Shown: positions 1 to 32,044 of the stretch, piece after piece
How positions within the stretch are numbered: the first letter of the stretch is position 1
Layout of the letters: the number at the start of each line of letters is the position of its first letter
Position numbers and translations under genes: made by a program
The notes under the pieces: generated by a model
The model's input: the letters and a program-made list of their open reading frames with translations, nothing else
Databases searched by the model: none
Told to the model about the DNA's origin: nothing
NCBI GenBank assembly: GCA_037445395.1
Contig: JBBIKR010000023.1
Location: 1-32,044 of the forward strand
DNA: 32,044 nt
DNA from: Thermoflexales bacterium
Lineage (GTDB): Bacteria; Chloroflexota; Anaerolineae; B4-G1; DUEL01
Direction: 5' to 3'

Positions 1-81
1 CTGATGGGAATGGACGAAATGCGGGCAATCCGCGCGATGCTGAGGCGGTCTACTGAGGGGAACCATTCCTACACCCGATGA
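1..81 (+). CDS. possible 3' end of a convergent gene (partial)
   Basis: Frame 1 is open from the window edge to TGA at 79-81 ([16 protein letters not shown]...), overlapping the oppF stop; too short to identify. Confidence 0.3.
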
Positions 82-1049
82 CAGGCCACCCAGTGGCCCC
101 CGCCGACGTCCCGCCAGGAGGGCTCTTCATCGGGACACTGAGAGGCGAACGGGCATCGGGTGCGGAACCGGCATCCCGGCGGTGGATTGACCGGGCTGGG
201 AACGTCCCCCTCCAGAATGATGCGCCGACGGGTTCGCTCCACTTTCGGGTCCGGCACCGGGGCGGCCGAGAGCAACGCCTGGGTGTACGGGTGGATGGGG
301 TGGTCGTAAAGTTCGTCCTTGGGGGCCAGTTCCACAATCCGGCCCAGATACATCACCGCCACCCGGTCGCAGATATGCCGGACCATGCTCAGGTCGTGGG
401 CGATGAAGAGATACGTCAGCCCCAACTGGTCCTGCAGGTCTTCCAGCAGGTTCACAATCTGGGCCTGGATGGAGACGTCCAGCGCCGAGATGGGCTCGTC
501 GCAGACGATGAATTCGGGATTGGAGGCCAGGGCCCGGGCGATGCCGATGCGCTGCCGCTGGCCACCGGAGAACTCGTGGGGATAGCGGTTGATGAACCGG
601 GGGTTGAGTTGCACCAGACGGAGCAACTCCTGAACCCGCTCTACCTCCTCTTTGCGGGAGGAGACCAGTTTGTGCACCCGAAGAGGCTCACCGATAATGC
701 GGGCGATGGTCATCCGCGGGTTCAGGGAGGCGAAGGGGTCCTGGAAGACGATCTGCATTCGGCGGCGCATCCGGCGCAGGGCCTCGCCTTTCAGAGCGGT
801 GAGGTCGGCCCCGTCAAAAATCACGCGCCCGGCGGTTGGGCGGTAGAGGAGCAGGATAGTGCGCCCGGCCGTCGTTTTTCCGCAGCCGCTCTCCCCCACC
901 AAACCCAACGTCTCCCCGCGATAAATGTCAAAGGTAAGGCCGTCCACAGCCTGCACCGCCCCCACCTGCCGCTGGATGAGGATGCCGCGGGTGATGGGGA
1001 AGTATTTCTTCAACCCCTCTACTCGGACCAGCGCAATGTCTTCTTTCAT
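69..1049 (-). CDS. oppF: oligopeptide/dipeptide ABC transporter ATP-binding subunit (OppF/DppF)
   Basis: Walker [17 protein letters not shown] signature, [10 protein letters not shown]-terminal [17 protein letters not shown]; ATG at 1049 overlaps the oppD stop (ATGA). Confidence 0.93.
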
Positions 1050-2014
1050 ACGTCCACCCAGCAGGCAATCTCGTGTTCGGGGCCGACGGGCCGAAGGGAC
1101 GGCCGCTCCTGCCGACAGCCCTCCTGTACGAACATGCACCGGGGGGCGAAGGGACAGCCCTCAGGCAGGCGGAGCAGGTCCGGCGGCAACCCGCCGATGG
1201 TCGCCAGCCGGTCTCCAACGGAACGGTCTACTCTGGGGAGAGAGCGCAGAAGCGCCAGCGTGTACGGGTGGCGCGGGTCGCCGTAAATATCGTCTACCCG
1301 CCCCTTCTCCACAATGAAGCCCGCGTACATCACCAGCACCCGCTCCGCCAGACCGGCAATGATGCCCAGGTCGTGGGTGATCCAGATGACAGACATCCCC
1401 AACTGGTCCCGCAACCGCTTGACCAGGTCTATGATCTGGGCCTGGATGGTGACGTCCAGCGCGGTGGTGGGCTCGTCGGCGATGAGGATGCTGGGGTTAC
1501 AGGCCAGCGCCATGGCGATCATCGCCCGCTGACGCATCCCGCCGGAGAACTGGTGGGGGTAATCCTTACAGCGCTCGGCGGCGCCGGGAATACCGACCAT
1601 ACTCAGCAGTTCCGCCGCCCGCGCGTAGGCTTCCTTCCAGGACATCCCCATATGGGTGACCAGCGTTTCGGCGATCTGGCGGCCGATGGTCAGGACGGGG
1701 TTGAAGGCAGTCATCGGGTCCTGGAAGACCATCGCGATTTCCTTGCCGCGAATCTGCTCCATCTGCTCCTCGGTCAACTGAAGCAAATCCTCGCCCCGGT
1801 AAAGGGCCTGACCGGATTCAATCCGGCCCGGCGGCTCCTGGATGAGGCGCATCAGGGCCAGGACGCTGACGCTTTTGCCGCACCCGCTCTCGCCAACAAT
1901 CCCCAGCGTCTCCCCCTCGCCCAGGGTGTAGGAGATGCCATTGACGGCGTGGACGACGCCGTCCAGCGTGTAGAAGCGCACGGTGAAGTCGCGAACATCC
2001 AGCAGGGGAGCCAA
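1046..2014 (-). CDS. oppD: oligopeptide/dipeptide ABC transporter ATP-binding subunit (OppD/DppD)
   Basis: [33 protein letters not shown]; TTG start with GAGGAG RBS. Confidence 0.93.
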
Positions 2015-2024
2015 GGTCGCCTCC

Positions 2025-2972
2025 TCAGCGGGCCAGGGAGCGGGGGTCCAGCGCGTCCCGCAGCCCGTCGCCGACGAAGTTGATGCTCAGCACCGTCAGC
2101 ACGATCAGAATACCGGGGAAAATCCAGAGCCAGGGGGCCGTCTCAACGTAGTTGTACGCCCCCTCCAGCATATTGCCCCAGGTGGCGGTGGGAGGCTGGA
2201 CGCCCAGGCCCAAGAAACTGATGTAGGCCTCCAGGGTGATGGCGTTGGCGACGCTCAGGGTCGCCGAGACGACAATCGGGGCGATGGCGTTGGGAAGGAT
2301 GTGCTGGAAGATGATCTGCCCTGTCGGTGTTCCGATCGCCCGCGCGGCCAGGATGTACTCGTTCTCCTTGATGGAGAGGAACTCCGCCCGGACGATGCGC
2401 GCCAGGTACATCCAACTGGTCGCCCCGATGATCAGGACGATGACGACGACGCTACCGCTGAAAGTACGGCCGAAGAGGGTGAGGTTGGGCACCCTTCCGC
2501 CGAAGAACTTGGCCATAACCAGGAGCAGGAAGAGTTGGGGGATGTTCAGCATCGCCTCGGTGAAGCGCATCAGGATGCTATCCAGCCAGCGGCCGTAGTA
2601 TCCGGCCAGCGCGCCGATGGTGACGCCGATGACCACCTCCACCAGCATCGCGGTCAGGCCGATGAGCAGCGAAATCTGCCCGCCGTAGATGGTGCGGGCC
2701 AGGATGTCCCGCCCGACGGTGTCGGTGCCGAAGGGGTGTGCGCGGGAAGGGGGCTGGAGGCGCATCACCGTATCGGTGAGGTTGGCATACGCTTCGGTAA
2801 AGAAGAGGGTGCCGCCCAGGGAATAGAGGACCAGCAGAAAGAGCACGACCAGGCCGAATAGGGCCATTTTGTGGCGGCGGAAGCGGCGCCAGAACAACTG
2901 TCGCAGGGTCAGAGGCGGCGCCTCGGCCTCTTCCAGCGGCATCAGGGCAGGAATCGCAGTTTCAGCGCTCAT
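2025..2972 (-). CDS. oppC: oligopeptide ABC transporter permease (OppC/DppC)
   Basis: WRRFRRHK N-terminal motif, HPFGTDTVGRD, EYILAARAIG EAA loop, GDGLRDALDPR. Confidence 0.93.
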   Translation of the reverse strand: MSAETAIPALMPLEEAEAPPLTLRQLFWRRFRRHKMALFGLVVLFLLVLYSLGGTLFFTEAYANLTDTVMRLQPPSRAHPFGTDTVGRDILARTIYGGQISLLIGLTAMLVEVVIGVTIGALAGYYGRWLDSILMRFTEAMLNIPQLFLLLVMAKFFGGRVPNLTLFGRTFSGSVVVIVLIIGATSWMYLARIVRAEFLSIKENEYILAARAIGTPTGQIIFQHILPNAIAPIVVSATLSVANAITLEAYISFLGLGVQPPTATWGNMLEGAYNYVETAPWLWIFPGILIVLTVLSINFVGDGLRDALDPRSLAR

Positions 2973-2996
2973 AGGGTGCGTTCAATCGGAGAGTTG

Positions 2997-3027
2997 TTTT
3001 TGCGGCGGCCTTCGGCCGCCGCAAAAA
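2997..3027. repeat. perfect 14-bp hairpin, REP/terminator-like
   Basis: TTTTTGCGGCGGCC-TTC-GGCCGCCGCAAAAA; near-identical copy at 8709-8735. Confidence 0.8.
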
Positions 3028-3033
3028 TCTCAT

Positions 3034-4065
3034 CTATTCATATCGGATCCGGGGGTCCAGCCAGGCATAGACGATGTCGGTGATGAGTTGGAAGACCACC
3101 ACCGCGACGGCGATCATCATCAGGATGCCCATGACCACCGGGGTGTCGCCCCGGGAGACGTGGTCCAGGAACAGGCGGCCCATGCCGGGCCAGGCGAAAA
3201 TCCGTTCGGTGACGATGGCCCCCGCCAGCAGGAAGGGCAGGTCCAGACCGACCACCGTCACAATGGGAAGGGAGGCGTTTTTCAGGGCGTGGATGAAGAT
3301 GATGGTCGGGCGAGGCAACCCTTTGGCGCGGGCGGTGCGGATGTAGTCCTGGCTCAACACTTCCAGCATCGCGCTGCGGATGTAGCGGCTGTAGGCGGCG
3401 AAGTAGATGAACGAGAGGCTGAAGACCGGCAGGACCATGTGGAGGGCCACCTGACCGGGCGTCTTTCCCACTTCGGGGTCAAACATCCCCACCGTGGGAA
3501 GGTAGGGCAATCCCCACTGTTTGAATTTGACGGCGAAGATGTACATGGAGAGCAGGGCGACGAAGAAGATGGGCATGGAATAGCCGACGAAGGCGATGGC
3601 GGTGATCAGGTGGTCAAAGAAGGAGTACTGGCGGAGGGCCGAGTACATCCCGATGAGCAGAGAGCCAACAATGATGACCAGTTCGGTGACGCCCATCAGG
3701 AGCAGGGTATTGGGCAGACGGTCCCCGATGACCTGCACCACCGGCTTCTTGGCGACCAGGGAGACGCCGAAATCGCCGCGCAGGACCCCCTTGCGGCGGC
3801 CCGGCGTCTCCGGGACGCCGTCGCCGTCCAGGTCCATCTTCGTCCAGTCGTTGCCGATGAGCCAGTAGAGGTACTGCATGTAGAGGGGCTGGTCCAGCCC
3901 CAACTGACGGGCCAGCCGCTGGCGGTCTTCGGAGCGGGTGACCTGGCGCCCGCCCAGCGTGGCCAGCGGGTCGCCCATGTTCTGCATCAGCACGAAGAGG
4001 ATGACGCTGATGATGAACAACAGCGGGATGGCCTGAAGCAGCCGGCGGATGATATAGCGCAGCAT
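3034..4065 (-). CDS. oppB: oligopeptide ABC transporter permease (OppB/DppB)
   Basis: MLRYIIRRLL start, GLDQPLYMQY, DYIRTARAKGL, DIVYAWLDPRI. Confidence 0.93.
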   Translation of the reverse strand: MLRYIIRRLLQAIPLLFIISVILFVLMQNMGDPLATLGGRQVTRSEDRQRLARQLGLDQPLYMQYLYWLIGNDWTKMDLDGDGVPETPGRRKGVLRGDFGVSLVAKKPVVQVIGDRLPNTLLLMGVTELVIIVGSLLIGMYSALRQYSFFDHLITAIAFVGYSMPIFFVALLSMYIFAVKFKQWGLPYLPTVGMFDPEVGKTPGQVALHMVLPVFSLSFIYFAAYSRYIRSAMLEVLSQDYIRTARAKGLPRPTIIFIHALKNASLPIVTVVGLDLPFLLAGAIVTERIFAWPGMGRLFLDHVSRGDTPVVMGILMMIAVAVVVFQLITDIVYAWLDPRIRYE

Positions 4066-4099
4066 CAGCCTGACCTGGAGCAAGGATTGGCAGGGTAGC

Positions 4100-4132
4100 A
4101 GGGTGGCCGAAGGCTTTGCCTTCGGCCACCCT
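4100..4132. repeat. perfect 15-bp hairpin between oppA and oppB
   Basis: AGGGTGGCCGAAGGC-TTT-GCCTTCGGCCACCCT; each arm contains a GCC-GAA-GGC mini-hairpin. Confidence 0.8.
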
Positions 4133-4149
4133 TCAAGCACCCCGTTCGT

Positions 4150-5850
4150 TTACTGGCTCAGGTCCCACTCCACGATGTTGAAGAACGGCGTCGCGCCGGA
4201 GAGGCGGACGTTCTTCAGGCGCGGGCCCACCGCCCAGATGTCCGGGTCCTCCCAGACGCCCAGCCAGTAGACCTTCTCGTAGATGAGACGGGTGATCTTG
4301 TGGAAGGTCTGCTGCCGCTCGGCGGGGTCCACCTGGGTGGCCTGCAACTGGAAGAGTCCGTCCAGTTCCTCGTCGCAGACGGATTGCCAGTTCACGCCGG
4401 AGGGGTTCTCGTCGCTGGGGATTTCGCTGCAGAGCCAGTCGGCAGTTTCGGGGTCGGGGTAGTTGGTGACGGTGGAGTACTCAAAGATGTCGTACTGGCC
4501 GGTGGCGCAGGGGCCGCCTTCGCCGTAACTGCCGAAGAAGATGTCGGAGTCGGCATTGGCCAGTTCCAGTTTGATCCCCACCTGGGCCAGTTGCTGCTGG
4601 GCCACCGCCTGGACGTCCCGGCGAATCTCGCGGGTCGTGGTGCCCAGGGTCAGCACCAGTTCCACGCCGTCCTTATCCCGCACACCGTCGCCGTTGGTGT
4701 CCTTCCAGCCCGCCTCGTCCAGCAACTGTTTGGCCCGCTCCGGGTCGTAGGGCCAGGGCTCCAGCGTCGGGTCCTGCCAGGGGGTGTTGGCCCAGTAGGT
4801 GGCCGGAGGCTTGGTCAGGCCCAGCAGGAGGTCCTTGCAGATGGAGAAGCGGTCAAAGGCCAGGGCAATGGCCTGCCGGACCCGCACGTCCTTGAGCGCC
4901 GGATGTCCCTTCTCCGGGTGCAGGTAGAAGTACCAGCCCTCGTTGTAGCCGGAGAAGACCTTGACCATCTGGACACCGGCCTGCTCCAGGGTGGGGATGT
5001 CGGAATAGGCGATGAAGGTGCCCAGGTCGCCGTCGCCGACCTTCAGCGCCGCCACCTGGGAGGCGTCGTCGGGAACGATGCGGATGAAGATTTCGTCAAT
5101 CTTGGGCCGGCCCAGCCAGTACTTCTCGTTGGCCACGAAGCGGATGAAGGAGCCGGACTCCCACTCCTGGAAGACGAAGGGGCCGCAACCGACGGTGGGC
5201 GCGCGGTTCCACTCGGCGGTATCAATGGTCCCTTCCTTCTCAAAGACGGGGCGCAGGATGTGGGCGGGCAGGAGGCCGTGCCAGAGGGTCGCCTGCCAGG
5301 CGGCGAAGGGCTCCTTGAAGGTCATCACTACCGTCTGAGCGTCGGGGGCTTCCACCTTCTCCAGTTTGTCGTACGGGAAGGTGGAGGCGACGGTGTTCTT
5401 GGGGTTCATCGTCATCTCATAGGTGAAGACGAAGTCCTCGGAGGTGATGGGCGTCCCATCGGACCAGACGATGTCGTCCCGCAGTTTCAGGGTGATGATC
5501 TTGCCATCGGGGGAGATGCCGCCGTTCTCCACGCTGGGCATCTCTTTGACCAGGACCGGATGGGGGTTGTTCTGGTCGTCAAAATCCCAGGCCCAGCAGT
5601 TCCAGATTTGCTGGGTGATGGAGGAGAACCACATGTTGGTGTAGAGGGGGTTGAGGACATCCGGTTCCTGGGTCCAGATGAAGGTGGCGACTTTGCGAGC
5701 AGGCGGCTGGGTGGGCGCCGCGGTCGGCGCAGGCGGCTGGGTGGCCGCCGGTGGCGGTGTCGTCGGAGTGACGGCAGGTTTACAGCCAGCAAGCAGGAGG
5801 GCCGCTATCACCGTCGCGGCCACGAGCAGGAAGAACCGGTTCTGCTTCAT
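4150..5850 (-). CDS. oppA: peptide ABC transporter substrate-binding lipoprotein (SBP family 5)
   Basis: Lipobox LAGC, Pro/Ala/Thr linker, KLRDDIVWSDGTPITSEDFVFT family-5 motif; AGGAGGAG RBS. Confidence 0.9.
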   Translation of the reverse strand: MKQNRFFLLVAATVIAALLLAGCKPAVTPTTPPPAATQPPAPTAAPTQPPARKVATFIWTQEPDVLNPLYTNMWFSSITQQIWNCWAWDFDDQNNPHPVLVKEMPSVENGGISPDGKIITLKLRDDIVWSDGTPITSEDFVFTYEMTMNPKNTVASTFPYDKLEKVEAPDAQTVVMTFKEPFAAWQATLWHGLLPAHILRPVFEKEGTIDTAEWNRAPTVGCGPFVFQEWESGSFIRFVANEKYWLGRPKIDEIFIRIVPDDASQVAALKVGDGDLGTFIAYSDIPTLEQAGVQMVKVFSGYNEGWYFYLHPEKGHPALKDVRVRQAIALAFDRFSICKDLLLGLTKPPATYWANTPWQDPTLEPWPYDPERAKQLLDEAGWKDTNGDGVRDKDGVELVLTLGTTTREIRRDVQAVAQQQLAQVGIKLELANADSDIFFGSYGEGGPCATGQYDIFEYSTVTNYPDPETADWLCSEIPSDENPSGVNWQSVCDEELDGLFQLQATQVDPAERQQTFHKITRLIYEKVYWLGVWEDPDIWAVGPRLKNVRLSGATPFFNIVEWDLSQ

Positions 5851-6051
5851 TTCTCCTCCTTTCTGTTATTTGTGGGGATTCGGGTAATGACGAGAGAATC
5901 GGATCGCCAGCGTTTTGTCTGCAGGCACCACCCCCTTTCCGATAACTACTCGCCGAGAATCCGGTTTAACTGATCAACCAATCTTCCCTGGGCAGGGTGA
6001 TTTTGGCTCTCATAACCGGCCCCCATAGAGAGGAAAACACCGACGGGCAGG

Positions 6052-6139
6052 CGGAGGGGGTGGGATTCGAACCCACGGTGACCACAAGGGCCACAGCGGT
6101 TTTCGAGACCGCCCCGATCGTCCACTCCGGCACCCCTCC
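6052..6139 (-). tRNA. tRNA-Ser (anticodon CGA)
   Basis: Acceptor GGAGGGG/CCCCTCC, anticodon arm GCGGT-CTCGAAA-ACCGC, long variable arm, GGTTCGAATCC T-arm, G discriminator; genome continues CCT, so CCA is not fully encoded. Confidence 0.97.
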
Positions 6140-6149
6140 GGTGGAAAAC

Positions 6150-6177
6150 ATTATAGCACAGTACAGAGAGCCTGCAA
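6150..6177 (-). promoter_or_regulatory. sigma70 promoter for tRNA-Ser
   Basis: TTGCAG-N16-TATAAT with extended -10 TGc, about 10 nt upstream of the tRNA 5' end. Confidence 0.75.
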
Positions 6178-6208
6178 CTCAAGGGCCGTCCTGGCAAGCC
6201 AACGCCGC

Positions 6209-6237
6209 TTGACGGGAAACTGGAAATCCGGTAAAAT
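6209..6237 (+). promoter_or_regulatory. sigma70 promoter for hppA
   Basis: TTGACG-N17-TAAAAT. Confidence 0.75.
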
Positions 6238-6259
6238 CTCTCTGTCCCCCATCGAAACA

Positions 6260-6295
6260 AGGGTGTGACGGAACAGAGAGGCTCCGTCGCACCCT
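6260..6295 (+). repeat. 13-bp hairpin in hppA leader
   Basis: AGGGTGTGACGGA-N10-TCCGTCGCACCCT with one G-U pair. Confidence 0.65.
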
Positions 6296-6323
6296 GTGAA
6301 TTCTATTCCCAATGGAGGCACCC

Positions 6324-8669
6324 GTGAAGGAACTGAGCACCCTGGAACAAGGCATGCTCTACGGCGTCATCGCCACGGCCATCGTCGGCCTCCTCTACGC
6401 CCTCTGGCTCTGGCGCGATACGGTGTGCCGGGACAAGGGGAGCCAGAAGATGCAGGACGTGTGGCAGGCGATTAAGGTAGGGGCTGAGGCCTACCTGCGA
6501 CGCCAGCTCCAGACCATCCTCCCCATCCTCGGCTTGCTGGTCGTCCTCCTCTTCCTCAGCGTCTACGTGATTGCGCCCTCCCGCGAGGCCTACGAACTCT
6601 TCGGCGAGCGGGCCCGGCTGGCCCTGGGGCTGGGACGGGCGGGCGCCTTCATCCTCGGGGCCACCTTCTCCCTGCTGGTGGGCCAACTGGGGATGCGGGT
6701 CGCCATTGAGGGCAACGTCCGGGTGACCGCTGAGGCGGTGCGCGGCAGTTACAACGGCGCGCTCACCGTTGCCTACCGGGCCGGCACCTTCACCGGTATG
6801 CTCACCGACGGCCTGGGGCTTCTGGGCGGCACCATCATCTTCATGATTTTCGGCCGCGCCGCTCCGGATGCCCTCCTGGGCTTCGGCTTCGGCGGCACCC
6901 TCCTGGCCCTCTTCATGCGGATCGGCGGCGGCATCTACACCAAGTCCGCCGACGTCGGGGCCGACCTGGTGGGGAAGGTGGAGGCCGGAGTGCCGGAGGA
7001 CGACCCCCGCAACGCGGCCGTCGTCGCCGACCTGGTGGGGGACAACGTCGGCGACTGCGCCGGGATGGCCGCCGACATCTTTGAATCCTACGAGGTCACC
7101 ATTGTCTCCACCCTGATCCTGGGCATCGCCCTGGCCCACGTCACCGGGGAGATTGTCTGGATCGTCTACCCGCTGATCGTGCGGGCCATCGGGGTCATCT
7201 CCTCCATTCTGGGGACGTTCACCGTCCCCATCTGGGAGCGGTTCCCGCTGAAGTTCCTGCGCGCCCGGGATGCCGAGGAGGCGATGTTCCGCTCCTACGA
7301 GGTATCCAGCGTCAACACCGTCCTCTGGTCCTTCCTCTTCGCCTGGTGGTACGCCCACGACTGGCGGCTGGCCCTCCTGAACGCGGTCGGCGTCGGACTG
7401 GCAGTCAGTTTCAACCCCATCACCTCCTACTTCACCTCCGCCAAGCGCAAGCCGGTCCAGGAGATCGTGCAATCCACCCGCACCGGCTCCGCCACCACCG
7501 TCCTCTCCGGCCTCTCGGTGGGGATGGAGACCAGCGTCTGGAGCGTGCTGGTAATCTGCATCACGATGGGTATCTCCTACCTGATCGCCCGCCTCTTCCC
7601 GCCCGCCAACATCCAGGCCCTGGGCGAGCAGGGGGTGATCCTGTATATGCTCTACGGCGTGGCGATGGTCGGCATCGGGATGCTCTCCCACACCGGCAAC
7701 AACGTGGCGATGGACTCCTACGGCCCCATCGCCGACAATGCCAACGGCATCGCCGAGATGGTGGGCGTGGACCCCAAAGCGATGCACATCATGGCCGAAC
7801 TGGACGCGGTGGGGAACACGACAAAGGCCATCACCAAGCAGATTGCCATCGCGTCGGCGGTCATCGCGGCGACCAGTTTGTTCTTCTCCTTCGTCACCGA
7901 CGTCTCGCTGGTGCAGGAGCGGCTGGGGGTGCCGGTTCAACAGTGGCTCCTTTCTACCGGCATCCGGGTCTCCCTGCTGGAGGGGGTCATCGGCTTCCTG
8001 ATCGGCGGGGCGCTGCCGTTCTTCTTCTCCGCCTTCGCCCTGCGGGCGGTGAGCCGGGGCGCGTCGCTGGTGGTGGAGGAGGTACGGCGCCAGTTCCGCA
8101 TCCCCGGCGTGATGGAGGGGAAGGTGAAGCCCGACTACGGGAAGGTCGTCGCCATCACCACCGCCGCCGCGCAGAAGGAACTGGTCAGCCTGGTCGTCCT
8201 CTCGGTGACCCTGCCGCTCCTGGTGGGGATACTCTTCCAGGTGGAGGCGCTGGGGGCGTTCCTGGCGGGGGTCATCCTCTCCGGGCAACTGCTGGCGGTC
8301 TTCATGGCCATCGCCGGAGGCGCGATGGACAACGCCAAGAAGCACATTGAGGACGGCCACCTGGGCGGGAAGGGCTCCGAGCCGCACAAGGCCAGCGTCG
8401 TCGGCGACACGGTGGGTGACCCGCTGAAGGACACGGCGGGCCCGGCCCTCAACCCGATGATCAAGGTGGTCAACCTGGTGAGTCTGCTGGCGGCGCCGCT
8501 GCTGGTGCAGTACCGGGACCACCCCATTCCGCTGGCGGTGACCGGGGTGATTCTGGTGGTCCTGCTGGTCTGGGCCATCGGGCAGAGCCGACGGAGCCTG
8601 GAGGTGCCCGGCAGTGCCCCGGTGGAGACGGCGGCTGCGACCCTTCCCGGCGGCAGCGACGGCGAATAA
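6324..8669 (+). CDS. hppA: membrane H+-translocating pyrophosphatase, K+-independent type
   Basis: GGGIYTKSADVGADLVGKVE, EDDPRN, DNVGD, GNTTKAIT, GDTVGDPLKD; GTG at 6324 follows GGAGG (alternative ATG at 6312). Confidence 0.95.
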   Translation: MKELSTLEQGMLYGVIATAIVGLLYALWLWRDTVCRDKGSQKMQDVWQAIKVGAEAYLRRQLQTILPILGLLVVLLFLSVYVIAPSREAYELFGERARLALGLGRAGAFILGATFSLLVGQLGMRVAIEGNVRVTAEAVRGSYNGALTVAYRAGTFTGMLTDGLGLLGGTIIFMIFGRAAPDALLGFGFGGTLLALFMRIGGGIYTKSADVGADLVGKVEAGVPEDDPRNAAVVADLVGDNVGDCAGMAADIFESYEVTIVSTLILGIALAHVTGEIVWIVYPLIVRAIGVISSILGTFTVPIWERFPLKFLRARDAEEAMFRSYEVSSVNTVLWSFLFAWWYAHDWRLALLNAVGVGLAVSFNPITSYFTSAKRKPVQEIVQSTRTGSATTVLSGLSVGMETSVWSVLVICITMGISYLIARLFPPANIQALGEQGVILYMLYGVAMVGIGMLSHTGNNVAMDSYGPIADNANGIAEMVGVDPKAMHIMAELDAVGNTTKAITKQIAIASAVIAATSLFFSFVTDVSLVQERLGVPVQQWLLSTGIRVSLLEGVIGFLIGGALPFFFSAFALRAVSRGASLVVEEVRRQFRIPGVMEGKVKPDYGKVVAITTAAAQKELVSLVVLSVTLPLLVGILFQVEALGAFLAGVILSGQLLAVFMAIAGGAMDNAKKHIEDGHLGGKGSEPHKASVVGDTVGDPLKDTAGPALNPMIKVVNLVSLLAAPLLVQYRDHPIPLAVTGVILVVLLVWAIGQSRRSLEVPGSAPVETAAATLPGGSDGE

Positions 8670-8704
8670 CCGCGGCTCTTATCCCCTGCGGGGAGTGAAG
8701 GGAG

Positions 8705-8740
8705 GGGGTTTGCGGCGGCTTCAGGCCGCCGCAAAACCCC
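8705..8740. terminator. bidirectional hairpin between convergent genes (same family as 2997-3027)
   Basis: TTTGCGGCGGC-TTCAG-GCCGCCGCAAA flanked by GGGG/CCCC. Confidence 0.7.
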
Positions 8741-8742
8741 TT

Positions 8743-10407
8743 CTACTTTTTCCTGCGCGGCTTCCGACCGGCGGCCAGTCCCGCGATGCCCAGCCCTCCC
8801 AGCAACACCCCCGCCAGGAACACCGATACCGGCTCCGGCACCGTCGCGGAAGGCATGGATGCCGGGGTGGGAGTGGGAGGAGGGGGCGGGGAAACCGTCG
8901 CCGTCGGGGTCGGGGAAGGCGTGGGGGTGAACGTCGCCGCCGGGATGGGGGTGGGTGTCGGGGTGGGTGTGGCAGTGGGTGGGGGCGGCGGGGTCACGCC
9001 CGACGCGGTGGGAGACGGCGGCGCGCCGGCCCCGGCGCCGTTCTCCTCCACCAGCAGAAGCGGCATTCCCCCGATTCGGCATGGGTCATCGCCGCTACAG
9101 CCGGGGAGCGTGAGGAGATAATAGCCCCGGTCCGGGTGGACAATCCACGCCTCGCCCCGCGCGTTCACCAGCAGGGCGCGCGTCGTCTGGGCCGGCACCA
9201 TCAGGGTCTGGGTGATGGAGGTACGGGCCCACGCGACCGCCGTCACCTGCGGCCCCCGGTCCACCACCACCACGCTGACATCGTCCCGCCGTTCCCACTG
9301 GGCGGAACGGAAGCCCCCCAGATAGGTCGCGGCCACCTGATAGGCCGCGAAGGCCGGACGAGGAGCGCCGTGCGGACCGATCAGGCCGTACGGTGCCTCC
9401 CCCACCCCATCCACCATCCGGTATACGGCCACCCGTTCGGCCCCGCCCGCAATCCCCAGCGTCAGTGCCTGAAGGAGAAAGGCCGCCTGCTCCTCCGGCG
9501 TCCCTTCCCCACCCTCCTCCGACACCGGACTGCCGGTTTCCACCCATATCTCCTTCTCCAGGCCGTACTCCGCCAGCAGGCGACGGTAGAAGACGGTGAG
9601 GTCGTAGAGACTCTCCGGCTGGTCGTAAACATCCAGTGTCAGGACGTCAAAGTAAAAGCCGTGAGCGCGGGCCTGGGGGTCGGTCAACAGCGCGTCTATC
9701 AGGCGGCGGACGAAGGGGGGATTGCCCTGGAGGACGTCGGGCCAGTGGGACACACCGCCCAGGTGGATGACCGCGCGGGAGTTCGCGTCACGGGCAACCT
9801 TCCATGTGACGCGCAGAAGTCCGGCGAAGTCCGCCGCCGACCCGGGCCAGTTCTCCGCCCGGTCCGGCCCCTCCCAGACCACCCAGTGGTCAATCCGACC
9901 GGCGTACCGCCGGGCGACGGCCCCCACGAAGACCGCCCAGAGATTTTCGGGGTCATCGGGGGCGGTCTCCAGGCCCCGGGGCAGACCGGTGGCGGGGTCG
10001 GCGGCCCAGGCGGGCACACCGCTCAGCACACCCACTACCTGACGGCCCAGGGCCAGTTCCAGCGCCAGTTGCTCATCGGAGAGGGGCGGGTTCCAGTCGG
10101 CAGGGCCGAAGGGCTGGATTTCGTCCCAGCGGAAGGGGACGGTCGTCCAGCCGGCCCCCAGGTCGGCGGCCGCCCAGGGGGCCTCATGGGCCGCGACGAC
10201 GCCAAAGCGAGGGTCGGGCGCCAGTGCTTCCCCCCGCGCGGGCATCAGCAACCCGACCGCCAGAATCAGGCCGATGACCGGCAGGAGCAGGCGACGGGTG
10301 GCTACAGAAACCTTAAAATTGTTTCCAGGTACTGGACAATTTGCAAAAAGTGGTGTATAATGGTACATAGTGGAACGAAGTGGAACGATTTCCCCATTGA
10401 AGCCCAC
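8743..10407 (-). CDS. secreted clan GH-A (GH39/GH5-like) protein with Pro/Thr linker and PEP-CTERM-like anchor; start uncertain
   Basis: Signal-like RRLLLPVIGLILAVGLL..ALA, FRWDEIQP, RYAGRIDHWVVWEGPD, EIWVETG, PT-rich linker, VPEP + TM + RKPRRKK. Confidence 0.75.
   Translation of the reverse strand: MGFNGEIVPLRSTMYHYTPLFANCPVPGNNFKVSVATRRLLLPVIGLILAVGLLMPARGEALAPDPRFGVVAAHEAPWAAADLGAGWTTVPFRWDEIQPFGPADWNPPLSDEQLALELALGRQVVGVLSGVPAWAADPATGLPRGLETAPDDPENLWAVFVGAVARRYAGRIDHWVVWEGPDRAENWPGSAADFAGLLRVTWKVARDANSRAVIHLGGVSHWPDVLQGNPPFVRRLIDALLTDPQARAHGFYFDVLTLDVYDQPESLYDLTVFYRRLLAEYGLEKEIWVETGSPVSEEGGEGTPEEQAAFLLQALTLGIAGGAERVAVYRMVDGVGEAPYGLIGPHGAPRPAFAAYQVAATYLGGFRSAQWERRDDVSVVVVDRGPQVTAVAWARTSITQTLMVPAQTTRALLVNARGEAWIVHPDRGYYLLTLPGCSGDDPCRIGGMPLLLVEENGAGAGAPPSPTASGVTPPPPPTATPTPTPTPIPAATFTPTPSPTPTATVSPPPPPTPTPASMPSATVPEPVSVFLAGVLLGGLGIAGLAAGRKPRRKK
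10333..10361 (+). promoter_or_regulatory. dcw (Pmra) sigma70 promoter
   Basis: TGGACA-N17-TATAAT upstream of mraZ. Confidence 0.75.
10350..10389 (+). promoter_or_regulatory. MraZ operator repeats
   Basis: GTGG/ATGG/GTGG/GTGG at 10350, 10360, 10370 and 10380, an exact 10-bp period overlapping the -10. Confidence 0.8.
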
Positions 10408-10443
10408 ATTTTACGGCCCGTAGTGGAGGGAGGAGTAGAACAA

Positions 10444-10872
10444 ATGTTCCTGGGCGAGTTTGTCCACACCATAGACGATAAAGGGCGGCTGGTCATCCCG
10501 GCGAAGTTCCGCACCGCGCTGGCCAGCGGGATGGTGGTTACGAAAGGGATGGACCGCTGCCTGGTCATCTACCCGCTGGACAGGTGGCGGGAGTATCGGG
10601 AGCGCATCTCCGCCCTCCCGACAACGGATCGGAGCGCCCGGGACCTGCGGCGGCTGGTGTTCGGGAGCGCTGCCGACATCACCCCCGATTCGCAGGGCCG
10701 CTTCATCATTCCCTCCGCGCTGCGGCAGTACGCCGGTCTGGACGGGCAGGTGGTCATCGTCGGCTGCGACACCTACGTGGAACTCTGGAACCCCGAAGAG
10801 TGGAACAAGGTCCAATCCGAGATCAGCGAAGGGGAGGGGAACGCCGAGCGATGGGCCGCGCTGGGCGTCTGA
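10444..10872 (+). CDS. mraZ: transcriptional regulator MraZ
   Basis: [32 protein letters not shown]; GGAGGAG RBS. Confidence 0.96.
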
Positions 10873-11804
10873 CCCCTGCCCCGGAGGAGTCCGACTCTTC
10901 GGTCCACGTCCCCGTCCTTTTACAAACGGTCGTTTCCCTTTTACAGGTGCGTCCCGGCGGCGTCTACATTGACGGGACGGTGGGCGGAGGAGGGCACGCG
11001 GCGGCCATTCTTGCCGCTTCCGTCCCCGACGGTCGGCTGCTGGGCCTGGACCGGGACCCGGCGGCGCTGGACGTTGCCCGGGAACGGCTGGCGCCCTGGG
11101 GAGACCGCGCGGTCCTCCGCCGGGGCTCCTTCGCCGACCTGCTGCGCCTGGCCGAGGGTTTCATCCCCGCCGACGGTGTGCTGCTGGACCTGGGGCTTTC
11201 TTCCCTGCAGTTGGCCGACCCCGCCCGGGGGTTTTCGTTCTCCCAGGACGGCCCGCTGGATATGCGCTTTGACCCGTCGGAGGGGCCGACCGCTGCCGAC
11301 CTGGTCAACACCCTTTCGGTCCGGGAACTGACAGACCTATTGTACCGATATGGCGAGGAAAAGCAAGCGCGGCGGATCGCGGAAGCCATCGTCGCCGCCC
11401 GCCCCATCCATCGGACCGCCGAACTGGCCTCGCTGATAGAGCAGACGGTCGGGCGACGGGAGCGGATTCACCCCGCCACGCGGACCTTCCAGGCGTTGCG
11501 CATCGCGGTCAACCGGGAACTGGAAGCGCTGGAGGTTGCCCTTCCCCAGGCGCTGGAACTGCTCCGGCCCGGCGGTCGGCTGGTGGTCATCAGTTTCCAC
11601 TCCCTGGAAGACCGCATCGTCAAACAATTCCTGCATCGGGAAGCGCGGGACTGCATCTGTCCGCCGGAAATTCCGGTCTGCGTCTGCGGGCATCGGGCGC
11701 AGGTACGGGTGCTGACCCCCAAACCGGTCCGGCCCGATGCGGCAGAGGTTGCCGCCAACCCCCGGGCCCGTTCGGCCCGGCTGCGGGCGGCGGAGAAGAT
11801 ATGA
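10851..11804 (+). CDS. rsmH: 16S rRNA C1402 N4-methyltransferase
   Basis: [55 protein letters not shown]; the nearest in-frame ATG overlaps the mraZ end. Confidence 0.94.
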
Positions 11805-11805
11805 G

Positions 11806-11871
11806 TCACTGCAGAGACGCCAGGGGCGCGAAAAAGCAGAAATCTCTGCGTTCTCCGCGCCTCTGCGGTGA
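11806..11871. repeat. CACCGCAGAG...CTCTGCGGTG imperfect inverted repeat
   Basis: TCACTGCAGAGACGC ... GCGCCTCTGCGGTGA; related copies at 19738-19824 and 23041-23061. Confidence 0.75.
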
Positions 11872-11886
11872 AATACACTCTGGGCG

Positions 11887-12267
11887 ATGACGAAGAAGCG
11901 GAACCCGGAAGAAGTGGAGTCGCCGGTGAAAGGCGAGATGCCGTCCCGGCCCCGGCCCTCGCGCCAGCGAAAAGGGGGCTGGGACTTCGGGTTCCGTAAG
12001 GGAGGGGACCTGAACTCCAAGGGGGCGCTGTTCCTGTTGGGCTTGCTGAGCATCAGTGGGTTACTGGCGTCACTCTATCTGGGTCTGGTCAGTTATACGA
12101 CCATCCAGGCACGACACATTCAGGACCTTCGGGAAACCTTACTCCAGATTCAGGCCGACAACGCTTTTCTGGAACAGCAGATCGGGGAGAAGCAGAAAGG
12201 TCTATTCCAGCAGGCCATCCAGATGGGCTTCATCCCGGCCTCCCAGGTGGAAGTTGTGGGTCCCTGA
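11887..12267 (+). CDS. ftsL: FtsL-like cell division protein (true start possibly later)
   Basis: Lies between rsmH and ftsI; single TM, short coiled coil, AIQMGF..P end. Confidence 0.65.
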   Translation: MTKKRNPEEVESPVKGEMPSRPRPSRQRKGGWDFGFRKGGDLNSKGALFLLGLLSISGLLASLYLGLVSYTTIQARHIQDLRETLLQIQADNAFLEQQIGEKQKGLFQQAIQMGFIPASQVEVVGP

Positions 12268-12269
12268 CC

Positions 12270-13955
12270 ATGCCCGTCCATATCCGTCCCCGGCTGACGT
12301 TTCTGGTGCTTCTGCTGGTGCCCCTGGCCCTGCTCCTGGTCTGGCGCCTCACAGACGTCCAGGTCGTTCACGGCGCCACATATCGCCAGCAGGCGGTCCG
12401 GGAACGGATACGGAATCTGGCACTTCCCGAACCTCCCCGGGGTTCCATCTCCGACGCCAACGGTTTCCCCCTGGCCCTTAGCGAGCCCCACTACACCATC
12501 TGGGCCAGCCCGGCGTACATCACGAACGTCGGGGCAGTGGCGGAAATCCTCTCCCCGGTTCTCCAGGTTCCCGCCGAGACCCTCTCCGTAACGATGGCGG
12601 TTACATCCCAGGGCGTGATTCTGGCCCCCTTCGTCTCCCGGGAGCAGGGAGAAGAGGTCAAGAAGTTGAAACTGTCCGGAGTCTGGGCAAGATTGCACTG
12701 GCTGCGGCGGTACCCCCACGGGCCTCTGGCGGCACACCTGCTGGGCTTCACCGCCTACGGCGGGGAAGGATTCTACGGACTGGAGGGGTACTACGACCGC
12801 GTGCTCCGCCCCCAGACGGTGGAGGTGGTCACGGAGGCGGACCCATCCGGCACGCGGCCGATCCCCTACGCAGAAGGCCGGTTTCCCATCCCCCAGCGGG
12901 GCAACCACCTGGTGCTGACGGTGGACCTGGCCATGCAGATGGCCGCGGAGGAGGAACTGGCCCGGGGGCTGGAGGAGTTCGGCGCCGAAAGGGGGCTGGT
13001 CATCGTGATGGACCCTCGAACCGGGGCCATCCTGGCGCTGGCCGTCCAGCCGTCCTTTGATCCCAACGATTATCAGCGATACATGAACGAGGACCGGGAA
13101 GAGGTATTCCTGAACCCGGCCGTCAACACTCAGTACGAACCCGGCTCTATCCTGAAAATCATCACCCTGGCCGGCGCCCTGGATAGCGGCGCGGTCTCCC
13201 CTCAGTTTACGTACGTAGATACCGGGCGGATAGAGGTCGGGGGACAGGTCATCAGCAACTGGGACGGGAAGGCCTACGGGGAGCAGGACCTGGTCGGGTT
13301 GATGGGGCATTCGCTGAACGTGGGGGCGGCCACGCTGGCCGTGCAGATGGGCCCGGAGACGTTCTACCGCTACGTCCGGGCCTTCGGTTTCGGGCAACCC
13401 ACCGGGGTGGACCTGCAGGGAGAGGTGGCCGGAACGGTGCATATGGTAGGGGACCTGGACTGGTACGATTCGTACCTGGGGACCAATGCCTACGGGCAGG
13501 CCATTGCGGTGACGCCGATGCAGATGGCGGCGGCGGTGGCGGCGGTCGCCAACGGAGGTCGCCTGGTGCGGCCCTACGTGGTCGCCCGGCAGATTCGGCC
13601 CGACGGGTCGGTGCAGGAATCCCGCCCGGTCGTCCGGGGGCAACCGATTTCCCCCGAGACGGCCCGGGCGGTCACGGAGATTCTGGCCCAGGCCACGGAG
13701 CGCCACATGCCTCAGGCGACCGTCCCCGGCTACCGCATCGCCGGGAAGACGGGGACGGCCCAGATTCCGGTCCCCGGTGGGTACGACCCGCGCGGGACCA
13801 TCGCGTCGTTCGTGGGCTACGGGCCGGTGGAGGACCCGCACCTGCTGATCCTGGTGCGGCTGGACCGCCCCCGCTCCTCACCCTGGGCCTCCCAGACCGC
13901 CGCTCTTGTCTTCCAGCGGCTGGCGACCCGGCTGTTCCCGATGGCTGGAAACTGA
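12270..13955 (+). CDS. ftsI: class B penicillin-binding protein (FtsI-like)
   Basis: N-terminal TM, RGSISDANG, RRYPHG, GLEGYYD, EPGSILK (SxxK), SLN, KTGT. Confidence 0.92.
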   Translation: MPVHIRPRLTFLVLLLVPLALLLVWRLTDVQVVHGATYRQQAVRERIRNLALPEPPRGSISDANGFPLALSEPHYTIWASPAYITNVGAVAEILSPVLQVPAETLSVTMAVTSQGVILAPFVSREQGEEVKKLKLSGVWARLHWLRRYPHGPLAAHLLGFTAYGGEGFYGLEGYYDRVLRPQTVEVVTEADPSGTRPIPYAEGRFPIPQRGNHLVLTVDLAMQMAAEEELARGLEEFGAERGLVIVMDPRTGAILALAVQPSFDPNDYQRYMNEDREEVFLNPAVNTQYEPGSILKIITLAGALDSGAVSPQFTYVDTGRIEVGGQVISNWDGKAYGEQDLVGLMGHSLNVGAATLAVQMGPETFYRYVRAFGFGQPTGVDLQGEVAGTVHMVGDLDWYDSYLGTNAYGQAIAVTPMQMAAAVAAVANGGRLVRPYVVARQIRPDGSVQESRPVVRGQPISPETARAVTEILAQATERHMPQATVPGYRIAGKTGTAQIPVPGGYDPRGTIASFVGYGPVEDPHLLILVRLDRPRSSPWASQTAALVFQRLATRLFPMAGN

Positions 13956-14035
13956 TGCTTCATCCCGCCGATCGCTGACGTTCAGTTGTGGCCTTGTAGT
14001 ACAGGATTCATCCTGTCCTGATGCAGGATAAATCC

Positions 14036-14273
14036 CAATGCCACTAACATTTGGACGTGAGGCAGGCTTTTGAGCCTGCCGGCATCCTGGAAGGGCAGTA
14101 GCACAAAACACACCCTGTCATTGCGAGCCGCCGAAGGCGGCGAAGCAATCTCCCTGCGCCAAATAGGGGATTGCTTCGGGCGCTCCGCGCCCTCGCAATG
14201 ACACGGAACATGGCCTATATCGCACTGCCCATAAGGGTTCGTTTTGCGGAACTGCGAAAAGTTAGTGCCATTG
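14036..14273. mobile_element. 238-bp non-autonomous MITE with IS4-like ends
   Basis: TIRs CAATGCCACTAAC / GTTAGTGCCATTG (12/13); 10-bp direct repeat GGATAAATCC at 14026-14035 and 14274-14283; excision restores the REP arm. Confidence 0.8.
14116..14203. repeat. cruciform palindromic element (TGTCATTGCGAG type) inside the MITE
   Basis: TGTCATTGCGAG/CTCGCAATGACA outer stem, CCGCC-GAA-GGCGG, CGAAGCAATC/GATTGCTTCG, GGGCG/CGCCC arms. Confidence 0.8.
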
Positions 14274-14391
14274 GGATAAATCCTGCGCTACAATCGGGGT
14301 AGTATAGGATTTATCCTGTCCTGATGCAGGATAAATCCTGCGCTACAATCGGGGTGGTTCACAGGTGCGCAGGTACAGAGAGGTTGAAGAG

Positions 14392-15807
14392 ATGCTGTCG
14401 TTAGCGGATGTGGTGGAAGGATTGACGGGGGTGCGGCCGCCCGAACTGGAACAGCGGCCGACGGAGATGGTGGTGGATTCCCGCCTGGTCTCGCGGGACG
14501 GGGTCTTCGTCGCGCTGCGGGGGGAGCAGGCCGACGGGCACGACTACGTCGCCGACGCGCTGGCCCGGGGCGCCGCCATGGCGCTGGTCGCGCGGCCCCT
14601 GGAGGTCGCCGCGCCGGTGGCGGACCTGACCCTCTCGCCGCCCGCGCTCCCGGAGACGTGGACTCTGCCCGTCCTGCTGAAGGTCCCGGACCCGCTGGGC
14701 GCGCTCCAGAAACTGGCCGCCTTCTGGCGCCGTCGCCATTCCCCGCGCGTGGTCGGCGTTACCGGGAGCGTCGGCAAGACCACCACGAAGGAACTCATCG
14801 CCGACGTCCTCTCCCGCCGCTACCGCACCCTGAAGAGCGAGAAGTCCTACAATAACGAGATCGGCCTGCCGCTGACTCTGCTGCGGCTCACACCCGACAC
14901 CGAGCGGGTCGTCCTGGAGATGGGGATGTACGATGTGGAGGAGATCGCCCACCTGGCCGAAATCGCGCTCCCGCACGTGGGCGTCGTCACCATCATCGGG
15001 CCGGTCCACCTGGAGCGGGCCAAAACGATGGAACGCATCATCCAGGCCAAGACGGAACTGGTCCAGGCCCTGCCCCCCGCGCCGGAAGGGGTAGCGGTCC
15101 TGAACTACGACGACCCCAACGTCCTGGGGATGCGCGCGGCCACGAAGGCGCGGGTCTTCACCTACGGCCTCTCCCCCGATGCCGACCTCTGGGCCGACCA
15201 GATAGAGGGGCTGGGGCTGGAGGGGGTCCGTTTCCGGCTCCACTACCGGGGAGAGACTCTGCACGTCCGTATCCCGCTCCTGGGGCGGCACTCGGTCCAC
15301 ACCGCGCTGCGGGCGGCGGCAGTGGGGCTGGTAGAGGGACTCACCTGGCAGGAAATTCTGGAGGGGATGTCGGCGCCGTCGTCGCAACTGCGGCTGGTGG
15401 CGGTGCCCGGCCCGCACGGCTCCACCATTCTGGACGACACCTACAATGCCAGCCCGCCTTCTATGCTGGCCGCCCTAAACCTGCTGGACGAACTGGAGGG
15501 CCGGAAAATCGCCGTTCTGGGGGACATGCTGGAACTGGGCGACTACGAGCAGGAAGGGCACGAGAAGGTGGGCCTGCGGGCAATGGAGGTGGTGGACATT
15601 CTGATCACCGTTGGGCCGCGCGGGCGCATCATCGGCGAGACGGCCCGTCGCTGGGGCATGCCCGCCGACCGGGTCCATATTCTGGAGGACAACCAGGCCG
15701 CCGTCCGATTGCTGGAAAGCATGCTACAACCCGGAGACGTGATCCTGATTAAGGGTTCCCGCGCGATGCGGATGGAGGAGATCGTCAACGCGTTGAGCCA
15801 GGAATAG
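14392..15807 (+). CDS. murF: UDP-MurNAc-tripeptide--D-Ala-D-Ala ligase
   Basis: DSR, DGHDY, GVTGSVGKTTTKE, NNEIGLPLT, DDTYNASP, GDMLELG, KGSR. Confidence 0.95.
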   Translation: MLSLADVVEGLTGVRPPELEQRPTEMVVDSRLVSRDGVFVALRGEQADGHDYVADALARGAAMALVARPLEVAAPVADLTLSPPALPETWTLPVLLKVPDPLGALQKLAAFWRRRHSPRVVGVTGSVGKTTTKELIADVLSRRYRTLKSEKSYNNEIGLPLTLLRLTPDTERVVLEMGMYDVEEIAHLAEIALPHVGVVTIIGPVHLERAKTMERIIQAKTELVQALPPAPEGVAVLNYDDPNVLGMRAATKARVFTYGLSPDADLWADQIEGLGLEGVRFRLHYRGETLHVRIPLLGRHSVHTALRAAAVGLVEGLTWQEILEGMSAPSSQLRLVAVPGPHGSTILDDTYNASPPSMLAALNLLDELEGRKIAVLGDMLELGDYEQEGHEKVGLRAMEVVDILITVGPRGRIIGETARRWGMPADRVHILEDNQAAVRLLESMLQPGDVILIKGSRAMRMEEIVNALSQE

Positions 15808-15838
15808 CGGGGGAGCGGAGGAGCAGGGGGAGCGAGGA
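15806..15838 (+). repeat. degenerate 8-mer tandem repeat (AGCRGRGG-like, 4 units)
   Basis: AGCGGGGG AGCGGAGG AGCAGGGGG AGCGAGGA between murF and mraY. Confidence 0.5.
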
Positions 15839-15843
15839 AAAAC

Positions 15844-16842
15844 ATGGACTTTGCGCTGATTCTCGCCAGTATTTCCTTTCTTCTGGCAGTCGGATGGGGG
15901 CCGTTGCTGATCCGGCTGTTGCGCCGCTACCAGATCGGCAAGCGCATCCGCATTGACGGCCCCAGCGGTCATCAGGTCAAACTGGGCACTCCCACGATGG
16001 GTGGGATGATGATCGCGGTGCCGGTGCTCCTGATCACGCTGGGGCTGAACATTTACAACCTGGCTCAGCGCAACCTGGTCGGGCGCTCCATTCTGGTGCC
16101 GCTGGGGGTGATGATCATTTACGCCATTATCGGCGCGGTGGACGACCTGGCGGGAGTGCGCGGGGTTCGCCAGGGTGAGGGGCTGACGGCCCGCCAGAAA
16201 CTTCTCTGGGAGATCGGCCTGACGTTCGTCATTGCGCTGATTCTCCACTTTGGCCTGGGCCTGCGGAGCGTGGCCATACCGGGCATCCCCCAGAAGATAG
16301 ACATCGGCCTCTTCTACATCCCGGTAGCGATGTTCATCATCATCGGCGCGTCCAACGCGGTCAATTTCACCGACGGGCTGGACGGACTGGCAGGGATTAT
16401 CGCCGCCAGCGCGTTTGCGGCATACGGCATCATTGCCTACCTGCAGGGGCAGATTTACCTGGTCCGCTTCTGCTTCACGGTCGTCGGGGCCAGTTTCGCG
16501 TTCCTGTGGTACAATGCCCACCCGGCCCAGTTGTTTATGGGCGACACGGGGAGTCTGGCCCTCGGGGCCACGCTGGGCGTCGTCGCGCTGATGACCGGTC
16601 AGTGGCTGATCCTGCCGGTGGTGGCGCTGGTGCCGGTCGCGGAGGTCCTCTCGGTCATCATCCAGGTTTCGTACTTCAAATACACGAAACGGCGCTACGG
16701 GCAGGGGCGGCGGGTCTTCAAGATGGCTCCCCTGCACCACCACTTTGAACTCCTGGGCTGGTCGGAGACGCAGGTCGTCCAGCGGTTCTGGCTGATCGAA
16801 CTGATGGCCGCAATGGCGGGTGTGGCACTGGCGCTGCTATAG
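15844..16842 (+). CDS. mraY: phospho-MurNAc-pentapeptide transferase
   Basis: KLGTPTMGG, DD, NAVNFTDGLDGL, FMGDTGSLALG, MAPLHHHFE. Confidence 0.96.
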   Translation: MDFALILASISFLLAVGWGPLLIRLLRRYQIGKRIRIDGPSGHQVKLGTPTMGGMMIAVPVLLITLGLNIYNLAQRNLVGRSILVPLGVMIIYAIIGAVDDLAGVRGVRQGEGLTARQKLLWEIGLTFVIALILHFGLGLRSVAIPGIPQKIDIGLFYIPVAMFIIIGASNAVNFTDGLDGLAGIIAASAFAAYGIIAYLQGQIYLVRFCFTVVGASFAFLWYNAHPAQLFMGDTGSLALGATLGVVALMTGQWLILPVVALVPVAEVLSVIIQVSYFKYTKRRYGQGRRVFKMAPLHHHFELLGWSETQVVQRFWLIELMAAMAGVALALL

Positions 16843-16928
16843 TTGCCCGGGCTCGCCAGAGGCAGGTTATGATGATAGAGCCCTCAGGATTGAATAGCGG
16901 CAGCAATATCACTGGAGAAGGAGCCAGT

Positions 16929-17165
16929 ATGAACGCCACAAACTCCGGTCTTCTCTGGTTTGACGACAACCCCTACCGGGGAATCGGCGAGAAAATTCAG
17001 CGGGCGGTGGCCCGCTACCAGCAGAAGTACGGCCAGCGGCCGAGGGTCTGCTTTGTGCACCCCACCCTGCTGGGTGGGAACGGCCGTGCCCGGCCCATGC
17101 AGGTCGGCGAGGTGGAGGTCCGCCCTTCCCGCGCCGTCCTTCCGGATCACATCTGGCTGGTCTGA
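16929..17165 (+). CDS. hypothetical 78-aa protein
   Basis: AAGGAG RBS, protein-like sequence (GLLWFDD...RYQQKYGQRPRVCFVHP), co-oriented in the operon. Confidence 0.75.
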   Translation: MNATNSGLLWFDDNPYRGIGEKIQRAVARYQQKYGQRPRVCFVHPTLLGGNGRARPMQVGEVEVRPSRAVLPDHIWLV

Positions 17166-17175
17166 CCACCGCAGA

Positions 17176-18594
17176 ATGACCCAATCTGCGTCTCATCCGC
17201 GTTCATCCGTACCTGATTCGCCCACCCGCGACCTGGCCGGGAAGCGGGCAGTGGTCCTGGGACTGGCCCGCCAGGGGGTGGCGATGGCCCGCTTCCTGGC
17301 CCGCGCCGGTGCCCGGGTCACCGTATCCGACTTAAAAACGAAAAGCGAACTGGCCGACCGCCTTGCCGAACTGGCCGACCTGCCCGTCCGCTACGCCCTG
17401 GGCGGCCACCCCATGTCGCTGCTGCGGGGGGCCGACCTGATCTGCGTCAGCGGAGGGGTGCCGCTGGACATCCCGCTGCTGGTGGAGGCGCGGCGGCGAG
17501 GCATCCCGCTGGTCAGCGACGCGCAGTTGTTCCTGGAGCGCTGCCCGGCGACGGCCATCGGCATCACCGGCTCCGCGGGCAAGACGACGACGACTGCTCT
17601 GGTCGGGGAGATGTGCCGGGCCGCTGGACGCCGAACCTGGGTCGGCGGCAACATCGGCAACCCGCTCCTGGATGACCTGGAGCGCATCGCGCCGGACGAC
17701 CTGGTGGTGATGGAACTCTCCAGTTTCCAACTGGAACTGGTGACGGTCAGCCCGCCCATAGCCGCGGTGCTCAACATCACGCCCAACCACCTGGACCGGC
17801 ACGGGACGATGGAGGCGTACATCGCGGCCAAACGGCGCATCGTCGCCTTCCAGAGGCCGGAGGACTGGACCGTCCTGGGGTTTGACGACGCCAACGCCCG
17901 CGCGCTGGCGCTGGCGACTCCGGCCCGCGTTCTCTTCTTCAGCCGGGGCGTTCAGGTGGACCAGGGGGCGTACAAGACCAACGGCCAATTGGCCCTGCGG
18001 CTGGGCGGCCGGGAGGAGGTCATCTGCGACCGGGCGGAGGTCCGTCTGCGGGGGGAGCACAACCTGCTGAACGTTCTGGCGGCCTGCGCGCTGGCGGGAG
18101 TGGTCGGCATACCGGTGGAGGCCATGCGGCAGGTGATTCGGACTTTCCCCGGCGTGGAGCACCGGCTGGAGTTCGTCCGGGAGTGGCGCGGGGTCCAGTG
18201 GTACGACGACTCTATCGCCACCGCGCCGGAGCGGGTGGTGGCGGCCCTGCGGTCGTTCACCGAGCCCATTGTCCTGCTGGCCGGGGGGCGGGATAAGAAG
18301 TTGCCCTGGGAGGAGTTTGCGCAGGAGGCCGTGCAGCGGGTCCGTTACCTCATCACCTTCGGCGAGGCCGGGGAGATGATTGCCGGGAAGGTGGAGGAGG
18401 CCGCACGGGCCGCTTCGGGGCAGCTGGAGAGAGTCCAGCGGGTACGGACGCTGGAGGAGGCAGTGGAAGCCGCCGCGCGGGCCGCCCGTCCAGGGGACGT
18501 GGTGCTCCTCTCCCCCGGCGGCACCAGTTTTGACGCCTTCCGGGACTTCGCCGAGCGCGGCGACCGGTTTAAGGAACTGGTACAGAAGTTGTAG
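17176..18594 (+). CDS. murD: UDP-MurNAc-L-Ala--D-Glu ligase
   Basis: VLGLARQG, GITGSAGKTTT, GGNIG, ELSSFQL, NITPNHLDRH, EHRLE, LLSPGGTSFD. Confidence 0.95.
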   Translation: MTQSASHPRSSVPDSPTRDLAGKRAVVLGLARQGVAMARFLARAGARVTVSDLKTKSELADRLAELADLPVRYALGGHPMSLLRGADLICVSGGVPLDIPLLVEARRRGIPLVSDAQLFLERCPATAIGITGSAGKTTTTALVGEMCRAAGRRTWVGGNIGNPLLDDLERIAPDDLVVMELSSFQLELVTVSPPIAAVLNITPNHLDRHGTMEAYIAAKRRIVAFQRPEDWTVLGFDDANARALALATPARVLFFSRGVQVDQGAYKTNGQLALRLGGREEVICDRAEVRLRGEHNLLNVLAACALAGVVGIPVEAMRQVIRTFPGVEHRLEFVREWRGVQWYDDSIATAPERVVAALRSFTEPIVLLAGGRDKKLPWEEFAQEAVQRVRYLITFGEAGEMIAGKVEEAARAASGQLERVQRVRTLEEAVEAAARAARPGDVVLLSPGGTSFDAFRDFAERGDRFKELVQKL

Positions 18595-18630
18595 AACGCG
18601 GGTTCACATTTCATCTGCGTCCGGGTCAAT

Positions 18631-19824
18631 ATGAGAGAATCCCGACCGCCCGATTATCTGCTGATCCTGACCACCGCGGCCCTGGTGATGCTGGGGCTGC
18701 TGATGGTCTACAGCACGACCTTTGACTGGGGCTACGGCGATTTCCAAAACCCCTTCTACTGGCTCCAGCGGCAGGTCCTGTGGGTGATACTGGGTGTGGC
18801 CGTGGCCGTGGTACTGGCCCGGACAGACTACACCCTCTGGCGAGACTGGGCAGTGCCGCTGCTGGGCGGGACTCTGCTACTGCTCCTGCTGGTGCTGGTG
18901 GCTGGTCGTCCGCAGTGGGGCGCCCAGCGCTCGTTACTGGGGAGGTCCGTCCAGCCGGGGGAACTGGCAAAGGTCACGACGGTGGTCTACGCGGCCGCGT
19001 GGGCCTCATCCAAAGGGGAGCGCATCCGGGACCTCTCCTACGGCCTGATTCCCTTCTCCGTCTGGATAGGGTTGGTGGCGGGACTGGTGGCCCTCCAGCC
19101 GGACCTGAGCGCGACGGCGGTGCTGGTCTTCGCCGGGTTTCTGGTCTTTTTCCTTTCCGGCGCCCATATCGGGCAGTTGTTCATCGCCGGGCTGATGGGC
19201 ACGGCGGTCTTCTGGGGATTGATCACCGTGTACCCGCACGCCCACGAGCGGTTTGAGGCCTTCCTGGCGGGGCTGAAGGACCCGTCGCTCCTGCCGTACC
19301 ACCCGCTGCAGGCGCTCTACGCGCTGGCCAGTGGCGGCCTCTTCGGTGTGGGGCTGGGGGAGGGACGGGTGAAGTTCTACCTGCCCGCGGCCCACACCGA
19401 CGCCATTTTCGCCGTCATCGGGGAGGAACTGGGACTGTTTGGGTGTCTCCTGGTGGTCGGGCTGTTCGGGGTGCTGGCCTGGCGGGGCTTCCGCATCGCT
19501 CTGCGCGCAAAGGACAGTTTCGGCGGACTGCTGGCCGCAGGGCTGACAGGTCTTCTGGTCTTCCAGGCCGTGCTTAATATGGGCGTCATCGCTTCGCTGC
19601 TTCCGTTTACCGGGACCAACCTGCCGTTCATCGGCATGGGGGGCTCATCACTGGTGACCTCGCTGGCGGCGGTGGGGCTCCTGGAGAGCGTCGCGCGGGG
19701 GCGCCCACCCCGCCGCTGGAAGGGAGAGGAATTCCAGCCACAGAGGACACAGCGGGCGCAGAGTGGAAATGGAAATGAATTAAAAATCAAACATTCTCTG
19801 CGGTCTTCGCGTCCTCTGCGGTGA
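18631..19824 (+). CDS. ftsW: SEDS peptidoglycan polymerase FtsW
   Basis: QPGELAK, QPD, PAAHTDAIFAVIGEELG, TGTNLPF; lies between murD and murG. Confidence 0.92.
   Translation: MRESRPPDYLLILTTAALVMLGLLMVYSTTFDWGYGDFQNPFYWLQRQVLWVILGVAVAVVLARTDYTLWRDWAVPLLGGTLLLLLLVLVAGRPQWGAQRSLLGRSVQPGELAKVTTVVYAAAWASSKGERIRDLSYGLIPFSVWIGLVAGLVALQPDLSATAVLVFAGFLVFFLSGAHIGQLFIAGLMGTAVFWGLITVYPHAHERFEAFLAGLKDPSLLPYHPLQALYALASGGLFGVGLGEGRVKFYLPAAHTDAIFAVIGEELGLFGCLLVVGLFGVLAWRGFRIALRAKDSFGGLLAAGLTGLLVFQAVLNMGVIASLLPFTGTNLPFIGMGGSSLVTSLAAVGLLESVARGRPPRRWKGEEFQPQRTQRAQSGNGNELKIKHSLRSSRPLR
19738..19824. repeat. CAGAG/CTCTG imperfect inverted repeat encoding the FtsW C-terminal tail
   Basis: CCACAGAGGACACAGCGGGCGCAGAG, AT-rich spacer, CTCTGCGGTCTTCGCGTCCTCTGCGGTGA. 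Confidence 0.75.
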
Positions 19825-19840
19825 GAAAAAGGGAAAAACG

Positions 19841-20938
19841 GTGTATCTCTGGATCGCCGGAGGGGGAACGGGCGGGCACGTCTATCCGGGCCTGGCCGTC
19901 CTGGAGGCCTTGAGGGCCGAGGGGCCGGTGGACGTGCTCTACGTGGGCGGCCGCGGGAGCGTGGAGGAACGGCTGGTTGCCCGCACGGGGCTGCCCTTTG
20001 CTGGAATCCCGGCGGGGGGCCTGCACGGGCTGGCGCCCTGGCGGGCCGCGCGTAATCTGGTCAAACTGGCGCAGGGATTCTTTGCGGCGCTGCGGCTGGG
20101 CCGTCGGCGCCGCCCGGATGCGCTCTTCGTCACTGGCGGCTATGCCAGCGTGCCGGTGGCGCTGGCCGCCTGGGCCCTGCGGGTGCCCATCCTGCTGTAT
20201 CTACCGGACATTGAGCCGGGGCTGGCGGTGCGGTTCATCGCCCGCCTGGCGACCCGTATCGGGGTCACCGTGGAGGACTCCCGGGCCTTCCTTCCGGCCC
20301 ACAAGGTGGTGGTGACGGGCTATCCGGTCCGGCCTGAATTCGCCGGAATAGACCGGATGGCGGCACGAGCGGCACTGGGGTTGCCGGAGGGGGAACTGGT
20401 GCTCCTGGTGTTCGGGGGCAGCAAGGGCGCCCGGAGCATCAACCAGGCGGTGGTGGAGAACCTGGAGGAGTTGCTGGAGGTGGCGCACGTGGTCCACATC
20501 AGCGGGGAGCGGGACTGGTCCTGGGTGGTGGCGCGGGCCGATGCGCTTCCGGCGACCGCGCGGGGCCGCTACCACCCGTACCCATATCTGCACGGAGCGG
20601 CGATGGGGCAGGCGCTGGCGGCGGCGGACCTGGCCGTCTGCCGGGCCGGGGCGTCCACCCTGGGGGAGTTGCCGTACTTTGGGCTGCCCGCCGTCCTGGT
20701 CCCATATCCCTACGCCTGGCGCTACCAGAAAGTGAATGCCGACTGGCTGGCCTCGCGCGGCGCGGCAGTCGTCCTGGAGGACGCGCGTCTGGGGGAGGAA
20801 CTGGTACCGACGGTACGGTCGCTGCTGGAGGACCCGGCGCGGCTGGCCGAAATGCGGGCGCAGGTGGGAGCGCTGGCCCGCCCCGACGCATCCCGGAAGT
20901 TGGCCCGGTTGCTGGCAGAGATCAGGGGAGTGCCATGA
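19841..20938 (+). CDS. murG: lipid I GlcNAc transferase
   Basis: GGGTGGHVYP, TGGYAS, TGYPVR, GGSKGA, RAGASTLGE, Q..NA. Confidence 0.96.
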   Translation: MYLWIAGGGTGGHVYPGLAVLEALRAEGPVDVLYVGGRGSVEERLVARTGLPFAGIPAGGLHGLAPWRAARNLVKLAQGFFAALRLGRRRRPDALFVTGGYASVPVALAAWALRVPILLYLPDIEPGLAVRFIARLATRIGVTVEDSRAFLPAHKVVVTGYPVRPEFAGIDRMAARAALGLPEGELVLLVFGGSKGARSINQAVVENLEELLEVAHVVHISGERDWSWVVARADALPATARGRYHPYPYLHGAAMGQALAAADLAVCRAGASTLGELPYFGLPAVLVPYPYAWRYQKVNADWLASRGAAVVLEDARLGEELVPTVRSLLEDPARLAEMRAQVGALARPDASRKLARLLAEIRGVP

Positions 20939-21462
20939 TGCCACTGAATACGTTCTTCTGGCTGGTCGTCCTGATGTTCGGCTTCATCGGCGCGCTGCGG
21001 GGATGGGTGCGGGAGTTGCTGGTCACTCTGGCCATTATTTCCGCCTACTTCCTGCGCTGGCTGTTTATGTACATTGTTCCGTTCCTGAAGGACTACCTCT
21101 CAGCCCGCTCCCCTACGGAGCAGTTTTACATTTTCAGCGCCCTTTTTGTCATCATGGCTCTTTTCGGCTACGCCGGACCGGTCGTGTCGCCCTATCTGGC
21201 CGGCAAAGCCCGACGGGAGAAAATTCAGGACCTGATCCTGGGGTTCGTCATCGGAGCATTTAACGGTTATTTGCTGGCAGGGACCATCTGGGGATTTCTC
21301 CACGATGCGGGGTACGGAATCTGGGGAATTGCGGCACCGCCGGAGGGTTCTGCGGCAGCCCAACTGGTCACCCATTTCCTGCCCCGGACCTGGATGACCA
21401 ATAACCTGATCCTGATCCTGACCGGGGTGACGCTGATCGTGGTGCTGGTGGTATTGCTGTGA
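20935..21462 (+). CDS. CvpA-like membrane protein
   Basis: About 5 hydrophobic segments; FGFIGALRGWVREL and D.ILGFVIGAFNG resemble the CvpA family; 4-nt overlaps with murG and murC. Confidence 0.7.
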   Translation: MMPLNTFFWLVVLMFGFIGALRGWVRELLVTLAIISAYFLRWLFMYIVPFLKDYLSARSPTEQFYIFSALFVIMALFGYAGPVVSPYLAGKARREKIQDLILGFVIGAFNGYLLAGTIWGFLHDAGYGIWGIAAPPEGSAAAQLVTHFLPRTWMTNNLILILTGVTLIVVLVVLL

Positions 21463-22844
21463 ATTCGTTTGCAGGTCGCCACGTCCACCTTATCGGCATC
21501 GGCGGAGCCGGGCTCTCCGCCATCGCCCGGGTGCTGATGGAGCGGGGGGCCGTCGTCTCCGGCTCCGACCTCGCCCTCTCTCCGGCGGCGGAAGCGCTGG
21601 CGCGGGACGGCGCGCGGGTCTACATGGGCCACCGGGCCGAACACATCGCTGGGGCCGATGTAGTGATTGTCTCGTCGGCGGTGCGGGAGGATAACCCCGA
21701 GGTCCGGGCGGCGCGGGCGGCGGGCATGCCGGTACTCCGCCGCGCGGGCGTCCTGGGGCAACTGATGGAAGGGTACATCGGCATCGCCGTCGCCGGGACG
21801 CACGGGAAGACGACCACGACGGCGATGGTCGCGACGATTCTCTGGGAGGCCGGACTGGACCCCACCTTCATCATCGGCGGGACGCTGGCCGGGCCGGGGA
21901 TCAACGCCCGCGCAGGCGGCGGGCCGCACTTCGTGGTAGAGGCCGACGAGTACGACCGGACGTTTCTGGGGTTTTCACCACGGATTGCCGTCGTGACCAA
22001 CGTGGAGCACGACCACCCGGATTGCTATCCAACCTTTGAGGACTTCCGGGCCGCCTTCGCGGAGTTTGTCGCCCGGATTCCGCCCGATGGCCTGCTGGTG
22101 GCCTGCTGGGACCACCCGGTGGCGCGGGAACTGGGCCGGGAACGGCAGGCCCGGGGAGGGCGGGTGGTCTTCTACGGCCGGGAAAAGGGCGCGGAGTGGA
22201 CGGCCCGGCGGGTCCACGCCAACCCGTCCGGCGGGACGGACTTCTCCGCCGTCCGGTCTGGGCGGACGCTGGGGGAGGTACGGCTGCGGGTGCCGGGGGA
22301 GCACAACGTCCTGAACGCGCTGGCCGCGCTGGCGGTCGCCGACGAGGTGGGGGTGCCCTTTCCCACGGCCCGCGCGGCGCTGGGAGGATTCCGGGGCGTG
22401 GGACGCCGTTTTGAGATCAAGGGCGAGGCGGAGGGTGTCGTCGTTGTGGACGATTATGCCCATCATCCCACCGAAATTCGGGCGACGCTGGCGGCGGCGC
22501 GGGAGCGCTTCCCCGGCCGGAGAGTCTGGGCGGTCTGGCAGCCGCACACGTACAGCCGAACGAAGGTGCTTCTGGAGGACTTCGCCCAGGCCTTTGACGG
22601 AGCCGACCATGTGGTGGTTCTGCCCATTTACGCGGCGCGGGAATCCGACACGCTGGGCGTCAGCAGCGCCGACGTGGTGGCCCGGATGCGTCACCCTGAC
22701 GCACGGCTGGTGGGGTCGCGGGAGGAGGCCGTGGCGCTCCTGGGCACGGAGGTCCGCCCCGGCGACGTGGTCCTGACCCTGGGCGCGGGCGATGGGGATA
22801 AGGTGGGGGAGTGGCTTCTGGAAGTGCTCCGGCGTGAAACGTGA
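21459..22844 (+). CDS. murC: UDP-MurNAc--L-Ala ligase
   Basis: HLIGIGGAGLS, GTHGKTTT, EADEYD, DHPD, GVGRRFE, DDYAHHPTE, QPHTYSRT. Confidence 0.96.
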   Translation: MNSFAGRHVHLIGIGGAGLSAIARVLMERGAVVSGSDLALSPAAEALARDGARVYMGHRAEHIAGADVVIVSSAVREDNPEVRAARAAGMPVLRRAGVLGQLMEGYIGIAVAGTHGKTTTTAMVATILWEAGLDPTFIIGGTLAGPGINARAGGGPHFVVEADEYDRTFLGFSPRIAVVTNVEHDHPDCYPTFEDFRAAFAEFVARIPPDGLLVACWDHPVARELGRERQARGGRVVFYGREKGAEWTARRVHANPSGGTDFSAVRSGRTLGEVRLRVPGEHNVLNALAALAVADEVGVPFPTARAALGGFRGVGRRFEIKGEAEGVVVVDDYAHHPTEIRATLAAARERFPGRRVWAVWQPHTYSRTKVLLEDFAQAFDGADHVVVLPIYAARESDTLGVSSADVVARMRHPDARLVGSREEAVALLGTEVRPGDVVLTLGAGDGDKVGEWLLEVLRRET

Positions 22845-22878
22845 AACGTGAAGCGTGAAACGTGAAACGTGAAACGTG
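22833..22878 (+). repeat. heptamer tandem array (CGTGAAR) x6.6
   Basis: Seen directly; contains the murC stop codon. Confidence 0.92.
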
Positions 22879-22891
22879 GGGAGGTGGACGG

Positions 22892-23035
22892 ATGTCAACC
22901 CAAAGTGAGCGGGCGTGGGGACGGCTGCAACGGGTGCGACGGCGACGGCGGAGGCGAAACGTCTCTGCCTGCGAGGTCCTGGCGGCCAAAATAGAACTGG
23001 TGCAGGCCCAGAAAAGGTCCCGCTCCGGGCGGTAG
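22892..23035 (+). CDS. 47-aa Arg-rich small protein (not in ORF track)
   Basis: GGAGGT RBS, ATG 22892, TAG 23033-35; MSTQSERAWGRLQRVRRRRRRRNVSACEVLAAKIELVQAQKRSRSGR. Confidence 0.6.
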   Translation: MSTQSERAWGRLQRVRRRRRRRNVSACEVLAAKIELVQAQKRSRSGR

Positions 23036-23064
23036 CAATCTTCTCTGTGCCCTTGCGGTGAGAT

Positions 23065-23991
23065 ATGAATTTCGCTTCCCTTCTGGAATGGGCCGCGGGA
23101 CTGGGGGAGCGGGCGCGGCGGGATGAACCGCTGGCTCCTTACACCGCGATGCGCGTCGGCGGGCCCGCCGACCTGCTGGTCGTCTGCCGGACGACGGAGG
23201 AGGTAGTGGAGGCAGTGAGGCGGGCGCGCGCGGCAGGGGTCCCGTGGCGGGTTCTCGGCGGCGGCTGCAATGTCCTGGTCTCCGACGCAGGGGTACGGGG
23301 GCTGGTGGTCATCCACCGGGCCGACCGGACCCGTATAGAGGCCGACGGCGCGGTCTGGGCGGAGGCCGGGGCGCCGATGGCCGCGCTGGCCCGGGAGACG
23401 GCCGCCCGCGGCCTGGCCGGGCTGGAGTGGGCGGCAGGGCTTCCCGGCACCGTCGGTGGGGCGGTGGTGGGGAACGCCGGCGCCTTCGGGGGTGACATCG
23501 CGTCCGTTCTCCGCAGCGTCACCCTGCTGGAACTCAATGGGGAGGTGACCGAACGGCCCGCCGGGTGGATGGAGTTCTCCTACCGGGAGAGCCGGATCAA
23601 GCGGATGCCGCACCCGGAGCGGCCTGTCGTCCTGGCGGCGACATTCGCCCTGGCGCCCGGCGACCCGGCCGCGCTGGCGGCCCGGATAGACGAGATTCTG
23701 GCCTGGCGGCGGACCCGTCATCCCTCGGGAGCCACAATGGGGTCCACCTTCAAGAACCCGCCCGGAAACCACGCGGGGCGGCTGATAGAGGCGGCGGGCC
23801 TGAAGGGGTACCGCATCGGCAGGGCGATGGTCTCGGAACTGCACGCCAATTTTCTCATCAATACCGGCTCCGCCACTGCCGCCGACGTCCGGGCGCTCAT
23901 CCGGCACATCCAGGCGGAGGTGGAGCGGCAGTTTGGGGTCCGGCTGGAGATGGAGGTGGAGTTCGTTGGGGAAATGGATGACGAAAAATGA
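23065..23991 (+). CDS. murB: UDP-N-acetylenolpyruvoylglucosamine reductase
   Basis: RVGGPAD, GGGCNVL, GLPGTVGGAVVGNAGA, FSYRES, GSTFKNP, HANF. Confidence 0.96.
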   Translation: MNFASLLEWAAGLGERARRDEPLAPYTAMRVGGPADLLVVCRTTEEVVEAVRRARAAGVPWRVLGGGCNVLVSDAGVRGLVVIHRADRTRIEADGAVWAEAGAPMAALARETAARGLAGLEWAAGLPGTVGGAVVGNAGAFGGDIASVLRSVTLLELNGEVTERPAGWMEFSYRESRIKRMPHPERPVVLAATFALAPGDPAALAARIDEILAWRRTRHPSGATMGSTFKNPPGNHAGRLIEAAGLKGYRIGRAMVSELHANFLINTGSATAADVRALIRHIQAEVERQFGVRLEMEVEFVGEMDDEK

Positions 23992-24045
23992 CCAATGACC
24001 AAATGACCAATGAAGAATGAATCATTCTTCGTGTCTTTGTGGTTA
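23987..24045 (+). repeat. (AATGACC)n heptamer array plus CTTCGTGTCTTTGTGG half-element
   Basis: About 5 degenerate units containing the murB stop, then a motif shared with 25282-25308 and 28563-28572. Confidence 0.75.
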
Positions 24046-24059
24046 CTAAAAGGAGGGCG

Positions 24060-25193
24060 GTGAGCAGGAAAATACGGGTAGGGATTCTGTTCGGAGGGCG
24101 GTCGGGTGAACACGAGATTAGCCTGATCTCGGCCCGTTCGGTGATGGGGGTGATGGACCGGGAAAAGTACGAGGTCATCCCCATCGGTATCACCCGCGAT
24201 GGGCGCTGGCTGGGTTCCGGTGACCCGATGGCAGCACTGGTGCAGGGGGATGAGGGCCTCAGCGGCCCGGTCGCGCTGCTGGGCGACCCGGCGCATCGGG
24301 GCATCGTCTCCCTGAAAGAACTGGAGCCGCACCTGGCCCGCGCGCTCCTGGCTGAACTGGACGTGGTCTTCCCGGTCCTGCACGGGCCCTACGGGGAGGA
24401 CGGGACGGTCCAGGGGCTCCTGGACCTGGCCGGCATCCCGTACGTGGGGGCTGGAGTGACCGCCTCGGCGCTGGGGATGGACAAGGTCATCTTCAAAGAC
24501 GTTATGCGGGCCCATGGCCTGCCCGTCGTGAGGTACATCGTGGTCAAGCGGAAGGAGTGGGAGCGGGACCCGGAGGCGGTGCTGGACCGGGTGGAGGGCG
24601 AACTGGGGTATCCCGTCTTCACCAAACCGGCGAATCTGGGCTCCAGCGTCGGCGTGAACAAGTGCCGCAATCGGGAAGAACTGACGCGGGGGCTGGCTGA
24701 TGCGGCCCGCTACGACCGAAAGTTGCTGGTGGAGGCCGCCGTCCCGCAGGCACGGGAGATTGAGGTGAGCGTCCTGGGGAACGACGACCCCATCGCGTCG
24801 GTGCCGGGGGAGATCATCCCCAGCCGGGAGTTCTACAGTTACGCCGCCAAGTATCTGGACGACGGGGAGCGGGCGTCCCGATTGCTCATTCCCGCCCCTC
24901 TGGACCCGGAAATGGCGGAGCGGGCGCGCGATCTGGCCATTCGGGCCTATCTGGCGGTGGACTGTGCCGGGATGGCGCGGGTGGATTTCCTGCTCTCCCG
25001 GGAGACGGGGGAACTCTACGTCAGCGAGTTGAACACCATTCCGGGCTTCACGGCGATCAGCATGTACCCGAAGTTGTGGGAGGCCAGCGGCATCCCGTAC
25101 CCGGAGTTGATTGACCGGCTCATCCAGTTGGCGCTGGAGCGCCACGCCGACCGGGCACGATGCGCGGTGGTTTATCAGCCGGAGGAGTGTTGA
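24060..25193 (+). CDS. ddl: D-alanine--D-alanine ligase
   Basis: GGRSGEHEIS, LHGPYGEDG, KPANLGSSVG, FYSYAAKY, ELNTIPG; GTG after AGGAGG. Confidence 0.96.
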   Translation: MSRKIRVGILFGGRSGEHEISLISARSVMGVMDREKYEVIPIGITRDGRWLGSGDPMAALVQGDEGLSGPVALLGDPAHRGIVSLKELEPHLARALLAELDVVFPVLHGPYGEDGTVQGLLDLAGIPYVGAGVTASALGMDKVIFKDVMRAHGLPVVRYIVVKRKEWERDPEAVLDRVEGELGYPVFTKPANLGSSVGVNKCRNREELTRGLADAARYDRKLLVEAAVPQAREIEVSVLGNDDPIASVPGEIIPSREFYSYAAKYLDDGERASRLLIPAPLDPEMAERARDLAIRAYLAVDCAGMARVDFLLSRETGELYVSELNTIPGFTAISMYPKLWEASGIPYPELIDRLIQLALERHADRARCAVVYQPEEC

Positions 25194-25194
25194 A

Positions 25195-25308
25195 AACCAC
25201 CAGGATGCGAAGGGTTGGGAAATAAAAAGAATTCCTCGTGTCCTGGTGTCTTCGCAGCGAATAGAAAAGATTGAGGAAAATCTTCGTGTCTTGGTGTCTT
25301 CGTGGTGA
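25195..25308. repeat. CTTCGTGTC 9-mer-based repeat, two right-hand blocks
   Basis: CCTCGTGTCCTGGTGTCTTCGC and CTTCGTGTCTTGGTGTCTTCGTGGTGA separated by A-rich spacers; degenerate left arm ACCACCAGGATGCGAAG. Confidence 0.7.
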
Positions 25309-25323
25309 ACAAAGGAGCAGGAC

Positions 25324-26112
25324 ATGCCTACAGCACGACGAGGCAGTAGACGGCGGCAGAGTTTCCGCCAGAGCGTCCCGCTGGTCATCGGCGGGCGGGT
25401 GCGGTCGGTCTCCCGGCCGGTATCCATCTCGTCCACGTCGGTCCTGGTTTTCTTCGGGGTCTTCCTGATCGGGGTGGTGCTGTGGTTTGCCCTCAGCCCG
25501 CGCTTCTACGTGACCGGAGCGACGGTGATCGGGGCGGGACAGATTCCGGCGGAGGCGATTTTTGCCGCCAGCGGCCTGTATCACCGCCACATTCTCTGGG
25601 CCGACGGGCGGGCGGCGGGGCGGCGGATTCTGGAGGCATTGCCGTCGGTGGAAAGCGCCCAGGTCCTCTGTCTCCTTCCCGCCCGCTGCTTCATTGCGGT
25701 CACCGTGCGGGAGCCGGTGGCCGCCTGGGAGCAGGACAGGACCTACTACTGGGTGGACATGGCGGGCGGCGCGTTCCCGGCCGCCGGGCCGCTGGAGGGG
25801 CGGTGGCGGGTCAGCGGGCCGCTCCCCACCGATGAGCGCGGGCTGGTGTCCCGGGAGGTCCTGGTCGGGCTGGAGGAACTGGAACGGTTGGGAATTCGCC
25901 CGGGCCCGATCCTCTACCGGGAGGGCCGCGGGCTGGTGCTGGAGGACCCTGCCGGGTGGCGGGTGGTCCTGGGCCAGGGGACGGGAATGGCCCGTCGGCT
26001 CCAGGTCTACCTGAAAATCCGTACCCATCTGGTGGAGAACGGCATCACTCCGAGATTCGTGGACGTCCGCTTCCCGGACGCGCCGTATTATTCGGTGACC
26101 AACGACTGGTAG
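25324..26112 (+). CDS. ftsQ: FtsQ/DivIB-like protein
   Basis: Basic N-terminus, one TM, POTRA-like region (LPSVESAQV...VREP), C-terminal VDVRF; lies between ddl and ftsA. Confidence 0.8.
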   Translation: MPTARRGSRRRQSFRQSVPLVIGGRVRSVSRPVSISSTSVLVFFGVFLIGVVLWFALSPRFYVTGATVIGAGQIPAEAIFAASGLYHRHILWADGRAAGRRILEALPSVESAQVLCLLPARCFIAVTVREPVAAWEQDRTYYWVDMAGGAFPAAGPLEGRWRVSGPLPTDERGLVSREVLVGLEELERLGIRPGPILYREGRGLVLEDPAGWRVVLGQGTGMARRLQVYLKIRTHLVENGITPRFVDVRFPDAPYYSVTNDW

Positions 26113-26134
26113 GGGCGACCCTTGCGGTCGCCCT
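26109..26134 (+). repeat. GTAG-type REP
   Basis: GTAG-GGGCGACC-CTTGC-GGTCGCCC; second copy at 30642-30667. Confidence 0.8.
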
Positions 26135-26160
26135 GGGAAAGGTGAGGTCCGGAGGGCCGC

Positions 26161-27381
26161 ATGGAGCAGACGGTCGTCGGCATAGACGTGGGTTCCAGCA
26201 AAATCTGTACCCTGGTGGGGGAAATTCGGGAAGACGTCGGTCTGCGCATCATCGGCGTCGGCATCGTCCCCTCGCGCGGCCTGCGCAAAGGGGCCGTCGT
26301 CAACCTGACCGAGGCGACGGCCGCGATTACCGCATCGGTCCAGGAGGCGGAGCGGTCCTCCGGCTACCGGATTGAGCGGGCCTACGTCAGCCTCAGCGGC
26401 CCCCACATCGCGTCGCTCAACAGCCGCGGGGTGATCGCCGTCCCGCGCCGGGAGGAGGGAATCACGGTGGAGGACGTGGACCGGGCGCTGGACGCGGCGG
26501 GCGCCGTCGCCATCCCCTATAACCGGGAACTGCTCCACATCATCCCGCGCCACTACATTGTGGACGGGCAGGAAGGAGTGCGGGACCCGGTGGGGATGCA
26601 CGGGTTCCGGCTGGAAGTGGAGGCGCATGTGATTACGGCGTCCTCTATGGCGATCCAGAACCTGTCCAAGTGTGTCGCCGCTGCCGGAGTGGAGGTGGAC
26701 GAAATGGTCCTGGGGCCACTGGCGGCGGGAGATGCCGTTCTCACGGAGAACGAGCGGGAGGTCGGGGTGGTGCTGGTGGACATCGGCGGCGGCACCACCG
26801 ACATCGCGATTTTCATTGACGGGACGGTCTGGCATACGGCGTCGCTGGGCATCGGCGGCGAGTACATCACCAACGACATCGCCATTGGCCTGCGGTTGCC
26901 CACCGAGGTCGCCGAGCAGGTAAAAGTCCGCTACGGCCATGCCCGGCCCGCGCAGGTGGGCCAGGATGAGCGGTTCCCGGCGGAACCGTTCGGCGAGAGC
27001 GGCCCGCAGATGCTCCCGCGCTGGAAGATGGCGGAGATTATTGAAGCCCGCGCGGCAGAGATTCTGGAAATGGTCCAGACCGACATCAAGCGCTCCGGCT
27101 ACGACGGCCTGCTTCCGGCGGGTGTCGTCCTCTGTGGCGGGGTGGCCCAGTTGCCCGGCATGCCGGAACTGGCGCGGGAAGTGCTGGGGCTGCCGGTCCG
27201 GGTGGGCCGTCCCCAGGGGATGGTAGGACTGGTGGACCGGGTCAGCGGGCCGGCCTTCGCCGTCGCGGCCGGTCTGATGGGCTGGGGGATGACCGCCGAC
27301 GTCCGCCGCCCGCTGCCCAGAGGCGGGCCGTCGCTGGGGAAACGGCTCCGGGAGTGGCTGCGCGCGTTACTACCGGGGTGA
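26161..27381 (+). CDS. ftsA: cell division protein FtsA
   Basis: [38 protein letters not shown]-terminal amphipathic helix. Confidence 0.96.
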
Positions 27382-27387
27382 GGAGAA

Positions 27388-27447
27388 TCACGCTTCACGC
27401 TTCACGCTTCACGCTTCACGTTTCACTTTTCACGTTTCACGCTTCAC
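27388..27447 (+). repeat. heptamer tandem array (TCACGYT) x8.6
   Basis: Unit is the reverse complement of the array at 22833-22878. Confidence 0.92.
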
Positions 27448-27470
27448 ATCCTGCGTCCTGGAGGTCGCTC

Positions 27471-28529
27471 ATGAAACCGTCTGAGAACTTCGCCCGAATC
27501 CGTGTGGTCGGGGTTGGCGGCGGCGGGAGCAACGCCGTCAACCGGATGATAGAGACGGGCATCGCCGGGGTGGACTTCATCGCCGTCAACACCGACGCCC
27601 AGGCGCTCATGCTCTCCAACGCGCCCACCCGCGTGCGCATCGGCGACAAACTGACGCGCGGGCTGGGCGTCGGCGGCAACCCGGAACTGGGCCGCAAGGC
27701 CGCCGAGGAGTCCATGGACGAACTCTATCAGGTCCTGGACGGCTCCGACATGGTCTTCATCACTGCCGGGATGGGCGGCGGGACGGGGACCGGAGCGTCG
27801 CCGGTCGTCGCCAGAATCGCCCGCGAGATGAACGCCCTGACCATCGGTATCGTCACCCGCCCGTTCTTCTTTGAAGGGAAGAAGCGGGCCGAACTGGCGG
27901 CGGCGGGCATTGAGGCCCTGAAGGAGCAGGTGGACACCCTCATCGTCATTCCCAATGACCGCCTGCTGGAGATTGTGGAGAAACGAGTCTCCCTGCAGGA
28001 CGCCTTCCGCCTGGCCGATGATGTGCTCCGGCAGGGCATCCAGGCCATCTCCGAGGTCATCACCGTCCCGGGCCTCATCAACCTGGACTTCAACGACGTC
28101 CGGGCCGTGATGTCCGAGGGCGGCGCGGCGCTGATGGCGGTGGGCCAGGGCAGCGGCGAGAACCGGGCCCAGGAAGCGGCCCAGCAGGCCATTTCCAACC
28201 GTCTGCTGGACATCACCATAGACGGCGCCCAGCGCATCCTCTTCAACATCACCGGCGGCGCGGACCTCTCCCTGCACGAGGTCTACGAGGCGGCGACGCT
28301 CATCCGGGAGACGGCGCATCCCGATGTGGACCTGCGGTTCGGCGCGGTGATTGACGAGGAGATGGGCGACCAGGTGCGCATCACCCTCATCGCCACCGGC
28401 TTTGACGCCGGACAGCGCCCGCAGAAGGCGGCCCGGACCCCCGCCCGGGAGACTCTGGAGCGCCCGGTGCCCGTCTTTGATAAGGACGACCTGGAGATTC
28501 CCGCCTTCCTGCGCCGCCGGACCGGGTGA
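27471..28529 (+). CDS. ftsZ: cell division protein FtsZ
   Basis: [36 protein letters not shown]; GGAGG RBS. Confidence 0.98.
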
Positions 28530-28596
28530 TCGGTTTCGCAAAAAGACACAAAGGCACCGTATCTTCGTGTCCTGGCCAGAGGTATCAGGAGGTACC

Positions 28597-29481
28597 ATGG
28601 CGGAGGGCGCTGGCCTGACCGCGCGCTCGTCCCTGAAAGAGGCCATTCCGGCCTTTCAGGAGTACATGCGCGCGCGGGATTTCAGCAACCATACCATTCG
28701 CTCCTTCACCTCGGACCTGCGCATCCTGGGCGAGTACATCGGCATGGAGACGGCGGTGGGCGACATCGGCACCCGTGACCTGAACCGATTCGTCCACTGG
28801 CTCACCGACGAGCGGGACGTCCCCTGTACGCCCAAGTCCCTCTCGCGGCGGATCACCACCCTCAAGGTTTTCTTCGGCTGGCTGGCGGAGACGGGCGTCC
28901 TGCCGGAGGACCCCGCTGCGCCGGTCATCCACCGGCCGGTGCTGACCGGGCCGCCCCGCGTGCTCACCGACGAGGAGGTCGCCCGCGTGCTGGAGGTGAC
29001 GGAGGCCCTGCGCCACGCCGACCCCCCCGACGCCCGACCGCATCTCCTGGTCACCCTGCTCCTGCATACCGGCATCAAAAAGGGCGAATGCATGAACATC
29101 GCGCTGGACCACATAGACCTCTCCGACCCGGCGCGACCAACGTTGTGGGTGCGGTACGCCAGCCCGCGCCGGAAGCACAAGGAACGACGGCTCCCCCTGC
29201 CGTCCGACTGGCCCGCCGTTCTGGCCGAATACCGCGCCCAGTACGACCCCCAGGACCGATTGTTTCCCTGCACTGCACGTAACCTGGAGTACGTGCTGGA
29301 CGACGTGGCCCAGCAGGCCGGGCTGACCGAAGGCCTCTCCTTTGAGACGTTGCGCTGGACGTGCGCGGTGCGCGATTACCGCGCGGGAATGACTTCGGAG
29401 CAGTTGCGGCAAAAACTGGGCCTCACCCGCATCTCCTGGCGGGAAGTGGAGCCGAAAATTGCCCGTCTGGCGGAGAAATGA
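28597..29481 (+). CDS. XerC/XerD-like tyrosine-recombinase homolog lacking catalytic residues
   Basis: SNHTIRSFTSDL, SLSRRITTLKVFFGWL, DP, PRVLTDEEV, LLLHTGIK.GE, KER, ETLRW, QKLGL; AGGAGG RBS. Confidence 0.88.
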   Translation: MAEGAGLTARSSLKEAIPAFQEYMRARDFSNHTIRSFTSDLRILGEYIGMETAVGDIGTRDLNRFVHWLTDERDVPCTPKSLSRRITTLKVFFGWLAETGVLPEDPAAPVIHRPVLTGPPRVLTDEEVARVLEVTEALRHADPPDARPHLLVTLLLHTGIKKGECMNIALDHIDLSDPARPTLWVRYASPRRKHKERRLPLPSDWPAVLAEYRAQYDPQDRLFPCTARNLEYVLDDVAQQAGLTEGLSFETLRWTCAVRDYRAGMTSEQLRQKLGLTRISWREVEPKIARLAEK

Positions 29482-30671
29482 CCACAGAAGACGGACGATC
29501 AGCAATCAGCGATCAGCGATCAGCGATCAGCGACATGCGATCAGCGATTAACGATATACGCCCCCCCCACCCTGTTCTGATTGACGGTTCCCGGCTCATC
29601 GCCGAGGCCTGTGTCCGGGCCGGGGCCGACGCCTACGTCGGCTACCCGATCACCCCGGCCAGCCTCATCTTCTTCTACGCCAGCCGCCGCTTCCCCATCG
29701 CGCTGCCGGCTCCGGACGAAATCACCGCCCTGCAGTGGATGGCCGGCCTCTCCGCCGCCGGACACCTCCCGGTCTCCGCCACCTCCTTCCCGGGGTTCGC
29801 CCTGATGGTGGAGTCCGTCAACATGGCCTACATGATGGAACTCCCCATGCTGGTGATTCTGGTCCAGCGGCTGGGACCGGCCACCGGTACGGCCACCGCC
29901 GGTGCCCAGGGCGACCTCCTGCTTCTGAACGGCCTGGTCTCCGGCGGCTACCCGCTCCCCGTCCTCTGCATCGCCGACCTGGAGGACTGCTGGCTCCTTC
30001 CCCCCGTCGCGCTGCAGACGGCGGTGGACCTGCGCACGCCGGTGGTGCTCCTGACCTCCAAAGAGATGGTGATGACCCAGGAGAGTTTTGACCTGGCACA
30101 CCTTCCGGAGATAGAACCGGTCCGCCGGACCTTCTACGAGGATTCCGGCCCATATTGCACCTACGACGCCGGTGACGGGCTGGTCCCGCCCTTCCTGCCG
30201 GTGGGCAATGGCCGGCACCAGATCCGGCTGAACGCCTCCACCCACGACCGTTGCGGCATCATCCAGCACACCAGCGACGAGGCCATGGCCAACACCCGCC
30301 GCCTGCAGGCCAAAGTGGAGGCCGGGACCCCCGTCCTGTACCAACTGGACGAGCAGGAGGGGGCGGAGACGCTGGTGGTCACGTACGACATCACCACGGG
30401 CGCGGCGCGCGAGGCGGTGATGATGCTTCGGGCGCAGGGTATCCCCGTCTCTCTGCTGGTCGCCCGGACGCTTCTGCCGCTACCCGCCGTCTACCTGGAA
30501 ACGATAGACCGCTACCCGCGCGTGGTGGTGGCCGAGGAGAACCACCAGGGCCAACTGGCGCATCTGCTCTTCGGACGGCGCATCCCGCCCCATGTCCGGC
30601 TGGTCACCGCCATTGGGCGGATGATCCGACCCGACGAAATTGTCGGGGCGACCCTTGCGGTTGCCTCCTGA
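29478..30671 (+). CDS. 2-oxoacid:ferredoxin oxidoreductase alpha subunit
   Basis: GYPITPAS, DEI, ATSFPGFALMVE, VQRLGPATG, VVVAEENHQGQL; ATGA overlap (alternative ATG at 29535). Confidence 0.88.
   Translation: MTTEDGRSAISDQRSAISDMRSAINDIRPPHPVLIDGSRLIAEACVRAGADAYVGYPITPASLIFFYASRRFPIALPAPDEITALQWMAGLSAAGHLPVSATSFPGFALMVESVNMAYMMELPMLVILVQRLGPATGTATAGAQGDLLLLNGLVSGGYPLPVLCIADLEDCWLLPPVALQTAVDLRTPVVLLTSKEMVMTQESFDLAHLPEIEPVRRTFYEDSGPYCTYDAGDGLVPPFLPVGNGRHQIRLNASTHDRCGIIQHTSDEAMANTRRLQAKVEAGTPVLYQLDEQEGAETLVVTYDITTGAAREAVMMLRAQGIPVSLLVARTLLPLPAVYLETIDRYPRVVVAEENHQGQLAHLLFGRRIPPHVRLVTAIGRMIRPDEIVGATLAVAS
29497..29559 (+). repeat. heptamer array (GATCAGC) x9, degenerate
   Basis: Seen directly; 63 bp, within the 5' end of the alpha-subunit ORF. 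Confidence 0.88.
30642..30667 (+). repeat. degenerate copy of the 26109 REP
   Basis: GTCGGGGCGACCCTTGCGGTTGCCTC, encoding VGATLAVAS. Confidence 0.75.
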
Positions 30672-30681
30672 CGGGGGTTCT

Positions 30682-31947
30682 ATGAACGGCTTCCTGACCC
30701 AACCCGAACTTCCGTACTGCAAAGGTTGCGGGCACCACCTCATCGTCCGCAACACCGTGAAGGCACTGGAGGCGCTGGGCGCGGCCCCGCTGGACGTGGT
30801 CCTGGTGACCGACATCGGCTGTCACGGCATCGTGGACGGCAACTTCGCCACCCACACCGTCCACGGTCTCCATGGACGCTCCGTCGCGCTGGCGGCGGGC
30901 ATCGCCATGGGCCTCCCGCCGCGGGAGGGGCCAGGCACGTCCCGCCCGTACGTCATCGTCTACATCGGCGACGGCGGCGCCACCATCGGCCTCCAGCACA
31001 TCCTGGAGGCCGCACGGATGAACGTGGACCTGACTGTCGTCGTCCACAACAACATGCTCTATGGGATGACGGGCGGGCAACCCAGCGGCCTGACCCCCAC
31101 CGGCTTCCGGACCGTCCTCACCCCCCAGGGGTATCCCCTCCCCCACCACGACCTGCCCCGCCTGGTGCTGGATGCCGGCGCGCCCTTCGCGGCCCGCGTG
31201 GTCGGCCTGGGCGACTTCTCCGACGTCCTCCGCCAGGCGCTGGAAGTGGAGGGCTTCGCACTGGTGGAGGTGCTGGAAATCTGCGTCAGTTACGGCGTGA
31301 AAATGAACCCCGACCTGCGGCTGAAGGAACTGGCCCAGCAGGCTGGATACGAGCCGGGTATCTGGACGGGCCGCTCCCGCCCGCCCTTCCGCCCGTCCCG
31401 CCGGGAGACCTCTTCCCTGCTGGATATGCCCGCCGTCTCCCGCCACTACACCTCCCCCCTGGAGGGGCGGACAACCCTCATTCTGGCGGGCTCGGCGGGC
31501 GAGGGCGTCCAGCAGGCGGCGGAACTGCTGGCACAGGCGGCGATGGCCGCGGGCCTCCACGCCACCAAAAAGGGCAGTTACCCGGTCACCGTGGGGGTGG
31601 GATTCTCCTCTGCGGAGGTCGTCCTTTCCCGCGCGCCGGTTCTCTACCACGGCGTCCCCCAGCCGGACGCGCTCATCGTCACCTCGGCAGACGGGCTGGC
31701 GAACCAGCGGGAGCGCATCCGCCGGATGACGGGCGGCGTCCTCTGGCTGGACGCATCGCTGCCGGTGCCGGAGACGGGAGCGGAGGTGCGGGTGGTGGAT
31801 TTTCGGGGACGGGCGGGCGCGCGCAACGCGGCCCTCTATGCCCTACTGACCTTCCTGCGGGAGACCGGGGTCATCCCCGCCGACGCCTTTCTGGAAACGG
31901 TGCGGGAGAGCCCCATTGGCAAGCACGTGGACCTGAGCGGGTGGTAA
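30682..31947 (+). CDS. 2-oxoacid:ferredoxin oxidoreductase beta subunit fused to a gamma-type domain
   Basis: YCKGCGH, DIGC, LHGR, GDGG..NN, YGMTGGQ, then LAGSAGEGVQ and SSAEV. Confidence 0.88.
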   Translation: MNGFLTQPELPYCKGCGHHLIVRNTVKALEALGAAPLDVVLVTDIGCHGIVDGNFATHTVHGLHGRSVALAAGIAMGLPPREGPGTSRPYVIVYIGDGGATIGLQHILEAARMNVDLTVVVHNNMLYGMTGGQPSGLTPTGFRTVLTPQGYPLPHHDLPRLVLDAGAPFAARVVGLGDFSDVLRQALEVEGFALVEVLEICVSYGVKMNPDLRLKELAQQAGYEPGIWTGRSRPPFRPSRRETSSLLDMPAVSRHYTSPLEGRTTLILAGSAGEGVQQAAELLAQAAMAAGLHATKKGSYPVTVGVGFSSAEVVLSRAPVLYHGVPQPDALIVTSADGLANQRERIRRMTGGVLWLDASLPVPETGAEVRVVDFRGRAGARNAALYALLTFLRETGVIPADAFLETVRESPIGKHVDLSGW

Positions 31948-31973
31948 CGTGCCGGGCACTTGCCCGGCACGTT
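31946..31973. repeat. 13-bp perfect inverted repeat at the operon end
   Basis: AACGTGCCGGGCA-CT-TGCCCGGCACGTT. Confidence 0.75.
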
Positions 31974-32044
31974 CATAAAACACGAGGGGGTTGGGGGGGG
32001 GGGGGGGGGGGGGTTGGGCGGGGGGGGGGGGGGGGGGGTGAGGC

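Follow-up and report, generated by a model that had tools for sequence, protein, structure and literature searches.

In the dcw cluster of a Thermoflexales bacterium, 435 bp separate murF from a gene for a class B penicillin-binding protein, and this spacer holds a nest of mobile DNA. Taken as a whole, the nest is very probably a non-autonomous IS4-subgroup MITE that was inserted at the tip of a REP hairpin and that carries pre-assembled, passive cargo. The evidence, all of it observed directly, consists of the anatomy and boundaries of the element, its copy number, its target duplications, ends in common with autonomous elements, a target bias and an empty allele. Positions refer to the window, i.e., the whole 32,044-nt stretch analyzed, which comes from a 2.95-Mb assembly (65% GC, 247 contigs, 91% complete). 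The 238-bp element, its 10-bp duplication, two 55-bp REP doublets, an 88-bp cruciform and a hairpin all lie where the original prediction had placed them. The features are as follows (strand given where one applies).

12270-13955, + strand: class B penicillin-binding protein gene (FtsI/SpoVD-like), upstream gene in the dcw cluster; profile matches are below curated cut-offs.
13996-14035: first GTAG REP doublet, portion left of the insertion (one monomer, the spacer and the second monomer as far as the cut); 95% identical to 14299-14338; 56 intact hairpin cores in the genome.
14026-14035: left copy of the 10-bp target duplication, formed by the 4-bp stem, 2-nt loop and 4-bp stem of the REP monomer hairpin (from the sequence).
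14036-14273: the mobile unit itself, a MITE of 238 bp; the genome has 11 full copies, whose duplications are site-specific.
14036-14052, + strand: terminal inverted repeat of IS4-subgroup type (-AATR--------WTW); fits Table 1 of PMC2266710; at most 1 mismatch over 19 nt to one autonomous IS end.
14057-14094, + strand: remnant of a GTGG-footed REP-like hairpin pair, its right side cut off by the inner element; the complete form, free of the inner element, is in L023.
14095-14255: inner MITE with the ends of a Mutator-like (IS256-related) IS, own 8-bp duplication not kept; free copies in L003 and L022; L323 (PF00872, E 6e-7).
14116-14203: 88-bp cruciform, a head-to-head dimer of TGTC/CGTC-type REP-like monomers; fold z -7.4; 61 dimers in the genome; assigned from the text of PMC3733652.
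14257-14273, - strand: terminal inverted repeat of IS4-subgroup type; at most 1 mismatch over 19 nt to 7 autonomous IS ends.
14274-14283: right copy of the 10-bp target duplication (from the sequence).
14284-14298: right-hand remainder of the interrupted doublet; on the - strand its GTAG foot occupies 14291-14288.
14299-14353: second, intact 55-bp REP doublet (sequence comparison, folding).
14392-15807, + strand: murF, downstream gene; TIGR01143 above its cut-off; the ORF opens at 14365, and the ATG at 14392 aligns with relatives.

The duplication GGATAAATCC is present at 14026-14035 and 14274-14283, and the MITE between them reads CAATG..CATTG. It is short, non-coding (no ORF of at least 80 aa within the 238 bp), bounded by inverted repeats, multicopy and flanked by target duplications, and the whole element folds at z -7.0, with 0/200 shuffles as good. 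Both ends fit the IS4-subgroup pattern -AATR--------WTW and are found on autonomous transposase elements, and the direct repeats of 10 and 12 bp in this genome fall within the 10-13 bp of the subgroup. A search of the whole assembly with the 17-nt ends (at most 3 mismatches) gave 34 ends, which make up 11 full copies and 12 lone ends. The full copies are 236-241 bp long and 83-99.6% identical. Eight form a young-looking subfamily (closest pairs 98-99.6% identical), and the window copy groups with C51 and C55. Duplications are exact in 8/11 (10 bp in 7/11, 12 bp in one) and imperfect in the remaining three. Since the copies at C51, C55 and C28 carry duplications that are unlike the usual one and match on both sides, the boundary of the MITE is CAATG..CATTG and misassembly is disfavored. 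The original prediction had also allowed a boundary at 14034-14275 with a 6-bp ATAAAT duplication; this was ruled out by the C55 copy and by many autonomous elements, all lacking CC before CAATG.

Two copies (C21:32250-32444 and C228:2877-3040) end at or just after the cruciform and continue into unrelated DNA, by recombination with free cruciforms or by misassembly. Matches to the MITE were detected in 21 of 60 relatives; nearly all are to the cruciform alone, and none of those listed covers both outer ends. In two genus relatives the end pattern matched 10 and 15 times; these matches represent other MITEs, mostly in GGC..GCC hairpins, and MITEs composed of two IS4-type ends around REP-like cargo are frequent in the order (e.g., L147, L150, L154). 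Viral contigs gave 108 single matches to the inverted-repeat pattern and none to the REP pattern.

The interrupted 55-bp REP unit is made up of 13996-14035 plus 14284-14298 and folds at z -5.6 (0/200 shuffles as good). It has the GTAG foot, short stem-loop, multiple copies and dimers of GTAG REPs. The intact second doublet had been proposed as the pre-insertion state; 14299-14338 is 95% identical to 13996-14035. A look for copies in REP loops elsewhere in the genome had also been suggested: 9/11 full copies entered the same monomer position, the duplicated bases being those of the hairpin tip (4-bp stem, 2-nt loop), and the orientation of these nine relative to the REP foot is split 4 to 5. 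Taking a single junction from each full copy or lone end gave a list of 23; the REP core is present within 2 mismatches at 18 of them, and a nineteenth (C166) differs by one deleted base. The remaining 4/23 represent three non-REP sites (C51, C55, C123/C188); rebuilt and folded, these are not hairpin tips, and C123/C188 resembles the REP in sequence. The genome holds 56 intact 14-bp REP cores in 2.9 Mb as compared with 38,374 GG-N6-CC sites, and the rule CAGG-W6-CCTG selects 22 genome sites, 21 of them this GTAG REP. GG-started 6-bp hairpins number 1307, 57 of which belong to the GGAT class; no other class is entered at the tip. Further abundant hairpin repeats (e.g., of CCGGTCGGC..GCCGACCGG type) occur in long mosaic intergenic clusters on many contigs, and none was seen to be entered at its tip by the MITE.

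A bias of this kind could also arise by survival or co-amplification, that is, by purging of insertions elsewhere or by copying of MITE and REP as a unit by a larger element or a RAYT. REPs are intergenic, where insertions survive, and six junctions (C20, C105, C166, C171, C186, C210) have a longer outer flanking repeat in common, so that not all REP insertions are independent. Yet the same base is cut in a 14-bp core with far fewer intact copies than there are GG-N6-CC sites, both orientations are present, a different element (C186) occupies the same position, autonomous relatives sit in the same register of unrelated REPs, and no Y1 transposase was found in the assembly. We consider survival or co-amplification improbable and take the bias as targeting of the REP tip.

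At C20:46500-47000, C166:1-520, C105, C171, C186 and C210 of this genome (G000) the REP doublet lies within a repeat of a few hundred bp ending in approximately TAGTA(T/C)TTGACC. These ends presumably recall the IS701 type. The larger repeat is a fifth layer for those MITE copies, and C64:13404-13460 looks like the MITE-less form. A RAYT gene flanked by the target REP, which had been suggested as a check, was not encountered: the assembly has no match to PF01797 (Y1 transposase), and among about 125 listed Y1 loci, 30 were examined and 0/30 had the target REP. Y1 genes at L356, L357 and L367 (the last in G091) are flanked by different REPs with the same build; these GTAG/GGAG REPs consist of a foot, 4 nt and a 4-bp stem, as in the targets of the clade described below.

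An empty site in a related genome was found, as had been hoped for. In read run X9, which contains a strain ~96% identical to this one, both flanks are covered at a depth of ~700, but the depth over 14041-14097 is 1.9, and 14018 is joined to 14324 in two contigs. The related strain carries an empty allele at this site. A contig from run X2 matches 13915-14059 over the left junction; it reaches only 24 bases into the MITE, fewer than the bridging rule requires. It is highly improbable that misassembly of repeats produced the nest, or that the layers arrived here by successive insertions. The fragmentation of the assembly (247 contigs), the broken-off copies at C21 and C228, and the lack of a contig spanning the whole stretch among those listed from four read runs would suit such an origin; against it stand an interior common to all 11 full copies, the matching private duplications at the unique sites C51, C55 and C28, and the X2 contig, which has no difference from the window across the junction. 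We retain a single insertion of a ready-made MITE.

The original prediction described a nested insertion. The layers are present, but the cruciform is not a separate insertion at this locus: since all 11 full copies carry it, it is fixed cargo. A GGCAGGCT hairpin lies at 14061-14080. An inner GGGCAGT..ACTGCCC layer had been tentatively drawn at 14093-14230; an inner element does exist, its right end was misplaced, and its extent is 14095-14255. The second end-like ACTGCCC at 14224-14230, inside the inner element, is conserved in free copies and may be an additional, older layer. Another genome of the order (G052) has free copies of the inner element at L003 and L022 (87-91% identity across MITE positions 59-225) and, at L023, the outer part without the inner element. 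The latter has damaged ends and no duplication of its own, and it is the sole outer-only example behind the assembly order proposed below. At L023:2080-2240 the outer end of this related element is split by another inverted-repeat element of ~160 bp with a 7-bp duplication.

The inner-end pattern was detected in 59/145 genomes of the order, many of these being single, possibly chance matches. Most paired free copies have 8-bp duplications, and one genome, G144, has 73 matches, a large expansion. L323 is a 1.8-kb element with ends of the inner type, an 8-bp duplication and a 568-aa ORF that matches Transposase_mut (PF00872) at E 6e-7, above the Pfam cut-off. The IS256 model NF033543 scores 31.5 bits on this ORF (476 of 568 aa) against a cut-off of 150, a weak match that falls short of the IS256 family proper. 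The inner ends are thus those of a Mutator-type transposase element with target duplications at L323, as in p-MULT/IS256-like elements; inside the 238-bp MITE, this duplication is not seen, and the outer hairpin pair lacks about 10 bp. REP-like cargo between two Mutator-like ends was also observed at L294, L298, L305, L318 and L326, the cargo at L318 being a GTAG doublet of the target type. At L026:1040-1055 and L336:205-220, a TATAAT box immediately precedes the end of a free Mutator-like MITE. Promoter-linked insertion was reported for some p-MULT groups (PMC3942029).

The segment 14113-14206, which holds the cruciform, folds at z -7.4 (0/200 shuffles as good). The genome contains 201 TGTC/CGTC REP-like monomers (T or C before GTC in 155/201) and 61 dimers, 14 of them inside MITE copies. 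The tag, a stem starting with AT, head-to-head dimers and multiple copies fit the text description of CGTC/TGTC REPs; a published family consensus was not found in the supplement text of PMC3733652, the consensus figures being outside the search. Cruciforms occur without the MITE in many of the 60 relatives (21 with matches). The cruciform gave no match to the Ssn-related motif (SRM) with up to 2 mismatches, and the assembly no match to GIY-YIG (PF01541).

An autonomous IS4 element with the same ends had been put forward as a check, and such elements were found in other genomes. The end pattern, searched in 145 genomes of the order, led to L149, with the same end ahead of a truncated transposase, and to L180, which is 410 bp long, derived by internal deletion and flanked by a 10-bp duplication. 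A complete element with these ends, L209, measures 1547 bp and lies in a GTAG REP, where it made an 11-bp duplication. The transposase has 205 full-length homologues at E 1e-20, and the closest are in records titled Anaerolineae or Chloroflexota. The IS4 model NF033592 scored 146-167 bits (cut-off 115) on 5/5 proteins tested. The alignment contains D142, D218 and E328 together with Y321, R324, E328 and K335, i.e., the D(60-110)D(100-150)E and Y(2)R(3)E(6)K arrangement of the subgroup. Most two-ended loci are 1489-1588 bp long and two are longer (1651 and 1701 bp), as compared with 1400-1650 bp for the subgroup. In the present genome, the only transposase sequence of this type is a remnant: the end at C186, within the same REP, codes for the last 25 residues (84% identical to P0025, E 7e-6). 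Neither PF01609 (one unrelated match, C108) nor tblastn with 121 homologues nor searches by protein and by alignment turned up a full cognate transposase in the 91% complete assembly, and an alignment search of 401 genomes of the phylum gave none at E 1e-60. The IS4-like, REP-targeting MITE family of the original prediction is supported by its 11 full copies, by cognate elements with the same ends, and by the MITE-less related strain.

To examine targeting across the clade we used 121 unique flanks from 80 of 151 metagenome loci plus three genome loci; about nine spurious pattern matches were left in, and the flanks are not independent (a site may contribute its two sides, and related elements and additional copies count separately). 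A perfect stem of at least 4 bp within 10-13 nt closes 67/121 flanks (shuffles, mean 3.6, maximum 11; slid cut, 0-8), with 12 different stem sequences. A GTAG, GGAG, GTGG or GCAG foot lies exactly 8 nt before the duplication in 28/80 stem-bearing flanks. Exact duplications are 10-13 bp long in 12/12 cases, closed by a 4-bp stem in 8/12 and by a 3-bp stem in 10/12. The transposase pairs L255/L256, L234/L243 and L230/L243, 94.6-98.6% identical, are found in different stems, whereas most near-identical pairs have a stem in common.

These numbers are what would be expected if targeting worked mainly by shape, an extruded REP hairpin or cruciform being cut at a fixed stem height whatever its stem sequence, with the duplication length following the hairpin: stems vary, even between nearly identical enzymes, the foot is at a fixed distance, and stems close most exact duplications. 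We regard this as possible but rather unlikely. REPs are palindromic anyway, and any REP-seeking element would show paired flanks. Among the 1307 GG-started hairpins the GGAT class alone is entered at the tip; C51, C55 and C123/C188 are not tips, the last being REP-like in sequence; most near-identical transposases keep to one stem; the 11-bp duplication of the related ISAcma16 is not a hairpin; and CAGG-W6-CCTG by itself, used without any shape, already picks 22 sites with 21 REPs among them. Because one hairpin class is entered, the off-target sites are not tips and this rule alone picks almost only the REP, targeting most likely consists of the reading of a symmetric short sequence, aided by a bendable or extrudable palindrome. 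The broader proposition is doubtful: a widespread IS4-subgroup DDE clade, guided to its target by DNA structure, would bind extruded RAYT-type REP hairpins and cleave the two strands at a set height on the stem, so that the hairpin sets the 10-13 bp duplication and stems can be swapped, with MITEs spreading cargo REPs without RAYT or Ssn. If it were true, about a quarter of the TGTC-REP dimers here would have spread as MITE cargo.

No structured RNA family was detected at the locus (0 Rfam matches up to E 1), nor any terminator-like site. One promoter-like site was found vs. 0.3 +/- 0.5 by chance; at 14265-14294 the MITE end and the REP make up a weak promoter-like site (9 of 12) towards murF, which is not above chance. 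Ten murF loci of genus relatives were examined, and neither the REP nor the MITE was present in the orthologous spacer of the five with both flanks recovered. These spacers (L373, L374, L376, L377, L378) contain other repeats, of 64-891 bp, and the position appears as a hotspot of unrelated repeats. Two genus relatives have a ~400-bp ORF between short repeats in the spacer, which may be a GxxExxY gene. The locus itself represents ordinary mobile-DNA layering between two cell-wall genes.

E. coli IS4 has 11-13-bp repeats in terminator-like palindromes. Subgroup IS4 was described with -AATR--------WTW ends, a length of 1400-1650 bp, 10-13-bp duplications and the DDE and YREK motifs, and target-arm specificity was reported for some members (De Palmenaer et al., 2008; PMC2266710). 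The present MITE differs as a transposase-less derivative with cargo, and the main text of that work does not tie specificity to REPs (0 whole-word occurrences of 'REP'; figures outside the search). ISAcma16 (NZ_AP026076.1, annotated 'IS4-like element ISAcma16 family transposase') is the nearest ISfinder-named element among 25 listed of 126 plasmid records; its ends, CAATGGCACT.AC, are near-identical to those of the MITE, and it is 1483 bp long with an 11-bp duplication. Its transposase is 30% identical to the cognate one, and the duplication of the one copy examined lies outside a hairpin tip. For ISRm22, an IS4-family element of Sinorhizobium meliloti, every copy was reported to lie in a REP, with the insertion at the axis of the palindrome (Tobes and Pareja, 2006; PMC1525189). 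Unlike the MITE, ISRm22 is of the IS4Sa subgroup (per PMC2266710), autonomous and without cargo, with 6-bp repeats reported. ISPpu9 and ISPpu10 of the IS110 family also target REPs, ISPpu9 with non-autonomous modules (PMC12288879), and the target stem-loop was reported as a second specificity layer for ISPpu10 (bioRxiv 10.64898/2026.03.19.712850); both are described as RNA-guided recombinases, unrelated in enzyme and end structure to an IS4-type MITE.

By text description, the target resembles the GTAG REPs of Di Nocera et al. (2013; PMC3733652), with a GTAG-footed stem-loop and head-to-head dimers. The cargo likewise resembles the CGTC REPs of that work in its TGTC tag, AT-starting stem and head-to-head dimer (text description, not consensus figures); it differs in that its loops carry additional hairpins, and the search motif for Ssn-related motifs (PMC11893778) has no match in it. 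The inner ends are close to p-MULT (Guerillot et al., 2014; PMC3942029) in the 1.8-kb IS, the Transposase_mut ORF and the 8-bp duplications; the NF033543 (IS256) score of their IS is below its cut-off. We found no description of this MITE family or of hairpin-tip targeting by its clade in the literature searched (ISfinder and most subscription papers lay outside the search), and nothing in the supplement text of PMC3733652 and PMC2266710, whose alignments and figures were outside the search and may bear on novelty. We concluded that the family is undescribed in the literature searched, as had been proposed, although the REP-targeting habit had already been published for ISRm22.

The MITE was probably mobilized in trans by a DDE/YREK transposase of ~468 aa from an IS now lost or unassembled in this genome, moving by cut-and-paste as other IS4 members are understood to do (family knowledge, PMC2266710). 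A transposase dimer would make staggered cuts at two symmetric half-sites (CA|GG ... CC|TG) of the REP monomer, and for this reason the duplicated bases (10 bp in this case) would be those of the hairpin tip. Lineages of the clade may each be tuned to a REP class of their host, leaving their copies parked in intergenic DNA. The cargo appears to have been assembled once, before the family spread: outer ends would have come to surround a GTGG-type hairpin pair, followed by a Mutator-like MITE in which the TGTC-REP dimer was present beforehand; the entry of this MITE was probably accompanied by a small deletion.

With 14/61 TGTC-REP dimers riding in it, the MITE is a route for copying REPs that have no known dedicated transposase. 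The cognate transposases, their ends and the 121 natural flanks together provide a test case for whether a protein-only DDE transposase reads the shape of a hairpin or a short palindrome, and the same case bears on why IS4-subgroup duplications vary from 10 to 13 bp.

Follow-up and report, generated by a model that had tools for sequence, protein, structure and literature searches.

The active site of tyrosine recombinases is made up of Arg-I, Lys-beta, the HxxR motif (His-II and Arg-II), a His or Trp at position III and the Tyr nucleophile. SroF (YopR), the master repressor of SPbeta-like phages, is reported in a preprint to have a recombinase fold without the catalytic Tyr, to clamp its operator as a monomer and to repress transcription; the preprint also remarks that phage P4 integrase regulates its own expression (bioRxiv 10.1101/2025.11.27.690993). 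TnsF, the target selector of Tn6022-like Tn7 transposons, is reported to have an inactivated tyrosine-recombinase domain that recognises a DNA site (PMC10293859). Here we describe XerL, a Xer-like protein that has lost most of this active site and is encoded in a 32,044-nt stretch of DNA (the window; positions 1 to 32,044, forward strand, of contig JBBIKR010000023.1, assembly GCA_037445395.1) from a Thermoflexales bacterium of the chloroflexotal class Anaerolineae. The titles and abstract openings returned by a literature search held no description of an inactive Xer-like family in Chloroflexota.

XerL shares with SroF a recombinase fold without the Tyr, and its candidate operator lies at its own promoter. 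SroF is a phage protein with a 24-bp operator, whereas the gene for XerL belongs to the host, is inherited vertically among chromosomal core genes rather than in a phage, and has a candidate site of 10 bp; SroF/YopR did not appear among the PDB sequence or fold matches of XerL, and no close kinship is apparent. TnsF carries N-terminal zinc fingers and tandem CB-like domains and resides in a transposon, while XerL has a plain Xer architecture consisting of integrase domains only, with housekeeping neighbours instead of Tn7-like ones and no mobile context. P4 integrase differs from XerL in being catalytically active.

The xerL coding sequence (28597..29481, + strand) comprises 294 codons plus a stop, starting at an ATG at 28597 that lies 4 nt downstream of an AGGAGG ribosome-binding site (28587..28592, +). 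Residues 19-98 (28651..28890, +) form an N-terminal core-binding, SAM-like domain matched by Pfam PF02899 (34.6 bits) and PF13495 (33.4 bits), with predicted helices at residues 13-26, 31-48, 59-72 and 79-98, and residues 122-279 (28960..29433, +) form a C-terminal catalytic-type domain, without a full active site, matched by Phage_integrase PF00589 at 35.6 bits against a cut-off of 27.1. The start, the ribosome-binding site and both Xer domains that a previous, sequence-only reading of this DNA had recognised in the ORF are all borne out. Against the NCBIfam equivalog models for XerA, XerC and XerD, XerL scores 85.3, 78.4 and 76.4 bits, far under the curated cut-offs of 220, 335 and 330; it therefore lies outside these equivalogs, and no curated model fits it. 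PHROGs returned only generic integrase families, and PADLOC gave zero matches.

An AlphaFold2 model built from an 80-sequence alignment (pLDDT 96.2, pTM 0.84) confidently predicts a two-domain tyrosine-recombinase fold. Foldseek matched it to XerA, XerH, IntI4, Cre, lambda Int and the Tn1549 integrase, with TMq values of 0.62-0.71 against DNA-bound Cre, lambda Int, IntI4 and XerH, and a family profile reached XerA and XerD with E-values of 2.7e-32 and 4.9e-32. The last helix of the model (residues 278-293) is the one that bears the Tyr in active enzymes, and the C-terminus follows only 9 residues after the Tyr column. As a separate observation from these searches, the Xer-like profile also matched the first 269 residues of PDB chain 9i5v_14 (E = 1e-20), with Arg-I and HxxR kept. 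This chain of 401 residues bears the name 'ribosome-associated translation inhibitor RaiA' in its deposition and may represent a Xer-RaiA fusion or a naming issue.

We placed the catalytic columns with three kinds of alignment, namely phmmer to XerA (5hxy), a family profile to XerA, XerD and Pyrococcus abyssi XerA, and MAFFT with the two canonical recombinases of the same genome, all of which gave the same catalytic positions for XerL. The Arg-I position is occupied by K161 (29077..29079, +; alignments to XerA and to the genome's own recombinases), the His-II position by E250 (29344..29346, +; XerA, own-recombinase and profile alignments) and the His/Trp-III position by L276 (29422..29424, +; XerA and profile alignments). 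The Tyr column holds E285 (29449..29451, +), an assignment that rests on XerA and P. abyssi XerA, whose Tyr residues align here, since the XerD profile alignment ends one residue short of the XerD Tyr. The coordinates previously given for the altered motifs, TGIK at 29068-29079, ETLR at 29344-29355 and LGL at 29416-24, proved exact, as did the claim of a missing nucleophile: no Tyr occurs in residues 277-294. To the four altered positions, which hold, we can add that Lys-beta (K195, 29179..29181, +; XerA and profile alignments) and Arg-II (R253, 29353..29355, +; alignment A1 and three homologue sets) are kept and are the most conserved residues, R253 being invariant across the family. XerL thus resembles the XerC, XerD and XerA resolvases in its two-domain fold, its clear homology, its Lys-beta and Arg-II and its chromosomal, single-copy gene, and differs from them in that Arg-I, His-II (and with it a complete HxxR), His/Trp-III and Tyr have all been replaced and the C-terminus is short. 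At the level of sequence, XerL is confirmed as catalytically dead, the residues needed for cutting having been lost.

The pattern is fixed among relatives. Across 119 close homologues (at least 66% identity), K161, K162, K195, R197, R253 and W281 do not vary, every sequence has Ile, Leu or Val at position 276, and 113 have Glu at position 250, which is variable among distant homologues. The 25 residues that follow LG[LIV] are free of Tyr in all 119, so that the Lys, the Arg and the missing Tyr of the reported pattern are conserved throughout this set. In 76 representatives of distant clusters the Arg-I position is Lys in 58 and Arg in 9, and Arg-II is Arg in 119/119, 76/76 and 119/119 of the three homologue sets. 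A distant branch of the family (~36-39% identity) belongs to Ktedonobacteria and Thermogemmatispora and carries Lys, Gln and Leu at the Arg-I, His-II and His-III positions, together with an invariant Tyr three residues past the canonical column (119/119). Judged by these residues, the Ktedonobacteria branch looks like an intermediate state of active-site loss, and it would let the dismantling of the active site be followed step by step. That Tyr, and the retention of Lys-beta and Arg-II, are what could be said for XerL still being an enzyme, with an unconventional nucleophile or partial chemistry. We consider this highly improbable: when an alternative Tyr near the pocket was judged by conservation across homologues, no conserved Tyr was found anywhere in alignment A1, the Anaerolineae branch has none after LG[LIV], and three other positions of the catalytic pentad have changed as well.

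The gene is also under selection. Among 14 orthologues from the window's genus, the 90 pairs whose dS exceeds 0.05 give Nei-Gojobori dN/dS values of 0.09-0.18, with a median of 0.12. xerL is present, nearly always as a single copy, in 38 of the 41 genomes of the window's order, and in 44 of 45 genomes from the rest of the class (which is Anaerolineae going by the record titles), with 55 of 355 other genomes of the phylum also carrying it at E <= 1e-25. A scan of species genomes with a 19-sequence alignment confirmed 579 of 600 candidate stretches as xerL, the best 80 of the 579 coming, by title, from Anaerolineae, Thermoflexales, Caldilineae, Ardenticatenaceae, Promineifilaceae and Thermanaerothrix daxensis. 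Strong purifying selection, breadth of distribution and the fixed residue pattern together imply that xerL is not decaying, in agreement with the earlier proposal, favoured also by the model's pLDDT of 96, that the enzyme was repurposed. By these measures xerL is a vertically inherited, single-copy host gene under strong selection across the class.

In the window xerL stands at the end of a division and cell wall (dcw) cluster with the order mraZ, rsmH, ftsI, murF, mraY, murD, ftsW, murG, murC, murB, ddl, ftsQ, ftsA, ftsZ, and is followed by two 2-oxoacid:ferredoxin oxidoreductase genes. The ftsZ gene (27471..28529, +; Pfam Tubulin and FtsZ_C) lies directly 5' of xerL across a gap of 67 nt, and at the other end the xerL stop codon shares the sequence ATGA (29478..29481, +) with an in-frame ATG of the ORF for the oxidoreductase alpha subunit. 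A consensus scan found neither a sigma-70-like promoter nor an intrinsic terminator between ftsZ and xerL, which together with the ATGA overlap makes co-transcription of ftsZ, xerL and the downstream genes plausible in the window organism. Assembled contigs from four metatranscriptome runs match porA as well as ftsZ, the ftsZ coverage stopping at 28557 with a loose end of 8 letters, with none on xerL at 92% likeness or above; these contigs come from a relative and break at repeats. The scanned ORFs near xerL include no mobile-element genes, the neighbours being dcw and oxidoreductase genes, as the sequence-only reading had held.

From this arrangement that reading had also drawn a role for XerL in the divisome, co-expressed with ftsZ for nucleoid occlusion or segregation. 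The close spacing fits such a role, and ftsZ is directly upstream of xerL in 12 of the 13 assessable genomes of the genus. The remaining member (G013) carries the same xerL-porA-porB block behind an unrelated Fe-S gene, without ftsZ, and beyond the genus the linkage vanishes: ftsZ is near xerL at none of the 19 loci taken from the order's other genera (~7 kb on each side) and at 1 of 80 named Anaerolineae loci, and xerL there has a strong promoter of its own. The sequence-only reading had itself named a linkage that is not conserved as grounds for refutation, and this is the outcome. We therefore reject ftsZ synteny as a functional clue, the linkage being confined to one genus with no conserved association with division genes, and regard a divisome-linked XerL as very unlikely. 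Clustering of the ORFs around 20 and then 80 xerL loci brought out no general neighbour; the commonest neighbour was a convergent LuxR-Kelch gene in 7 of the 20, and the largest cluster spanned 17 of the 80. One Anaerolineae MAG has group II intron domains on the minus strand ~2 kb upstream of its xerL (L063, 1-786; RF02003 at 64 bits).

The operon's repeats had likewise been put forward as something XerL might bind. The ftsZ-xerL spacer contains a small hairpin (28545..28571, +) that repeat comparison identifies as a copy of a genome-wide octamer element; its fold is no better than that of shuffled sequences (z = -0.19) and the scan found no terminator, so we rejected it as a terminator. The octamers (C/A)CACGAAG/ACACAAAG form hairpins in intergenic spacers at window positions 19804, 24026, 25233-25300 and 28562, and in the window genome CACGAAGA occurs 200 times and the reversed word 54 times. 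In sister genomes the spacer between ftsZ and xerL is filled by hairpins of a related kind. By sequence these look like a REP-like element family. As genome-wide elements of the genus that have only ACGAAG-type letters in common with the candidate site described below, which is the one that tracks the gene, we discarded them as the XerL target. Other repeats of the window are of a different kind. Three tandem heptanucleotide arrays occupy 22832-22878, 27388-27457 and 29496-29551, with (GTGAAAC)n between murC and murB, the inverse (TTCACGC)n between ftsA and ftsZ, and (GATCAGC)n directly past the xerL stop, the first two being 89-97% complementary to each other across 4.5 kb. Upstream of mraZ (10350-10395) a TATAAT box precedes two direct GTGGAAC repeats 3 nt apart, which we take to resemble MraZ boxes, and the unusually long ftsI-murF spacer (~400 nt) holds a 40-nt direct repeat at 95% identity (13996-14035 and 14299-14338) as well as a 41-nt inverted repeat.

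Outside the window's genus, the DNA upstream of xerL has a feature of its own. A k-mer comparison of xerL upstream regions with control regions picked out CTAT[AG]CGAA, and the candidate operator is the non-palindromic 10-mer CTA[TC][AG]CGAA[AG], of which we take CTATACGAAA to be a form and a putative target of XerL. At 38 non-redundant loci a promoter of the form TTGACA - ~17 nt - TAnAAT precedes xerL, and the 10-mer follows 4-19 nt past the -10 box, ahead of the ribosome-binding site; at some loci it overlaps the likely transcription start point, and at six it is inverted, sitting upstream of the -35 box or immediately downstream of the -10 box, and sometimes doubled. In the 1.0 Mb of sequence that 114 loci make up, the 9-mer occurs 46 times, and 43 of these copies fall within 300 nt upstream of xerL, 40 on the plus and 3 on the minus strand, while genome-wide the 9-mer is at or below background frequency. 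The exact site occurs in 41 of 116 unique xerL upstream regions and a further 10 have it with one mismatch (seven as CTACACGAA), for 51 of 116, compared with 3 of 109 control windows at up to one mismatch and 0 of 128 for the exact site. In four of five genomes the full promoter-plus-site pattern matches the xerL promoter alone. The site is thus tied to the xerL gene.

A non-palindromic site of ~10 bp has the footprint size of one recombinase-fold monomer. That the 10-mer occurs in two orientations, at variable spacing and across the likely start point points to DNA bound by a protein rather than to an RNA element, and a site that follows one gene across the class while keeping to background frequency elsewhere is most simply read as the operator of that gene's own product. 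Another regulator could nevertheless bind the 10-mer, or it could be an mRNA leader element, with XerL binding other DNA, for instance as a nucleoid-associated or chromosome-organising protein. In keeping with this, the site is missing, even at one mismatch, from 65 of the 116 upstream regions and from all 13 upstream regions of close relatives (at least 80% identity), it is absent from the window's genus, and the consensus promoter suggests high xerL expression of a sort common among abundant DNA-binding proteins. The confinement of the site to one gene weighs against it, as do its occurrence in both orientations and an Rfam search of seven loci that found no known RNA leader upstream of xerL, and we judge this alternative rather unlikely. 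Read on the other strand, the site matches the XerC-side arm of Escherichia coli dif at 6 of 10 bases, with the arm taken in the form given in PMC3025954, a weak resemblance in sequence, and a dif-pattern scan of five genomes gave one plausible site.

We see about an even chance that XerL has been domesticated into a site-specific DNA binder that does not cut and that its own promoter is probably what it represses. XerL would keep the two-lobed clamp, with Lys-beta and Arg-II as phosphate contacts and a Lys in place of Arg-I; Lys161, Lys195 and Arg253 may hold the backbone phosphate, and with no nucleophile the DNA would be clamped and left uncut. The most likely clamped site would be the 10-mer at the xerL promoter in most Anaerolineae, where XerL sitting at the transcription start could act as a roadblock and produce negative autoregulation, and the few further copies of the 10-mer elsewhere may be other targets. 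We infer each of the three steps, that XerL binds DNA, that the 10-mer is its site and that binding represses, and by analogy we think that XerL may work like SroF. In the window's genus xerL would have moved behind ftsZ and lost its own promoter; the site there lies beside the conserved active recombinase gene of the lineage. The window holds no copy of the 10-mer, and the missing upstream site in this genus implies that autoregulation is not the conserved core function of XerL there.

That recombinase gene belongs to one of two canonical tyrosine recombinases with full RKHRH-Y motifs in the window genome (91% complete, 5.9% contamination), both of which score under the XerC and XerD cut-offs. 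One, of the L002 type, neighbours ychF and is kept by 22 of the 24 family genomes; the other is sporadic (7 of 41 genomes) and looks mobile. The best XerD-model scores of the window lineage (G000, family f1) are 180 and 124 bits against the cut-off of 330, leaving it without an XerC/D-grade recombinase. Elsewhere in the class many genomes have two XerD-model matches above 300 bits, and at least two genomes with two XerC/D-grade genes (G378 and G330) carry xerL too. Because it coexists with both, XerL is a third paralogue and not a stand-in for XerC or XerD. Genomes having both weaken the replacement candidate, and likewise weaken, without overturning, the earlier suggestion that XerL is the silent partner of an active Xer.

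A related possibility is that XerL serves as a non-catalytic subunit or accessory factor, placed at half-sites or accessory sites, that steers, restricts or prevents the strand exchange carried out by an active recombinase, which would be the L002-type enzyme here and XerC/D elsewhere. The conservation of the L002-type gene is consistent with this, and so is what lies beside it: in the window's genus TTTCGTATAGCC occurs ~90-160 nt past its stop at 10 of 13 loci, and it is found there in the window genome (contig C120) and in two other genera as well, often as arrays of 2-3 copies or as an inverted pair whose members are 55-100 nt apart. Ahead of it, on the opposite strand, is a -10-like TAGAAT. 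These copies of the site lie in the gap between ychF and the L002-type recombinase gene (G000 C120:4858, or L002 1272-1280, and L179-L188), and in the window genome three CCCCTTGTCTACTTGTA repeats stand beside the site near this gene. A tmRNA gene is a classic integration spot, and one genome (G491; locus L199, contig C5) has an inverted pair of sites 80 nt after its tmRNA gene (tag GEQQLALAA) at 4262-4333, which would also suit an accessory factor, and a single copy before hflX at 265 of the same locus. Near the tmRNA-adjacent pair, however, no mobile genes or integrase were found. Most xerL promoters have a single site without an inverted partner, as the 40 plus-strand and 3 minus-strand matches reflect, xerL persists in genomes with two XerC/D-grade genes, and the C-terminal segment, which recombinases exchange within their tetramers, seems short in XerL. 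On balance we regard an accessory role as unlikely, though worth keeping in view.

In conclusion, the proposed functional link to ftsZ fails, while a conserved dead enzyme and a candidate site for it hold. Entries for the family now go by the names XerD, tyrosine-type recombinase, SAM-like-domain protein or hypothetical, and the XerD and tyrosine recombinase labels would mislead counts of Xer systems and mobile elements in Chloroflexota. A broader reading, which we put forward as a long shot, is that XerL and its 10-bp site descend from a recombination module turned host regulator, one that regulates itself and gates the active recombinase of its lineage. An ancestor of the filamentous Chloroflexota (Anaerolineae) would have made the change, and Ktedonobacteria would still preserve an intermediate that kept its Tyr. 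In the window's genus the sites and an outward-facing promoter stand at the 3' end of the active recombinase gene; if true, a recombinase-derived repressor would be controlling recombination. Non-cutting recombinase folds have been described in a phage protein (SroF) and in a transposon protein (TnsF), and XerL would represent the domestication of such a fold on a host chromosome, with a short candidate target site that makes its function directly testable.
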